A stretch of DNA of 64,000 bases from contig LBWX01000003.1 in NCBI GenBank assembly GCA_000995065.1, positions 22,304 through 86,303 of the forward strand. The letters are read 5' to 3'. Source of the DNA: a candidate division CPR2 bacterium GW2011_GWC2_39_35 (GTDB taxonomy: Bacteria > Patescibacteriota > CPR2). Shown here in pieces: positions 1 to 64,000 of the stretch (positions are counted from its first letter, which is position 1; every line of letters starts with the position of its first letter). A program made the translations under genes and the position numbers. The notes below the pieces were generated by a model, which had not been told where the DNA came from, did not search any database, and worked only from the letters and a program-made list of their open reading frames with translations.

Positions 1-1338
1 TAAAGAGTAATGGATATCACCACCCTGCCGATTGAGGCCATAAATTAAATCACCTTCATCACTTAAGATATAAAGTTCTAAATTAGCAGCCCTGAATTTG
101 TCTAGTGCTTCTTTAATGCCCTGGTTAAACACGGCGCTTTGATAAAGATAATAGTCCTGGCCATCCTTTGAGAAATGTTGGAAGAGATGCATCATATTAT
201 CAAAGAAAAGAGCAAAATCCTGACCATCCGCCCTAACAAGCATTTCTCTTTTAAAATCGCTATTTGCAGGATCCGTTGAAAGGATCTCTTGGCCTTGGCT
301 CGAGATAACAGAATTATACCGAACGCAATCCAAGCCAATGGCTAAGAAATTGGTATCATCAAAAACTTTTTGGAAGCTATCCTTGGAAAGATCTGTTCCC
401 TGAAGTTTACTTGCCAAATCTTCAGCATCGGCTTTATGTAGCTTTAAGTGCTCCGCAAGGGCTAAACCTTCTAAATTATTTAGGCTTTCAATCGATTGCT
501 GAACCGAATCCGATTGATTTTTGTAGAGAAGCTGGGCAAGAATAATTGAAAGCAAAAGCAATGGGATAATGACAGCGAGCACAATATAACTCAAGGATTT
601 TCTTTGAATTGAGCCCATATTTGACAAAAATTCTTGTTTAGAAAACGGCTGATAGAAAAAGATAGCAAGCCAAACAAAGAAAGGCAATGCTGCCTGTAAT
701 ATTTCTGGCTTGGCAGCCCGAGCCGAAAAAAGCAAAAACAAAAGCACACCTGTTGAGAAATAAAAAAATTTGAACGGTTTTTTACGGAAAGCTTCGGAAA
801 AAAGCATCATCAAAGCACTTACAAACAATCCGCCAGCCGAGATTTTGACAATTAAATTTAATGATGGCGGCAAGACAGAATACCTGTCGGGGTATATAAA
901 AATAATCGCGCCAAAGATCACTGCGCAAACACCTGTTGATAGAACGCCAACGTTTACAATTCCTTTTTTAGTTTGCAAACTAAAGCTGTTTAGTAAGAAT
1001 AGGCTGAGGTAGAGGGATCCAAGAGCGAAAAACATAAAAGCAGCAGGAGAATTAACGATTGATCTCGAAGAATAAAAAGCTAGAAAGTAGAAAATAACGA
1101 CGGCTGGAAGCCAGGTAAAACGGCGTAAGTTATGGCGCAAGTACTTGAGATAATGATAATAGTAACAAACCAAGCCATCAACCAGTAAAATTATAGAAAG
1201 AGCAAAGCTGTAGGGAATGGGCGGCGAATTTAAAAACTGGCTGACCTGCACAGGATTAAAGGCAAAAATGATTGCAAAGAAGATCATAAAAACTGATGCA
1301 ATCCAGCCATAAAAAGTTGAAACAAACGTTAGCTTCAC
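1..1338 (-). CDS. Multi-TM membrane protein with a downstream extracytoplasmic sensor-like region; 3' end runs off the window (probable sensor/signalling protein)
   Basis: Manual translation from GTG at 1338 (GGAGG upstream) gives MKLTFVSTFYGWIASVFMIFF... and stays open to base 1. Many hydrophobic segments are followed by a soluble region. Absent from the ORF track because there is no stop in the window. Confidence 0.65.
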   Translation of the reverse strand, partial: MKLTFVSTFYGWIASVFMIFFAIIFAFNPVQVSQFLNSPPIPYSFALSIILLVDGLVCYYYHYLKYLRHNLRRFTWLPAVVIFYFLAFYSSRSIVNSPAAFMFFALGSLYLSLFLLNSFSLQTKKGIVNVGVLSTGVCAVIFGAIIFIYPDRYSVLPPSLNLIVKISAGGLFVSALMMLFSEAFRKKPFKFFYFSTGVLLFLLFSARAAKPEILQAALPFFVWLAIFFYQPFSKQEFLSNMGSIQRKSLSYIVLAVIIPLLLLSIILAQLLYKNQSDSVQQSIESLNNLEGLALAEHLKLHKADAEDLASKLQGTDLSKDSFQKVFDDTNFLAIGLDCVRYNSVISSQGQEILSTDPANSDFKREMLVRADGQDFALFFDNMMHLFQHFSKDGQDYYLYQSAVFNQGIKEALDKFRAANLELYILSDEGDLIYGLNRQGGDIHYSL

Positions 1339-1542
1339 TATCCCTCCACTTTAAATTCTATCCCCAAAGCCCCAAGGTTGCAATGGGAAGCTACTAGCTC
1401 ATAAAATGGTAAAAATACATCGCCTGAAAGTTATCGTCAAATTTAGCTTCAAAAAGAGAACCGGTCCCTAGGCCCTACCAAGAATCAAAAATAGCTAATT
1501 TTGTATTCAAAAAAAGAACCGTCCCCCTTCCTCCTGACAAAG

Positions 1543-1583
1543 GAGATTGCTTCGGGCCGATTATATCGGCCCTCGCAATGACA
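1543..1583. repeat. Partial REP/RPE-like palindromic element (GATTGCTTC...TCGCAATGACA family)
   Basis: Same terminal motif as the copies at 4190-4272 and 49811-49890; internal hairpin GGGCCGAT/ATCGGCCC. Confidence 0.6.
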
Positions 1584-1659
1584 TTTGTAATTTAGACTTT
1601 GACATTGATTAGAAATTCGAAATTAGGAATTAGACATTCAAAGAGCTTTGCTCTTTGGC

Positions 1660-4170
1660 TTACTTCCCTTCTTCCACTTTCTCCACTTCTTCTTCAATCT
1701 TTTCCTCCGTAACTAGGGTTACAGACGAAACTTTGTCTTTCTCATTTAGCCTCATTACTCTTACGCCCTGAGTTACTCGGCCGATTTTGTTTACTTGTTT
1801 TAATGGAAGTCTAATTACCACGCCTTGTTTGGAAACAATTACTAAGTCTTCTTTTAGGTCTTCTATAATCCTTACGTCCACAACCGGTCCGGTTTTTGGT
1901 GTAACAGAGGCGGCTTTAATGCCTACACCGCCGCGACGGTGCGGGGCAAATTCTTCCACATCGGTTCTTTTGCCGTAGCCGTTTTCCATAATTACCATCA
2001 TCTGCTGGCCTTTTTTGTCTTTAACTACCACATCGGTACCCATAATTTGATCGGTACCTTTCATCTTCATGCCCCTAACTCCTCTGGCACCGCGACCCAT
2101 TGGTCTAACATCTTTTTCAGAGAATCTATTAGCCATGCCGGATTTAGTGGCCATGATGATTTCGTCTTCGCCTGATGTGGTCTTAACCCAGCAAAGAGCA
2201 TCACCCTTGTCTAGATTTAGGGCAATCAAACCATTTTTTCGAACATTTTCAAATTGCTCAATGGCAACTTTTTTAATAACCCCAAATTTAGTGGCAAAGA
2301 ACAGGTATTTAGCGTCGGTTTTTTCGTCTTTGGAAACAGTGATAACGGAAGTTACAATTTCTTCCGGTGCTAACTGAATGAAGTTTACAATTGGCGAACC
2401 CTTGGCAATCCTGGAACCCATTGGTATTTCGTATACCTTTGTTCTAAACACACGGCCTTTGTTAGTAAAGAACATGATTTCATCGTGGTTGTGGGTTAAA
2501 ATCATGTGCTCCACGATATCTTCTTCTTTGGTTTGCATGCCCATTACGCCCTTACCACCGCGCTGTTGCTGGCGGAAAGTAGAGGCTAAAATTCTTTTAA
2601 TGTAGTTGCCCTTTGTTAAGGCTACAATCACGGTTTCGTTGGCAACTAAATCTTCTTCAGAGAATTCGCCAAGTCTATTTTTGATGATTTTTGACTTTCT
2701 GGCGTCTCCGTATTTAGTCTTAATTTCACCTAACTCTTCTTTAATAACTGCTAAGATTTTTTCCGGATGGGCAAGTAAGTCTTCCAGGTGAGCAATTAAC
2801 TTTTGAAGCTCGGCGTATTCGTCTTCTATTTTCTTTCTTTCCAAGCCGGCTAAAGTTTGAAGCCTCATGTCGAGAATTGCTTGAGCCTGAATATCGGTCA
2901 GCTTAAACTTGGTCATCAAATTTGTTTTAGCTTCTTCTTTGGTGGCGGATGCACGGATAGTTTTTATGACTTCGTCAATTTGACCCAAAGCAATGAGCAA
3001 ACCTTCTAAAATATGAGCCCGCTCTTTGGCTTTTCTTAAATCGTACTCAGCACGGCGAGTAACTACATTTTGCCTGTGCTTTATAAACTCTTCTAAGATA
3101 GTTTTAAGCGACAAAAGTCTTGGCTGAATACCATCAATTAAGGCAATCATATTAAAATGCAAAGCTGTTTGCATGTTAGTCATTTTGTAGAGCTGGTTTA
3201 AGATTTTGTTTGGATAAGCGTCTTTTTTAAGATCCACAACTACGCGCACACCCTTTTTGTCGGATTCATCCCTAAGATCGGAAATGCCCACAATCTTTTT
3301 GTCTTTTACCAAGTCGGCAATCTTGGAAACTAAATCAGACTTGTTAACTTGGTACGGAATTTCGGAAACGATAATTTGGAAACCGCCTTTTTTAGATTCC
3401 ACAATTTCGGCATTTGCCCGGATAATGACTTTTCCGCGACCGGTGCCGTAGGCCTGGGCCACTTCGTCTGCGTAAACAGTTGCCCCGGTTGGAAAGTCCG
3501 GACCTTTTATAAACTTCATAAGGTCTTCAACTGCTGCTTCTGGGTTGTCGATCAAATGCGTTGTTGCGTCTATTACTTCATTTAAATTATGCGGCGGAAT
3601 GTTGGTGGCCATACCCACGGCAATTCCCATCTGGCCGTTTACAAGCAAGTTAGGGATTCTGGATGGCAAGACTACCGGCTCTTTTACGGAGCCATCGTAG
3701 TTTGGCATAAAGTCTACAGTATCTTTTTCGATGTCAGTAAGCATTTCTTCGGCAACTGAGGTCATTCTGGCTTCAGTGTACCTCATTGCAGCAGCTGAAT
3801 CACCGTCCATGGAGCCAAAGTTACCCTGGCCATCTACTTGCGGATATCGAAGCGAGAAGTCTTGGGCCATTCGGACCATGGAATCATAAACCGCCGTGTC
3901 GCCGTGCGGATGGTATTTACCTAAAACTTCACCAACTACGAAAGCCGACTTTTTGTACTTTGCGTTATGCCGAAGCCCAAGAGAATTCATGGCGTAAAGA
4001 ATACGCCTATGAACCGGTTTTAAACCGTCCCTTACGTCCGGCAAAGCACGGGACACAATAACCGACATTGCATAATCTAGGTAAGACTGCTGCATTTCAT
4101 CTGTCATTTCCCGGGGTTTTACGTAACCAACGTTAAACGGAAGTTGTTCACCTGAACTTTTTTTAGCCAT
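1660..4170 (-). CDS. gyrA: DNA gyrase subunit A
   Basis: [16 protein letters not shown] with the catalytic Tyr, GyrA-box QQRGGKG, C-terminal pinwheel repeats. Confidence 0.99.
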
Positions 4171-4189
4171 TTGCTCCTCTTTTTCTAGT

Positions 4190-4272
4190 TGTCATTGCAA
4201 GCCTTTAGACGAAGCAATCCCGTCCGATATTAACTAGATTGCCGCGATCGCTTAATTCTCCCTCGCAATGAC
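4190..4272. repeat. REP/RPE-like palindromic element
   Basis: GTCATTGC...GCAATC...GATTGC...GCAATGAC inverted architecture. Confidence 0.65.
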
Positions 4273-4385
4273 TGAAATATTCTTTCTTAATATGTCTTTT
4301 AACTTATCCATTATACCTAATTTGAAGCTAAAAAACAAGTTTCTCATACAGCTTTTTAAAACCGGAAAATCAAGAGTCTAAAGGG

Positions 4386-4414
4386 TTGAAAAAAAAGCCT
4401 TTTTCTGGTATAAT
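4386..4414 (+). promoter_or_regulatory. sigma70 promoter of the CoA-activase operon
   Basis: TTGAAA-17 nt-TATAAT with an extended -10 TG; GAGGAGG RBS before GTG 4502. Confidence 0.65.
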
Positions 4415-4501
4415 TCTCTAGCCGCGGAAGCGATAAATATAGATGTTCTAGATAGAAGGTTAAAATTTAAAAAATCGAATATAGTGAGGAGGAAAAACTA
4501 A

Positions 4502-5533
4502 GTGGTAAATGAAGCTAGAAATTCAAGAAAGCTAAGCGTGGGATTACCAGAAGCATTTGTCAGCCACTGGTGGAATGTTGGACTAGAGTATTTGCTCACC
4601 GCTTTAGGCGCTAATATTATCAAGTCTGGTAAAACCACTATGGCCAAATTCAATCGCGGTATCGAACTTGCACTTGCGGAATTCTGACCGGCAGTTAAGG
4701 TGGCAGTTGGCCATGTAGACTTTCTGGCAAAGAATCCGGAAGTCGATATTATCTTTCTTATCCGGCCTGTTGCTGAAGAGAGGCTGGAACTAAATTGCCC
4801 TTACATGTTGGGCTATCCAGACTACACCAGAATGCTCTTAAAGGAGCCGGGCAGGAAGATAAGATCACTACAAGTCGAGTTCAGATTACGGCCAGGAACC
4901 AAAGCCGGACAAGAGATCGAAGGCATCTTTAAATCAGAAATAGCTGAAATCGCCGAGATTTTCGGTGTAAGCTATCACTTGGTCAGGAAAGAATTCTTTG
5001 AAGCTCTGAAGCTGCAAAAAGAGCACGAGCGACAAGTATATCTAAACAAGTTGCTGCCGAACGGCCTGGAACAACCGGAATCCCCAAAATTCCGAGTACT
5101 TGCGTTGGGTCATTCGTACAACCTATGGGATAACATAATGTCGCATCACATCGTGTCAAAGATAATCGACCAGGGAGGACACGTAACCACCAAGGAAATG
5201 CTTGATAAAGAGCTCCTGTCTAAATGTGCAAAGCGCGGTCTTCCCAAAGAGCTATTTTGGACCCAGTCCAAACACCTTGCTGGTGCCGCTTTACAAGCTA
5301 TGAATACGGGATCGGTAGATGGGATTATGTTTATCCAAAGCTTCGGCTGCGGACCTGACGCAACTATCACTCCACTATTGGCTAGGGAAGCCAAAAAAGC
5401 AAAGATGCCTTTTTCGATCATCAACATAGACGTTCAAACTGCTGATGCCGGTATTGATACCAGGGTAGAAGCAACGGCGGACGCCTTGATTGAAGACATT
5501 TTAGAAGGAAGGAAGGTGAGAACGAAGTGTTAA
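4502..5533 (+). CDS. Acyl-CoA dehydratase activase-related protein (DUF2229/HGD-D-like) with an in-frame UGA at 4685-4687; putative selenoprotein or readthrough product, alternatively a pseudogene
   Basis: ORFs 4502-4687 and 4700-5533 are in frame, separated only by TGA-CCG-GCA-GTT-AAG. The joined sequence reads LAEF*PAVKVAVGHV, matching the family ExCxPxKxxxGHV motif. Later motifs NCPYMLGYPD, LGHSYN and SFGCGPD. Confidence 0.75.
4688..4727 (+). promoter_or_regulatory. SECIS-like hairpin immediately 3' of the UGA
   Basis: CCGG/CTGG and AGTT/GACT lower stems, GTGGC/GCCAT upper stem; AGTTG loop with G at position 2, starting 17 nt after the UGA. Confidence 0.4.
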
Positions 5534-6720
5534 AGAAGTTCTTAAACCAAGCTAAATGGCTGCTCACAAAGAAAAAGATAGCAGTTCCAAGAATGGGCAC
5601 TTTGTACTGGCTCCTTTACCCTCTTTCTAAAAGGTTAAAGTTTGAGCTTCAGGAGCAACCCAAAATTACTCAAAAAACGGTTAAGAAAGGATCGCTTCAT
5701 GCCGAAGAAGGTATGTGCTTACCTTTTAAATACGTTTTAGGTAACTTCATGGATGCCCTGGAAAAAGGTGCAAATATTGTGCTCTTTGCTGGTGGAATCG
5801 GGCCATGCCGTTTTGGCTACTACTCGCCCCTTTTTGAAGCCACACTAAAAGACCTGGGCTATCTATTTAGATTAATTTCGATAGAACCATGGTTTACAGG
5901 AAGAGGCTTCATAGACAAGTACCGTTTTTGGCGATCTTTTGCCAAACTAGGCAGGGTTAAAAACCCGATTCGGATTGCTTGGGCAATTTGGGAAAGCTTT
6001 TACATTGCCCAGTGCATTGATGAGATTACCAGTATGCTCAATTACACACGAGCAATAGAAGTCAAAAAAGGCTCAACCAATAGAGCATATAGGAAAGCAC
6101 TGGATCTGCTAGCCAACTCCAAGCATTATTGGCAAGCTAAGCGGAACTTCGAGACAGCCAAAGAGATGATGGCTGCTATTAAAACCGATGCTTCCAAACT
6201 GAAAGGCGTCGTGGGAATCGTTGGTGAATTCTACGTAGTTCTGGAACCATCTGCCAATATGCGAATTATCGAGTGGCTAAATGATCATGGCATTGCTGTT
6301 ATTTGCTCGATATTTGTTACCGATTGGGTTGGCCCGGATACTTCACCCAAGGTTGCCCACATTAACAAAATCAAAGCCCATGAATTGGCTAAAAAGGAAG
6401 ATACATTCCACAGATGGTGTGGCGGCGATTGCACAGCAAACGTTGGTCACGCAGTCTATTTGATGGATCACCTTAACGTAGATGCAATCATCCAACTGCT
6501 TCCATTTACCTGCATGCCGGATACAATGGCAACGGTCGGCCTAATGGCAGTCACTGAAAAACGTGATATTCCGTTTGCCCGTTATATCTACGATGAACAT
6601 TCAGCGCTAGCAGGACTGGAAACAAGATGGGAAGGATTAATCGACACCATCGAGATGAAAAGACTGGACAAAGAACTTCATGAAATAGCTCAGAGAGAGG
6701 CGGTGCGAAGCAAAGTATGA
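5527..6720 (+). CDS. 2-hydroxyacyl-CoA dehydratase/reductase-like Fe-S subunit (HGD-D/PlsR-like)
   Basis: EGMCLPFK, GPCRFGYY, VGIVGEFYV, LPFTCMP, DEHSALAGLETRWE motifs. Confidence 0.85.
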   Translation: MLKKFLNQAKWLLTKKKIAVPRMGTLYWLLYPLSKRLKFELQEQPKITQKTVKKGSLHAEEGMCLPFKYVLGNFMDALEKGANIVLFAGGIGPCRFGYYSPLFEATLKDLGYLFRLISIEPWFTGRGFIDKYRFWRSFAKLGRVKNPIRIAWAIWESFYIAQCIDEITSMLNYTRAIEVKKGSTNRAYRKALDLLANSKHYWQAKRNFETAKEMMAAIKTDASKLKGVVGIVGEFYVVLEPSANMRIIEWLNDHGIAVICSIFVTDWVGPDTSPKVAHINKIKAHELAKKEDTFHRWCGGDCTANVGHAVYLMDHLNVDAIIQLLPFTCMPDTMATVGLMAVTEKRDIPFARYIYDEHSALAGLETRWEGLIDTIEMKRLDKELHEIAQREAVRSKV

Positions 6721-7715
6721 GAGGCTATTTAGGAATCGATGTTGGATCTGTTAGCACAGACCTGGCGGTGATAGATGAGAAAACTGACAAAGTCGTCGGC
6801 CTTGTATACATACGCACAAAGGGCCAACCAGTCGTCGCGGTCCAAGAAGGATTGAAAGAGCTTCTTGCCCAGTTCCCTAATGGGATCGAGATCATAGGAG
6901 CAGGAACCACAGGAAGTGCACGTAATATAGCCGGGCTTATGATAAATGCCGATCTAATCAAGAATGAGATCACAGCTCATGCAAAAGCAACGGCATTTTT
7001 CCACCCCAAAACAAGGACCGTATTCGAAATCGGCGGGCAAGATAGTAAATTGATACTACTGGAAAATGGCCGTCTAAAAGATTTCGCGATGAATACGGTG
7101 TGCGCTGCGGGAACGGGATCTTTCTTAGACCAGCAAGCCGGGCGACTTGGTATAACAATCGAGGAATTTAGCAATGAAGCTTTAAAAAGCGAAGTTAAGT
7201 GTCGTATTTCTGGACGCTGTGCGGTGTTTGCCGAATCAGATATGATTCACAAGGCCAATGCCGGTTACAGAAGACCAGACATTGTCTACGGGCTATGCGA
7301 AGCCCTTGTCAGAAATTTCCTTAACAATCTTGCAAAGGGCAAGGAGTTAAAAAGCCCCATCGTCTTCCAGGGTGGCGTTGCCGCAAATGCCGGGATGGTA
7401 AAAGCTTTTGGAGAAACAGTGGGAATCGAAATAATCGTTCCTGAATACCATCATTGCATGGGTGCCATTGGCTCATCATTACTGGCGAAGCTGCATATCC
7501 AAAGAACTGGCCTACAAACCACCTTCTCCGGTTTCGACAGTATCAACCTTGACTTCTCCAGTAGAAGTTTCAACTGCGACGGGTGCGAGAACGAATGCGA
7601 AATCTCAACTTTAATGAGAGACGATGAAGTTCTCGCCTGCAAGGGCAGTATCTGTAAGAAATATGACAACGTTACAGGTCATATTGACGAGGTACTTCAA
7701 CTAGCAAACGCCTAG
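6717..7715 (+). CDS. CoA-substrate-specific enzyme activase (BadF/BadG/BcrA/BcrD ATPase, HgdC-like) with a C-terminal CxxCxxxC
   Basis: YLGIDVGSVST, EIGGQDSK, MNTVCAAGTGSFL, RCAVFAESD, QGGVAAN, CDGCENEC; ATGA overlap with the upstream gene. Confidence 0.95.
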   Translation: MRGYLGIDVGSVSTDLAVIDEKTDKVVGLVYIRTKGQPVVAVQEGLKELLAQFPNGIEIIGAGTTGSARNIAGLMINADLIKNEITAHAKATAFFHPKTRTVFEIGGQDSKLILLENGRLKDFAMNTVCAAGTGSFLDQQAGRLGITIEEFSNEALKSEVKCRISGRCAVFAESDMIHKANAGYRRPDIVYGLCEALVRNFLNNLAKGKELKSPIVFQGGVAANAGMVKAFGETVGIEIIVPEYHHCMGAIGSSLLAKLHIQRTGLQTTFSGFDSINLDFSSRSFNCDGCENECEISTLMRDDEVLACKGSICKKYDNVTGHIDEVLQLANA

Positions 7716-7747
7716 CGCAAATGCAAGACGAGAGTCTATAAAATACA

Positions 7748-7795
7748 AAGGCGGGAGCCTCAATGGTCTACATGACATTGAGCAACTCCCGTCTT
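7748..7795. terminator. Bidirectional intrinsic terminator between the activase operon and gyrB
   Basis: AAGGCGGGAG..CTCAATG / CATTGAG..CTCCCGTCTT hairpin between convergent genes. Confidence 0.6.
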
Positions 7796-7815
7796 TTCGC
7801 TTTTTATAGGCTTTT

Positions 7816-9903
<2,088 letters not shown>

Positions 9904-9987
9904 TTAAATGGATGCATGCGAAAATTAAATATTTTTAGTTTCAATTACCTATCAATTTTAGCATGATTTAAGCGAAAAAGCAAAGAA

Positions 9988-10019
9988 AATAGGGGTCAAA
10001 AACATCTTTGACCCCTATT
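9988..10019 (-). terminator. Intrinsic terminator
   Basis: AATAGGGGTCAAA / TTTGACCCCTATT perfect hairpin downstream of 10033-10536. Confidence 0.65.
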
Positions 10020-10032
10020 CGGGACTATTTCT

Positions 10033-10536
10033 TTAACATGTGTAATTTTCCACTTTCTTAAGCTGCATCTGAACCATAATGCCGGTAATTAATTCTGCTA
10101 CTTTGTCCTTCGATACCTCATCACCAACTGCAAGAGTGCCAACAACATTACCAACATACGATTTGAGAAACTGACGAAACTCAGCATCGCCTTCGAACAC
10201 GAAACGAACATCTTTTAACTTCGGCGGATTTTTAACCATAAATATGCCCATATAAACCGCAATTCTTGGCTTCTGGATTACCGAATTATTATGAACGTCA
10301 TCCTGAAGTCTTAAGTAAATCACTAAGGTAATCTGATCTGTTGCCTTAACTTCCTTATGACTATAACGAGTTAAGAGACTCTTAAAGCTCTCTCCCTCAA
10401 CTATCTCTCTAGCCTCGCCATATTTCATAATGCTGTAAAGATTTCCAAGATCTCGCTCATACGGATTTTCAGCCGAACCTGCAAAAGCAACAATGTCATA
10501 TACATCTCCCTTTAATAGATGTATCCCTTCCTCCAT
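10033..10536 (-). CDS. Hypothetical protein
   Basis: 167-aa ORF with an AGGAG RBS and its own terminator. Confidence 0.7.
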   Translation of the reverse strand: MEEGIHLLKGDVYDIVAFAGSAENPYERDLGNLYSIMKYGEAREIVEGESFKSLLTRYSHKEVKATDQITLVIYLRLQDDVHNNSVIQKPRIAVYMGIFMVKNPPKLKDVRFVFEGDAEFRQFLKSYVGNVVGTLAVGDEVSKDKVAELITGIMVQMQLKKVENYTC

Positions 10537-10727
10537 TTCGCTCTCCTTTCTTTTCTGTATTCTGCCTTCTTTCTACAATTTTAACCTAATCTTATATTTA
10601 CTTGCCTTACACTCCGCGCTTTTCTAATTTTTAATTCATACAATCATGACCCATGCATAACAACGGATTCTAGCATAAATAAGTATAAAAAGCAAAGAAA
10701 AGTTAGGGAATAAAATTCTAACTTCTG

Positions 10728-12359
10728 TTAATAGTGTACGATCACCGGGGTTCCGATGGGCGCCCAATCGTAAATAAATTTGGCAACATCTATCGGTGCA
10801 TTCACGCAGCCGTGAGATCCGCTCCAAACATAATCCTGGCCGCCAAAGGCTCGGCGCCAATAAGCTTCATGAACCGCATAGCCGCCATCCCTAAAATAAG
10901 TAACCCAATGAATATTTGGCAAATCATAATAGTCTACCCCTGGAATTCCGCCGGTCATTCTGGTAACCGGAGTCTTATTCATGACATAAGTTGTACCGGT
11001 CGGGGTTGGTGTCGATCTCTTTCCGGTTGTTACCTTCCAGGAAGCCGTTTCCTTATAACCCTCGCCGTCTTTTACAGAGACCGTCATTGCTTGAGTAGTC
11101 AGATTAATGTCGATTTTCTTATTCCAATCGGGAACAATCACATTCTCTTTTACTACTTTTGGCGCAACCTGATTCATTTTTACAACAATTAAATCTTCAT
11201 CGTCCTCGATTGCTCCCATTATCTTACTTTTTAAAAATGATGCGTCAACCTCCCACCCTGCCTTGCCGGGAGTCACCTCAATCTCCTTGGATAAATTTTC
11301 CACTCTCATCTTTTTATCTTCGGACGGCACATTAAACTTTTTGGCAATGTCGCTCTGAATAAAAACCTCTAATTTTTTTTCGTCTAGGCTTGGATTTAGA
11401 TCTTTATCAAAAGTTAAAAACTTGGCTATCTCGTTTGGCCCCAAGATCATGCTTTTGTCCTCATCTTTTAGCACAATTTCTCTATTAACCAATGCTTTAA
11501 CATCTGCCAAGAATTCGGAATCTATGCTACCGCAAGAACCGGTAACTTTCCCAATTTTTTCTAATCCCCTAGAAAGTTGATAAGCAAACAATTCCTTATA
11601 GAAATCTTCTTCTAAACCGGAAGACTGGGCAATAGAATCAACAGACTCTATAACAACGTTTTCGCCCTTAGAAAGATTTGGGAAAATATCGCTAATCTCT
11701 TCCTCTAAAACATCTTCGGAAACGATAAATTTAAGCTCTAACTTTTCTTTATCTTGACTATCACCCGCAACGTACTTTTTATAAATTTCTTTAGCGGCTA
11801 AAAAGTGATTGTTAAAAATATTACTGTCTCGGCCGTAAGAAATAGCTTTTGTAATTACCGTTTCAGAATTGTCTTTAATACCTAATTCCTTAAGGCCATA
11901 AGTTTTTTCGAAATCCCCACTTCTTATAGTTATTCTAAAATCATCAATCTTTTTGTTTATTATAGACCTGATTTCCTCCGGGTTTTTGCCGAGCAAACTC
12001 TCGTTTAGAAGATATGCATCCGTCATCACCATACCGGCATAGGCGTTTTGATAAATAAACGTTACCGACGGAAGCCCCACAAGAAAAAGCAAAATAATAA
12101 AAACAGAAGCAACCTTAAAGATTAATACTCTCTTCTTTTTAGGCTTTATTTTAGTCTTCTTTTGTAGCTCTTTTTCTATTGGCTCATTATGGTGTTTTTG
12201 TTCTTTATCGTCATTTAGCTTCTTTACAGATTTTGCCTCTGTATCGGTATTATCATTTATGTCATAATTTAAAGAACTGTCAGCCCGACTTTTATCGCTA
12301 ACAAAAAAATCCCCCCTGCCCCTTTTGGGCTTTACAATGTCTAAAACTTTTCTTCCCAC
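10728..12359 (-). CDS. Membrane-anchored L,D-transpeptidase (YkuD) with PG-binding_4-type region
   Basis: TM helix; C-terminal VTTGK..TPTG, YAVHEAYW, GSHGCVN motif. Confidence 0.9.
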   Translation of the reverse strand: MGRKVLDIVKPKRGRGDFFVSDKSRADSSLNYDINDNTDTEAKSVKKLNDDKEQKHHNEPIEKELQKKTKIKPKKKRVLIFKVASVFIILLFLVGLPSVTFIYQNAYAGMVMTDAYLLNESLLGKNPEEIRSIINKKIDDFRITIRSGDFEKTYGLKELGIKDNSETVITKAISYGRDSNIFNNHFLAAKEIYKKYVAGDSQDKEKLELKFIVSEDVLEEEISDIFPNLSKGENVVIESVDSIAQSSGLEEDFYKELFAYQLSRGLEKIGKVTGSCGSIDSEFLADVKALVNREIVLKDEDKSMILGPNEIAKFLTFDKDLNPSLDEKKLEVFIQSDIAKKFNVPSEDKKMRVENLSKEIEVTPGKAGWEVDASFLKSKIMGAIEDDEDLIVVKMNQVAPKVVKENVIVPDWNKKIDINLTTQAMTVSVKDGEGYKETASWKVTTGKRSTPTPTGTTYVMNKTPVTRMTGGIPGVDYYDLPNIHWVTYFRDGGYAVHEAYWRRAFGGQDYVWSGSHGCVNAPIDVAKFIYDWAPIGTPVIVHY

Positions 12360-12401
12360 ACTTATATTTTGAATGAGAATTGATTGTGATGCAATGGTTT
12401 T

Positions 12402-14771
12402 TTACGCTCTTACCACTGCTCCAAACTTATGCTTTAGCACATCCATCGCTTTCGTGACAAATCCACTGATTTCTTCCTCCGATAAAGTTTTCTCGGTTGG
12501 CTCAAAATAAAGTCTTATAGTTTTTGAGATTTTTCCTGGCTCTTCAAGGCCCAAATAAACATCAAGAAGTTCAATTTCTTTTAGAATAGGTGACGTTTTT
12601 GCCAGACTCTCAGTTATTTCTTTAAAAGTTATTTTTTCGTCGATTATAAAAGATAAATCTCTTTCGACAATCGGATAGCTTGATAGTGACTTAAAAGGCT
12701 TAATTAGATTCGATAATTTAACTAACAACTTAAAGTCAAGATCTAAGATAGCTACCGGTCTCTTAAGCCCAAAAGCATGTTGAAGAGCCGGATGAACCTC
12801 TCCAATAATGCCTATCTTTTGTTCACCAACTACAATTTCTGCCGTTCTCCCGGGATGGAAATTATCATTTTTAGCCGGAATAAACTGAATATTATTTATG
12901 CCGAGTTCTTTAAGAATTAGCTCCGCCGCCCCTTTGGCAATGTAAAAAGTTTTACCATTTGGGTAAATTACCCTCAAATCATCAATCCCTGACACCGCCA
13001 CAACTAGCCCCTTGCTCTCATAAGGTAATTCTTCCTCGCTTGGTAAATAAATATTGGCTAACTCATAAATCTTAATAAAATCAAAATCGTGCTCATTTTT
13101 AGCAATGACTTGTAAAATCGAGGGGATCAAACTTGGACGCATGTATTCATGTTCGCCTGATATCGGATTGGCTACTCTAATGGCTCTTTTTTGATCAAAC
13201 CCAATTTTCTCCAAAGATTCACCCGACATAAAAGAGTAGCTTAAAGTTTCCGTAAAACCGGCGCCTTCCAAGAGGTCTTTAAGCAAAAATTCTATTTTTA
13301 ATTTTTTATCTACTTTAGGCTGAGGTATATCACCTCTTGGTAAAGTTGCTTCAACATTGTTTAGACCATATAATCGGACAATTTCTTCTAGCAAGTCCTC
13401 CGGAATAGATACATCCAAACGCCACCAAGGAACTGTAGCAGAAATAATGCCATCATATGATTTGGCATCAAACCCCAATCTATTAAGATATTTTATAGCC
13501 TCTTCTATAGATAAAACTAAACCTAATTTCTTTAGAACATCCTCTGATTCAAGCTCCACCACTTTTTCTTCATCTTTATAATTTTTAACCGCTACCGTCC
13601 CAGAATATACCTTACCTTCCCCCAACTCCTGCAATAAATAAGCGGCCCTATCGATGGCAATTTGTGCTAACTTAAACGGCAGACCTTTTTCGAACCTGGT
13701 TACTGCTTCTGTCCTTAAGGCTAATTTGGATGAGGTTTTTCTAACCGATACCTTGTCAAAAGTAGCCGATTCCAAAATTGCAAATTTAGACTTTGCAGAA
13801 ATTTCAGAATTTGCTCCGCCCATGACTCCCGCAATAGCAATCGGCTTTTCGGCATCGGCAATAACAAGCATCGAACTATCTAATTTTCTTTTCTGACCGT
13901 CAAGAGTTTCTAAGACCTCGCCGTCATTCGCTCTCCTTACCTCAATTTTTTGATCCGCAATTTTATCACCGTCAAAAGCATGTAGCGGTTGACCGAGTTC
14001 TAACATAACGTAATTTGCAACATCAACCACTAGATTGATTGGCCTAACTCCGGCAGCCTCTAAGTGCCTTTTCATCCAATCTGGAGATTCGCCGATCTTT
14101 TCTATTTGAATTACTCTGGCAAGATATTGGGAGCACAAATCCTTATCCAAAACCTCGACATTTATCCGAGAGTCAGCTTTTTCCTCGGTCTCTTTTAAAT
14201 CGATTTCTGGAAATTTGAGTTCATCACCAGTAACCGCCGCCACTTCTCTGGCGATCCCGATCATGGAATATTCATCAGACCGATTTGGCGTAATTTCGGC
14301 CTCTAAAACAGGCTCACCAACTTCCAATGCTTCCCCTAAAGACGCACCAATCTTAGCAGATGCATTTAGAACCATGATGCCGGTTGATTCCGTAGATAAA
14401 CCAAGTTCCGCCTCGGAAGCACACATTCCGGCCGATTCTACCCCTCTAATATTTACTCTTTTTAGCTCGAAGTCGCCTAGCTTAGCGCCTTCACGAGCAA
14501 AGGCAATTTTTTGGCCAACCTCTACATTGGCCGCGCCGCAAACTACGGTTTGCTTATCCTTGCCGGTGTTTACCGTTACCAATCTTAACCTATCCGCATT
14601 AGGATGTTTTTCGATTTCTAAGACTTCTGCTACATTTACACCGCTCCAAGTAACAGCATGGTTCTCAATTTTTTCGATCTCCGTGCCGGATAAGGACAAA
14701 AGCTCGGCAATTTCCTTATCGCTTTTATCAGTCTTTACATATTCCTTTAGCCATTTGATTGGTACTCGCAT
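12402..14771 (-). CDS. pheT: Phenylalanine-tRNA ligase beta subunit
   Basis: HPNADRL, EITPNRSD, GQPLHAFD, DLLEEIVRLYG, FDX-ACB C-terminus. Confidence 0.98.
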   Translation of the reverse strand: MRVPIKWLKEYVKTDKSDKEIAELLSLSGTEIEKIENHAVTWSGVNVAEVLEIEKHPNADRLRLVTVNTGKDKQTVVCGAANVEVGQKIAFAREGAKLGDFELKRVNIRGVESAGMCASEAELGLSTESTGIMVLNASAKIGASLGEALEVGEPVLEAEITPNRSDEYSMIGIAREVAAVTGDELKFPEIDLKETEEKADSRINVEVLDKDLCSQYLARVIQIEKIGESPDWMKRHLEAAGVRPINLVVDVANYVMLELGQPLHAFDGDKIADQKIEVRRANDGEVLETLDGQKRKLDSSMLVIADAEKPIAIAGVMGGANSEISAKSKFAILESATFDKVSVRKTSSKLALRTEAVTRFEKGLPFKLAQIAIDRAAYLLQELGEGKVYSGTVAVKNYKDEEKVVELESEDVLKKLGLVLSIEEAIKYLNRLGFDAKSYDGIISATVPWWRLDVSIPEDLLEEIVRLYGLNNVEATLPRGDIPQPKVDKKLKIEFLLKDLLEGAGFTETLSYSFMSGESLEKIGFDQKRAIRVANPISGEHEYMRPSLIPSILQVIAKNEHDFDFIKIYELANIYLPSEEELPYESKGLVVAVSGIDDLRVIYPNGKTFYIAKGAAELILKELGINNIQFIPAKNDNFHPGRTAEIVVGEQKIGIIGEVHPALQHAFGLKRPVAILDLDFKLLVKLSNLIKPFKSLSSYPIVERDLSFIIDEKITFKEITESLAKTSPILKEIELLDVYLGLEEPGKISKTIRLYFEPTEKTLSEEEISGFVTKAMDVLKHKFGAVVRA

Positions 14772-14774
14772 TTT

Positions 14775-14999
14775 TTATTTCTTCTTTATCTTAAAAATAA
14801 ACTTATCCTGAAAGTAAAATAGTATCATAAGCGTTATAAAGGCTGCTGGCAGCGGAATGACCACAAAGGTAAGAACGGGATTTCCGAAAACTATCGCCTT
14901 TTTTACGTTAAAAGCGAGCTCCACCGTCCAAACAAAAAATGTCAAAAACGTGACAAAAATGATTTCCAAAGTAATCAAAATTAATCTTGCTGCTTTCAT
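14775..14999 (-). CDS. Small two-TM membrane protein
   Basis: GGAGG RBS; two hydrophobic helices; resembles 15051-15278. Confidence 0.7.
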   Translation of the reverse strand: MKAARLILITLEIIFVTFLTFFVWTVELAFNVKKAIVFGNPVLTFVVIPLPAAFITLMILFYFQDKFIFKIKKK

Positions 15000-15050
15000 T
15001 TTATCCCTCCAAATACTTACTATATTTATTTAAAAAAGTCATTTTCATGA

Positions 15051-15278
15051 TTAATATCCTATCAAATACTCATCTTGATAATGGAAAATTCCGGAAAGAA
15101 TCATAGTAGATACCATTAAAACTGCAACGTAATATAAAGCCGGATGCTGGCTGGCAAATCCGCTTTGAGAACAATCTCCGGATATACAAACATATGCAGA
15201 TATCCAAACTAACGAACCAATAAAAAAGATAAGAATCATTTCTACGGCCATTATTACGTAGCGACTATTCTTGGTCAT
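15051..15278 (-). CDS. Small two-TM membrane protein
   Basis: TAATG overlap with the pheS stop; resembles 14775-14999. Confidence 0.7.
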   Translation of the reverse strand: MTKNSRYVIMAVEMILIFFIGSLVWISAYVCISGDCSQSGFASQHPALYYVAVLMVSTMILSGIFHYQDEYLIGY

Positions 15279-16291
15279 TAAAACTGCTCCAAAAATCGTA
15301 AGTCATTATCAAAAAACAATCTTAAATCATCAATGTTATTTCTTAGCATCGCCGGACGCTCTATACCAAATCCGAATGCAAAACCTTGGTATTTTTCGGG
15401 ATCAATGCCCCCATTTTTTAAAACGTTGGGATGAACCATACCGGCACCTAATATCTCAACCCAACCGGAATATTTACAAACCCGGCAACCACCCCCCCCA
15501 CAGATACCGCAAGATACATCCATTTCTATCGAGGGCTCCGTAAAGGCAAAGTGATGCGGCCTAAACCGCGTTTTTCTTTCTTCCCCGAAAAAAGCGCGAA
15601 CAAAGGCCTCTAGCGTACCCTTTAGATCAGCCAGTGTTACAGTTTCGTCAACCACCAAACCTTCTAATTGATGAAACATCGGGGTGTGGGTAACATCGCT
15701 ATCCCGTCTGTAGGTTTTACCTGGCACAATCACTCTTATCGGCGGTTTTTCGGTTTGCATTACCCTTATTTGTACCGGCGTAGTTTGAGTCCGTAAAACC
15801 AAATTTTCGTTTATAAAAAAAGTGTCTTGGGTGTCTCTAACCGGATGATCTTTGGGCATATTTACTGCTTCAAAATTATACCAATCCGTTTCTATTTCTG
15901 GGCCCTCGGCGACTGAAAATCCCAACTTAGAGAATATTTCCACCATGTCCTTTATGGTCTGGGTCACCAGATGCTGATGTCCAACTGTATGTTTAATCCC
16001 CGGCGCCGTGACATCAATCCATTCTCCATCGGCAAGATTCTCTCTTTTTAAAGAGGTGATCTCGGAAAGTCTCTTCTCGATCATCGACTCAACTTCTTGC
16101 TTTATTTTGTTCAATTCTTTTCCGGCTTCTTTTCTCTGGTCAATGGGTAGAGTAGCAAGAGAGCTCATAGCCAAAGTAATTCTTCCTTTTCTTCCTAAGT
16201 ATCGAACTCTAAAATTTTCTACCTCGCTACTTAAGCTAGCTTTTTTTATTCCCTCCGTCGCTTCTTTTAAAATATCGTTTAAATTGTTCAT
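15278..16291 (-). CDS. pheS: Phenylalanine-tRNA ligase alpha subunit
   Basis: HPVRDTQDTF, LRTQTTPVQ, YRRDSD, FHQLEG, GFAFGFGIER. Confidence 0.98.
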   Translation of the reverse strand: MNNLNDILKEATEGIKKASLSSEVENFRVRYLGRKGRITLAMSSLATLPIDQRKEAGKELNKIKQEVESMIEKRLSEITSLKRENLADGEWIDVTAPGIKHTVGHQHLVTQTIKDMVEIFSKLGFSVAEGPEIETDWYNFEAVNMPKDHPVRDTQDTFFINENLVLRTQTTPVQIRVMQTEKPPIRVIVPGKTYRRDSDVTHTPMFHQLEGLVVDETVTLADLKGTLEAFVRAFFGEERKTRFRPHHFAFTEPSIEMDVSCGICGGGGCRVCKYSGWVEILGAGMVHPNVLKNGGIDPEKYQGFAFGFGIERPAMLRNNIDDLRLFFDNDLRFLEQF

Positions 16292-16698
16292 GATATGATT
16301 ACGAGCCAAAGAACTGGATTCGCAAGAAATGCTAAAGCGGTACTTAAGCCAATATTCTGCTTTTCCCTAAGCTTTAGTAAATACTTAATCAAAGCAAAAT
16401 CCGCAAGGCCAATAATAGCAAAAGTTAGGATAAAGGTAAAGACTACATTACTAAAAACCAAAAAGGACAAAAAGATTGAGATAAATGCAGCCACCGCCGA
16501 TGCCCCAACGACCCCGACCACTGCTGGCCATACGATTTTTCCTTTTACTACAAATTTAAGATAGAGAACGAAAATAGCAAAATTAACGGCATAAAAAAAT
16601 GCAAAAAAGACCAGGAGCGATGGGATCATCTGACCTACTGACGCAATGAGCGGTGAAGATGCTTGCGCATTTTCTAAGTTGCTTAACGATTTATTCAT
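16288..16698 (-). CDS. Hypothetical membrane protein
   Basis: About 4 TM segments; overlaps both neighbours (coupled). Confidence 0.75.
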   Translation of the reverse strand: MNKSLSNLENAQASSPLIASVGQMIPSLLVFFAFFYAVNFAIFVLYLKFVVKGKIVWPAVVGVVGASAVAAFISIFLSFLVFSNVVFTFILTFAIIGLADFALIKYLLKLREKQNIGLSTALAFLANPVLWLVIIS

Positions 16699-17060
16699 AC
16701 TAACCTACCTTTTTTAGATAATAAAAATATTTCAATTAGAATAAAGGCTGTGATTAGGAAAAAGCCGTCCCAAAACCAAAGCAAATTCTGAGATTTAAGA
16801 ATCGCCAAAGAAGTCACCACTATTCCTATAAAAATACCTTCGCGAATAGAGGCTTTGGGCATCTCTATAAAAGTAAGGGATTTTCTTATCTGAAAAGCCG
16901 CAAAAGAACCGATTGAAAAGCCGCTCATAAAGATAAGACCAAAGAATAATACAATTTGCATGAAACCTGCCTTCCATGGATCGACATAAAACAGAAAATA
17001 TAATAAGCCGACTAGCGACAAGAAAACATAAGTTAAAATTTTCATAGAAAAAATACTCAT
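16695..17060 (-). CDS. Hypothetical membrane protein
   Basis: About 4 TM segments, SIREG motif; ATGA overlap with the next gene. Confidence 0.75.
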   Translation of the reverse strand: MSIFSMKILTYVFLSLVGLLYFLFYVDPWKAGFMQIVLFFGLIFMSGFSIGSFAAFQIRKSLTFIEMPKASIREGIFIGIVVTSLAILKSQNLLWFWDGFFLITAFILIEIFLLSKKGRLV

Positions 17061-17113
17061 TGTAATTTAATTATAGTTCATTTTCATTTATTTTGCCAAC
17101 AGAAAGGTCGAAT

Positions 17114-17140
17114 AAAAAATACCCAAACTGGGTATTTTTT
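17114..17140. terminator. Intrinsic terminator (bidirectional-type)
   Basis: AAAAAATACCCA-AAC-TGGGTATTTTTT. Confidence 0.7.
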
Positions 17141-17667
17141 ATCTACTATGCATTAAAGATACATAGTTTAACTCCCTACAGGTGGTAGAGAGCCATTGGA
17201 AGATAGCAACAAATAAACCTTACCCTCCAATAAGTTAACTACCACTCCTTTTTTAAAATAAGGTACAAATCGAAATAATTCCTTTTGCTTGCCTCTTTTA
17301 TTTTTGGGCTTGCTTTTTATTTTTGTGTTTAAAGGTTTTTTAAACCTCAGATTATTTAAAACAGTAGGGAAAGTCCAGATTAGAAATAAGGGGGGTACTT
17401 CTAACCTGGGCTTTCACCCACCATTTTTCGCTCCTTCTTAAGCTTCAAATGGCAAGCCAATCGTGATAAGCAAGCCCTTGACATAAGCTATTATGAAACA
17501 GATGTGTGAAACATGTCAATAAAAAAATTGTGAATAAGCAAAAACAGAATCTGGCATAAAGTATTTAGAATATAGGATAAGAATATAGGGCTTAGAATTA
17601 AGAATTATTAGGGCTTTAATATCCTCTAGATTCTTTATTCTATATTAAAGATTCCAAATTCCAGATT

Positions 17668-18726
17668 CTACTCTGCTGGCTTATCCAGCTGCAGAAGTTC
17701 CGAATCTAGACCCTTGCCGGTAATCTTGGTCACATCTTTATCTATCTTTACAAATTCCTTATTGGCTTCGTTATAGGCATTAACCGAAGTCTCTAAAGAC
17801 CTTCCTAATTTAGAGACATAAGTTTGGTAAGCGTTTAAATGATTGCCAAGCTTATGAATATTATCCACGATATCATTAATTGATTCCTGAACCTCCAAAG
17901 CTCGAAGTCCCTGCAAAACGGTCTGTAAATAAGCCGCTAAAGAAGTTGGAGAAACAATTATGACTTTCTTGTTTGTTGCATAATCAATTAAATCTCTGGT
18001 GTTCACTTTTAAGGTTCCCACTTGGTTTACAAGCAAATCATAATAAATTCCCTCCGACGGAATGAACATAAAAGCAAATTCCATCGTTCGCTTCTTGGGC
18101 CGGATATACTTCGCCGTTTCATCAATTCGATTCTTTAAATCCTGCTTAAACAACTTCTGAAGCGATTCACACTTAACTGCGTCTTTTTCTTCGCAAATTT
18201 TATTATAGTTTTCCAAGGAAAATTTAGAATCAATCGGCAAAACTTTGTCTTTTATAAAAAGAACGGCATCGACAATCAGCTCCTTGCCCGTCTTTTCGTC
18301 CGTGCCAAGACTGTATTGCATTTTGTAGGCATTAGGAGAAAAAAGATTTTTAAGGGCTGTTTCTAGATAATATTCCCCCAAAACCCCTCTTTGCTTCGGA
18401 TTTTTTAAGATGTTTTCCAAGCCCTGAAGCTGCTCCGTTATCCCTACCACTTGTTTATTGGTATCTTCCAGCTTAGTTAGTTTTTCGGTTACGTCCCTTA
18501 TTATTCCGGCACTTGACCTAAATTGCTCCTGAATTGTTTTAGATGATTCTACAAGGCCCTTACTTAACTGTTCCGAAACTTGGTTTAGCTGCTGCTGCAA
18601 TAAAAGCACGCTCTTGTCATTTTCTGAATTTATTTTTAGATCGCTGAGCCTCTTATTAATTAAAAAAATGATTACACCAAAACCGGCAACCACAATTGCA
18701 ATTAAAATTATAAACGATTGATCCAT
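17668..18726 (-). CDS. rmuC: DNA recombination protein RmuC
   Basis: N-terminal TM, coiled coil, RGVLGE, IDSKF, KYI, FMFIPSEG, VSPT. Confidence 0.93.
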   Translation of the reverse strand: MDQSFIILIAIVVAGFGVIIFLINKRLSDLKINSENDKSVLLLQQQLNQVSEQLSKGLVESSKTIQEQFRSSAGIIRDVTEKLTKLEDTNKQVVGITEQLQGLENILKNPKQRGVLGEYYLETALKNLFSPNAYKMQYSLGTDEKTGKELIVDAVLFIKDKVLPIDSKFSLENYNKICEEKDAVKCESLQKLFKQDLKNRIDETAKYIRPKKRTMEFAFMFIPSEGIYYDLLVNQVGTLKVNTRDLIDYATNKKVIIVSPTSLAAYLQTVLQGLRALEVQESINDIVDNIHKLGNHLNAYQTYVSKLGRSLETSVNAYNEANKEFVKIDKDVTKITGKGLDSELLQLDKPAE

Positions 18727-18773
18727 GAGGATAATTATAGCAATCTTTAGAAAAGATTATAGTATTATTTTTA

Positions 18774-19250
18774 CTATGATGCAGCTTTCGCTTTCTTTTT
18801 CTCTTCTGTAAAAACAAAGAGCCAGGCATACAAAAGAACAAATTCGATTGCAAACATTATAAGATTCAAGCCATCTACTGCCGGACTTGTCCATTTAGCA
18901 GCAAGCCAAAAATTAGCGTTCATCACCATTACAACAATCAAAGCAGCTAGAGTAATTTCTCTTCTAAATTTAAGTCGCTTGTTTAGAAGAATAGTTAAAG
19001 CAGCTAAGGCTAAAATTAATCCAGACAAAAGTTCGCCCCAGCTAACCATAATACCAAACGCTGTGGCATTCGGAATGGCTGTCTCAGAAAGAAAAGACTT
19101 ATAAAGCCCAAAGGGATTTTTGGAAGCAAAGTATCCGAGAGTTTTTTCCATGCCTCCTACAAATTCACCACCGGTTACTTTCTCCCAGCCACCCTTAAGC
19201 CATTCGAGACTAATTATTAGCTGCACTACTACTAACAGTCTTTTTTCCAT
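18774..19250 (-). CDS. DoxX/TQO small subunit-like membrane protein
   Basis: EWLKGGWEK, GELLSG, MNANF pattern; 4 TM segments. Confidence 0.75.
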   Translation of the reverse strand: MEKRLLVVVQLIISLEWLKGGWEKVTGGEFVGGMEKTLGYFASKNPFGLYKSFLSETAIPNATAFGIMVSWGELLSGLILALAALTILLNKRLKFRREITLAALIVVMVMNANFWLAAKWTSPAVDGLNLIMFAIEFVLLYAWLFVFTEEKKKAKAAS

Positions 19251-21153
19251 ATTCTCCTCCTTTTCTTTTATTCGATTCCTTATTTATGGGTATAGAAACA
19301 TAAAATACCGATCCTCGTCCTTCTATGGATTCGAACCAAATCCTACCTTTAAACCTTTGAACGATCTCCTTTATAATATATAATCCCAGACCATTGCCTT
19401 CATTTTCCCCGGTATTACCCGCTCGATAAAATTTTTGGAACAGATTTTTTTGTTCCTCAATCGGTATACCAATTCCCTCATCCCGAACAGAAACCACTGC
19501 CATACCAATTTCATTTGTGACTTTTACGGCAATGTTCTTACTTTCACCGGAGTACTTACTAGCATTTGATAAAAGATTTTGAATAACCTGCCTAAAATAA
19601 GTCTTATCGGCATCTATATAAAAGCTGCTTTCGCATTCTAAAACTATGGTTTGTTTTCTGGGCTCAATAATTGGTACCATAGATTCGATAATAGCAGCAA
19701 CCGTTTCTTTTAGATCAAGGGTCTCCGCCTTAAGCTTTAATCTGCCAGTTTCGATTCTCGAAATATCCAATAAATCTTTTACAAGTTCTCTCATTTGAGA
19801 ATTTGATTTATAAGCTGATTTTAGAATATTTCTCTGCTCGTCATTCAATTTGCCGAATTTTTCAGAAACAATCACTTCGATTGCCCACTGAACGGCAGTT
19901 AACGGGGAATTGAGCTGATGGGAAGTAATAGAAACAAATTCCGATTTCATCTCATTTACTTCCTTTTCTTTGGTAGCGTCCCTTATAACATAAACTGATC
20001 CAAAATCATGCTCATCAAACTGAAATCTATTAGCCGCTCCCTTAACAGAAATTATACCGCCGCTTTTTTTACTGATATCGCAATAATTCTCCGGCTTGCA
20101 ATAACCCTGATTTGTCAAATTTTTCTGAATATAACCAAAATGTTCTTTTTCCTTAAAAATCAAGATCTTTTCCAGATCTTCATTTAGAGCCTCTGATTCT
20201 CTAAAGCCAGTAATTAGTTCTGCCATAGGATTAAAAATTATTATTTTATTTTCGCTATCTGTAACTATAACTCCGTCGCCGATATTTTCTAAAATTGATT
20301 TAACCCTCTGTGTTTCTTCGCTCATACTGTCATAAGAGACCCTAAGATGCTGCATCATTTTGTTGTAGCTTCTAGCCAAGTTTCCAATCTCATCTTTAGC
20401 AATTTCATTCGCTCTTAAACTTTTTGAAAAATTGGTCTGTTTCATAACTCTTTCGAGGTCAACTAAGGGTTTGTTAATAGTTATATGAATTAAAAACCTA
20501 ATAAGAAGCATCCCGAAGAGAACCAACAAATAAATATATATCATTCCATTTATGGCACCCTTCTTTAAATTGTCGATTTGAAAAATAAGATCTTCTCTTA
20601 AAACCGATATCTTATAATTTACATCCTGAAGATCATAAATGATATCGAAAGTAGCCGGGTGGATTTCTTTATGAATAATTTTTAGCTCATCCTTATTTTT
20701 AGCTTGCAGCGTTTTCTGAGTGAATTGATTTAATTTATCCATCTCTTGGTCAAGAAATTCAGAAAATGATAAATTATTAACTGTCAAATCCGGACTGTTG
20801 TTGCTGTCGTGCCTTTCGCGATATTCAATTTCTATAAACTGCTTCAAGCTATCAAAAGCAGGTTTTAATTCCTCGGATCTCTTTATGAAGAGTACTTTTT
20901 TATCGTTCGAATATTCGTCTGCATATTCAAAATGAGCTTGAGCGTAGTTTATTATTGCCCAATTTGCCTTACCCAGCCTTGATAAAAATTCAACATGCTT
21001 TTGAAGATGAGTACTGGCGTCAGAAATTTTAAGAAAAGTCTTAAAATCGGTTACTAAAGCTAAAACAATAAGCAAAAAGGCTCCGGCAGAAAATATGAGC
21101 GTCTTTTGGTTTATTTTAAGATCTCGGAATTTTTTCCAGACAAAACTAAACAT
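19210..21153 (-). CDS. Sensor histidine kinase (TM-HAMP-PAS-HisKA-HATPase)
   Basis: DEIGNLA HAMP, PAS, SHQLNSPL H-box, NLLSNASKY, DEGIGI, GLGL. Confidence 0.95.
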   Translation of the reverse strand: MFSFVWKKFRDLKINQKTLIFSAGAFLLIVLALVTDFKTFLKISDASTHLQKHVEFLSRLGKANWAIINYAQAHFEYADEYSNDKKVLFIKRSEELKPAFDSLKQFIEIEYRERHDSNNSPDLTVNNLSFSEFLDQEMDKLNQFTQKTLQAKNKDELKIIHKEIHPATFDIIYDLQDVNYKISVLREDLIFQIDNLKKGAINGMIYIYLLVLFGMLLIRFLIHITINKPLVDLERVMKQTNFSKSLRANEIAKDEIGNLARSYNKMMQHLRVSYDSMSEETQRVKSILENIGDGVIVTDSENKIIIFNPMAELITGFRESEALNEDLEKILIFKEKEHFGYIQKNLTNQGYCKPENYCDISKKSGGIISVKGAANRFQFDEHDFGSVYVIRDATKEKEVNEMKSEFVSITSHQLNSPLTAVQWAIEVIVSEKFGKLNDEQRNILKSAYKSNSQMRELVKDLLDISRIETGRLKLKAETLDLKETVAAIIESMVPIIEPRKQTIVLECESSFYIDADKTYFRQVIQNLLSNASKYSGESKNIAVKVTNEIGMAVVSVRDEGIGIPIEEQKNLFQKFYRAGNTGENEGNGLGLYIIKEIVQRFKGRIWFESIEGRGSVFYVSIPINKESNKRKGGEYGKKTVSSSAANN

Positions 21154-21282
21154 CGCCTCCCAAACTCTTATGTATCTATCTTATTATGTGTTTTTTGTCT
21201 TGTCTAGTAGGGAAAATTTGGAGGTTCTACCATAGATGTTTAGAAGAGATTATTTAAAATTGAAGTGTAATAAGGAGAAAAC

Positions 21283-21471
21283 ATGGAATTTTATAATGTA
21301 AAAAAGCGTCAGAAAGTTGACGTTTCTGACAACCATCTTAAAAAAACTATTTATGAAGGAAAAGGCGGCCAAAAACGGTTTGCCGTAAGATCTGTCGATG
21401 ATGACGGCACAAAGCTCACAAAATTTATCTCGAAAGATACTTACGACAGCCTTCAAGTTCCGACAGAATAA
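21283..21471 (+). CDS. Small basic protein, DUF5679-like
   Basis: AAGGAG RBS; FYNVKKRQK...GTKLTKF pattern. Confidence 0.7.
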   Translation: MEFYNVKKRQKVDVSDNHLKKTIYEGKGGQKRFAVRSVDDDGTKLTKFISKDTYDSLQVPTE

Positions 21472-21474
21472 GTA

Positions 21475-23235
21475 TCAATATGAACTTGATACTTTTACAA
21501 ACCCCTGCTCGCAATCTAATTCGGTCTCTTTGGAATAGGCTGGTACTAAGAGAGACTCCGGCTCTACTAACAAACAAGGCTTAGATAAAACCTTAGAATA
21601 AACTTGGGCAAACAAAGAATTATTTTTTACGATAAAGCCTGCTGATTTAAGCAAACCTGGCAGTAATTCCGGCCATATTTCTTCTAAGACCACGATATCG
21701 TCCTTACCCACCTTTGCAAAATCCAAAATGCTATTTAGTTCTCTTAAAGCTCCCTTAACTTTACCTCGATTAAGAATTTTTCCGCTTATCTCTTTACTAC
21801 CTGTTTTCTTGTTTTGACCTATTATCCACACCTTACCCTCATCCCCATCTAAAATAATTGGATCGCCGTCATGCAATCTCTCTGAAGCCACTTGGGTTGC
21901 AATTATACACGGAATCCCCAACTCTCTGGAAACCAGAGCAGCATGACACGTCACTCCGCCCTCGTCGGTAATGACCCCGGCTGCCCGCCCCATCGCCATG
22001 CCATAATCTGGAGAGGTGGTTTTTGCAACTAAAATATCACCTTTTTCGATTTTATTAAGCTCAGTTTCCGAGTGGATCACCTTTACTTTACCCGAAGCTA
22101 CTCCCTGAGAAGCAACATTGCCGGCAATCGATTCCGGCGGATTTTCATTTTCTGCAATAATGCCGTAGTCATTTATTATCTGACTGATAAATTCATGTCT
22201 GGGAACTATCTGCATTTTAGTCTCCCAAACTAGAATTGCCCAACCCAACTTTCTCCGGTTCATTTCTAAATCATCGAACACTTCTCCATTTAATGCACTT
22301 ATCATTTCTTCTAAGGTAAGCAATTGCGCTTCTTCATAGGAATATGAAGTCCTATCTGCAACTTCTTTGAGTAAGGGCGCAATGCTTGATTCGAACTTCC
22401 GAAGAGCTTCCCTCAGGGAATATTCACCCGACAGATAATCTTGAAACAAGAGAATTTTACTTACAACAGCTTTATCAGTTATTTTAGCTAACTCGGCCGT
22501 AAACATTTTCTTTCTTTCATCCCTTTCCTTAGCTAAAACATCAATTAAAATCTTGGGATCAATTTCATCCATCACCATTCTGGCGCTATTTTCGAAATCT
22601 TGGGTTCCAAGCAACTTATCTGAGAATAGTTTTACTGAGAGGTAAGAATATTTCTGAGCATGTTCGGCGAGTCTCTTTCGGTAATTTTCTGCTAAACCGT
22701 TTTTATAAGCCCCATTTACTATTTCTAAAAATTCATCTATTTCTTTGGATGCCTCGCCGTCATCAGCCAATCCCAAAAGAATTTCATGCTTATCCTTAGG
22801 CAATATTTTCATAAGCCCAAAAGCCATTTCTGTCTTCATAAAAGGGTGAATAAATGTATAAAAGAAAAGGTCCGAAAGATCGGTTTTTAGGGATTTAATT
22901 ATTCTTAAGAGCCCTTCGTTATTGATCTTCTTAAAATCAGAATGAAAAAGTTCATCCGATAAAACTTGAATTTTCCGAAGAAGCCTTTTTAAATCCTCAC
23001 TTTTGGCCGAGGAATAATCCGGACTACTCTTTAGCTTTTTCACTATTGATTCGGAAAGCTTGTCGTATTCATCATGAGTTATATATGAAGAATGAATTAA
23101 ACCATTATAAAAATAATAATTAATTTTAAATCCAAATTCTTTTTCGATCTTTTTTAGAAGCATTTGGACAAATTCATATTTTAGAAAAATGCAGGTGCTT
23201 GTATGATTTTTCTTTATCCAGTTAATCTTTGACAC
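21475..23235 (-). CDS. PEP-utilising enzyme mobile-domain protein
   Basis: GDILVAKTTSP, TDEGGVTCHAALVSRELGIPC phospho-His motif; a second degenerate copy at the C-terminus. Confidence 0.85.
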   Translation of the reverse strand: MSKINWIKKNHTSTCIFLKYEFVQMLLKKIEKEFGFKINYYFYNGLIHSSYITHDEYDKLSESIVKKLKSSPDYSSAKSEDLKRLLRKIQVLSDELFHSDFKKINNEGLLRIIKSLKTDLSDLFFYTFIHPFMKTEMAFGLMKILPKDKHEILLGLADDGEASKEIDEFLEIVNGAYKNGLAENYRKRLAEHAQKYSYLSVKLFSDKLLGTQDFENSARMVMDEIDPKILIDVLAKERDERKKMFTAELAKITDKAVVSKILLFQDYLSGEYSLREALRKFESSIAPLLKEVADRTSYSYEEAQLLTLEEMISALNGEVFDDLEMNRRKLGWAILVWETKMQIVPRHEFISQIINDYGIIAENENPPESIAGNVASQGVASGKVKVIHSETELNKIEKGDILVAKTTSPDYGMAMGRAAGVITDEGGVTCHAALVSRELGIPCIIATQVASERLHDGDPIILDGDEGKVWIIGQNKKTGSKEISGKILNRGKVKGALRELNSILDFAKVGKDDIVVLEEIWPELLPGLLKSAGFIVKNNSLFAQVYSKVLSKPCLLVEPESLLVPAYSKETELDCEQGFVKVSSSY

Positions 23236-23311
23236 AAAAACCCTCCATTACAATAATAAACACAAAAATGCTAAGTAACAAGTTCAAAATTTAACAGATT
23301 GCTATACAGCT

Positions 23312-23782
23312 TTAACGCTTCAGAAGAAAAGCATATCTCTTTATCTTCTTTCTTCTAACTTTTCGCTTTGTGGCAACACGAGGATGGTGGCTGTCTAAAA
23401 AATTTTTCCAATTTTCTTTTAGCCATCTTTTTTGCAAAATTAAGATATCCTCAAGGCCCCTTGTGGCCATTTCTTTTCCTACCACACCGCCTTTATGAGG
23501 ATGGTCAAACCTTTTAAGATGAGGGGAAGAAAAACCATGCGCATAATGAACAAGCTCATGAGCAATTGTTCCCTGGATTACAAACTCCGGCACTTCACCG
23601 ATCTTGAGCAGAGAATTAATGGTAATAAGAGTAGAGCCATCATCTTGTTTTTTAATCGAGCCAAGCCTTGTCCGAGCCTTCCGTCCAAAGCGAATCTTAA
23701 CATCATTTAATTTTTCGATATCCAAAAAATATCTGTTCCAAATATCCTGAAGTTTTAGCTCTAACCATCGATTGTCTCTCAT
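23312..23782 (-). CDS. SprT-like zinc metalloprotease domain protein
   Basis: IAHELVHY HExxH plus downstream PH-x-G. Confidence 0.8.
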   Translation of the reverse strand: MRDNRWLELKLQDIWNRYFLDIEKLNDVKIRFGRKARTRLGSIKKQDDGSTLITINSLLKIGEVPEFVIQGTIAHELVHYAHGFSSPHLKRFDHPHKGGVVGKEMATRGLEDILILQKRWLKENWKNFLDSHHPRVATKRKVRRKKIKRYAFLLKR

Positions 23783-23846
23783 AAAAAAATCTCATCTTAC
23801 AACATAAGAGCTTTGCTAAGCTCTTATTTAAATTATGAGCTCTAAA

Positions 23847-24359
23847 TCACTCGTCTTTCTTGATATTTTTCTTAAAATTATCAACGACTTGCTTTCCGTA
23901 AAAACGAAACATCTTCGAAAACACATTAACATTCCTAACCGCTTGATGCTCTAAGTCATGAACCAAATCTTCAGCAATTTCTTTGTTTTTAATACCGACA
24001 TTTTTATAAGCCGAGAGATCAAATCCTAATTTTTCGTGAGCAATATTTGACTCTTTCTTAACAGTTGTCTCGCCTATTTTAATGTTTTCCAGCTTTTCCC
24101 TTACCTCTTCTCGGGCAACCTCCTCAACCTTTTTTGATGGTTCGCTAAGGCTACCAGCGGCTTCTTCTTTGGCAATCAATTCTTCGACACCGCTATCATT
24201 TAAGCCCGAAGGCGTAATGACTTTTTGTCCTCTAATATTTGATGAATTATCCTTGTCATTTGCTCTAAGCTGCTCATAAGAAAAAACTCGGCCACAATCC
24301 AAACAGACATAATGACCTTCGTCGTAAACTACTTGTCCGCCACAATACAAACATTTCAT
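23847..24359 (-). CDS. Zinc-ribbon (TFIIB-type) domain protein
   Basis: N-terminal CLYCGG...CLDCG. Confidence 0.7.
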   Translation of the reverse strand: MKCLYCGGQVVYDEGHYVCLDCGRVFSYEQLRANDKDNSSNIRGQKVITPSGLNDSGVEELIAKEEAAGSLSEPSKKVEEVAREEVREKLENIKIGETTVKKESNIAHEKLGFDLSAYKNVGIKNKEIAEDLVHDLEHQAVRNVNVFSKMFRFYGKQVVDNFKKNIKKDE

Positions 24360-24475
24360 ATTAATATTTTAGGCTAATAGACTAAAGGGTCAATACCAAT
24401 TAACAATAAGCAATAAGCAAAGAACAATTTAAGAATCGAGATTTGTGCATTTATTCTTGTTTATTGTTTATTTTT

Positions 24476-25366
24476 TTAAGCCATAGCCTTAAGACGTTTT
24501 ATTCTTTCTTCCACCGGAGGATGAGTATTAAAAAAATTGATAAACCATCCCCTCGATGATCCTTTATGTTCTTTTAGAGGATTTTCTATATATAGATGGG
24601 CCGTAGCTTTGTTAGCCGCTTCCAAAGGTTCTGTATCAGCCGCAATCTTTTCTAAAGCTTTGGCGAGGCCTTCTGGATATCTAGTCAGAAGTGCTCCCGT
24701 AGCGTCGGCTAGATATTCTCTCTTCCTGGATAACGAGAGTTGTATTAAGCTCGCAAAAATAGGCGAAAGAAGTGCCAAAACGATACCGGCTACCATCAGA
24801 ATAAGCCCTAATTGACCGGACTGACGATCGTCATCACGACCGCCCCAAAAGCTCATTCGGAGAAAAAAATCGGCCATTAAGGCAACAATCCCAACCATCA
24901 CCACCATTACTGTCATAAGCCGTATATCATAATTTTTGATGTGAGACATCTCATGGGCAATTACGCCTTCCAATTCTGTTTTCTCCAATTTTTCTAAAAG
25001 TCCCCGAGTGACAGCAATCGCCGAATGATCCGGATTCCGGCCCGTAGCGAATGCATTAGGCGCACTATCATTAATTATATAAACTTTAGGCATCGGGAGA
25101 CCGCTTGCAATAGATAGATTCTCGACAATGCGGAAAAGCTCCGGATTATCATTCTTTAAAACCGGTTTTGCACCGGAAACCGCAAGAGTTATTTTATCGG
25201 AATAAAAATAACCGGCCCAAGCTTGAACTAATGAAAAAATCACCGCAATCGGCAAAATAACAGGATAGCGATAAGAAAAAACATATGCCAGTCCGATTAC
25301 AAACGCAGGAAACAAAATCATGATAATGACAGTTTTTATTTTATTAGACTCAATTTCTCGATACAT
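24476..25366 (-). CDS. htpX: M48 family zinc protease HtpX
   Basis: PNAFATG, AHEMSH, SRKREYLAD, THPP; adjacent to lemA. Confidence 0.95.
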   Translation of the reverse strand: MYREIESNKIKTVIIMILFPAFVIGLAYVFSYRYPVILPIAVIFSLVQAWAGYFYSDKITLAVSGAKPVLKNDNPELFRIVENLSIASGLPMPKVYIINDSAPNAFATGRNPDHSAIAVTRGLLEKLEKTELEGVIAHEMSHIKNYDIRLMTVMVVMVGIVALMADFFLRMSFWGGRDDDRQSGQLGLILMVAGIVLALLSPIFASLIQLSLSRKREYLADATGALLTRYPEGLAKALEKIAADTEPLEAANKATAHLYIENPLKEHKGSSRGWFINFFNTHPPVEERIKRLKAMA

Positions 25367-25524
25367 AATCCTCCTTACCACCAAGACAAAAATACAATAT
25401 AGAATTTGGAATTTAGTATCTAGAATAGGAATGAAGAATAAAAAAATTTAGAATTATTCAGCACTACATTCTGTATTCAATATTCCTATTCCAAATTCTA
25501 AATACTACACTCTAGATTCTTTAG

Positions 25525-26079
25525 CTAGAATTTCACCTCGACATTTTCCCTCTCCTCCGGATTTTCTATCTCAAACAACTCTTTCTTTTGAAAGTGGAAT
25601 AATGAGGCAATTATACTAGAGGGAAATTGCTCAATACTTATATTAAGGTCTCTGACATTGCCGTTGTAGAACCTTCTTGAGGCCTGAATTTTATCTTCGG
25701 TATCGGTTAATTCATCCTGAAGCTTCTGAAAATTATCCGAAGCCTTTAAATCGGGATAATTTTCTGCCACCGCAAATACCGATTTTAAGGCGTCCGTTAA
25801 CACATTTTCTGCCTTGCCTTGCTGCTCAATGCTCCGAGCATTAATAGCTGAAGTTCTAGCTTTGGTTACTTCTTCAAAAACGCTTTTTTCATGAGTAGCA
25901 TAACCTTTTACCGTTTCCACTAAGTTCGGGATTAAATCATGCCTTCTTTTCAATTGGACATCTATATCGCTCCAAGCTTCTTCCGATCTCGTTCTTAGTG
26001 ATACCAGCCGGTTAAAAGCAAAGACAATATACAGGCCAAAAACAATTGCGAGAATAGCAACTATCAAAAGTGGGTTCAT
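25525..26079 (-). CDS. lemA: LemA family protein
   Basis: [33 protein letters not shown]. Confidence 0.97.
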
Positions 26080-26203
26080 TTTTCCTCCTTTTTTGTTTAG
26101 CGAACAAAAATAATAAGCAATAAACAGTTAACTATTAAGATCTAAAAGTATTATAAAACGTTTTTTATTATTTGTTTATTGTTTTTATTTACTATCTTAG
26201 TTC

Positions 26204-26662
26204 TTAGGGAATGATTAATTTCTGGCCAATTTGCAGGTCTTCGCCATCCATATTATTAGCTTTTTGGATGGCCTCTACCGTAGTGTCATATTTAGAAGCA
26301 ATAGTCCAAAGAGTGTCGCCTTCACTAATGGTATGCGTTTTGTCAGATGATAATGGCGTTGGAGTTGGCGTGGGAGCAGGAGTAGCAGTCGGTGCCGGAA
26401 CTGACGGCGCCGGAGAAGTTGTTGGATTCGGTGTCTCGGTATTTTCGGCCTGCTTAGATTCGCTTTGGGGCGGATAGGATATTTCTTGAGTCGGCGTTAC
26501 ATTGGTATTGTTCATCGGCTTATAATAAATCTTCCAGAAGAATGCAATCATTCCGATTGCTAAAAAACCGGTTACCGGCCAAACCAACATATATTTTCTA
26601 GCTTCCTTTTTTTCTTCTTTTAGTTCTTTCTTTAAGTCTTCTGATAGATGAGGTTGAGACAT
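26204..26662 (-). CDS. Membrane-anchored LysM domain protein with a Pro/Thr linker
   Basis: HTISEGDTLWTIASKY...LQIGQKLIIP. Confidence 0.9.
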   Translation of the reverse strand: MSQPHLSEDLKKELKEEKKEARKYMLVWPVTGFLAIGMIAFFWKIYYKPMNNTNVTPTQEISYPPQSESKQAENTETPNPTTSPAPSVPAPTATPAPTPTPTPLSSDKTHTISEGDTLWTIASKYDTTVEAIQKANNMDGEDLQIGQKLIIP

Positions 26663-26783
26663 ATTAATTACCCCTTTTTACGATTTCATTATAGCACACC
26701 TTCCAAAATGGTAAAGCTAGTTAGCAATGTTCTTAATAACAAGCTAATTGATCCAATTTATAACGAAATCCCCCGATTAACTA

Positions 26784-27362
26784 TTAAATCGGGGGGTTAC
26801 TTCCCTTGCACAAATTATTAAGACCATAGCCACCCTCAATCTTTCTCTTGAGGCGCGTTATTTCAGTGATAACTGATTCGCCTTTTGGATCTATGATATG
26901 CCCTAATAAATATAGAGGTTCGAAGATCCATTGACGATGGAAAGGTATGTGATAGTCCATGCCATGTTCCACGGCCGAAACGCCGTAAGCTTTAAAAACC
27001 ATCACTAACCTTTTTGCATGAGTCTTGTGGCTTACGATAGTTACTCGAGGGTTATTAATACCAAGCTTTCTTAACATTAGTATCAAGCAGATGACATTTT
27101 GATAACCATCTAGCGGCCTATAGCCGGTCTCGTTCCGGATTATCTGCTCCTCCGGGATGCCAAATTCCGCAAACTGATCGGCCATAACATCGCCCGGCGG
27201 TCGTTCTTGTGTTTTCTTTACGATGTCGCCAATCGATGCCACGTAATCATATCCACCCTCAGACCACATATTCTGACCTTCTTCAATTCTCCAGCAAGAC
27301 TCCTTATCCTCACCATCCCATGCCGGCAGCACAAATAGTATTTCCGTGTATACATTCGTCAA
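26784..27362 (-). CDS. YdcF/DUF218-like protein
   Basis: MADQFAEFGIPEEQI and IVSHKTHAKR resemble DUF218 motifs; GAGGTGA RBS. Confidence 0.55.
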   Translation of the reverse strand: MTNVYTEILFVLPAWDGEDKESCWRIEEGQNMWSEGGYDYVASIGDIVKKTQERPPGDVMADQFAEFGIPEEQIIRNETGYRPLDGYQNVICLILMLRKLGINNPRVTIVSHKTHAKRLVMVFKAYGVSAVEHGMDYHIPFHRQWIFEPLYLLGHIIDPKGESVITEITRLKRKIEGGYGLNNLCKGSNPPI

Positions 27363-27596
27363 TCCATCTCACCTCTATTCTTATCTTAAGATACCCAACT
27401 AATTAATCTAAAAAGCTGACCGGTTATTGTATAACAATTTTCTTAATTTAGCAATCAAAAAACCGCTTGGTGTCGACAAAACCACAACAAACCCAGCATA
27501 AAAATATTGCCAATTGAATTCATATCTGACATAATGGTATATTACTTACGCTTGATGGTTCATTTAAATAATCAATAGGTAAAATGAGTAAAGGAG

Positions 27597-27830
27597 ATGG
27601 GTATGGCCAAAACGGCACTGGCACCAGAAAAATATGTCAGAATCGAAGTCGAAAAGGATGGTGGGGTTAGATATGCTTACTATAACCTACTAAACAAGAC
27701 CTACACTTGGGATCCATATTTTATCCCTGAAAATGCAATCATTATGGATCAAGTTGCAAAAATAGACCTACCAAAAGGCCAGGTACTTACCTCAGAAATG
27801 ATAGAAGCAAAAGGACCATTTATCTTTTAA
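27597..27830 (+). CDS. Hypothetical protein
   Basis: AAGGAG RBS; followed by a hairpin terminator at about 27860-27925. Confidence 0.6.
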   Translation: MGMAKTALAPEKYVRIEVEKDGGVRYAYYNLLNKTYTWDPYFIPENAIIMDQVAKIDLPKGQVLTSEMIEAKGPFIF

Positions 27831-28056
27831 TGGCCTGTAGATTTTTATGCTTCTAAAATCTCCGAATGGAGTTGCAATAAGTTTGAGCACCCGCTCAAGC
27901 CGCAACCCACCATTCGGAGATTTTTCTTTTAAACAAAAAAAATCTTTTTGGCTGCTCTTTTACCAATGATACCCGGCCTTCGATTAACTCAGGGTTTACC
28001 ATGTTATAATAAATAAAAGCCTTTAAGATCTAAACAATAGTAAGCTTGTCAAACTA

Positions 28057-28143
28057 TGGTGCCCGGGGCGGGACTCGAACCCGCAAGGTGTCGCCACCAC
28101 TGGATTTTAAGTCCAGCGCGTATACCAATTCCGCCACCCGGGC
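28057..28143 (-). tRNA. tRNA-Leu(TAA)
   Basis: Cloverleaf, anticodon loop CTTAAAA, long variable arm, GGTTCGA, CCA end. Confidence 0.95.
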
Positions 28144-28234
28144 GCTTTTAGAATTAAGAATTATGAATAACGTATAAAGAACATACAAAAAAATAATACT
28201 TAATTCTTAACTCGTTATTCTTTATTCCGAATCA

Positions 28235-28308
28235 TGGAGGCCTCGACCGGATTTGAACCGGTGTACGCGGTTTTGCAGACCGCTGCGTAGCCACTCCGCC
28301 ACGAGGCC
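28235..28308 (-). tRNA. tRNA-Cys(GCA)
   Basis: GGCCTCG..., anticodon loop CTGCAAA, GGTTCAA, CCA end. Confidence 0.95.
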
Positions 28309-28311
28309 AAA

Positions 28312-28761
28312 TTATCGTAGGGCAACTTGATCCGGTGCAATTATTTTGCCGAAATCATCCGCTCTTTCAGCCGTTTGATCGTTGATTCCCAGACTTAGAT
28401 AGCTACCATCAGCGGCCTTAAAATCCCAAAACTTTTCCGATTCACCCTTTTTAAATATCTCTTCTCCGAACGTCTCTTCAGCAGTCGCACGAGCAGTAAA
28501 AAGAAAATCAAGCCTCTTTCCCATAAATTCCAGGCTTTCTGGAAAGGGCTCCTCAAAAGGAGTCTCAATCGGTTTTACCAAAATATAACTATTGGATTCT
28601 TCATCATCGGCAAACACATAACCGCCACTCAAAAAACATTTTACATAATATGTTCCATCATCAAAACGAAATTTAATAACTTCTTTTACAGAGAATTCTT
28701 TACCTTCAACCAGTAACTTCGCATTCGGTTTAATTTTTGAACGAAACACATTAACTTCCAT
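28312..28761 (-). CDS. Hypothetical protein (possibly DUF4178-like)
   Basis: 149-aa ORF with a GAGG RBS, between tRNA-Gly and tRNA-Cys. Confidence 0.7.
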   Translation of the reverse strand: MEVNVFRSKIKPNAKLLVEGKEFSVKEVIKFRFDDGTYYVKCFLSGGYVFADDEESNSYILVKPIETPFEEPFPESLEFMGKRLDFLFTARATAEETFGEEIFKKGESEKFWDFKAADGSYLSLGINDQTAERADDFGKIIAPDQVALR

Positions 28762-28780
28762 CTTCTACCTCTAAATTAAA

Positions 28781-28855
28781 TGGAGCGGACGAGCGGAATC
28801 GAACCGCCATCTTAGCCTTGGCAAGGCTACGTAATAACCACTATACGACGCCCGC
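28781..28855 (-). tRNA. tRNA-Gly(GCC)
   Basis: GCGGGCG..., anticodon loop TTGCCAA, GGTTCGA, CCA end. Confidence 0.95.
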
Positions 28856-28918
28856 ATATTTATTTATTTTTCAAATTCTCTATAAAACAAGCCTATCCAA
28901 TTGTAAAAGAACTTTATA

Positions 28919-28993
28919 TGGTGGCGAGGGGCAGAATCGAACTGCCCACGCAAGGATTTTCAGTCCTTCGCTCTACCACTGAGCTACCCCGCC
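28919..28993 (-). tRNA. tRNA-Phe(GAA)
   Basis: Anticodon loop CTGAAAA, AGTTCGA, CCA end. Confidence 0.95.
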
Positions 28994-28996
28994 GTG

Positions 28997-29067
28997 TTCA
29001 GATTTCGGATATCAGACATCGGATTTCTGAAAATCCGACCTCCGAACTCAGATATCTGACATCCGAA
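28997..29067. repeat. 7-nt-period degenerate repeat with an inverted second half
   Basis: (TCAGATT TCGGATA TCAGACA TCGGATT) followed by complementary (ATCCGAC CTCCGAA CTCAGAT ATCTGAC ATCCGAA). Confidence 0.7.
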
Positions 29068-29169
29068 TTTGGCTTGCCATTTGAAGCCATTCACGAAACT
29101 TGGTTGTTAAACTGAGCAGTCCTACTACGCTAAAGCTTCGTAGGACATTTTTCGCCTCGCGGCGAAAAA

Positions 29170-29246
29170 TGGTGGGCGCTACAGGACTCGAACCTGTGAC
29201 CTACTGGGTGTAAACCAGTCGCTCTAGCCAACTGAGCTAAGCGCCC
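29170..29246 (-). tRNA. tRNA-Val(TAC)
   Basis: Anticodon loop TTTACAC, GGTTCGA, CCA end. Confidence 0.95.
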
Positions 29247-29402
29247 GTGTTTCTTTTTCATACTCAAAACAGCAAAAATATATTAACATAAAAACAAAAA
29301 TTTTGGAATAATTTTTAAGCAAGGATTAAGAATAAAGTATAAAGAATGAAGGTTTTTAAAATTGCTTAATGCTTACTACTTAATACTATATACTTCTTCA
29401 AC

Positions 29403-29489
29403 TGGTGCCGAGGACAGGACTTGAACCTGCACAGGCTTGCGCCCACATGCACCTCAAGCATGCGTGTATACCAATTCCACCACCTCGGC
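29403..29489 (-). tRNA. tRNA-Leu(GAG)
   Basis: Anticodon loop TTGAGGT, long variable arm, CCA end. Confidence 0.95.
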
Positions 29490-29623
29490 AAAAATAATTA
29501 TTAAGACCCAAATATTATACTAAAAAAACACTATTTCGTAAATAATTTCTATCTTTAAAAACCACTTTAGTATTTACACAACTAGCTAGCTATAATTATA
29601 CTAACGATATAAGGAAAACATTA

Positions 29624-30640
29624 ATGATATCAATATTTGAGCGTCCTAGTTTTATAGGTATTGAGATTGGTTACAGATCAATTAAGCTTGTTGAGCTAGA
29701 AAAGAATAAGAAACAGCACAAGCTTTCAAAGGTTGGAGAAATGCCAATTCCTGCAGGAATATTGATGTCCGAAAATAAAGATGACCTAGAAATAATCTCC
29801 AAGTCGATAAAGGATCTGGTAAAGATGCTCGGCTGCAAAACAACAGATGTTGCCTGCGCCATATCATCAGGAGAAATATTTGCTGCTTCCATAGACCTTC
29901 CGTTAATGACTGCTGCCGAAGTGGAGTATGCAATGAAATGGGAAATTAAAAAACGAATTCCGGGAAAAATCGAAGATACGCATGCCAAATGGATAGTAAC
30001 CAACCAAAGAGAAAAAACCGAAGTCTTAATAGTGGCTATTCCCAAACGTATTATTAAAAGATACTTGGAAGTCATAAGTAACAGCGGTCTCATACCCGGA
30101 ATTCTAGAAATCGAACCGTTTTCATTGGCAAGATCATTAACTCAGCCAGGGCAAGGATCAATAATTAACATTCATGTCGGCTCTTCTCTCACAACTGTAA
30201 ATTTTATACAAGATGGAGCCCTAAGAATCAGCAGATATATAAAAGCTGGTGAAGAACAAATTATTGAATCCATGATAAGTTTTTCTAAATCCATAAGTCC
30301 AACGAAAGTGGCAATTGTCAATAAATATACCGTCAAAAAAAATGAATCCGAACAAAATATTAACTATAGACAAAATCCAATTTTAAGAGAAATTATCGAT
30401 GAATTTAAAAAGCTTTGTCATTTTTCGATGGAGAATGGCAAGGAAATATCTCAGGTCGTTCTTTCCGGAGAATGCGCCCTTATCCCCAATTTTCCAGAAT
30501 ATTTGGGAAACGCTTTAGAAAAAGAGATTAGCATTGCCAATACGTGGCTTAAGATAGATTGTTCATCACACGAATCTCCCGCTCAACTAAAAAAAATTAG
30601 TCCAAGATTTGCAGTGGCAGCAGGGCTTGCGCTGGCCTAA
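29624..30640 (+). CDS. pilM: Type IV pilus assembly protein PilM
   Basis: IGIEIGYRSIKLVEL actin-like start, VVLSGE, C-terminal FAVAAGLAL. Confidence 0.9.
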   Translation: MISIFERPSFIGIEIGYRSIKLVELEKNKKQHKLSKVGEMPIPAGILMSENKDDLEIISKSIKDLVKMLGCKTTDVACAISSGEIFAASIDLPLMTAAEVEYAMKWEIKKRIPGKIEDTHAKWIVTNQREKTEVLIVAIPKRIIKRYLEVISNSGLIPGILEIEPFSLARSLTQPGQGSIINIHVGSSLTTVNFIQDGALRISRYIKAGEEQIIESMISFSKSISPTKVAIVNKYTVKKNESEQNINYRQNPILREIIDEFKKLCHFSMENGKEISQVVLSGECALIPNFPEYLGNALEKEISIANTWLKIDCSSHESPAQLKKISPRFAVAAGLALA

Positions 30641-30672
30641 AAACTAGACTATTATTATATATAAGAGGCAAA

Positions 30673-31224
30673 ATGACATTAAATCTAATTCCAGAAGAAG
30701 AAGAAAAAAGGATACTTTTCTTTCCTAAAACTATTAAAACAGTCGTAATCGCTATGGTCGTCGGCGGCATCTCGATCTCTATCTTAGGATTTAGATTTGT
30801 TGCTAACAAAGGACAAGTTTACGCCTTACAAAACGAGAAAAAGTCTTTAGACGTTGAGCTTATATCACTCGATGAAGTAAGAAGTAGCTATCAATATTAT
30901 ACGAGCAGTAAAAGCAAGGACTTGCTTTCTAACCGTACTGTGTTCTCAAAATTCTACAACAATATCCAAGCTGCTACTCCATCAACAGTCTGGCTTAATA
31001 ATGTTAGTTTAAGCGAAAACGATAATTTGACAATAGATGGAAAAACTACGGGGAGATCGGGTGATGAGAAAGCTGAATATACAGAAATCTCCAAATATAC
31101 TTCATCTCTTAAAAAAGCTGGTTTTATTGATCCTAAGATTCAATCAGCATCGATAGACCAAAAGACTAAAGTTGTGACATTTAGAATAGATACCAAAATA
31201 ACAAGGGCCATGATCAGTGAGTGA
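30673..31224 (+). CDS. pilN: Type IV pilus assembly protein PilN
   Basis: LNLIP N-terminal motif, TM, coiled coil, PSTVWL. Confidence 0.85.
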   Translation: MTLNLIPEEEEKRILFFPKTIKTVVIAMVVGGISISILGFRFVANKGQVYALQNEKKSLDVELISLDEVRSSYQYYTSSKSKDLLSNRTVFSKFYNNIQAATPSTVWLNNVSLSENDNLTIDGKTTGRSGDEKAEYTEISKYTSSLKKAGFIDPKIQSASIDQKTKVVTFRIDTKITRAMISE

Positions 31225-31768
31225 TATCGACAACCAAGCAAAAGAGAAATTAGAAAAAGTCGTAAGTAAGAATACTTTCAAGTTTTTTAATGCTTTGATA
31301 TACTTTGCGATTATCGGCACCTCAATTTTAATAACTTCTTTTCTAAGCAATATGATCAAGTCTCAAGAAGAAACAATGAGCAAACAAAGGACAGAAGTAG
31401 CTACTAAAAGAGAAGAAGTTGAGGAACTTAAAAAACTTAAAAACGAATTTCCAGATTTCCCCGCCAAAGTTAATGCGCTTAAAGAGATCGAAACAAAGCA
31501 AAAAGATGCTAGTCAAATTTTAGCCCAGATGAGCCAAGCCGCTAGTGAATCCGGTATCTCTCTTATTAACTTTGCGCCAACTTACACCAAAGGCATTGAA
31601 ATTAAAATAACTTTAACCGGCCCTCATAACAATTTAAAGAAGTTTCTAGAGAATGTCGAAAAGAATAGATTAATTATAAATTCAGTTAGCACTATTGCTA
31701 ATGTTAATATGAGCAAAGCCAATATATTACCAATATTCGAATTAAAAATAAAGCCGGCGGGGGGATAA
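31217..31768 (+). CDS. pilO: Type IV pilus assembly protein PilO
   Basis: TM, coiled coil, ASESGI...G..NLKKFL..VEK; synteny. Confidence 0.8.
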   Translation: MSDIDNQAKEKLEKVVSKNTFKFFNALIYFAIIGTSILITSFLSNMIKSQEETMSKQRTEVATKREEVEELKKLKNEFPDFPAKVNALKEIETKQKDASQILAQMSQAASESGISLINFAPTYTKGIEIKITLTGPHNNLKKFLENVEKNRLIINSVSTIANVNMSKANILPIFELKIKPAGG

Positions 31769-32026
31769 GTGGATCACAGTATTAAAAATTTTCACAGAAA
31801 CCTAATTATGCTTTCCATATTAATTCTAATTATCGAAATCGCTCATTTTTTTGTTTATCCTATCGTAAAAAATTATTCGGAGCCTCTAAAAGAAAATACT
31901 GTTAATATTCAACGGATAGATATCAAAAAAGAAAAAGCTTTCTTTGCGAAACTGGAAACATTGCAAGATAAAAGCGTTAACATTAATGAGCCAGTTAAAT
32001 CAGATGAAGACCCTTTTACTCCCTAA
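31769..32026 (+). CDS. Small pilus-associated membrane protein (PilP position)
   Basis: TM helix, C-terminal DPF motif; synteny. Confidence 0.65.
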   Translation: MDHSIKNFHRNLIMLSILILIIEIAHFFVYPIVKNYSEPLKENTVNIQRIDIKKEKAFFAKLETLQDKSVNINEPVKSDEDPFTP

Positions 32027-32041
32027 TAATCAGGTTTTAAT

Positions 32042-33250
32042 ATGCCAACTTACACATATAAAGCAAGAGATAAAGATAATAAACTTATTGTCGGTACCAT
32101 TGATTCGCAAACCGAAGAAAGTGCGGCCAATTTGTTGTCGGATAAGGGCCTTGTGCCAACCGGCATGGTGGTAAAAGAGAAGTTTAAAGGCTTTGATCGT
32201 TTAATCATAAAACATTCTTCTGTTTCTTTAAAAACACTGATGATTTTTTCTAAAGAGTTATCAATTATGATAAGCGCTGGCATACCTATAGCGAGAGCTT
32301 TTAAAACTCTGGTAGACGAAGAGGTGAATCTAAAGTTTTCGACCATAATTGCCGGTATCGCCAAAGATATAGAAGATGGAGAGCCTCTGCATAAATCCTT
32401 CCAAAAATATCCGGATGTTTTTCCTTCAATGTATATAAGCGCCGTTAAGGCTGGTGAAGCATCAGGTTCCTTGGATCGCATGCTTATAAAGTTGTCTGAT
32501 CAATTAGAAAGTGATTATGAGACTATTCTCCGAATTCGCAGCGCCATGGCATACCCAATCTTTATTTTAGCCGTCTTAGTCTTTACGGCAGCCGTTGTTA
32601 CAATTTGGGTTTTGCCTCAAATAAAAACTGTGTTTGATGAGGCCAGTGCTCAGTTACCCCTAATAACCAGAATAATTCTCTCCATTAGTGACATTGTAAG
32701 AGCTAATGGAATAGCAACGATTCTGATCCTTGGAATCCTTGTCTATTTTCTAAGATTGTGGATGAAAACCGACAAAGGCAAAATTACCCTCGATAACATG
32801 AAGCTAGTTATCCCAGTTTTTAACAACATCTACAAGAAAGTGTATATGGATCATTTTACCGGGACTTTGGCTACACTACTCTCCGGAGGACTCCCGATAC
32901 TTGAATCGCTAGATATCGTTGCCGATGGCATGAATAACAGGTTTTATAAAGAGAGCATCTTAAGAGTTAGGGATAAAATAAAAGACGGAGCGACTCTTTC
33001 TAAGCCGTTACGCGAAGACCCGTTATTTCCAAAAATGATCCCCCAAATGATTGCCATCGGAGAAGAAACGGGTAAAATTGATGAAATTCTTTTGAAATTA
33101 TCAAAGTTTTACCATAGCGAAGTCGATAATACAATTAAAGGCGCTTCTTCTCTTATTGAACCGATTATGCTTTTACTTATTGGAGTTGGAGTGGGGTTTT
33201 TGGTTGCAACTATAATTCTGCCAATTTATAACCTCTCTCAAGTTTTTTAA
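32042..33250 (+). CDS. pilC: Type IV pilus platform protein PilC (T2SSF family)
   Basis: MPTYTYKARD, AGEASGSL, AMAYP, IGEETGK, IEP. Confidence 0.95.
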   Translation: MPTYTYKARDKDNKLIVGTIDSQTEESAANLLSDKGLVPTGMVVKEKFKGFDRLIIKHSSVSLKTLMIFSKELSIMISAGIPIARAFKTLVDEEVNLKFSTIIAGIAKDIEDGEPLHKSFQKYPDVFPSMYISAVKAGEASGSLDRMLIKLSDQLESDYETILRIRSAMAYPIFILAVLVFTAAVVTIWVLPQIKTVFDEASAQLPLITRIILSISDIVRANGIATILILGILVYFLRLWMKTDKGKITLDNMKLVIPVFNNIYKKVYMDHFTGTLATLLSGGLPILESLDIVADGMNNRFYKESILRVRDKIKDGATLSKPLREDPLFPKMIPQMIAIGEETGKIDEILLKLSKFYHSEVDNTIKGASSLIEPIMLLLIGVGVGFLVATIILPIYNLSQVF

Positions 33251-33253
33251 AAG

Positions 33254-33655
33254 ATGTTTAAAATGATTCATTACCAAAAGAAAAAGAATGGCTTTACTAT
33301 TATAGAAGCCCTTATTGCAATATCCTTAATCGGGATAATTACTGTTTATATTATTCCTGTTTATCTAAATAGCATTCAAGCAAATCGCAAGAGTGCCAAT
33401 AAAACAAAAGCCGTTAACCGCGCTTTAGCCCAGATCGAAGAATACCGAAGAAAGGATTATGCTAGTATTCCAGAAAACCTAACAAGTTTTAATATCCCTG
33501 AACTCAAACTGCCAGAAGGAAAAGGAGAGATGTTTGTCACCGAAGACACTAGCTTAAACATTAAAAAGGTTGAAATTACAATTAAATGGAAAGAAAAAAA
33601 TAAGAACGAACAGATTGTTATCCCCACTTATATTGCTGACAAAGGAGTATTCTAA
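33254..33655 (+). CDS. Minor pilin (PilV-like)
   Basis: Class III signal G/FTIIEAL. Confidence 0.85.
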   Translation: MFKMIHYQKKKNGFTIIEALIAISLIGIITVYIIPVYLNSIQANRKSANKTKAVNRALAQIEEYRRKDYASIPENLTSFNIPELKLPEGKGEMFVTEDTSLNIKKVEITIKWKEKNKNEQIVIPTYIADKGVF

Positions 33656-34260
33656 TGAAAAAAAGGGGCTTTACTCTTGTTGAACTCTTAATTATTGTAG
33701 CCATTGCTGGCATACTTGCAATGGCAATCAGCTCTCTCGCGGTGCTTTCTATTAGAACTTATAGCGAACAATCCGAAGTAAGCAATCTTCAAACCGAAAA
33801 CCGAACTACCATTAATAGAATAAAAAACGAGGTTTTGCAAGGATCTGAGTTTCTACCAACATACGACTCGCGAACCGTTACAATTAATGCAGCCAACAAT
33901 AGCAATACTTTAATTATAAAAATACCCTCCATCGACAATACCGAAAGCTGGATTATCGACCCAATAACCAAGGAACCCAAAATCGACTACTTTATATACT
34001 GGACAGATTCTGGAGATCTTTATAAAAAAGTTGTACCCGATCAATTAAGCACTAGAAATGCTGAATACGGTATTATTTCAAGAAATACTGAAATTAGTTG
34101 CGAATATACAATAGAGGGGCTAGAAAGTATTAAAGCGGGGGAGGAGAGTAAAATCTCTGGAGCGGATCGCGTGCGAATCACCCTAAAGTCTTCTAAAACC
34201 TTAAGGAATAAATCGCTAGAAGCCACAAATACCACCGAAGCTAACTTAAGGAATCGTTAA
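33655..34260 (+). CDS. Minor pilin (PilW-like)
   Basis: G/FTLVELL; C-terminal LRN. Confidence 0.85.
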   Translation: MKKRGFTLVELLIIVAIAGILAMAISSLAVLSIRTYSEQSEVSNLQTENRTTINRIKNEVLQGSEFLPTYDSRTVTINAANNSNTLIIKIPSIDNTESWIIDPITKEPKIDYFIYWTDSGDLYKKVVPDQLSTRNAEYGIISRNTEISCEYTIEGLESIKAGEESKISGADRVRITLKSSKTLRNKSLEATNTTEANLRNR

Positions 34261-34261
34261 C

Positions 34262-35599
34262 ATGAGAAATCAAAAAGGATCAATAGCTGCAACAGTATTA
34301 GTTTATAGCTCCGTTATGGTAGTCGTTGGCATGGCAATTATTGGTTTAGTTATTGCTAATCTTAAATCAAGTCGTTTTAACTATGAACAATCATTAGCCC
34401 TTCAAGCTGCTGAGGCCGGAGCCGAAGAAATGCTTGCGAGAATAAATAATGAACCTGAAAAATATGGCGAAGAAGGTGCAGAAACTCATCCACCAATTAA
34501 TGGAACATTTACATATGATAGCAAAGACTTATCTTCTTATGAAACAAAAGTTACTAGACAACCGGACAAAAGCCAAATAATTAATTCTATCGGATACTCG
34601 CCAAATGTTTTAAACCCAAAAAAAGTTTTAAAAGAGATCAAAATAACAATTGCGATGAACAAACAAACAGAAGATTCTATTTTTAAGTATGCGGTTCAAA
34701 GTGCAAGTAACGGCGTTAATTTTGGTGGAACTATCGAAGTACAGGGACATGTCTATTCCGGAAACGATATTACCGGGGGCTCAGGATCTTTAGAACTATT
34801 TGGAAATGCCTATGCTGCTAACGCAATCGATGACAAAGTCAAAGGAGCCATCAAGACTCCTCTCGCCATCCATCCGCCATATTCGGCGTATGATTATCTC
34901 AACAGTTACACCGAGGGACAGCTCCAAGCTCTTATCGGCGAAAGGGAACTACCCAAATTGCCCGAGATCAATTATGCAGCTTGGCAAGAAGTTTGTGAAA
35001 AAAGCGGTAATAAAATTGATGCCGCAATATTACCGCAAAGCACCATAAACACTTCTGATCCCCTTATAAAAAACATGTCTGATGGACCAGTCGTTATTGA
35101 CGGTAATTTAAGCGTTGATGATGATTGGGAAATAAAAGGAGCCTATTGGATTACCGGTAATATCACATTTAATGGGGGGGATATCAAATTAAATGATACT
35201 ATTTTTTCTTACGGTAAAGATGATGAGGGTAATTTAAGGCCGCTATTTACCTTTATCATCACAAATGGCAAGATAACCGTCACTCACGACAGCGTCAATT
35301 TCTTGCCTAATAGCTCAGACCATTTTCCAGTCTTTATCTCGAGATATAGCGAAGGATCGGAAGTAGCGGTAAATTATAATGGGAAAAATCCAAATTCAGT
35401 TGGCTTTTTTGCCCCCTCTGGAGAAATCAAATTCGATGGAGCATCAAACGATGGAACCACCTCCTTATTAGTAGGACAAAAAATAGATTTTCAAGGAAAT
35501 GGGAAAGTAATATTTAACGACAAACTAAAAGACGCGCTGTTTCATACTGGAACAAAGCCCGGAACTCTGATTTCAAAAAGATGGCAAATAATCAAATAA
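34262..35599 (+). CDS. PilX-like minor pilin with a beta-rich C-terminal domain
   Basis: QKG/SIA, ALQAAEAG motif. Confidence 0.8.
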   Translation: MRNQKGSIAATVLVYSSVMVVVGMAIIGLVIANLKSSRFNYEQSLALQAAEAGAEEMLARINNEPEKYGEEGAETHPPINGTFTYDSKDLSSYETKVTRQPDKSQIINSIGYSPNVLNPKKVLKEIKITIAMNKQTEDSIFKYAVQSASNGVNFGGTIEVQGHVYSGNDITGGSGSLELFGNAYAANAIDDKVKGAIKTPLAIHPPYSAYDYLNSYTEGQLQALIGERELPKLPEINYAAWQEVCEKSGNKIDAAILPQSTINTSDPLIKNMSDGPVVIDGNLSVDDDWEIKGAYWITGNITFNGGDIKLNDTIFSYGKDDEGNLRPLFTFIITNGKITVTHDSVNFLPNSSDHFPVFISRYSEGSEVAVNYNGKNPNSVGFFAPSGEIKFDGASNDGTTSLLVGQKIDFQGNGKVIFNDKLKDALFHTGTKPGTLISKRWQIIK

Positions 35600-35627
35600 C
35601 TTACCTTTTAAATAAAGAATTTATCGC

Positions 35628-36194
35628 TTAAGATTTCTTTAAATAACCAAGATAATGAAGAGCCCGTAAGACCGCTAAAATAGTTTGGCCGTCGCTAATC
35701 TCGCCGGAATCCACAAGGTCAAAAAACTCTTCTATCTTAACTTTCTTAACCGCTGTTATTCCTTCTTCTTCCTGTTTATGGCTTCCCGTTTCCTTAAGAC
35801 TCCTCGCCACAAATAGATGGGTTGCTTCACTCGAAAAGCCATTTGCGGTAAAATATGATCCCACTTTTTCCCAACTTGATGCTAAAAGACCAGTTTCTTC
35901 TTCTAGCTCTCTTTTGGCTGCTTCTAAAGAGTCCTGCCCTTCCGCATTGCCGGCCGGTACTTCCCAAGAGTAATTATTTGTCGGATATCGAAATTGTCCA
36001 ATAAGATATACTTCGCGGTCTCTAGAAATAGGAACTATAAAAACTGCATCTCCTCTTGTTTGAACAAAACTATAATTACCCTTCTTGCTTTCAGGAGTAA
36101 TGACGCTATCTTCAATAATCTTAAGCCAAGGCGTCTCGTAGGCCACCCTGGACCCTAAAGTTTTCCATTTACTCGTCTTATCGACTTCTTTCAC
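35628..36194 (-). CDS. NUDIX hydrolase (ADP-ribose pyrophosphatase-like)
   Basis: QFRYP, WEVPAG...AAKRELEEETG, ISDGQT. Confidence 0.92.
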   Translation of the reverse strand: MKEVDKTSKWKTLGSRVAYETPWLKIIEDSVITPESKKGNYSFVQTRGDAVFIVPISRDREVYLIGQFRYPTNNYSWEVPAGNAEGQDSLEAAKRELEEETGLLASSWEKVGSYFTANGFSSEATHLFVARSLKETGSHKQEEEGITAVKKVKIEEFFDLVDSGEISDGQTILAVLRALHYLGYLKKS

Positions 36195-36277
36195 CCAATC
36201 TCCAAATTAGATTAATTATACCAGCGAAAAGCAGTAAATCCAATTCACCCAATTCACCCATTAACCAATCTGCCTAT

Positions 36278-37999
36278 CTAAATCTTATTCTCTTTCTTGG
36301 TCTTTACAAACCAATCATAAATGCCATTGAATCTAGAGGAAGGATCAATCATTTTTACGTGTTTAACCCCTTTAAAGTTTTTATTAACGGCATATATAAA
36401 GCTCGGGTTATATAAAAATACTGCTGGCATTTCATTTTGAATTATTTTCTGAGCCGCTATCAATTTATCTCTTTTTAATCCCTCATCCTTACTTTGCCTC
36501 GCTGCTTCTAAATACTTATCCAATTTGTCATTTGCAAACTGAGATAGATTAAGACCAGGATCAGTAATCTGAGTTGAGTGCCAATACCCATATAGATCCG
36601 AATCTGCGCCTAAAGATTCTCCGATTAGGATTGCTTGATATCGTCTCGGTTTAATGTATTCTTGCTGTAAAACGTTTATATCGACATCCTTTATGACAAC
36701 ATTAATCCCTAAAGGCTTTAATTGATTCTTAATGTTTTCGCTAGCTCTCTTTAGCTCTAACGAGTTATTGGTAATTACCTCGAACTCTAATATTTTATCA
36801 CCCTTTTTCCTGAAGTCTCCTTCCTTTTTCCAACCGGCGTCGTCTAAGATCTTATTAGTCTCTTCTAGGTTTTGAGTGATTTTTGGAATATCTTTCGAGT
36901 AGCCGACTAAGCCCGGCAAAATAGGATAATTAGTTACCATACCCAAAATCTTTGTATCACTAATTAAAGCATCTTTATTTATCGCTTTAGAAATTGCTTT
37001 TCTTAAATTCACATCACTAAAAATACCATCTTTTACATTGAAAAATAGGGCAACATATCTTGGAAGCTGCATCTCTATGTAATTTAAATTATTGAACTTT
37101 TTAGAGGTCTCATAATCTTCTAAAGTAAGGCCGGCAATACCATAGATATCCTTTTTTGAGTATGCTTTTAGAAGATCAGATTTTTCTTTAAACGTTTTAA
37201 AGACTATTTTATCTAAAAAGGCCGGGTGAGGAAAATAATCGTTACTTGCAATAAGAGTTAATTCCTGACCATGCTGTTTCTCACTTAGGGATTCAAACTC
37301 AAAAGGGCCGGAACCAATTGGATCCAAATTGAATTTAGAAACAGACATATTTTTAGCCGGAACCTCCTTAAATGAGGATTCAGGAATAATTCCCACTGTC
37401 GTCAGTTCTAAAAATGAGTAGTTAGGATGCGGAAGCACAAACTTAACCGTCCAATCATCCTGAACTTTTGCCTGAACACCTCTCCAATTCTCTTTTAAGG
37501 GACTTCTGGTATCGGGGTTCTGGATTGCATTAACCGTGAAAACTACATCCTGAGCTTTTACAAACTCATTCGATTTGTGCCACTTTGCATTTCTGCGGAG
37601 CGAAAACGTATATTCTTTGCCATCATCCGAAACCGTCCAGTTATAGGCTAAATCCGGCACAATTTCCCTAAGTTCGTTATATTTTGTCAAACCGCTAAAA
37701 ATTAAGGAAGAAACCTCGGAATTTGTACTGTTAGTAGAAGCAAATACCGGATTTAAGTTATCAACTGTTCCTGTAACGCCTTCGCTATAAACACCTCCGA
37801 AATCCGGTTCACTCACTTTAAAATAATTAGGCAACCTGTTAAAAGATTGCCAAAACATCATGCAAATTGCCCCCACCACCAAAAGCAGAGTGAAAACAAA
37901 TCGTTTTACATGAAGCAGTTTAGGGAATTTATCATAAAACCCCAAAATATTCTTTTGGAATTTTAAAATCCGCTTTTTGTGGTTAAGTTTCTTAAACAC
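36278..37999 (-). CDS. ABC transporter substrate-binding protein, family 5 (peptide)
   Basis: IFSGL, PDLA..WTVSDDGKEYTFSL, PIGSGPF. Confidence 0.92.
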   Translation of the reverse strand: MFKKLNHKKRILKFQKNILGFYDKFPKLLHVKRFVFTLLLVVGAICMMFWQSFNRLPNYFKVSEPDFGGVYSEGVTGTVDNLNPVFASTNSTNSEVSSLIFSGLTKYNELREIVPDLAYNWTVSDDGKEYTFSLRRNAKWHKSNEFVKAQDVVFTVNAIQNPDTRSPLKENWRGVQAKVQDDWTVKFVLPHPNYSFLELTTVGIIPESSFKEVPAKNMSVSKFNLDPIGSGPFEFESLSEKQHGQELTLIASNDYFPHPAFLDKIVFKTFKEKSDLLKAYSKKDIYGIAGLTLEDYETSKKFNNLNYIEMQLPRYVALFFNVKDGIFSDVNLRKAISKAINKDALISDTKILGMVTNYPILPGLVGYSKDIPKITQNLEETNKILDDAGWKKEGDFRKKGDKILEFEVITNNSLELKRASENIKNQLKPLGINVVIKDVDINVLQQEYIKPRRYQAILIGESLGADSDLYGYWHSTQITDPGLNLSQFANDKLDKYLEAARQSKDEGLKRDKLIAAQKIIQNEMPAVFLYNPSFIYAVNKNFKGVKHVKMIDPSSRFNGIYDWFVKTKKENKI

Positions 38000-38218
38000 T
38001 TATTTTACAAAAATTAAAGCAAAAACAGCGCCAAAGAAAAAAAGGCTTGCTATGATCGTTAGATAAAATAAAAGCTTCTCTGCGCCTCTTTTTACTTTAT
38101 ATATATTAGTACTTGCACCGAATACGGCACCCAAACCAGTTCCCTTGCTTTGAAGTAAAATAGAAGCCACTACCAAGATAGCTGACGCATAAATTGTAAC
38201 TAAAAGAAAAGTTTTCAT
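38000..38218 (-). CDS. secG: Preprotein translocase subunit SecG
   Basis: ILLQSKGTGLGAVFG...RGAEKLL. Confidence 0.92.
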   Translation of the reverse strand: MKTFLLVTIYASAILVVASILLQSKGTGLGAVFGASTNIYKVKRGAEKLLFYLTIIASLFFFGAVFALIFVK

Positions 38219-38434
38219 GTAACTCCCTTTAATTCTACTTAGAGCATTTTAGCATAAATTGCCCAATAAAGCAAAGCGCTCAAAACAGAAACAAAAAGGT
38301 AAAGGCGAGGGCAAAGAAACCGGTATGGTTTAGGGTTAGAGCAAAGTCTTTTTTAATACTTCACCCTTACCTCCTTACCAAACTGGCTTCCTAATCCTTG
38401 CCCTAACCTAAGTCAAAAGATTTTTATGTTTTCA

Positions 38435-39451
38435 TCATTTTTTACTAAGTTTACCCTGAGCATTTAGGATTGACCTTGAGTTTTGATCCCGATCTAATAC
38501 TTCCATTATAGCCGCTGCAATTTTATCCGAATCGTGTCTGATAAAAGATCGTTTTATCATGTCTGCCCTAGACTTAGCCGCAATCTGATTGCTTATTAAA
38601 TCCAACCTAATAACATTTTCTAAGTTATCGTTTTTCATCTTTACGGGAGTTTCTTTGTGAGCGAGATATCTTTTTTTAACCTCCGTACTCGGTTCAGTGA
38701 CGTTAAAAAGAACTAAATCAAAACCCCTACCGGAATACTTCTTGAGCTCCTCTAAATAATCTTCTAAGCACCAATCCTCATTTTCCTCAGGCTTGTTAAC
38801 CAGATTAGAGATATAAATAAACTTAGCCTTGGTCTTTTTTAGCGCTTCCGGAAACCCTTTCACAACCAAGTTGGCGAGCAAACTTGTCGATAGAGTTCCC
38901 GGAGACAAAACAACTAAATCAGCTTCCAAAATAGCTTTTTTAACTTTTGGATTGATTTTCCCTTCGGGTTCAAGATAGAATTCCCGCTTCTTGTACTTCC
39001 TGAAATCAAACTCATCTAGCTTGTGTTCTCCTTTTACGATTCTTCTATTATCTAACTTACAGCAAAGTCTTACATCGTCAGTGGTAACTGGTAAAACTTT
39101 GCCCTTAACCTTTAAGATATCGCTAGCTTCCTCGACTGCCTTCTCAAAATTCCCTGTCACTCTTTCCAAGGCAGTGATAAAAAGATTACCAAAAGTATGA
39201 CCGAAGAAAACGCCTCTGTCAAAACGATAATTAAAAAGTTTTCGAAGTAGTTCTGATTCCTCCGAAAGAGCTACCAAACATTGCCTAACGTCACCGGGAG
39301 GCAAGATACCAAATTCGTCCCTTAATGCCGCGGTTGAGCCACCATCATCTGCCATAGCCACCACTGCCGTTATATCTAGAGGGTATTCCCTTAATCCAGA
39401 GAGAATCGTAAAGTTACCGGTGCCGCCACCGATTACAACAACTTTTTTCAT
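38435..39451 (-). CDS. YvcK/GlmR (CofD-like) gluconeogenesis factor
   Basis: IGGGTG, DDGGST, PPGDVR, GHTFGN, RHDS. Confidence 0.93.
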   Translation of the reverse strand: MKKVVVIGGGTGNFTILSGLREYPLDITAVVAMADDGGSTAALRDEFGILPPGDVRQCLVALSEESELLRKLFNYRFDRGVFFGHTFGNLFITALERVTGNFEKAVEEASDILKVKGKVLPVTTDDVRLCCKLDNRRIVKGEHKLDEFDFRKYKKREFYLEPEGKINPKVKKAILEADLVVLSPGTLSTSLLANLVVKGFPEALKKTKAKFIYISNLVNKPEENEDWCLEDYLEELKKYSGRGFDLVLFNVTEPSTEVKKRYLAHKETPVKMKNDNLENVIRLDLISNQIAAKSRADMIKRSFIRHDSDKIAAAIMEVLDRDQNSRSILNAQGKLSKK

Positions 39452-41268
39452 TATAAGTACTCTTTAATTAGTTTATATTTAGATTCACCAATGACTTTTA
39501 TAATCGCTTCTTCATCCGACTCTTTTATATTATCTAAATTCCCAAAATGTTCAAGAAGAAGTTTTTTTGTTTTCGGACCAACCCCCGGAATCTCGTTCAA
39601 GGCTGATTTAATAAGATATTTACTTCTAAGATTTTTATGATAAGAAATAGCAAATCGATGAGCCTCGTCCCGTACTCTCTGAAGAAGATATAAGCCTTCG
39701 GAATTTCGGGGAAGCTTTATGGAATAAAACCCGCCATTTGCATCAAAACTTATTAGCTCTTCCTCTTTCTTTGCCAAGGAGGCCATATTAACATTTATCC
39801 TTAAACTATTCAAGACTTTACTTGCCACCGCCAGCTGTCCTTTTCCACCGTCAATAAGGATTAAATCCGGTTTTTTATTAAAATTAGTGTCGTTATTTTC
39901 TAAGGCTCTAAACCGACGACTTAAAACCTCCTCCATCATTGCAAAGTCATTTGGCGTGCTTAAAGTTTTTATTTTAAACTTTCGGTATTCATTTTTAGCC
40001 GGCACCCCATCTTTAAAAACCACCATCGATCCCACGCTTTGCATGCCGGAAATATTGGAGATATCATAGCACTCGATTCTGCCCAAAGCAGTAAGCCCTA
40101 AAGCCTCTCCAAGCTCATAGAGTCCTCTGGATACTTTTTCCGTTTCTCTCGTAAAAGTCTTGGCTTCTTTTGACAAGTATTCCTCTGCATTTTTCGTAGC
40201 CATCTTTACCAGCTCTTTATAACGACCGATTTTTGGCAGTTTAAATTCAACTTTTGTACCCGATTTTTCTTTTATAAGCTCGGACACAAAATATAATTCA
40301 TCCTCGTTTAAGGGGAATGGCAAAAGTATCTCTTTGGGAATGAAAGAAGCATCCTGATAGTATTGATCCAAAAAAGCCATCATAATTTCTTCTAAAGGTT
40401 GGGTTTCGGATAACACTAAATCAAAATTTTCCTTACCGATCAGCTTACCGTCTCTAACCTGAAACAAAGTAATAACCGCAAGGCGGCTATCCGCTGCCGC
40501 ACCTAAAATATCCTGGCTTATAACCTTTACATTTACCACATTCTGTCTCTCTAAAGTGGCTTCGACGGCTTTAATCTTGTCCCTAAAAAAAGCCGCTTTT
40601 TCAAAATTCTGAACTATTGAAGCCTCCTGCATCTCCCTATGAAATCTTTTTAACAGGTGGCTATTGCGGCCGTATAAAAATTCCCTGACTTCACCTATCA
40701 TTTGACGATATTCTTCTTTATTTACCGCTTCCACACAGGGTCCTAAGCATCTTTCGATATGAAACTGGAGACACGGCTTGGGCCGCATTTTTAAAGGCGA
40801 CTCCTTGCAGGTCCTAAATGGAAAAATCTTTTTTATAATATTTAAGGTTTCTCTTACGTATAAGCTGTTTGTAAACGGACCAAAATAAGCGGCACCATCC
40901 CTTGAAGGTTTCCTTACAACCGTAACTCGTGGGAAATCCTCTTTGGTAATTTTTATAAAGAGATAATTTTTATCATCCCTCATCCGAATGTTATACTTAG
41001 GCCGAAAACGCTTTATAAAGTTATTTTCCGTAATTAGTGCTTCTACTTCGGAACTTACAATTACATAATCCAAAGCTTCAGCCTGAGCCATCATCACGGT
41101 AATTTGAGGACGCGCCAAATCCGGTTTTCCGAAATAAGAAATCACCCTATTTTTAAGCCTTATCGCTTTTCCGACATACAAAACTTTGCCCTTGCCGTCC
41201 TTAAAAATATAGACGCCGGGCTTTTGAGGTAAATTATTCGCCTTTTCTCTCAAATCATTATTGTTCAT
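39451..41268 (-). CDS. uvrC: Excinuclease ABC subunit C
   Basis: PGVY..LYVGKA GIY-YIG, RIECYDIS, LIDGGKGQ, RDEAHRFA, HhH. Confidence 0.98.
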   Translation of the reverse strand: MNNNDLREKANNLPQKPGVYIFKDGKGKVLYVGKAIRLKNRVISYFGKPDLARPQITVMMAQAEALDYVIVSSEVEALITENNFIKRFRPKYNIRMRDDKNYLFIKITKEDFPRVTVVRKPSRDGAAYFGPFTNSLYVRETLNIIKKIFPFRTCKESPLKMRPKPCLQFHIERCLGPCVEAVNKEEYRQMIGEVREFLYGRNSHLLKRFHREMQEASIVQNFEKAAFFRDKIKAVEATLERQNVVNVKVISQDILGAAADSRLAVITLFQVRDGKLIGKENFDLVLSETQPLEEIMMAFLDQYYQDASFIPKEILLPFPLNEDELYFVSELIKEKSGTKVEFKLPKIGRYKELVKMATKNAEEYLSKEAKTFTRETEKVSRGLYELGEALGLTALGRIECYDISNISGMQSVGSMVVFKDGVPAKNEYRKFKIKTLSTPNDFAMMEEVLSRRFRALENNDTNFNKKPDLILIDGGKGQLAVASKVLNSLRINVNMASLAKKEEELISFDANGGFYSIKLPRNSEGLYLLQRVRDEAHRFAISYHKNLRSKYLIKSALNEIPGVGPKTKKLLLEHFGNLDNIKESDEEAIIKVIGESKYKLIKEYL

Positions 41269-41348
41269 AGCTTTGCGATTATACCTCAAAAATGATCATA
41301 AAAAAAGAATACCGGACTTCTTGTTAAGAAGCCCGGCATCGGGTCAAA

Positions 41349-41696
41349 CTAAAAATGGGGACAAAGATAGTATCGTATCAAACGACTCACTTCATATGGA
41401 TGGAGAGTTCCCTCATCCTGTGCCAAATAAGCATACCCATCGATCATTCGATCGTATATAAACTCTGCAAGGGTACCTAGACTCAAAAAAGATATGTTCT
41501 CGAATCCGGAGCTTTTTAGCTCTGGAAAGATATCTAAGAGCGAAGCATTGAATTGATCGGCACAATCTTTGCCATCGTATCTCCCGCAAAGATTTAGATC
41601 TGGTAAAGCCAGTTTCTTGTCTATATCTAGAATTTGTATTGCAACTATTTCCATTACTAGCTTCATATGATCTTCGTCGTATAGTCCGTTTATCAA
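41349..41696 (-). CDS. Hypothetical protein, remote acyl-carrier-protein-like pattern
   Basis: AGGAGG RBS; followed by a terminator hairpin at about 41302-41340. Confidence 0.6.
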   Translation of the reverse strand: MINGLYDEDHMKLVMEIVAIQILDIDKKLALPDLNLCGRYDGKDCADQFNASLLDIFPELKSSGFENISFLSLGTLAEFIYDRMIDGYAYLAQDEGTLHPYEVSRLIRYYLCPHF

Positions 41697-41714
41697 GACA
41701 TTACCTCCTGCGCT

Positions 41715-41918
41715 CTATTGTTCTGCTTCCTCCCCTTCTGTTTTTTGGGCCTCTCCTAGCAACGTGGCAAGCTCTCTCTTCATAGCCTTTATTACTTGAC
41801 GCAAAGCCTCAGGCCTATCTTCTATTCTTGCTTCAATCGACATTGTTAAACTGCACCTCCTTCTCTGTAAAGCGTGGGTAGCGACTACCATTTTATCAGG
41901 ATTTATGACACCAAACAA
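41715..41918 (-). CDS. Small hypothetical protein (start uncertain, possibly near 41850)
   Basis: Internal AGGAGG RBS before MTMSIEAR; lies between co-oriented ORFs. Confidence 0.4.
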   Translation of the reverse strand: MFGVINPDKMVVATHALQRRRCSLTMSIEARIEDRPEALRQVIKAMKRELATLLGEAQKTEGEEAEQ

Positions 41919-41937
41919 TCATTTTCGCGAGCAAAGG

Positions 41938-42303
41938 TTATAATAACTCAGAACACAGAGGCACGTCAGACGAATTTGCCTCTTTGTCGGCAACCGCAAC
42001 CTTCACAAAGGAAACGGCCGCTTCGCCCAAAACATCGGCAAGATTCTCGATGTCCAAAACGTTTGCGTATTGTACGTCGGAAATCTCGAGGTTACAAAAA
42101 TCTCTCGCGATTGCTGAAACAAGAACATCTTTTACAGTGTCGTCAAGAGGCATTTGTGAGTGGAATCCGAAACACTTCTTTCCGGGGAAGGCCTCGCAAT
42201 ACACCTTCTCCAAATACTTAAGAACTGATGTCCAATCGTACGTAACGCGGCCCATCAGACCTAATGTAGCCGCCCGCTTTACAACCGAAATCTCTTCTGC
42301 CAT
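41938..42303 (-). CDS. Hypothetical protein, remote acyl-carrier-protein-like C-terminal half
   Basis: GAGGAG RBS; DFCNLEISD...IENLADVL. Confidence 0.6.
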   Translation of the reverse strand: MAEEISVVKRAATLGLMGRVTYDWTSVLKYLEKVYCEAFPGKKCFGFHSQMPLDDTVKDVLVSAIARDFCNLEISDVQYANVLDIENLADVLGEAAVSFVKVAVADKEANSSDVPLCSELL

Positions 42304-42469
42304 ATGTGTCTCCTCTCGCTAGCACCTCGTTTCATACAATCCGTTGTCTAAAAGATGTTAAGTTTTATAACTACTATCCATTGTCCAAAGCCAAACCATT
42401 TTATCACAAATGACAATCGATTTCAAAAAAAATTTTGCGAGAATTTTTGCGAGAATTTTAGCAAGCTTC

Positions 42470-42517
42470 AAAAAAAAACGACCTGATATCTTTCTATGCG
42501 AGCAAAGATACCAGGTC
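42470..42517 (-). terminator. Intrinsic terminator after spoVS
   Basis: CGACCTGATATCTTT / AAAGATACCAGGTCG hairpin followed by a U-run on the minus strand. Confidence 0.7.
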
Positions 42518-42548
42518 GACCCTGATCTATGGGGCGGGTGAGCCAATT

Positions 42549-42818
42549 CTACTTGGGCTCAACGAGCAGCTTGATTGCGGTTCGCTCTTCGCCATTTATT
42601 TTGAGCTCCGCAAACGAAGGTTTGCAGACCAAATCTATGCCGCCGGGCGCTAAGAATCCGCGCGCGATGGCGATGGCCTTTACTGCTTGATTTAAGGCGC
42701 CGGCTCCGATCACTTGCATTTCTGCGGCTCCTTGCGTCCTTACCACTCCTGCTATAGCGCCGGCCACGGAGTTGGGGCTCGATTTCGATGAAACCTTTAA
42801 TACTTCTGCTACTCTCAT
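42549..42818 (-). CDS. spoVS: Stage V sporulation protein S family (Alba-like RNA-binding protein)
   Basis: LKVSSKSSPNSVAGAIAG...IGAGALNQAVKAIAIARGF...GEERTAIK. Confidence 0.95.
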   Translation of the reverse strand: MRVAEVLKVSSKSSPNSVAGAIAGVVRTQGAAEMQVIGAGALNQAVKAIAIARGFLAPGGIDLVCKPSFAELKINGEERTAIKLLVEPK

Positions 42819-43033
42819 TTCTGCTCCTTCTTCATCGTTTTCTGCTTCTTCTATCCTTCTCTATATAAAGGCTTTGTAGAGCCGAAATTGTATTTTTAAA
42901 ATTCTATCCTTTTCCAAACAGCCAAGTTATTATACATCAAAAACACTGACATGACAAGACTTTTTTGGACAGGATATTATCGCTTTGCATTGACATTAAA
43001 GTTTCTCCGCTAAGGCCGCATGCATATAAAAAC

Positions 43034-43597
43034 CCCCGAAAATTACACAATATAATCAAACCATATGGCCTGAAAATATATATGTAACTTTCGGGGTATA
43101 AACCTTAAGGGAAAGCCAAATCAATTATCCCAGCTTTAAAGCCAAAACCTGGTGACCAACTTTTCCTTAAGAAGAATGTGATCATTAAGCTTAAGTCAAA
43201 AAAAGCTTTTGCGGCTGTATCTTGCCTGTTCTTTTTGTAAACTTAAGCCTAATAAATCAGAGATGCCAATCTTTGTATCCAGCAAACAGCGCCGTATAAA
43301 TATATTCCAGCATCTCCGAAAGAGTTTTCAGGAAGAAGCCACGAGTCACAGTCAGATGATCTTAGTCCACATCATCCCAGCTTACTTTGCCAGCTTCTTC
43401 CTGAAGTTTATAAGTGTTGCAGGGAAAAGCCCAATTCTTCCATCCAGAGCGTGTCTCCGGTTGATTATTTACCAGCTTTTCCCTGCAAATTGAAATTGTC
43501 GTTTAACACCAATCCAGCACGGGCTAAAAGCGAATCAGAAGCGCCAGCTTGAAGGGACCAGCAAATTATGCCAAAATAATACAATCAGCGCTTCTGA
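43034..43597 (-). ncRNA. Array of about 7 stem/internal-loop/hairpin units with dual variable segments (candidate bridge-RNA/TIGR-like guide array)
   Basis: Units at 43034-43096, 43104-43171, 43185-43252, 43257-43319, 43327-43405, 43417-43488 and 43535-43597. Each has a 10-14 bp outer stem and an inner hairpin; five have ~16x16 nt loops bounded by conserved motifs. Confidence 0.8.
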
Positions 43598-43618
43598 AAA
43601 TTAATAGAGAAATTAGTA

Positions 43619-44734
43619 TCACCTTAGATATTCTTTCCACAGATATTTGAGCAATCGCTCTAGCTGTTTGACTCTGCGCAATTTTCTTTTTTTCTCCTCA
43701 TCCGTTAAAACAGCGGCGATACCGATATTTCTGGCAATTTCTTTACCTCTTTTAGAGGTAGTGGCAAGTAAATAAAGGTATTGCCTAATCTCGCCTCTTT
43801 TCCTGGATATCCTTGGTTTCCCCTTGCTATCCATTCTGGTTACAGCCAAGCCGCAGTAGCTTCGAAGCTCGCGCCAATTTTCCCATCTGCGCCAAGCAAG
43901 AAGCCCCAAAAGAAGGACGATAGTATTTCCGCCAAAATCATCCATGGCTGGATGTAAGTCAAACTCGTTCCTTAAACGCCGGTGCGCTTCTTCCTTCAAT
44001 AGCGCTATCTCATCAAATCTTGCCAGCGACTCTTTAAGCTTTTCAGCTTCGCCTTTCCTAAAATCTATGGGGATATCTAAGGCGAGTGATTTAGCGGCCA
44101 GCTTTCTTACTTCCGGGATGAGACTACTTTTTTTCAGCGATTCCGGGAAAGGATCTTCCAGAACATGACGCATTTTTTTTGTTGTCCAGATAGGCGGTTG
44201 CGGAAGCGGAATTGGTTTATCGTTTGATCCCCCGACCTTAATAACTTCCGGAAACAAAACCACCATGCGGTCCAAGATGTCGTGCTTTATGCGCCGGCCT
44301 TCATTGGTCAGCTCAAGATACCTTTTGGCAAGCTGTACGATGAACGGCTCGTGTTCCGATGCTGTTTTGGCATGATTTAATCCGCCAAAAAACGAAAACC
44401 CCGACATACCCATGTTCAAGGCACTTTTTAGAGTCTTTTCAACCGAGCCTGCAGGGCCTCTTTTGTTTCCGTCTGTTTTGATTGAGATATAAAAAATCTC
44501 GAACCCTCTAGCTCTTAAACTGTAAGCTAGGGGTGTCGCCCATCTTTTATTCCCCACGAATACGATCCTTGAAACGCCGGACTTTTTCGCTGCCTTTTCG
44601 ACCTCCCTTAGTCCCGCATGGTCATTGGCTACTTGTATTTCTTCATCGTCTTTTACAACAGTAAAAAAGTTTCGGTGCATTGCAATCCCAATTGCGGGTG
44701 TCTTCGCCTTTTCCTTTAAAAGGACTAAAGACAT
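43619..44734 (-). CDS. IS110-family-derived protein with a degenerate RuvC (DEDD) domain and a retained Transposase_20/Nop-like C-terminal domain
   Basis: IGIAMHR (cf. IGIDVHK), IVFVGNKRW (cf. VxMEATGxYW), KTD; C-terminal LRSYCGLAV..DSKGKPRISRKRGEIRQYLY; GAAGGGA RBS before ATG 44734. Confidence 0.8.
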   Translation of the reverse strand: MSLVLLKEKAKTPAIGIAMHRNFFTVVKDDEEIQVANDHAGLREVEKAAKKSGVSRIVFVGNKRWATPLAYSLRARGFEIFYISIKTDGNKRGPAGSVEKTLKSALNMGMSGFSFFGGLNHAKTASEHEPFIVQLAKRYLELTNEGRRIKHDILDRMVVLFPEVIKVGGSNDKPIPLPQPPIWTTKKMRHVLEDPFPESLKKSSLIPEVRKLAAKSLALDIPIDFRKGEAEKLKESLARFDEIALLKEEAHRRLRNEFDLHPAMDDFGGNTIVLLLGLLAWRRWENWRELRSYCGLAVTRMDSKGKPRISRKRGEIRQYLYLLATTSKRGKEIARNIGIAAVLTDEEKKRKLRRVKQLERLLKYLWKEYLR

Positions 44735-44873
44735 AAAATCACATCCCTTCAAATTGTTAAAAAACTCTATCATTATCTAGAATCCAAGATTTGCCGAACA
44801 GTTACTTATAACACAAAATATGCTAAAAATCAAACATTTTAGCTTAAATTTGCAGCTTTATAGATTGAATAGA

Positions 44874-47708
44874 TTAGGATTTACCGACAAGAAGAAGGTC
44901 TTTTAAATATCGTCCCGTATAAGACTTGGCACTTTTAGCTACTTGCTCCGGCGTGCCGACGGCCACCACCTCGCCACCCTTGTCGCCACCTTCCGGACCA
45001 ATATCCACGATCCAATCCGCCGACTTAATAACGTCTAAGTTATGCTCAATGACCAGCACGGAATTCCCCATGTCTACAAGCTTCTGAAGCACCTTTAAGA
45101 GCTTGTTCACGTCGTCAAAATGGAGTCCGGTCGTCGGTTCGTCTAAGATATAAAGCGTTTTACCGGTCGAGCGCCTGGAAAGCTCGGTAGCAAGCTTTAC
45201 TCTTTGAGCCTCGCCTCCGGAAAGAGTGGTTGCCGGCTGACCCAGCCTCATATAGCCCAGACCTACTTCGTTTAAGGTCTCCAATTTCTTTTTTATCTGC
45301 GGTATGTTCTTAAAAAATTCCGATGCTTCCTCGATCGTCATCTCCAAAACATCAGCTATGTTTTTACCTTTATACCTTATCTCTAAGGCTTCCTTATTAT
45401 ACCTTTTTCCTTTACATTCATCGCAGGTAATATAAACATCCGGAAGAAAATGCATTTCTATCTTGATAATGCCATCGCCGCGGCAAGCCTCGCATCTTCC
45501 GCCTTTAACGTTGAAACTAAATCTTCCTTGCTTATAGCCTCGGATTCTCGCTTCCGGTGTGGCCGCAAAAAGTTCTCTGATATCTGTAAACACACCAGTG
45601 TAAGTAGCCGGATTGGACCTTGGTGTTCTGCCAATAGGCGACTGATCGATATTAATCACCTTATCCAAATTCTTAGTACCCATAATCTCCTTATGAGCGC
45701 CCGGAGCAGTTTGTGCCCTATGGAAAACCTGAGCCAATCTTTTCGCTAAAATGTCGTTAATCAGGCTCGATTTTCCGGAGCCAGAAACTCCCGAAACAAC
45801 CACAAATTTACCCAGCGGAATGCTTACCGTTACATTTTTTAGATTATGCTCTGCCGCCCCAACAATGGTAATATCCTTTCCATTCCCTTTGCGTCTTTTC
45901 TCCGGAACCCCAATTTCTTTTCTACCGGACAGATAATCGCCCGTCAAAGAATTCTTATTAGCAACAACTTCTTTTGGTGATCCCTCAGCAATAATCTTGC
46001 CGCCATGTTCTCCGGCGCCAGGACCAATATCAATTACGTGGTCGGATTCCATGATGGTCTCGGCATCATGTTCTACTACAATAACCGTATTGCCAAGATC
46101 TCTAAGCCGCTTTAAGGTATTAATAAGCCGAATGTTATCCCGCTGATGAAGGCCAATGGAAGGTTCATCTAAGATGTACAAAACTCCCATTAGAGAAGAA
46201 CCGATCTGCGTGGCCAACCGGATTCGCTGCGCCTCTCCTCCCGATAAAGTGCTAGCACCCCTATCAAGCGTTAAGTATTCGAGCCCCACGTTTATTAAAA
46301 ACTGAAGTCTTTCCTGGATTTCTTTTATGATTTGCCTCGATATATACCGCTCTTTCTCGTCTAATTTGAGACTCGAAAAGAAATCGGCTGCTTTCGATAT
46401 AGAAAGATTGGCGATCTCCATAATCGACTTTTTACCGACTTTTACCGCTAAGATTTCGGGCTTAAGACGATTTCCATGACACTGGGGACATTTATGAACC
46501 GCCATGTATTTTTCGATTTCTCGTTTAATATAGTCAGAATCAGTTTCTTTGTACCTACGTTCCAAGTTTGGGATTACGCCTTCAAAAGTAGTTTCAAACT
46601 CCGGTATTTTATCGTAGCGACTATTTCTCACTACAATTTTATCAGTGCCCGTTCCGTACAAAACTACTTGCATCGCTTCCTTGGGCAAATCACAAACCGA
46701 GGTATTAATATTAAAGTTATGATTGTCGGCAATTGATTCCAGCATTTTCATATACCAAGTCGATTTAGAAGTCGTCCTGGACCACGGTCTGATTGCCCCT
46801 TCTGCCAAAGACAATTTTTTGTTTGGAATAATTAAATCCGGATCGATCTCCAACTTCAATCCCAAACCAGTACAGTACGGGCAGGCGCCGTGCGGACTGT
46901 TAAAAGAAAAATTCCTCGGCTGGATTTCCGGCAGATTAATGCCGCAATCCAAACAAACAAAATTCTGAGAGAAAATCTGCTCTTCATCGGTATTGGCGTT
47001 CTGAATGTAGACCACCCCTTCACCAAGATTTAGAGCATTTTCGATTGATTCTGCTAAGCGCTGGGCCGATTCCGGCTCCACGATCATTCTATCTACCACC
47101 ACCTCAATATTATGTTTTTTCTGACGATCTAAACTTAATTCTTCTTCGATGTCATAAACCTTGCCATCCACCCGAACTCTTTGATAACCGGCCTTTCTTA
47201 AAGCCTCAAACACATATTTATGCTCGCCTTTTTTATCTTTAATGATCGGCGCCAAAACGTATATCCTAGTGCCATCCGTCCAAGACAAAACTTTGTCGAT
47301 GATCTGCCTAGAGGTTTGCTGCGATACTTCCTTACCGCAAAGAGGACAATGAGAGTGGCCAATTCGGGCAAACATAAGACGCAGATAATCGTAAATTTCG
47401 GTTACCGTGCCCACAGTAGATCGAGGATTTCGGCTGGTAGATTTCTGATCAATCGAAATAGCCGGCGATAAACCGTCAATTTGATCCACATCCGGCTTTT
47501 CCATAAGACCCAAGAATTGTTTTGCATAAGAAGAAAGGCTCTCGACATAGCGTCTCTGGCCTTCGGCATAAATAGTATCAAAAGCAAGTGAGGATTTTCC
47601 CGAACCGGACAGTCCGGTAATAACTACTAGCTTGTCTCGCGGAATCTCAATATCAATATTTTTTAAATTGTGCTCTCTGGCACCCCTAATAACAATTTTA
47701 TCTTGCAT
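44874..47708 (-). CDS. uvrA: Excinuclease ABC subunit A
   Basis: Two ABC cassettes ([26 protein letters not shown]), zinc fingers. Confidence 0.99.
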
Positions 47709-47792
47709 TAGTCTCCACCAATTTTATTTTTCACCTCGAAAATCCAGGTTTAAATTATAAAGCTTTTGTCAAGGTTTTTCAAGGATTTTTAT

Positions 47793-47939
47793 CTGAACCA
47801 CCCTCACTTTTTTGTCATCCCCGTGAAAACTTAGGATCCAGAAGGCTTGGGGGCATAGTGAGCTTCCTGGATTCCCGCCTGCTCGGGAATGACAACTAGA
47901 GTTATTTTTCTTGTTTTTTAAAAAGTGAGGGTGGTTCAG
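47793..47939. repeat. 20-bp perfect inverted repeat enclosing an RPE-like palindromic element (47813-47894)
   Basis: CTGAACCACCCTCACTTTTT / AAAAAGTGAGGGTGGTTCAG flank TGTCATCCCCG..GGATCCAG / CTGGATTCC..CGGGAATGACA. Confidence 0.7.
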
Positions 47940-48018
47940 GGTTTTTATAATTTTATTGGAAAGAGAAAAGAGGCTCTGATACATTTAAAATGATCTCGGC
48001 CTCCCAAGTGCTGTGCTG

Positions 48019-48291
48019 TTAGCTAGTATTTTCGCTTGCTGAAAAACGCTTAATTTTTTTGACTTGCATTGCTGCCGAGGCAAGTCCAACAACAATTAGC
48101 GTGGGCATGAACGCCCAATCGAACAAGTTGTTTGCCAAACCATTCGTAAACCATTCTGCGTTTACGATGATCCACGTCTTTATTACATTGGTCGATCCTT
48201 CTCGGATTAAGGTTGGATTTTCCAATATCCTCACTAATCCGTGGATCGCCATCGTAATGCTCACGGCGATTCCGATATAATACTTAGCCAT
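48019..48291 (-). CDS. Small membrane protein
   Basis: GGAGG RBS; two hydrophobic segments. Confidence 0.65.
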   Translation of the reverse strand: MAKYYIGIAVSITMAIHGLVRILENPTLIREGSTNVIKTWIIVNAEWFTNGLANNLFDWAFMPTLIVVGLASAAMQVKKIKRFSASENTS

Positions 48292-48554
48292 GATCTTCCT
48301 CCAATTTTATTTTCCTAGTAACAGCCCCCTGGATATTAAAAATCTAAACACCCAAGACGCTGCCACCAATAATATGTGGGGAATTATTCAATGTACTAGC
48401 TTGTCAATATTCTATTAGTCAAACCGATTCGTTTTTTGTGTAAAAAAATCGAGCCGCTTTCATCAATAGAATCAATGCATTTTGCCTGTTAAGGATCGGC
48501 AGGAGCTAGTTTAAAAACAATGTGTTTTAATTTTCTAGCTCCTGCCCGACGTTG

Positions 48555-48902
48555 TTAAGATTTTGCTTTAAAATATGCTTTATCCAAGCTATGAAGACAC
48601 ATTAGAGTGCCCGCAATGGGATAATATGCTGCGATTTTTGCTGTATTAAAGGATGCTATAGCCATTAGTGCTGTTAATAAATTAACAAGATGTGAACCCG
48701 TTTCAATACCGAGAAAAAAGTTACCTGCCGCAAGATGCATCTGCGGAATACCGAGACACACAACTATAGCTCCGCGAATGCAAAGCTTAACCGGACCCGA
48801 CAACTCTTTCCCTGATAGCTTCTCGATAACCCTTATGGTTATCGCCCCAAGTATCGATGCGATACTTAGAATTACCGCTATACTTAACAACTTTTCTTTC
48901 AC
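48555..48902 (-). CDS. Small membrane protein downstream of the c-di-GMP-II riboswitch
   Basis: GGAGGT RBS, GTG start, hydrophobic; hairpin terminator at about 48497-48549. Confidence 0.7.
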   Translation of the reverse strand: MKEKLLSIAVILSIASILGAITIRVIEKLSGKELSGPVKLCIRGAIVVCLGIPQMHLAAGNFFLGIETGSHLVNLLTALMAIASFNTAKIAAYYPIAGTLMCLHSLDKAYFKAKS

Positions 48903-49008
48903 TTTCTTACCTCCAATTTTTGCTTACATAACAACTCTCTAAATACCCTAAATATTTAAGGAGTTGTTATGAAGCGCCGAAGGCAATGAATTTAATGTCC
49001 CAACAATC

Positions 49009-49033
49009 AAAAAACAAGCCCTGAAAGCTTGCT
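49009..49033 (-). terminator. Attenuator terminator of the riboswitch expression platform
   Basis: Minus strand AGCAAGCTTTCAGGGCTTGTTTTTT, about 50 nt downstream of the aptamer. Confidence 0.6.
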
Positions 49034-49081
49034 AGTAATACAACCGTCAAAGTAAATACATGGAATATGTATATACTTTTT

Positions 49082-49158
49082 GCGACCGGTTTCACCACTA
49101 GCTCCCCGTACCCATAAGGTGACCACATGTGTGGTACGGATCAAAGCTTTCGCTGACT
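49082..49158 (-). promoter_or_regulatory. c-di-GMP-II riboswitch aptamer
   Basis: GAAAGC-TTTGA-TCCGTACC...TGGTCACCTT...GGTACGG-GGAGCTAGTGGTGAAACCGG: kink-turn UGA/GA, 7-bp P3, TCACC/GGTGA pseudoknot; matches the RF01786 consensus by eye. Confidence 0.85.
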
Positions 49159-49184
49159 AAACTTTTTTATTGTTAACGCTTAGA

Positions 49185-49213
49185 ATAGTATCACATTTCT
49201 AGAAATTTGTCAA
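49185..49213 (-). promoter_or_regulatory. sigma70 promoter upstream of the riboswitch
   Basis: TTGACA-17 nt-TACTAT. Confidence 0.7.
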
Positions 49214-49439
49214 TAGTTTTTTCTTAGCTGTGTTTTCTTAGCTGTGGTCGAGGACCCCCAGGCGTTTAATGCATTTTACCACAGCATAAAGGTTCTGTTA
49301 AAGCTCTAAATAAAACTAGCAGGGCGGGAAGGGGTCTTAAGGCAATTCTGCTCGCACAGAAAATTCTTAAAACTCTTCCCGAGCCAACCTAACATAAATT
49401 AGATCAACATCCCTGCTATACATAGTCCTTCTACCAGCC

Positions 49440-49682
49440 CTAGAATAACCCCTTATGGGGTAGATAGATCCAACTTGCAACAAAAATTGCTAACAAAGCA
49501 GCCGCAATATATAAAACTGGCACAATTGCCCTCTCGACGATCTGTAATTCCTCAGCAGCGATAGCAACAACTTCTTCCTTATCACTGCTAAAAAACTGCA
49601 ACATCCAGGAAATGATACCTGATAATGGCGTCATTTGTGTTTCTCGGACTACAATTCCTCCCCGTTTTTTTGGTATTTCCAA
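49440..49682 (-). CDS. Small membrane protein (start uncertain)
   Basis: C-terminal TM; internal GGAGG RBS before VVRETQ. Confidence 0.5.
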   Translation of the reverse strand: MEIPKKRGGIVVRETQMTPLSGIISWMLQFFSSDKEEVVAIAAEELQIVERAIVPVLYIAAALLAIFVASWIYLPHKGLF

Positions 49683-49778
49683 TCTAGTTCCGCCTTTCTG
49701 TCAATAGTTCTAACATTTTTTCTTGCAACAAATAACTATACAACAAAAACTCCAAAAAGTCCATATTTTTTGCTGGAA

Positions 49779-49924
49779 CCATGTGCACTTTTTTAAAACC
49801 CCCCAGTAATTGTCATTGCGAGCGACTGGAAGGAGCGCGGCAATCTTGTCTTTAAACCGATTAGATTGCTTCATTTCATTCGCAATGACACCTACACAAA
49901 CGTTTTTAGGAAAAGTGCACGTGG
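49779..49924. repeat. Outer imperfect inverted repeat enclosing a REP/RPE-like element (49811-49890)
   Basis: CCATGTGCACTTTT / AAAAGTGCACGTGG flank TGTCATTGCGA...TCGCAATGACA. Confidence 0.65.
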
Positions 49925-49967
49925 GTCAGATTTTTTTTAAAAAGCATCTTGGCTTTAAAAAAGTCTT

Positions 49968-52043
49968 TTATCTCTTCTTTCCTAATATCTTCTTTTGAGT
50001 CTTACTTTCTTCTACCTGAGTTCTAAGGACTATAATTTGATCTCTTACAGCCGCCGCTTTTTCAAAATTAAGCTCCTTAGCATGAAATTTCATTTGCTTT
50101 TCGAGGTCAACAATTATTCTTTCTATCTCGTCTTTTGGCGCTCTTATAATATCCAGATTATGAATCGACTCTTTTTCTTCTTCAGCTCCTCTCATATTTT
50201 CTCTAATCCCCTTTTTAATAGTCTGAGGGGTGATGCCGTGCTTCTTATTATGTTCTTCTTGGATTTCTCTTCTTCTAGCTGTTTCCTTCATGGCCCGATC
50301 CATGGAACCGGTAATCTTATCGGCATACATTATTACCTTTCCCTCCTGATGACGTGCCGCCCGGCCGCAAGTCTGGATAAGAGAAGAAGCCGATCTTAAA
50401 AAACCTTCCTTGTCGGCGTCTATTATGACGACCAAGGAAACCTCGGGCAAATCCAAACCCTCTCTTAAAAGATTGATGCCCACCAAAACGTCATAGACTC
50501 CAAGCCGCAAGTCTCTTAAAATCTCCGGCCTCTCCAAAGTATCGATATCAGAATGCAAGTAAGCCACTTTTATACCGTGTTCTTGTAGATAATCCGCCAG
50601 ATCTTCAGCCATTCTCTTGGTAAGCGTGGTTACTAATATTCTTTGCTCTTTTTTAACTCTCGCACGAATTTCGCTCATCAAATTATCAATCTGATTTTTA
50701 GAAGGACGGATTTCCACAATCGGATCTAAGAGTCCGGTAGGCCGGATAATCTGACTAGCAATGCCTTCAAACTTATGGCCTTCCTCAACTTTTTCGTAAT
50801 ATTCCAGCACGGTAGAAAACTTCTCCGGCGACTGATTGCTCTTAACCATTTCGGCATCCTGGGGTGTCGCCGAAACATATATCGCCTGATTAATTATTTG
50901 ATCAAACTCAATAAATCTTAACGGTCTATTATCCTTAGCCGAAGGAAGCCTAAATCCATGCTCCACCAAAGTTGATTTTCTGGCCTGGTCGCCATTGTAC
51001 ATACCCCGAATCTGCGGCAAAGTAATATGGGATTCGTCAACAAACATCAAATAATCTTTAGGAAAGTAATCTATAAGGGTGATTGGCGGACTACCCGGCT
51101 CCCGTCCGCTTAAGTATCTGGAATAGTTTTCGATACCGCTGCAATAACCGGTTTCGAGCATCATCTCGATATCATGATTTGTCCTCGCTTTAATTCGGTG
51201 CGCCTCCAACTCTTTTCCTTCTTTTTTTAACTCCCTTACCCTCTCTTCCAACTCGGCCTGAATGTCCCCAATGACACTCAAAATCTTTTCTCTTGTAGTC
51301 ACAAAGTGCTTAGCCGGGAAAACCATAATATCCGTAAAAGTTTTTATTATCTGACCGGTAAGAGCCTCAATCAGTTTTATAGATTCGATTTCGTTTCCAA
51401 AGAATTCTAGCCGAAGCACAAAATCCTCATAAGGCGGGTAGATATCCACAATATCGCCCTTTACCCTCAGCCGCCCTCTTATAAGCTCCGTATCGTTTCT
51501 TTCGTATTGGATGTTTATAAGCTGACGCAAAAGTTCACTTCTTCTTATCTGCTGGCCTTTTTTGAGTCTCAAGGTCTGGCCCATATAATCTTGGGGCGAA
51601 CCGATTCCGTAAATGCAAGAAACCGAAGCCACAATTATGGTGTCGCGCCTGGATAAAATAGATGAGGTTGCTCCGTGCCGCAAACGATCGATCTCATCGT
51701 TTATGGAAGTTTCTTTTTCGATATAGGTATCGGTCCGAGGGATGTAAGCCTCGGGCTGGTAATAGTCATAATAAGAAACAAAGTACTTGACCGAATTTTG
51801 AGGAAATAGCTCCTTAAATTCTAGATAAAGCTGAGCAGCTAAGGTTTTGTTATGAGAGATCACCAAAGCCGGCCGGTTTGACTCCTCTATAACATTCGCC
51901 ATTGTTAGAGTCTTGCCGGATCCTGTAACGCCAAGTAGTGTCTGATCCCGATAGCCTCTCTTGAGCCCATCTAAAAGCTTAGCGATAGCCTCCGGCTGAT
52001 CCCCCTTAGGCTTATATTCACTTGTAAGTTTAAAACTATTCAT
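49968..52043 (-). CDS. uvrB: Excinuclease ABC subunit B
   Basis: [37 protein letters not shown]-terminal UVR domain. Confidence 0.99.
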
Positions 52044-52174
52044 GACTAGATATTATAGAGGAAAGTTAAAGTTTAGGGAAGAGTTTAGATTTTTAAAAAG
52101 AGAAAGAGCAGGGTTGTCGCATCACACTGGAAATAATTGTGTGAGGCAACTCGCCTGCTCTTTGCCCATGAAAC

Positions 52175-52585
52175 TTATGATTCTTTTCTGCCGCGTGTAT
52201 TAAACACAAGAATTCGCTCAACCGAAGTTGTTTCAAATTTCGTTCCATCGACATTCCCAGTTTGATACGCTCTCATATGATGCCCGACTTCGATTTTATC
52301 AATTATCATTGACCCGAAGTCCTTAAATGGATCAATCTTCACAACCCTGAATTGTAGCCCTTGCAGGATCGCTTCCTGCTCCAGATAGTATTTGCTGCCA
52401 CTTTTAGTTTCTACAATGACATGATAACTGGACAGGCATTGGTTCGTACTGATAGCATCAGCAATCCGTAGATCATACGATGCAAACAAGTTGAGCACGC
52501 TTTCCACTTCTGTGGTTCTGTTATTAGACGCATCCATCGCAATCGATCTCCTCTCGGTCTTAAAAGCTTTAAGCTTCATGAACAA
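52175..52585 (-). CDS. Hypothetical protein (ETKSGSKY...TTSV pattern)
   Basis: Own TTGACA-17-TATAAG promoter at about 52618-52646; start may be at the internal MDASN after GAGGAG. Confidence 0.6.
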   Translation of the reverse strand: MFMKLKAFKTERRSIAMDASNNRTTEVESVLNLFASYDLRIADAISTNQCLSSYHVIVETKSGSKYYLEQEAILQGLQFRVVKIDPFKDFGSMIIDKIEVGHHMRAYQTGNVDGTKFETTSVERILVFNTRGRKES

Positions 52586-52750
52586 TTTGTCAAACGTAAC
52601 GTATTGTTACATTATCCCTTATACCACATTTTTTTCATTTTGTCAATAGTTTTTGAGAAAATCGCTTTTTCCTTATATAATTCTGGCTTTGGAAAGGGGA
52701 ATATTTATTCTTAAATTATCGACAATTGGCCTATCTATCCACTAATAATC

Positions 52751-53092
52751 TACCACCGGCTCTCGAGCCGGTGGTATTTATATTGCCCGACGGGCTACCT
52801 TGGACCCAACATTTCGAAAGAATTGAGATGGACTTGTCGAAGTGAACATCTCAAAAACAGCTGTTTAAGGAAGTCCTCTGACGAGTTCTGCTTTTTGAGA
52901 GTGAACGAGACTTAGTCCTAATCCAATTCTGAAGATCGTTGGGCAGTTTTACTCCACTTTTGCTGTTAAAAGTGGAAAAGAAAATAACTTTAGAAGTTTA
53001 TATATAATTTAAATATCCTTTAAACAAACGAGCTTAAAACAAATTTTACTAGCTTCGCTTTAAACGTACACACCAGCTAACGCTGGTGGTTT
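52751..53092. mobile_element. Putative non-autonomous IS200/IS605-like element with an internal long hairpin
   Basis: Terminal hairpins TACCACCGGCTC/GAGCCGGTGGTA and CACCAGC-TAAC-GCTGGTG(GTTT) resemble IS200/605 subterminal palindromes; no ORF inside. Confidence 0.45.
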
Positions 53093-53262
53093 ATAGCTTG
53101 TAACAGAAAAGACCTCGTTGCCGAGGCCTCTTTTAATTTTGAGTTTAAACTTGCACTTTTGATTTTTGAACTTTGAATTACTATACGGTAGTTCTCCACC
53201 CCCGATGGACATCGGGGAGTCGAACAATATCACCCATTAGCCTATTCGCCAATTAGCCAACC

Positions 53263-53451
53263 TTACTCTTCTACCTCAATGGCGCCGGCGGGACAAGATT
53301 CCGCAATTTCATTAAGATCGCATGATTCACAATTACAGCTTTCTGCCTTTACATGACATTTATTATCATCTCGAAGCTCAAAAACTTCCTCGCAGGAATT
53401 TACACAAACCCCACACCCGATACATAAATTTTGATCTACAGTTACTTTCAT
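53263..53451 (-). CDS. Ferredoxin (single 4Fe-4S)
   Basis: CIGCGVC...CPAGAI; AGGAGG RBS. Confidence 0.93.
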   Translation of the reverse strand: MKVTVDQNLCIGCGVCVNSCEEVFELRDDNKCHVKAESCNCESCDLNEIAESCPAGAIEVEE

Positions 53452-53870
53452 TTTTCCTCCTTAAAAGATTGAATAACAATACCAACATTTTAAGCCAAGC
53501 TCAACCATTTTGCAAGCCTTCCTAAAAACAACTTCACCAAAAACACACCTGTAATTATCAATTAAGACTAGAAGTAAAAAGAGACATTTAAGAACGATGA
53601 TGTTTTCGATCTCTTTTATTTCACGATCGTGAGATAAAAGAGATCGCATTGTGACTAATAATTCCTCAAAGCTCTTCTGCAAAACCTTACTGGATAAACT
53701 TCCATGGGCTTAAGCCACATGGTATTAGCCGTTTCGATCCTGAACTCGTCCAAAATCCCTAGGATTTTGGACGCACTTTATCCCTAGGCTTGCACCAAAA
53801 TTATTGTGGATGAAGAATAAAACGTGATTTATGCCCTCAAGATTCCTCATTAAGCCGTTTCGCGGTTATT

Positions 53871-54320
53871 TTAAGATTCTGCACCTACTAGCACAAATCC
53901 AATCTTTGATGCAGATTCAACCGGAAGCTTGTTGGCTAGCCAATCATCCATGCCCCCTTGATGTACAAAAACCGATAATTTATTTTCTTTAAACAGATTT
54001 ATTGCCTCAGAAATATCATTGGTATCCTTACCGGTAACAATATAAGACCTGTCTTTGGGCAAATTTTCGATTACTTTTCTAAGATCATCGATATTATAAT
54101 TCATGGCATTCGGAATATGGCCACTCTTAAATGAAGATGAATCTCTAATATCTAAAATAATATATTCATTATTATTTTTCTCGACTATTTGATAGACCTG
54201 GTTTGAGGTTATTATTCCTTCGTGTTTTTCACCTGTCATTCTTTTAGCCAGAACGCCGCCCTGCCAGACCACCATAACAAGAACAACAAACCAACAAATC
54301 GGTACATATTTTTTTAACAT
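53871..54320 (-). CDS. Rhodanese-like domain protein with an N-terminal anchor, lacking the catalytic Cys
   Basis: LDIR..FKSGHIPNA, GGMDDW..LPV; IVTG at the usual Cys position. Confidence 0.85.
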   Translation of the reverse strand: MLKKYVPICWFVVLVMVVWQGGVLAKRMTGEKHEGIITSNQVYQIVEKNNNEYIILDIRDSSSFKSGHIPNAMNYNIDDLRKVIENLPKDRSYIVTGKDTNDISEAINLFKENKLSVFVHQGGMDDWLANKLPVESASKIGFVLVGAES

Positions 54321-55081
54321 TCTCCCTCCTTGCCATGAGTCGAATGGTGTGTGGCTCCGCCGTGTTTCAAATGGTTCATAGGCCCTTTCAAATTATCACC
54401 GGATTCCAGCAAATCCGGCCTCTTTTCTTTTGTTTTCTCTAAAGATTTTTCTTCTCGCCACTTTTCGATGTTTGCGTGATGTCCCGAGAGTAGCACTCCC
54501 GGCACTTTTTTTTCCATAAACTCCTCCGGACGCGTGTATTGAGGATATTCCAACAAACCATCTGTAAACGATTCTATTTCCGTCGCCTCCTCTTTTGTGA
54601 GAACACCGGGGATCAGTCTGAAAACAGCCTCAACAACTGCCATTGCCGCTACTTCGCCACCATTTAAAATAAAATCACCAATTGATAATTCTTCGTCCAC
54701 AAAATCTCTAATCCGCTCATCAAAACCTTCGTATCGCCCGCAAATAAACAAAACATTCTCGTATTTTGTAAGATCCTTGGCCTTAGGCTCATTAAAAACT
54801 TTGCCCTGAGGCGTAAGTAATACTATTCTACTCTTTGCCCGATCCCATTCTTTAGTTATTTCTCTAATAGCTCTTACAACAACTGGCGCCATCAAAACCA
54901 TACCTGTGCCGCCTCCATAAGGCGAATCGTCAACTTGTTTATGAGGGCCAATACCCCAATCTCTAAGACTATAAAGATGAACGCTAATTAAGCCTTGCTC
55001 TTTAGCGCGGTAAAGAATGCTCTCAGTTAAAAAACCGGAAAATATATCGGGAAATAATGTTAGGATGTGGAAATTAAGCAT
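54314..55081 (-). CDS. trmD: tRNA (guanine37-N1)-methyltransferase
   Basis: LTLFP, VDDSPYGGG, CGRYEGFDER, SIGDFILNGGE, LEYPQYTRP. Confidence 0.98.
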   Translation of the reverse strand: MLNFHILTLFPDIFSGFLTESILYRAKEQGLISVHLYSLRDWGIGPHKQVDDSPYGGGTGMVLMAPVVVRAIREITKEWDRAKSRIVLLTPQGKVFNEPKAKDLTKYENVLFICGRYEGFDERIRDFVDEELSIGDFILNGGEVAAMAVVEAVFRLIPGVLTKEEATEIESFTDGLLEYPQYTRPEEFMEKKVPGVLLSGHHANIEKWREEKSLEKTKEKRPDLLESGDNLKGPMNHLKHGGATHHSTHGKEGEC

Positions 55082-55104
55082 AAAATTAGAGAAATTAGAC
55101 ATTA

Positions 55105-55130
55105 TTAAAAGCCCCTTTTGGGGCTTTTAA
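55105..55130. terminator. Intrinsic terminator after khpA
   Basis: TTAAAAGCCCC-TTTT-GGGGCTTTTAA. Confidence 0.7.
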
Positions 55131-55466
55131 TTATAATTCAAGATCTTTTGCTAATTCTTGTACTTCGTCTTGTGCGGACTTTTCTTTTCTTTCTGGAGTT
55201 CTTTCTCCATCTTCTTTGCCTGGTTCAACAATCTTTAAGTTTAGTCTGGCATCATGTTTAGCACCTAGAACTCTAAGTAAAGTTCGAATTGATTTGGCGG
55301 TTTTACCGTCCTTACCAATAATCTTACCCATATCTTCCGGGGCAACGCTGAGTTCTAGCAAAACTCCCATTTCATCAATTGTCCGGTTGACTTCAACCTG
55401 TTCAGGATTGTCAACAATAGACTTTACGACAAATTCGACAAATTCCTTGTCAGCGATCTCTGCCAT
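55131..55466 (-). CDS. khpA: KH-domain RNA-binding protein (KhpA/YlqC)
   Basis: DMGKIIGKDGKTAKSIR; rpsP-khpA-trmD synteny. Confidence 0.92.
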   Translation of the reverse strand: MAEIADKEFVEFVVKSIVDNPEQVEVNRTIDEMGVLLELSVAPEDMGKIIGKDGKTAKSIRTLLRVLGAKHDARLNLKIVEPGKEDGERTPERKEKSAQDEVQELAKDLEL

Positions 55467-55544
55467 TTTTTCCTCCTTACCTTAACGGTTTACCAAGTAC
55501 CATGAAATGGCACGTGGTTGGCTATAATTTGTTAATAAAACTAA

Positions 55545-56024
55545 TTATTTAGCTTCTTTTGACTTTTCCTCAGCTTCTTCGGTCTTTTCTTCTTTCTCTT
55601 CCTCAGGAGCTTCGGTAGCTTCAGTCACTTCTTCGCTCGTTACCTCTTCGGCCTCCGCTGTTACTTCTTCAGTCTTGGTTTCAGGTACTTTTCCTGTTGC
55701 AGCCTCTTCGGCCTTAACTGGCTTCTCTTCTTTTACTTCTTTCTCTTCCTTTTCCTTAGGTTCAACTCTCTTAATTTCCACCCATTCCGGCATCTTAATT
55801 TTGTGACGCTCAAACAAAATAGCCAAAGAATTAGATGGTTGAGCACCCTTATCGAACCAGCTTTTTACTTTAGCTTCATCAACTTTGAACTCTTTGGAAT
55901 GCGGGTTGTACCAGCCAAGATATTCAATAACTTTTGCGGTAACGTGTCTTCTTGAATCTGCAACAACGATTCTCCAAGTAGCGTACCTTTTCTTCCCTGT
56001 ACGGGTTAATCTCATTCGGATCAA
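55545..56024 (-). CDS. rpsP: 30S ribosomal protein S16 with an acidic C-terminal extension
   Basis: MRLTRTGKK..WRIVVADSR, LGWYNP, GAQPS. Confidence 0.96.
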   Translation of the reverse strand: MIRMRLTRTGKKRYATWRIVVADSRRHVTAKVIEYLGWYNPHSKEFKVDEAKVKSWFDKGAQPSNSLAILFERHKIKMPEWVEIKRVEPKEKEEKEVKEEKPVKAEEAATGKVPETKTEEVTAEAEEVTSEEVTEATEAPEEEKEEKTEEAEEKSKEAK

Positions 56025-56176
56025 GATTTACTCCTTTTTTCTAAACTTTACTGCTTACTTATTATACATAAAATAACTAAAAAGTCAAATGTCATTCAAA
56101 TAAAAAAGAGGCTCTTTGTCGGACTAGAAGGATGGGTATTTGGGTATATACCCATCCTTCTAATCTTTTGAGCCTC

Positions 56177-56425
56177 TTATACTGCTACTGCTTCGTATAA
56201 ATGCCTGACCGTTGCTCGGGTTGGCACGCACTTTGAACTGATAAAATCAGTCACCTCACAAACCCCCCTGCAACGTTCTCCGGCATTTAAATAGGCTAGG
56301 AAGTGAAATGACATATTGGGATCAATAAGACCCTGCTCCACTCCCTTTCTCTGCTCAATACAGATAGTACATCTACAGATACGTACTATCGCACTATTCT
56401 TCATCAGCATCCCCCTCTTAGACAT
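56177..56425 (-). CDS. Small Cys-rich hypothetical protein
   Basis: CRCTIC, CRGVC; followed by a long hairpin terminator at about 56102-56179. Confidence 0.55.
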   Translation of the reverse strand: MSKRGMLMKNSAIVRICRCTICIEQRKGVEQGLIDPNMSFHFLAYLNAGERCRGVCEVTDFISSKCVPTRATVRHLYEAVAV

Positions 56426-56973
56426 TAACCGGAAGGCGTTGGAGCTGCATATACAGCACCCGCCGATCTAACCACTTTCCCCGCTCTTGCCGTAAATCTA
56501 ACACACGCTTCACCGCAAAGCAACGGAACAACGACCTGTGTTTGATTGAAGTTGATTATTTCCTCTTCAATCTCTTCTTTGCCAGTCGTATTCAATATCA
56601 GTGCCTGTAGTCTTAATGCTCTTATAAACCGTTCGGTCTCCTTGTGCCCATAGAGACCTTTTGATGCAACGAATGTCATCATGAGCATAGAAACCAAGAA
56701 TGTTAGATCGGGGCCAAAACGATCTAAGCTGACCGAATCGAATTCGAGCCTTCCATTCTTTCTCATTTGAAGCACTTGTGCTGGAGACAAGTACTCCATT
56801 GTGACCGGAGCGGAACTCCCGCTTGCCCGGTCGACCGTAATTTTGCCATCCTTGCCACGGGATACCTTAAACACATCAGCTTCTTCTTTATAGACTTGGA
56901 CAAGTTTTTCCCAGGTAAGAGGAAGACACCCTTTAGCCTGATTTTGCGAAGATTTCCTCTCTTCTTGCGCCAT
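56425..56973 (-). CDS. Hypothetical protein
   Basis: AAGGAG RBS; perfect promoter upstream. Confidence 0.7.
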   Translation of the reverse strand: MAQEERKSSQNQAKGCLPLTWEKLVQVYKEEADVFKVSRGKDGKITVDRASGSSAPVTMEYLSPAQVLQMRKNGRLEFDSVSLDRFGPDLTFLVSMLMMTFVASKGLYGHKETERFIRALRLQALILNTTGKEEIEEEIINFNQTQVVVPLLCGEACVRFTARAGKVVRSAGAVYAAPTPSG

Positions 56974-57195
56974 GACAACTCCTTTTGTGTTTTTCGAATC
57001 TACAATTCTTGTTACCTTCTCTTGTTTTCTCCGTGGGCAGGACAGCGCTCTTGCTGCGACAAGACTGAATCTCTAACACCTCCTTTAGCATAAATATTTG
57101 ACTATACCCTTGGGCGGGCAGGACATGAGAATGCTGATTTATTATAAATTTAAGGAACTTTTCATAAACTGATATATTTAAAAACTGTACATGAA

Positions 57196-57224
57196 ATTAT
57201 ACAAATAATTAGTGATTATGTCAA
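57196..57224 (-). promoter_or_regulatory. Consensus sigma70 promoter
   Basis: TTGACA-17 nt-TATAAT. Confidence 0.75.
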
Positions 57225-57257
57225 TGTTTTGTTGGGTTTTACCCATAAATAGCCAGA

Positions 57258-60200
57258 TTAGCCTACATTCTCCAGCTTCACCGAAAGCAGGCTTGAGATA
57301 TGGTTTTCGTCCATGGTAACGCCGTAAAGAATATCGGTCACTTTCATGGTTTCCCGATTATGAGTTATAAAAACGAATTGGGTTTTTTTAGAAAGCTCTT
57401 TTATAATCTTTAAGAATCTCTCGGTATTAGATTCGTCTAAAGCCGCATCCACCTCGTCTAAGACTACAAAAGGACTCGGATTAAGATCTAAGATTGCCGC
57501 CAATAATGACAGCGCCGTTAGAGTCCTTTCTCCACCGGACAAGGCATTAATGTTATCCATTCTTTTTCCCGGTGGTTTTGCGCTAATATCAATATTGCCT
57601 TCAGCATCAATTTTTAATTCCGCTTTCCCGCCCACAAAAAGAATCTCAAAATAGCGGCTAAAGTTCTGAGCAATTTTATTAAATGCCGCGTTAAACTGAT
57701 TTTTGATCTGCCGATCCAGTTCCTCTATCACTTTGGATAGATCCTCTTTAGCCCGAGATAAATCTACCAGTTGTCCGGACAAAAAAACATAACGCTCGTC
57801 TACTTCCATATATTCTTCCCTAACCAGAGGATCAATGTCGCCAATTGAAATCACCTTGATGTTTAACTTTTCAATTTTGCGCTCCAGATCTAGAAAAATG
57901 TCTTTAGGCAGATCAACTATCTTTATCTTGCCGCTTTCTAGATTTTCTACGAAAGTGGTTCCAAGCTCTTTTTTGGCTTCATATTCCAAATCATCCTTCT
58001 TGGTTTCCAATTTGGCAATCTCAATCTTAAGAGATGATATTTGTCCTTCTATTTCGTGGATTAAAGACTGCTTGCTTCTTATCTTAGACGTAAGTTCGGA
58101 AGTTCCTTCGCTTCGAAGACCTTCCCCCTCTACTTTATTTAACTCGTCACGCTGTTTTTCAATTTCTTTTTCTTTCAGGTCCAATTCTTTTTTAAGCCCC
58201 TCCGAGAAGCTTGAGATCTCATTTACTTCCTTATTGGCCTCGACAGAATCTTGCATCTTACCCTTAAGCTTTTCTATCTCCTCACTGAGTTCTCTTTTTT
58301 CGGCCTCTCTAGCCCGAACATCCATCTTTACTCCAGAGATATCCGCCCGAAAAGCATCAATCAGACTATAAATCTCTTGCCTTAAATTCGAGGAGCCATT
58401 AATATCCTCTTCTTTTTCCACTTCTCTAAGTTCCTCTTTTAGAGTATTTATTTCTTTTTCTTTTTTATCTAAATCTGTTTTCAGCTCGGATAAATTTTTT
58501 TCTAACTCGCTAATCTCTTTCCCGGCCCCTCTTATCTTGTTTATTTTTTCATTTAGTTGACGAATTTCTTCATTTATATTTTTTTCTTCAAACTCTTTGG
58601 CGCTCACAACCGCTTTTATTTTAGAAGCCTCGCTTCTAAACAGATCAATTTGTTCGTAAAGTTCTTGCTTTACTCGTACCTTCGAATTAATTTCTTTTTC
58701 TAAATCTACAATTTTATTAAAGGTATCCGATTTCTCGGGTTTTACCTTGCCCAAGAGATCCTTTAACTTTTTCTCAGTATCTGCTAGCAGACTTTTCAAA
58801 CCGGATAATTCATCGAAGCTGCCAACGTTTTGCACTTTAGCTATAAGACTTAAAAATAAATCATAAAAAACGTTAAATTCGTCGGCAAAGGCAAGCTGGT
58901 CGAATTTGGTCTCTTTCTTTAAATTCTGGATGATCTCTTCGTAATTTTTAAGTTTGTCATTTGTTTCTTCAAGTCTGTTTTCCGCTTCTTCTAATCCCGA
59001 TACCTTCGACTCCAATTCTTTTACGAGGTTCCCCATCTCTTTAATTAAGTCATCCAATTTTGATTTTTTTTCATGAGCCAAATTCTCCAAATCCTTTAAG
59101 CTAACTCCCGTCATCGCTCTATTGACATCTAATTTGCTGGAAACCTGCAAGTATTTTTCTCTTATATCTTCTTTTTCCCTAACATTTTTGTCTATTTCTG
59201 CTCTTAGATTTTTTAAGCTCTCCAGCCTTTGGTCTTGCTTTTTTCTGGCGCTTTCATTTAAATCTTTAAGTCTTTCTTCCGCCCCGTGGAGTTTAGTAGT
59301 CTCTTCGTAAAGCTCAGACTGAAGATTGCCAATAATAAAACTTACGTCTTTTAATCTGATGTTTAACTTTTCGATATCTTTTTCCAGTTCCTTAGTATTT
59401 AAGTTAGCCAGAACCCTTTTTACTTCCAATTGGCTCGATATTTGAATTTGCCGGCCCCTAATACTTTCTCTCTGTGCTAGTTTTTGCTCGAGCTCTAGAC
59501 GTAATTTCCTCAAATTTTCGACTTTTTGGCGTTCTTTAGAAAGGCTTTCATCAAGCTCTTTATTGATTTGATCAAGCTCTTTTTTAATGGAGGCCGCTTC
59601 TTTATCAAGTTCGTTAAAGTTTTCCTTATTTATAAGAAGCTTGGAATCGATCTCGCCCCACACAGCAGCGTAATATTTTTCCTGAAGACCGGTTAACTCA
59701 TTTACGAACTCTTCTCTGGCTTCAGCTCTTTTAAATTGGCTTTTTAAGACTCTAAGGCGAGGTTCTAATTCCGTCACAATATCCTGAACCCGAACTAAGT
59801 TTTGTTCGGTGGCCGAGAGCTTCCTTACAGCCTGATCTTTCTGAAGCTCAAATTGCTTAACTTGCGCCGCTTCGCTAAAAAAAGCCTTTCTCTCTTCGGC
59901 ACCTAAAAACAGAAACTGATCCACCATTCCCTGGCCAATTACCGAATAGCTGGACCGCCCAAAACCGGCTTTGGCGAGTAACTCCTGAATATCAAAAAGG
60001 CGCGCCTTCTTACCGTTAATCATGTACTCGTTGTCACCGTTTCGGTATAGGCGCCTTGAGATCGAAACCTCGTTAAAATCGATTGGAGCTTTATTGTCTG
60101 AATTATCAAAAAGAAGTGAAACCTCAGCAAAAGAAGATCTGGATTTTTTTGCACTGCCCGCAAAAATGACGTCTTCACTCTTTTTGGCCCGAAGCAATTT

Positions 60201-60359
60201 ATAACTCTGCTCACCCAAAACCCACCTTATGGCATCTGAAATATTGGATTTTCCGGAACCGTTCGGACCAACAACGCCAACAATGCCCGGCTCGAAATCC
60301 AAAGAGTATTTCCCGGCAAAAGATTTAAAGCCGAATAGTTCGATTTTCTTTAAATACAA
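57258..60359 (-). CDS. smc: Chromosome segregation protein SMC (no recognisable hinge)
   Basis: GFKSF, GPNGSGKSN, QG, LSGGE, LDEVDAALD, ITH. Confidence 0.95.
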   Translation of the reverse strand: MYLKKIELFGFKSFAGKYSLDFEPGIVGVVGPNGSGKSNISDAIRWVLGEQSYKLLRAKKSEDVIFAGSAKKSRSSFAEVSLLFDNSDNKAPIDFNEVSISRRLYRNGDNEYMINGKKARLFDIQELLAKAGFGRSSYSVIGQGMVDQFLFLGAEERKAFFSEAAQVKQFELQKDQAVRKLSATEQNLVRVQDIVTELEPRLRVLKSQFKRAEAREEFVNELTGLQEKYYAAVWGEIDSKLLINKENFNELDKEAASIKKELDQINKELDESLSKERQKVENLRKLRLELEQKLAQRESIRGRQIQISSQLEVKRVLANLNTKELEKDIEKLNIRLKDVSFIIGNLQSELYEETTKLHGAEERLKDLNESARKKQDQRLESLKNLRAEIDKNVREKEDIREKYLQVSSKLDVNRAMTGVSLKDLENLAHEKKSKLDDLIKEMGNLVKELESKVSGLEEAENRLEETNDKLKNYEEIIQNLKKETKFDQLAFADEFNVFYDLFLSLIAKVQNVGSFDELSGLKSLLADTEKKLKDLLGKVKPEKSDTFNKIVDLEKEINSKVRVKQELYEQIDLFRSEASKIKAVVSAKEFEEKNINEEIRQLNEKINKIRGAGKEISELEKNLSELKTDLDKKEKEINTLKEELREVEKEEDINGSSNLRQEIYSLIDAFRADISGVKMDVRAREAEKRELSEEIEKLKGKMQDSVEANKEVNEISSFSEGLKKELDLKEKEIEKQRDELNKVEGEGLRSEGTSELTSKIRSKQSLIHEIEGQISSLKIEIAKLETKKDDLEYEAKKELGTTFVENLESGKIKIVDLPKDIFLDLERKIEKLNIKVISIGDIDPLVREEYMEVDERYVFLSGQLVDLSRAKEDLSKVIEELDRQIKNQFNAAFNKIAQNFSRYFEILFVGGKAELKIDAEGNIDISAKPPGKRMDNINALSGGERTLTALSLLAAILDLNPSPFVVLDEVDAALDESNTERFLKIIKELSKKTQFVFITHNRETMKVTDILYGVTMDENHISSLLSVKLENVG

Positions 60360-60558
60360 AAAAGCCTCACTTTGTTACTGCCCTATCATAGCAAAATCTT
60401 TTGATTAAATGAAGCTTAACCAAAAATTAAAAAAATCCAAATGACAAAGCCCAAATGTCAAATCAAATCCAAATTTCAAATGACAAAGAAGATTATTTGG
60501 TCATTAAATCATTTGTCATTCATTTGACATTTGTAATTTGAGCTTTGACATTTGAAAA

Positions 60559-61260
60559 CTACTTATAGTTTTTCAACGCGTCTTCGGCGGCAGATTGTTG
60601 CGCTAGCTGCTTTGATGGCCCTTTGCCTTTTCCAAGCATCTTCTCGCCTAGAAAAACACCGATCACAAACTCTTTGGCGTGATCCGGTCCGTATTCTTCG
60701 AGGACTTTGTACGACGGAGTTATGCCTTCTCGGTCCTGAGCTAATTCTTGAAACCTGCTCTTTGGGTCGATATATAATTCTTTTTCTAAAATAGTCGGCA
60801 ATTCACTAATAATATCTTTTAAAATAAACTGTTTGGCCACCTCATAACCCTGATCCATGTAGATGGCGCCAATTATGGCTTCCATCGCATTGGCAAGAAT
60901 CACGTCCCTTGCTCGGCCGACACTCTTTTTTTCACCCCTGCTTAAAAGGAGATAGTCTTCGATATCCAAGCTTTTAGCGACTTTAGATAAGTTTTCGGCT
61001 TTTACCAAAGCAGAGCGCCAGTTTGTTAGCTCGCCTTCCGGATTGGGATAATTGTCGTACAAATAATGAGTGACCACCAATTCCAAAACTGCATCGCCCA
61101 AAAACTCTAGCCTTTCATTATGCCCAATCTTAAAATCGGAGTGTTCATTAAGATAAGACCTGTGCACCAAAGCCTGTAGCAGAAGATCTTTATTTTTAAA
61201 GCTTACCTTTAATCTATCTTCGAGTTTTTGAATTTTGAGTTTCTCATCAATCATTGTCAT
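60559..61260 (-). CDS. rnc: Ribonuclease III
   Basis: HRSY, NERLEFLGDAVL, dsRBD. Confidence 0.98.
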   Translation of the reverse strand: MTMIDEKLKIQKLEDRLKVSFKNKDLLLQALVHRSYLNEHSDFKIGHNERLEFLGDAVLELVVTHYLYDNYPNPEGELTNWRSALVKAENLSKVAKSLDIEDYLLLSRGEKKSVGRARDVILANAMEAIIGAIYMDQGYEVAKQFILKDIISELPTILEKELYIDPKSRFQELAQDREGITPSYKVLEEYGPDHAKEFVIGVFLGEKMLGKGKGPSKQLAQQSAAEDALKNYK

Positions 61261-62131
61261 GTTTCTTTGTAATTATCCTTATCGCTTCGTTTATTAAATC
61301 TTCTGTATTTTCGTAACCGGCATTGTGAACGGCATTTTCGGCCTTAAACCATCTTACGTCTTTTACTTCCGGATCAACCACCTTAGCCATATCAATATTT
61401 TCTTCGTTTGTCCTAATTAGGAAAACTTCCACTTTCTTTAAAACTTTCTCGCCGTCTTTTTTGGAATGAAGTTCAAATCGTCCAAGCTTACTTTCTATAT
61501 TTAAATCTTTAATGCCGGTCTCTTCCGAGGTTTCTCTTATAGCTGCTTTTTCGGTGTCTTCATCATCTTCGACTCTACCCTTCGGAACAGTCCATTTCTC
61601 AAACCTGTCCTTAATAAGTAGAAAATAAATATCATCGTTTTCTTTTCGATAAACAAGGCCGCCAGATGCTTCCACTGCTTCCGCCTCTTCTTCGTAAATA
61701 TCCGAATTCCGGTAAACCGTACCCAAGACCCCGTTTACAAATTTAGATGAGTTCTCGCCTCCAAATGCCTTAGCTAACTCCACTGCCTCATTTATGGCAA
61801 CTTTAGGCGGCACTTCTCTTGAAAATATTAGTTCATAAATTCCAAGCCTCAAAACCGCCTTATCAACGCCGGCGATTTGGTCGATTGGCCATTCCGGCGC
61901 AGCAGGTGCTAAGATAGAATCAATTTCTTTTACATTATCTAGGGTTCCACCTACGAGGACGCTAATAAAATCGATATTATCAATACTTTTTGCAAACTCT
62001 TCAGTATTTCTCTTTAAAACTTCTAGTATTTGCTCTCTGGGGATCTCTTCACCAAGCTTTATCTTTCTAAAATCCCATTCGTATAATGTTTGCATCGCCA
62101 CAATTCTTGCTAAGTGACGGTTGGAGGCCAT
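61247..62131 (-). CDS. nusB: Transcription antitermination factor NusB fused to a C-terminal NUDIX domain
   Basis: RHLAR..MQTLYEW, VAINEAVELAK, FVNGVLG, then PKGRVE...AIRETSEETG. Confidence 0.93.
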   Translation of the reverse strand: MASNRHLARIVAMQTLYEWDFRKIKLGEEIPREQILEVLKRNTEEFAKSIDNIDFISVLVGGTLDNVKEIDSILAPAAPEWPIDQIAGVDKAVLRLGIYELIFSREVPPKVAINEAVELAKAFGGENSSKFVNGVLGTVYRNSDIYEEEAEAVEASGGLVYRKENDDIYFLLIKDRFEKWTVPKGRVEDDEDTEKAAIRETSEETGIKDLNIESKLGRFELHSKKDGEKVLKKVEVFLIRTNEENIDMAKVVDPEVKDVRWFKAENAVHNAGYENTEDLINEAIRIITKKHDND

Positions 62132-62226
62132 TTTTTCTCCTTTTTTTGTTGGCAAATGGGTTAATCGACTCATGGGCGAATGGGATTCTTTTTCCCATCG
62201 GCCTACTCACCAATTAGCCTATAAGC

Positions 62227-62400
62227 CTATTTAACTTCTTTTCTCTCTTTGCCAGCATAAAAACCGCATGTTGGGCAGATGATATGAGAAGCCGTAACTT
62301 CGCCGCACTGAGCACATGTGGAAAGACTTACACTAATTGTGTGATGAGATCTTCGTTTAAGGGTTCGTGTTTTTGATGTCTTCTTCTTCGGAACAGCCAT
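62227..62400 (-). CDS. rpmF: 50S ribosomal protein L32
   Basis: MAVPKKKTSK..RRSH, CAQC/CPTCG; AAGGAG RBS. Confidence 0.96.
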   Translation of the reverse strand: MAVPKKKTSKTRTLKRRSHHTISVSLSTCAQCGEVTASHIICPTCGFYAGKERKEVK

Positions 62401-62462
62401 TATTTCTCCTTTTTCTAATTTTACAGAAACTTGATTTAGATTACCAGATTTTTGACATTTAG

Positions 62463-62876
62463 TCAATCTTCGAGATTTAGATTTCTGCCGCAACTTGGAC
62501 ACAGTCCTTTGCAGCCTTCGTCGCATAAAGGCTTTATGGGAAGAGCAAGTAATACCTCTTCTCGGAGCGACTCTTCGATATCAATCTTAAAATCTTTTAT
62601 CGGCAAAAATTCTTCGCCAGGCAATTGGCTAAACTCCCTGTCAAACTCCGCTTCCACCATAAAGTCAAAGTCCAAAAGGCACCTCGCACAGTTGATTTTA
62701 GCAATAAGGCGAATATAAAAATGACCGACGATGCTTTTTTCTAGTCGGATAAGGCGATACTTGCCTTCGATCGGTTCAATTAGCTCTAAATCCTCAATCT
62801 TAAGAGGGTGGGAAAACCGATCCTCCTGAATTGATCCTATTTCTTGACTTAGTAAGTTCTTAACGTTTAGCTTCAT
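62463..62876 (-). CDS. DUF177/YceD family protein
   Basis: CARCL, LPIKPLC..CKGLCPSCG; upstream of rpmF. Confidence 0.92.
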   Translation of the reverse strand: MKLNVKNLLSQEIGSIQEDRFSHPLKIEDLELIEPIEGKYRLIRLEKSIVGHFYIRLIAKINCARCLLDFDFMVEAEFDREFSQLPGEEFLPIKDFKIDIEESLREEVLLALPIKPLCDEGCKGLCPSCGRNLNLED

Positions 62877-63045
62877 AATAATTAAATAATTTTCTAATTG
62901 ATCTAATTAACCTAATAAAACTCCAATTTCTAAATCCAAAATAACTCAATAATTGTTTTGGGCCATTAGACATTTTATCATTAGCATTTCTTTAGAGCAA
63001 TTAGAAATTAGATAGATTAGAAATTTTATAATTGTTGCCCTTTAT

Positions 63046-64000
63046 CTACTTCACTACTATATTTATCAACTTTCCCGATACAAATATATGTTTTACTATC
63101 TGTTTTCCTTCTATCCATTTTTTGACTTTTTCTAAATCTAAAGCTTGGCGCAACGCCTCGTCTTCGGCGATAGCAATTGGAACCGTAACCTCATCTCTTA
63201 GTTTGCCATTCACCTGAATTACTAAGGTATAGACTTCTTCTTTGATTAATTTAGAGTCGACTTCCGGCCATTTCTCGGTAAAGATACTTTCCTTGTTTCC
63301 AAAATCACGCCATAACTCCTCTGCAATATGAGGAGCAAGAGGAGAAATTATCAAAAGAAAAATTCTCAACGCTTCCGTATAGGCATCATCCCTAATTACC
63401 TCCTGCTTCTTTGCTTCGGTTTCCAAAAAATTTAGAAGCTCCATTAGAGAAGCAACAGCTAAATTAAATTTGAAAGATTCGTAATAGCCATCGATCTTTG
63501 CTAACGTTTGGTGGGTCTTTTTTAAAACCAATTCAGAGTTAGTACTCTGGCCTTCTTTAGCTTTGATGACAGATTGCGACCAGCTCCACAAACGAGTTAA
63601 GAAACGATTGACTCCCGAGACACCATTAGTACTCCACGCAACACTCTGAGAAAAAGGTCCCATAAACATTTCGTACATTCTTAAGCTATCAGCGCCGTAT
63701 TCTTTAACAATATCATCCGGATTAACTACATTATCCCATCTTTTTGACATCTTTCGTCCGTCTTCCGCCAAAATTAAGCCTACGTGAATAAGCCTCTCGA
63801 ATGGTTCGATGGTCGAAACAACACCAATATCGTAAAGGAACTTATGCCAAAACCTGGCATACAAAAGATGCCTAGTTGCGTGTTCCGCCCCGCCAACGTA
63901 CAAGTCTACCGGCATCCATTCTTTTTCTTTTTTAGGATCCACAAGCTCTTTATTGTTATCAGGATCGATAAATCGAAGATAATACCAGCTTGAACCCGCC
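63046..64000 (-). CDS. leuS: Leucine-tRNA ligase, C-terminal part (5' end outside the window)
   Basis: PVDLYVGGAEHA, KMSKR, QVNGKLR. Confidence 0.97.
   Translation of the reverse strand, partial: AGSSWYYLRFIDPDNNKELVDPKKEKEWMPVDLYVGGAEHATRHLLYARFWHKFLYDIGVVSTIEPFERLIHVGLILAEDGRKMSKRWDNVVNPDDIVKEYGADSLRMYEMFMGPFSQSVAWSTNGVSGVNRFLTRLWSWSQSVIKAKEGQSTNSELVLKKTHQTLAKIDGYYESFKFNLAVASLMELLNFLETEAKKQEVIRDDAYTEALRIFLLIISPLAPHIAEELWRDFGNKESIFTEKWPEVDSKLIKEEVYTLVIQVNGKLRDEVTVPIAIAEDEALRQALDLEKVKKWIEGKQIVKHIFVSGKLINIVVK

Follow-up and report, generated by a model that had tools for sequence, protein, structure and literature searches.

Introduction

The accessible portion of Faure et al. (2025, PMC12045711) describes TIGR arrays built of stem-loops, each with two spacers of 8–12 nt, and a TasR clade of CPR bacteria in which the RuvC domain is inactive. 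Xu et al. (2026, 10.64898/2026.09.09.750476) showed that stem-loop TasR proteins of CPR bacteria with a dead RuvC bind DNA and repress genes, and defined the TIGRFinder seeds as CCA, CGA, CTA or CAA and TG or CG around 9 (8–10) nt. The available text of these papers leaves room for divergent boxes (CUU/UG in PateTasR), for inner hairpins in CPR members and for spacers as long as 12 nt, and it names the origin of the system and the acquisition of guides as open questions (PMC12045711; 10.64898/2026.09.09.750476). Related work, accessible in part, is that of Guan et al. (10.64898/2026.08.11.744272) and the CazIS110 preprint (10.1101/2025.10.25.684509).

The locus described here lies in a window of 64,000 nt, by which the whole stretch of DNA that was analysed is meant. 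A first-pass annotation had presented it as a new principle, a claim that was given up: stem-loop dual guides beside dead-RuvC Nop proteins have been published (available text of PMC12045711; 10.64898/2026.09.09.750476), and the working principle, in which dual-guide stem-loops and a dead-RuvC Nop protein repress transcription, is already known as TIGR-Tas. The comparison with published TIGR subtypes was divided, in that the principle matches and the boxes, the loop length and the protein family differ.

Effector protein

The effector gene (43619–44773, minus strand) encodes a RuvC–Nop protein of 384 aa and was assigned from its open reading frame, a predicted model, fold and profile matches and residue tallies. 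The probable start is M14 at 44734, which gives 371 aa, the length of one other cluster member as well. The structure model (pLDDT 86.8) contains a RuvC-like domain (residues ∼24–124) without catalytic acids, a coiled coil (144–173 and 236–271) that is split by an LFPE insertion (174–235) and a C-terminal Nop/Tnp domain. Structure matches confirmed the IS110/Nop fold, and the IS110 catalytic acids are absent from the effector, so that the catalytically degenerate IS110-like gene of the earlier annotation was correctly recognized. The equivalents of D11 and E60 are lost, the D102/D105 region is not conserved and the serine is variable, and a DEDD motif plus catalytic serine is lacking; a β-hairpin is retained at the position of the serine loop. 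The catalytic acids are gone family-wide, yet the columns of G74, N75, P175, E176 and R330 are conserved. The insertion of long-form IS110 is present throughout, marked by P175 in 43 of 45 rows and E176 in 45 of 45. Judged by these residues, the family consists of RuvC–Nop proteins without the IS110 catalytic acids.

Hairpin array

Seven hairpin units of 63–79 nt each were found on the minus strand at 43034–43597, the first of which begins 21 nt past the stop codon of the gene at 43619. The units were delimited by folding and by parsing of the sequence, and each was compared with 200 dinucleotide shuffles. Unit 1 (43535–43597; z = −4.1) is intact, with guide A at 43585–43573 and guide B at 43558–43546, and is followed by a stemless remnant with one CUG-guide-like half (43497–43533, minus strand), which in the same shuffle test gave z = −0.2. 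Unit 2 (43417–43488; z = −8.0; guide A 43472–43459, guide B 43444–43432), unit 3 (43327–43405; z = −5.6; guide A 43390–43378, guide B 43352–43341), the inner hairpin of which is longer, and unit 4 (43257–43319; z = −3.6; guide A 43307–43294, guide B 43279–43268) are intact. Unit 5 (43185–43249; z = −3.8) has degenerate boxes and a retained stem, unit 6 (43103–43172; z = −2.5; guide A 43156–43144, guide B 43130–43118) is intact with UUG as its first box, and unit 7 (43034–43096; z = −8.6) is degenerate. Unit 7, whose loop strands are base-paired together and which precedes a run of U, may double as a terminator. The number, size and position of the units, the internal loop of roughly 16 × 16 nt in five of them (units 1–4 and 6), the degeneracy of units 5 and 7 and the remnant, placed at about 43500–43537 in the first-pass annotation, were thereby borne out, as was its preference for the strand of the gene: the region folds to −250.7 kcal mol−1 on the minus strand versus −184.1 kcal mol−1 on the plus strand, and the minus strand was better in 10/10 stretches tested.

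Intact units follow the order outer stem, CUG, 12–14 nt, GG, inner hairpin, CUG, 12–13 nt, GG, outer stem, and the C of each CUG is paired to the second G of one of the GG motifs. The motifs UGG/UGA…[U/C/G]G proposed earlier are present, but the stem register is better served if each loop strand is written with CUG(R) on its 5′ side, (N)GG on its 3′ side and 12–14 nt between them. Both variable spacers of each tandem hairpin are thus bounded by symmetric boxes with a C–G closing pair, as in stem-loop TIGR-Tas. A pattern derived from the units gave five matches in the 1.12 Mb genome, all inside the array, and 0–2 per genome in five shuffled genomes; the five matches arise by construction and the informative part is that the genome holds no further copy. 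The array has no family match in Rfam. The hairpin array is a real feature.

Genome setting and family distribution

The host, a small groundwater bacterium, has a genome of 1.12 Mb in nine contigs that is scored as 100% complete. The effector gene stands after a gene that we take from its motifs to be uvrA and before spoVS. uvrA adjoins the system in two unrelated lineages, with the system after it in the window (44874–47708) and before it at L005, G494/G625, which may be chance. Other features noted nearby are a sigma-70-like promoter of spoVS (11/12, at 42957–42929), two small open reading frames between spoVS and uvrC (41349–41696 and 41938–42303) without a match in Pfam or PADLOC, and an intergenic REP-like element of ∼100 nt (∼47790–47900), many partial copies of which occur in two genomes of the same family. 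Elsewhere in the genome, ARAGORN called tRNA-Val(AAC) and tRNA-Ile(TAT) (G000:C1:83595–83668 and C2:229105–229180); AAC and TAT anticodons are unusual in bacteria.

The protein family comprises ∼60 clusters. The gene is present in one copy in 6/6 genomes found, all of Patescibacteria, to which the named relatives of the effector also belong. Its occurrence is patchy, with 3/401 in a sample of the phylum and four clear matches among 401 in one class, and the host genome alone is clearly positive among 32 of its own class. No family member was found in the viral contigs and phage records searched.

Twelve distinct homologous loci were compared, from five further genomes and seven contigs, after removal of the duplicates of G053 and G257. 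Similar arrays beside homologous genes, on which the earlier proposal depended, were found at 11 of the 12; at nine the units are of the CUG type and precede the gene, follow it or flank it, and at the near-identical loci L021 and L022 the repeated hairpins have boxes of another kind. The exceptions to the pairing of gene and array are G257, where the gene is present and no clear unit was seen in the locus scan, G625 with an array and no gene, and G053 with the gene in two pieces. In 27 sense-strand units, tallied by a scanner that itself rewards these motifs, CUG is the first box of 26 and the second box of 18, the remaining second boxes are CAG (four), ATG (three) or other (two), and all 27 have the last GG. 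G494 and G520 have a subtype in which a G is bulged, the final motif is YG/RG and the inner stem is weak.

Several loci showed peculiarities of their own. The proteins of L021 and L022 are family members of 541–544 aa with a long N-terminal insert; their hairpin boxes are purine-rich, tRNA-Arg(CCT) adjoins them, and the second downstream unit differs in its loops between these otherwise near-identical loci. In L015/L003 (G053:C2:25500–26800) the family gene is in two frames or pieces and an identical guide unit stands both upstream and downstream. At ∼360 nt upstream of its gene, L007 carries a lone CUG/GG unit in antisense orientation. Downstream of the array of L006 lies a gene that from its motif is presumably ParB-like. 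ParB is noted beside some TasA loci in the accessible part of Faure et al. (2025, PMC12045711).

Loop replacement within kept stems

In G494 the gene is flanked on either side by homologous arrays; G625, of the same genus, lacks the gene and has a single array at that site. This orphan array (L025; G625:C9 ∼30200–30700) lies before uvrA and comprises seven hairpins; the genome, from which the gene is missing, is 100% complete. Every one of its loops differs from both G494 arrays. Over six orthologous units, identity amounted to 100/108 in the stems, 37/47 in the linkers and 23/66 in each of the two loop halves (46/132 for the loops together); with a baseline of 0.30 for unrelated loops, orthologous loops are near random. 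Across 21 hand-paired paralogous or orthologous units, which are not independent and include one identical pair from G053, stems averaged an identity of 0.85 and loops one of 0.38/0.41. The loops are thus variable while stems and boxes are kept, as the first reading of the array had it. These comparisons suggest that the loops are replaceable guides, and that they changed by replacement rather than drift, because they diverge faster than the adjoining linkers.

Relation to TIGR-Tas and IS110

The stem-loop TIGR-Tas systems of CPR bacteria (CsTasR, PateTasR) share with this one a protein made of a dead RuvC, a coiled coil and a Nop domain encoded beside the array, hairpin arrays before and after the gene, a pair of guides in each hairpin, symmetric boxes, an inner hairpin, hosts among the Patescibacteria and the lack of a partner gene. 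Unlike CsTasR and PateTasR, the effector has no GGSGD motif and no large RuvC insert and carries the LFPE insert in its coiled coil; the boxes are CUG(R)/(N)GG here and CNA/YG there. CUG and GG are separated by 11–15 nt, versus 8–10 (up to 12) nt between boxes in those systems, or by 9–13 nt if the boxes are taken to include the conserved purine and the base preceding GG (8–12 in TIGR-Tas). The expanded RuvC, the Arg at the first catalytic position and the CGA/TG boxes of the CsTasR type are likewise lacking. Dual-repeat TIGR-Tas (TaTasR, SpTasH, ParTasR) has a Nop-domain effector and tandem guides in common with this system, which differs in having no edge or loop repeats, no 36-nt period and no nuclease; the match to the TasH profile is insignificant (1–3%).

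It is unlikely, though worth serious weight, that the family is an outlying clade of stem-loop TIGR-Tas with the same mechanism and a common origin with Tas, perhaps contained in the remaining rows of the published tables. The effector is the first row of the seed alignment in Faure Data S1 and with two relatives forms rows 1–3, the source of the Tas profile, and the protein was therefore caught by the mining of Faure et al.; the unit logic, with its symmetric boxes and C–G closing pair, is shared, and the latitude for boxes, spacers and inner hairpins that the available text of the papers permits points the same way. Against this, ten family peptide motifs gave no family row among 9,182 rows of Table S1 (21,385 proteins in all), where the CPR TasR motif GGSGD occurs 235 times (cells were searched to 400 letters, and rows beyond 9,182 could hold the family). 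A TIGRFinder-type seed was found in none of 14 family locus rows, whereas a similar regular expression was positive at 4/5 CPR TasR loci of the known type. The LFPE insert is missing from 14/14 Tas rows, and the residue list of PateTasR was unmatched among the listed results for 65 proteins. Five CPR dead-TasR proteins of the published clade (L215–L219) were recovered from Patescibacteria genomes, four of them with CGA/TG-type units by regular expression. On these five proteins the family profile reached at most 11 bits. Searches of full-text literature (subscription papers and preprint supplements excepted) gave no description of the family or of CUG/GG arrays. At the level of sequence, the family is distinct from the described CPR TasR clade.

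IS110 bridge recombinases (IS621, ISCro4; long form with LFPE insert) are the best structural and profile match and have the same domain order. Profile–profile probabilities were 98.8–99.2% for long IS110, 96.4% for short IS110 and 84.5% for CPR TasR, and the alignment with long IS110 runs through the shared LFPE insertion; the gap in structural Z to TasR is only ∼2, with no long IS110 structure among the matches listed. In quick trees of the Nop core (38 and 29 of 52 rows used, with long or redundant rows dropped) the family forms one clade (96–100), which in one tree stands beside CPR TasR (SH-aLRT 90, unstarred). Approximately unbiased (AU) tests gave p = 0.43 for a grouping with long IS110 and p = 0.61 for one with Tas, the latter in keeping with the Tas-clade reading, and rejected neither. 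The domesticated IS110 derivative of the first-pass annotation is hence plausible, as the profile is nearer to long-form IS110 than to Tas, but the AU tests reject neither origin.

The family is probably a lineage separate from the described Tas clades, and we lean slightly towards its descent from long-form IS110. A single hairpin looks like a lone binding loop taken from an IS110 bridge RNA, but instead of one RNA that carries both a target and a donor loop there are up to ∼14 separate one-loop hairpins. That TIGR-like systems arose a second time, independently, comes a little short of an even chance; in this reading a long-form IS110 would have lost its active site and its bridge RNA would have become an array of one-loop guides, with a CUG/GG code of its own and longer guides that are actively rewritten in fixed stems.

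Target searches

Searches with paired guides, as proposed in the first-pass annotation, gave no target in the host genome or in viral contigs: no match exceeded shuffles in the 100%-complete host genome in four geometries, and matches in viral contigs were chance-like, in searches that short or mismatch-tolerant pairing would escape. Foreign DNA (phages or other mobile elements) is the likely target because loops turn over fast and self targets were not found.

That the guides regulate genes of the host itself, as a self-targeting repressor, is improbable. The loci occupy chromosomal sites between housekeeping genes, including tRNA-Arg, and the neighbours are presumably, from their motifs, uvrA, serS-like and mnmA–alaS-like genes. 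The absence of the family from viral contigs and phage records would also fit, and chromosomal genes can be silenced by dead TasR (Xu et al., 2026, 10.64898/2026.09.09.750476). Besides the own-genome result, what speaks against self-targeting is the loop turnover between close relatives and the outcome within the loci, where no target was found and 3/50 units beat ten shuffles, with poor scores; single units gave no match in G053 and G520 and one in G704, versus one in the control.

The loops of these units are close in length to archaeal C/D guides. A bacterial box C/D-like RNP with 11–13-nt guides pairing with RNA would have precedents in the Nop fold and dead RuvC of Nop5 (cf. Vaysset et al., PMC11213020, accessible in part), and box C/D sRNPs (Nop5/Nop56/58) also hold two guides in an internal loop. 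Such an RNP is very improbable here, as fibrillarin is absent from the genome, K-turn boxes are lacking (no RUGAUGA box), the guides are variable and not conserved, the longest antisense match of 14 guides to the host 16S/23S rRNA is 6–9 nt in place of rRNA complementarity, and single-guide matches in the genome fall in both mRNA senses.

The single copy in each of the six genomes and the many guides make a poor fit to transposition, in agreement with the guide array preferred at first reading; G625 keeps an array without a gene. Unlike in IS110, element ends were not seen, and no guide pair matches its own locus in the manner of a donor loop. Hardly any weight is left for an element that still moves, by itself or with a helper, or for an IS110 in decay whose hairpins are terminators or repeats: patchy spread, arrays duplicated on both sides of the gene at several loci and one broken gene favour it, but the catalytic acids are lost family-wide with other columns conserved, the gene is single-copy, no excision joint occurs in assembled contigs of DNA runs (where the array sequence is identical and which may be its source), and terminators have neither symmetric boxes nor loop-specific turnover.

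Proposed mechanism

We regard an RNA-guided DNA-blocking system as a reasonably probable reading of the locus, by analogy with TIGR-Tas and the target-binding loop of IS110. The array would share a transcript with the gene and be processed into single guide RNAs of 60–80 nt, one of which would be loaded by a protein dimer (2:1 protein:RNA). The two variable loops may pair with opposite strands, in adjacent halves of a DNA site of roughly 20–26 bp that would read as guide A followed by the reverse complement of guide B. The complex is predicted to bind and to block transcription or replication of foreign DNA, with no cutting and no recombination. Observed are the fold, the loss of catalytic residues, the array, its coupling to the gene across the family, the replacement of loops and the lack of a match in the host genome.

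Significance

The family bears on both questions that the TIGR-Tas papers leave open, origin and guide acquisition. It looks like a dead long-form IS110 whose TIGR-style arrays would escape the published motif seed, and orthologous hairpins within one genus keep their stems and linkers but have wholly replaced loops. If the independent origin is true, the direction would be from IS110 to array, opposite to the published TIGR-first model, and matched before-and-after arrays would be at hand for the question of guide acquisition. If the longer loops pair fully, the effector would be a compact (∼370 aa) nuclease-free DNA binder with a target longer and more specific than the 18 bp of TasR.

Follow-up and report, generated by a model that had tools for sequence, protein, structure and literature searches.

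An apparently catalytically dead IS110-like protein adjoining an array of stem-loop guide units in a candidate division CPR2 bacterium

The described systems closest to the locus analysed here are the stem-loop TIGR-TasR systems of CPR bacteria and the IS110 recombinases. Two CPR TasR proteins with an inactive RuvC domain, PateTasR and CsTasR, are reported to bind stem-loop guide RNAs and DNA with no cutting, and CsTasR and a TasA repress reporters; in the accessible part of that preprint the natural targets and the acquisition of spacers are left open (Xu et al., bioRxiv 10.64898/2026.09.09.750476). A TIGR target is described as reading segment A and then segment B in reverse complement, and TIGR has been proposed as ancestral to IS110 (Faure et al., PMC12045711). 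For IS621, residues D11, E60, D102, D105 and S241 are each reported as essential (Hiraizumi, PMC11208158), and CazIS110-1 is described with a mostly single-loop RNA of about 77 nt that occurs naturally (10.1101/2025.10.25.684509). Nop5, in turn, is held to be derived from IS110 (Vaysset et al., PMC11213020). The TIGR papers leave open the direction of evolution between IS110 and TIGR and the way in which arrays gain spacers. The family described below bears on the first question through its IS110-like anatomy combined with a TIGR-like RNA organisation, and on the second through array duplicates in which the stems are fixed and the guides exchanged.

The window, a 64,000-nt stretch of contig LBWX01000003.1 from the CPR2 bacterium GW2011_GWC2_39_35, carries the gene and its nearest neighbours as follows.

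44805..44833, minus strand: candidate sigma-70 promoter, TTGATT-17-TATAAG with TG upstream, picked out by eye (the promoter scanner gave no call)
44739..44749, minus strand: Shine-Dalgarno-like site AAGGGATGTGA before the ATG at 44734, from the sequence
43619..44734, minus strand: IS110-like protein of 371 aa, catalytically dead as judged from sequence, fold model and alignments
about aa 13-115 of this protein: RuvC-fold N-terminus
middle part of this protein: coiled coil with a helical insertion of ~65-70 aa (aa ~160-226)
C-terminal part of this protein: Nop/Tnp domain
42549-42818: spoVS gene
41349-41696, 41715-41918 and 41938-42303: small ORFs without an assigned Pfam domain

The reading frame is intact from its ATG and is preceded by the Shine-Dalgarno-like site, as the original prediction had stated. 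That prediction also saw no second copy in the window, and the gene proves to be single copy across the whole 1.12-Mb genome, where it sits after uvrA and where no second PF02371 match was found. At all loci read, the family gene is chromosomal and flanked by housekeeping genes; the neighbours differ everywhere, and no neighbour that could encode a partner enzyme is common to the family loci. The expected synteny with uvrA is not kept across relatives, uvrA being present at two of seven loci and on opposite sides. In three genomes of the same class uvrA and uvrC lie side by side or almost so; here the interval between them (41290-44870) holds the three small ORFs, two of which may be acyl-carrier-like by eye, the spoVS gene, and the dead IS110-like gene with its array. 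Upstream of uvrA, at 47793-47939, lies a perfect 20-bp inverted repeat with REP-like hairpins inside.

An AlphaFold2 model of the 371-aa protein (pLDDT 89.2) predicts a sheet of RNase H/RuvC type, a pair of long helices that carry a helical insertion, and a C-terminal domain of Nop type. In a Foldseek search with this model, ranks 1-10 are IS621 and ISCro4 chains, and TaTasR is 29th. VIA-align, for which an rmsd near 10 Å refers to whole chains, gives Z 12.1 against ISCro4 (rmsd 9.5, 261 aligned), Z 11.3 against IS621, Z 9.6 against TaTasR (rmsd 10.6, 239 aligned) and Z 9.0-9.4 against Nop5, Nop56/58 and Prp31. The structural comparison with IS621, TasR and Nop5 that had been suggested as a check therefore puts the IS110 recombinases ahead of TaTasR and Nop5, and on the two highest scores the RuvC, coiled-coil and Tnp/Nop fold of IS110 appears to be present. 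Pfam returns only a weak Transposase_20 match for the protein (E 0.0026, under the cut-off), and at E <= 0.5 Transposase_20 is matched in 17 and DEDD_Tnp_IS110 in 12 of 49 family members. A PDB sequence search with the protein gave no match, and one with the family profile gave unrelated matches only (E at least 0.017). Matches in the ESM Atlas, usable only as a lead, comprise IS110 clusters and, at 0.94, a 508-aa cluster that is mostly unnamed.

The active site was read from an alignment of 49 sequences taken from homologue searches, mostly longer than 300 aa, with fragments and five IS110 hits excluded. The first DEDD site corresponds to Ala18, with Ala in 33 and Asp in none of the 46 filled rows, and the second to Val60/Gly61, with Glu in none of 48 filled rows; the original observations of an Ala at the first Asp and no Glu at the second position hold for the whole family. 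The further claim that KTDGNK keeps one catalytic Asp was misregistered. D88, the Asp of this motif, stands directly after strand beta5, ~10 residues ahead of the IS110 ‘KtD..D’ site, and its column is acidic in 25 of 34 filled rows, with Glu in 22 and Asp in 3. By profile alignment to IS110, the third site falls near G96/S97 and the fourth near E99/K100, and the columns of G96, S97, E99 and K100 hold Asp in 0, 4, 1 and 0 of 49 rows. Because these sites are mostly non-acidic and the first two acids are absent, the alignment indicates that all four catalytic acids, not three, are lost as conserved residues. Ser303 lies at the offset of the IS110 catalytic Ser and is followed by Lys, not Gly; the position is Ser in 24 of 49 rows, with Lys or Arg next in 38. 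Neither the DEDD tetrad nor the conserved catalytic Ser-Gly of IS110 is found in the family, and the window protein is not an IS110 recombinase. The dead RuvC domain has a conserved motif of its own, with G61 in 48, N62 in 46 and W65 in 44 of 49 rows, and the retention of these residues indicates that the domain is under constraint.

Pseudogene decay had been named as an outcome that would speak against a dead binder, and the family does not present it. The loss is family-wide, in full-length and diverged proteins. Among six family genes compared at the DNA level, dS is saturated in 14 of 15 pairs and dN is 0.48-0.99, so that the dN/dS ratio proposed earlier as a check is not estimable. The reading frame is unbroken at six of the seven loci holding the whole gene, the split one being L008. 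At that locus, which is the same as L005/L007, the homologue is divided into two overlapping frames around 4100-5400. On these sequence comparisons, with dN at 0.5-1.0 and dS saturated, the family shows conserved inactivation, not decay.

An array of stem-loop units adjoins the gene. The region 42950-43625, directly downstream, folds at z = -9.0, and every array stretch tested folds better on the minus strand. Five units follow the gene at 43105-43597, each folding at z -2.6 to -7.6. The first half of a unit consists of an outer stem, CUG(G/A) or UUGG, 10-12 variable nt, YG and an inner hairpin; the second half, after that hairpin, consists of CUG(G/A), 10-11 variable nt, UG or GG and the outer stem. 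Reading away from the gene, the array contains the following.

43535..43597, minus strand: guide unit 1 (fold z -3.6, pattern), composed of stem, CUGA, 11 variable nt, UG, inner hairpin, CUGG, 11 variable nt, UG, stem
43492..43532, minus strand: spacer region with a lone CUGG box and 12 nt, a possible remnant half unit (z 0.05, no significant fold)
43417..43488, minus strand: guide unit 2 (fold z -7.6, pattern)
43327..43405, minus strand: guide unit 3, with the longest inner hairpin (fold z -6.4, pattern)
43257..43319, minus strand: guide unit 4 (fold z -3.6, pattern)
43184..43252, minus strand: unit-sized hairpin without clear boxes, a degenerate unit or something other (fold z -5.6)
43105..43172, minus strand: guide unit 5, with UUGG as first box (fold z -2.6, pattern)
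43030..43098, minus strand: long closed hairpin followed by a U run, terminator-like and likely the transcript end (fold z -8.1)

A pattern derived from the units has six matches in the genome, five of them at this array, for which the result is circular, and one elsewhere. An Rfam microRNA match on the terminal hairpin was below threshold and was dismissed as chance.

GCUG(G/A) stem-loop units stand upstream of the gene, downstream of it or both at seven of eight family loci, and the arrays often end in terminator-like hairpins. The same seven of eight loci count holds for the TIGR-type layout, that is, a Nop-domain protein with two-spacer stem-loop units and symmetric boxes, and the family has stem-loop TIGR architecture. 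Similar units were found at L001 (five), L008, L009, L010, L011 and L012; those of L009 and L010 have a looser second box, and the strict unit pattern misses most of them. At L004 (G275) the homologue is intact and hairpins lie downstream, with no clear boxed units; these hairpins are possibly a divergent guide type.

Guide segments have been replaced within conserved stems. At L009, array and terminator blocks are duplicated before and after the gene (3440-4075 and 5250-5790), and between the two copies the stems are identical at 56 of 60 nt (93%) and the boxes at 18 of 20, against 22 of 45 (49%) for the first guide segment, which one unit retains at 8 of 9 positions. The blocks of L010 are likewise duplicated, at 3740-4030 and 5235-5580, with an L009-like pattern by eye. 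Stems that are kept around segments that vary are the marks of guide segments inside a fixed scaffold. Across 18 curated units, free variation is seen at positions 1-10 in both segments, and no IS110-type core complementarity between segments A and B was found, which fits tandem, symmetric guides. At L008 a near-identical guide unit of ~70 nt, differing at one stem base, lies on both sides of the gene like a direct repeat, and these flanking units may record how gene and array get inserted or duplicated.

The family is patchily distributed. A search of 1.84 billion representatives gives 56 clusters (50% identity) that reach E <= 1e-10, and its named homologues are from Patescibacteria. In GTDB samples, the window's own genome is the only one among 32 of its class with the gene, and a true member occurs in three of 401 genomes of the phylum, next to a weak match to an ordinary IS110 fragment. 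No match was found in IMG/VR or among INPHARED phages, and a search for related loci gave no relative in genome or viral contigs and one in metagenomes. A degenerate motif scan found five genome loci and no viral ones, an undercount, given that only 26 of 50 long family proteins conform to a similar protein pattern. Two very divergent family members, P0057 (544 aa) and P0058 (450 aa), have long insertions.

We think it probable that the protein is a programmable, non-cutting RNA-guided DNA binder, directed by its array in the manner of TIGR-TasR, that probably blocks transcription of foreign mobile DNA. The fold model, the family-wide DEDD loss, the array, its co-occurrence with the gene across loci and the replacement of guides are what the present analysis contributes directly, and the loss of the tetrad together with similar arrays at seven of eight loci supports, as far as sequences can, the original view of a catalytically dead protein acting as effector of the adjacent array. 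By analogy, the function is most likely that of the dead CPR TasR proteins, and a dead RuvC-Nop repressor in CPR is not in itself new. Following TIGR-TasR and the target-binding loop of IS110, the array would be transcribed together with the gene and its RNA processed into single units, of which a predicted protein dimer would hold one. The two variable segments of the unit would pair, in tandem, with opposite strands of a DNA site of ~18-20 bp. The bound DNA would not be cut, and transcription of the foreign mobile DNA would probably be blocked. That the targets are foreign rather than own genes we infer only from the turnover of guides and from the lack of self-matches.

The origin of the family is less settled. 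Descent from a long-type IS110 transposase seems to us slightly the better supported origin, ahead of one from inside the published Tas clades. The bolder form of this idea, a second and independent birth of a TIGR-like system, in which a long IS110 lost its active site, multiplied its bridge loop into an array and was kept as a silencer of foreign DNA, we put at a little under an even chance. Its main competitor, which we regard as plausible though somewhat short of even, keeps the same mechanism and makes the family a very divergent branch of the published CPR stem-loop TIGR-TasR, perhaps already in the Tas catalogue. The two were compared using material from GTDB, namely eight CPR TasR loci of the published type and many active IS110, with eight phage Tas-like proteins. 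The TasR branch is favoured by the shared hosts and dead RuvC, by inner hairpins and by arrays that can lie on either side of the gene. The profiles speak against it: in HHalign the family profile reaches 99.1% over 333 columns with long IS110 and 95.6% with short IS110, as opposed to 77.8% over 82 columns with CPR Tas and 38% with phage Tas. The N-terminal domain alone gives 92.4 and 84.8% to IS110 against 1.5% to CPR TasR, for which the profile is shallower. CPR Tas and phage Tas match each other at 99.1%. The CPR Tas profile also matches long IS110 strongly (98.7%, 270 columns), which counts against an IS110 origin of the family and may say something about where CPR TasR came from. The coiled-coil insertion, with a median of 70 aa in the family, resembles that of long IS110 (72) and not those of CPR Tas (18) or phage Tas (2), and its start and end motifs are alike in the family and long IS110, although the insertion alone scores weakly (6.7%).

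The trees give the IS110 origin no advantage and do not settle the matter. They are unrooted, and TaTasR- and PateTasR-type sequences are absent from their alignments. In quick trees the family sits on a very long branch outside both the IS110 and the Tas groups. With the Nop domain only, a tree joining the family to CPR Tas exceeds the free quick tree by 13.3 lnL (AU p 0.82), and one joining it to long IS110 does so by 8.1 lnL (AU p 0.72). In the full-length tree all 19 IS110 rows fall on one side (SH-aLRT 98), and the grouping of the family with long IS110 has an AU p of 0.051. The AU tests reject neither placement. Profiles and insertion would place the family outside the Tas sequence clade, and the AU tests allow sisterhood with CPR Tas.

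The boxes and the catalogues also weigh against the TasR branch. Family boxes are CUG(G/A)...YG with 10-12 nt between them, compared with mostly CGA/CUA...UG and 9 nt in the eight CPR TasR loci, and the family-type pattern has just two matches in those eight. These loci (L034-L041) come from eight Patescibacteria genomes with published-type dead TasR (IGIRHR-like ... FNRRP) and CGA/CUA-9nt-UG stem-loop arrays; L033 and L042 encode more divergent Tas-like proteins. TIGRFinder is described as using a box C of CCA/CGA/CTA/CAA, a 9-nt (8-10) spacer and a box D of TG/CG, and at eight family loci units of this type were found nowhere downstream and as two single matches upstream. Faure et al. allow spacers of 8-12 nt (PMC12045711), and by their looser definition the gap to the family is narrower. 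Ten family motifs and the accessions were absent from the 9,182 rows examined of Table S1 of Faure et al., in which the CPR TasR motif IGIRHR occurs 123 times; the text names 21,385 proteins, and this difference leaves room for the TasR branch. None of the 71 proteins screened carries the PateTasR residue fingerprint, the family proteins having at most 5 of its 18 residues. No description of the family was found in the literature searched, whose coverage excludes most subscription papers, and the accessible part of a genome-wide ncRNA survey (10.64898/2026.10.21.760802) does not mention it. Because boxes and spacers fall outside the TIGRFinder rules and the Pfam score is below the cut-off, existing catalogues may miss the family.

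A different reading changes the targets. In TldR, a group of TnpB-derived dead repressors, an RNA-guided transposon enzyme has been turned into a non-cutting regulator, with one guide per locus against conserved targets, and the protein described here could likewise regulate genes of its own cell or of the cell that it lives on. A chromosomal, single-copy gene between housekeeping genes would suit such a role, as would the absence of matches in INPHARED and IMG/VR. The target searches give the reading no support. In the own genome, neither tandem nor overlapping geometry yielded a target above mismatched-pair controls; the best match, of an AT-rich unit with one mismatch and a 1-nt overlap, was equalled or beaten by 3 of 20 mismatched pairs, and the IS110 14-bp geometry gave no perfect cognate match at six length settings. 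In three other host genomes, six guide pairs had three one-mismatch matches against five control matches. The IMG/VR scan, which left out two AT-rich units, gave six distinct sites for three guide pairs (three gap-0 matches of one pair being one identical sequence) against 11 stretches for two wrong-order controls. The guide register was assumed in these searches, so true targets could have been missed. Guides that turn over between duplicated arrays and a patchy distribution (three of 401 phylum genomes, and none of the 31 others in the class) also argue against TldR-like regulation of host genes, an idea suggested by the original prediction's comparison with TldR and one that we consider unlikely.

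It has also to be asked whether the guides pair with RNA. A Nop5-like scaffold that recruits a modifying enzyme encoded elsewhere would fit with Nop5, Nop56/58 and Prp31 being among the structural matches (Z 9.0-9.4) and with a dead RuvC domain that keeps conserved surface motifs. With ten guides, however, no perfect antisense match of at least 9 nt was found in ~15 kb covering the rRNA regions and tRNAs of the own genome, the best being 8 nt; there is no conserved neighbour gene, and the IS110 recombinases rank above Nop5, which leaves this reading very improbable. Least probable of all is a mobile element that is still active or complemented in trans, or else an IS110 relic in decay: variable genomic context, one split gene, the L008 flanking unit and the duplicated arrays of L009 and L010 could mark recombination, but four acids reported as essential in IS621 (PMC11208158) are lost, the genome has no other PF02371 protein, no unit matches the locus or the genome, 14 of 15 pairs have saturated dS, with dN below 1, and no excision joint was found in four contig sets of one study, such contigs dropping rare variants.

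If the independent birth from IS110 were true, it would trace a route from IS110 to a guide array, the reverse of what the published model holds with TIGR as the ancestor, and the duplicated arrays would offer a direct handle on guide replacement. If the protein binds as predicted, it would be a programmable DNA binder that is compact (371 aa) and by nature does not cut.

Among the known systems, TldR shares with the family the idea of an RNA-guided transposon enzyme that no longer cuts; it is an unrelated protein, with one guide per locus where the family has multi-unit arrays of changing guides. With the Nop5/Nop56/58 box C/D proteins and Prp31 it shares an inactive RuvC-like N-terminus and a Nop fold (PMC11213020), but it is bacterial, has no methyltransferase or L7Ae neighbour and no rRNA/tRNA antisense of at least 9 nt; among the neighbouring genes the fibrillarin and L7Ae partners of a box C/D snoRNP were not found. 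IS110 (IS621, ISCro4 and the long-type P0069 and L023) gives the closest full-length matches in both structure and profile, and an LFPE...LA..SL insertion is common to the family and the long type. In its stem/guide/hairpin/guide layout each unit resembles a single IS110 bridge-RNA loop, and the loop RNA of CazIS110-1, at ~77 nt, is of the same size. In contrast to IS110, the family has lost all four DEDD acids and does not conserve the Ser; it is single copy with no sign of element ends; and where IS110 has one pair of target and donor loops with guides that overlap at the core, the window array has five independent single loops with guides that lack core overlap. The paired loops, the match to the own junction and the overlapping core of a bridge RNA were not found, and in the folded flanks of 13 active IS110 loci nothing clear was seen by eye in the way of CUGG-boxed loops. 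With the stem-loop TIGR-TasR of CPR the family has in common a dead RuvC, coiled coil and Nop protein, Patescibacteria as hosts, a single-gene organisation and dual-spacer arrays with inner hairpins up- or downstream; the two differ in the length of the insertion (~18 aa against the 70 aa of the long IS110 type) and show little sequence kinship. Next to these systems it appears to form a separate family, with IS110-like anatomy, boxes of its own and a visible exchange of guides.
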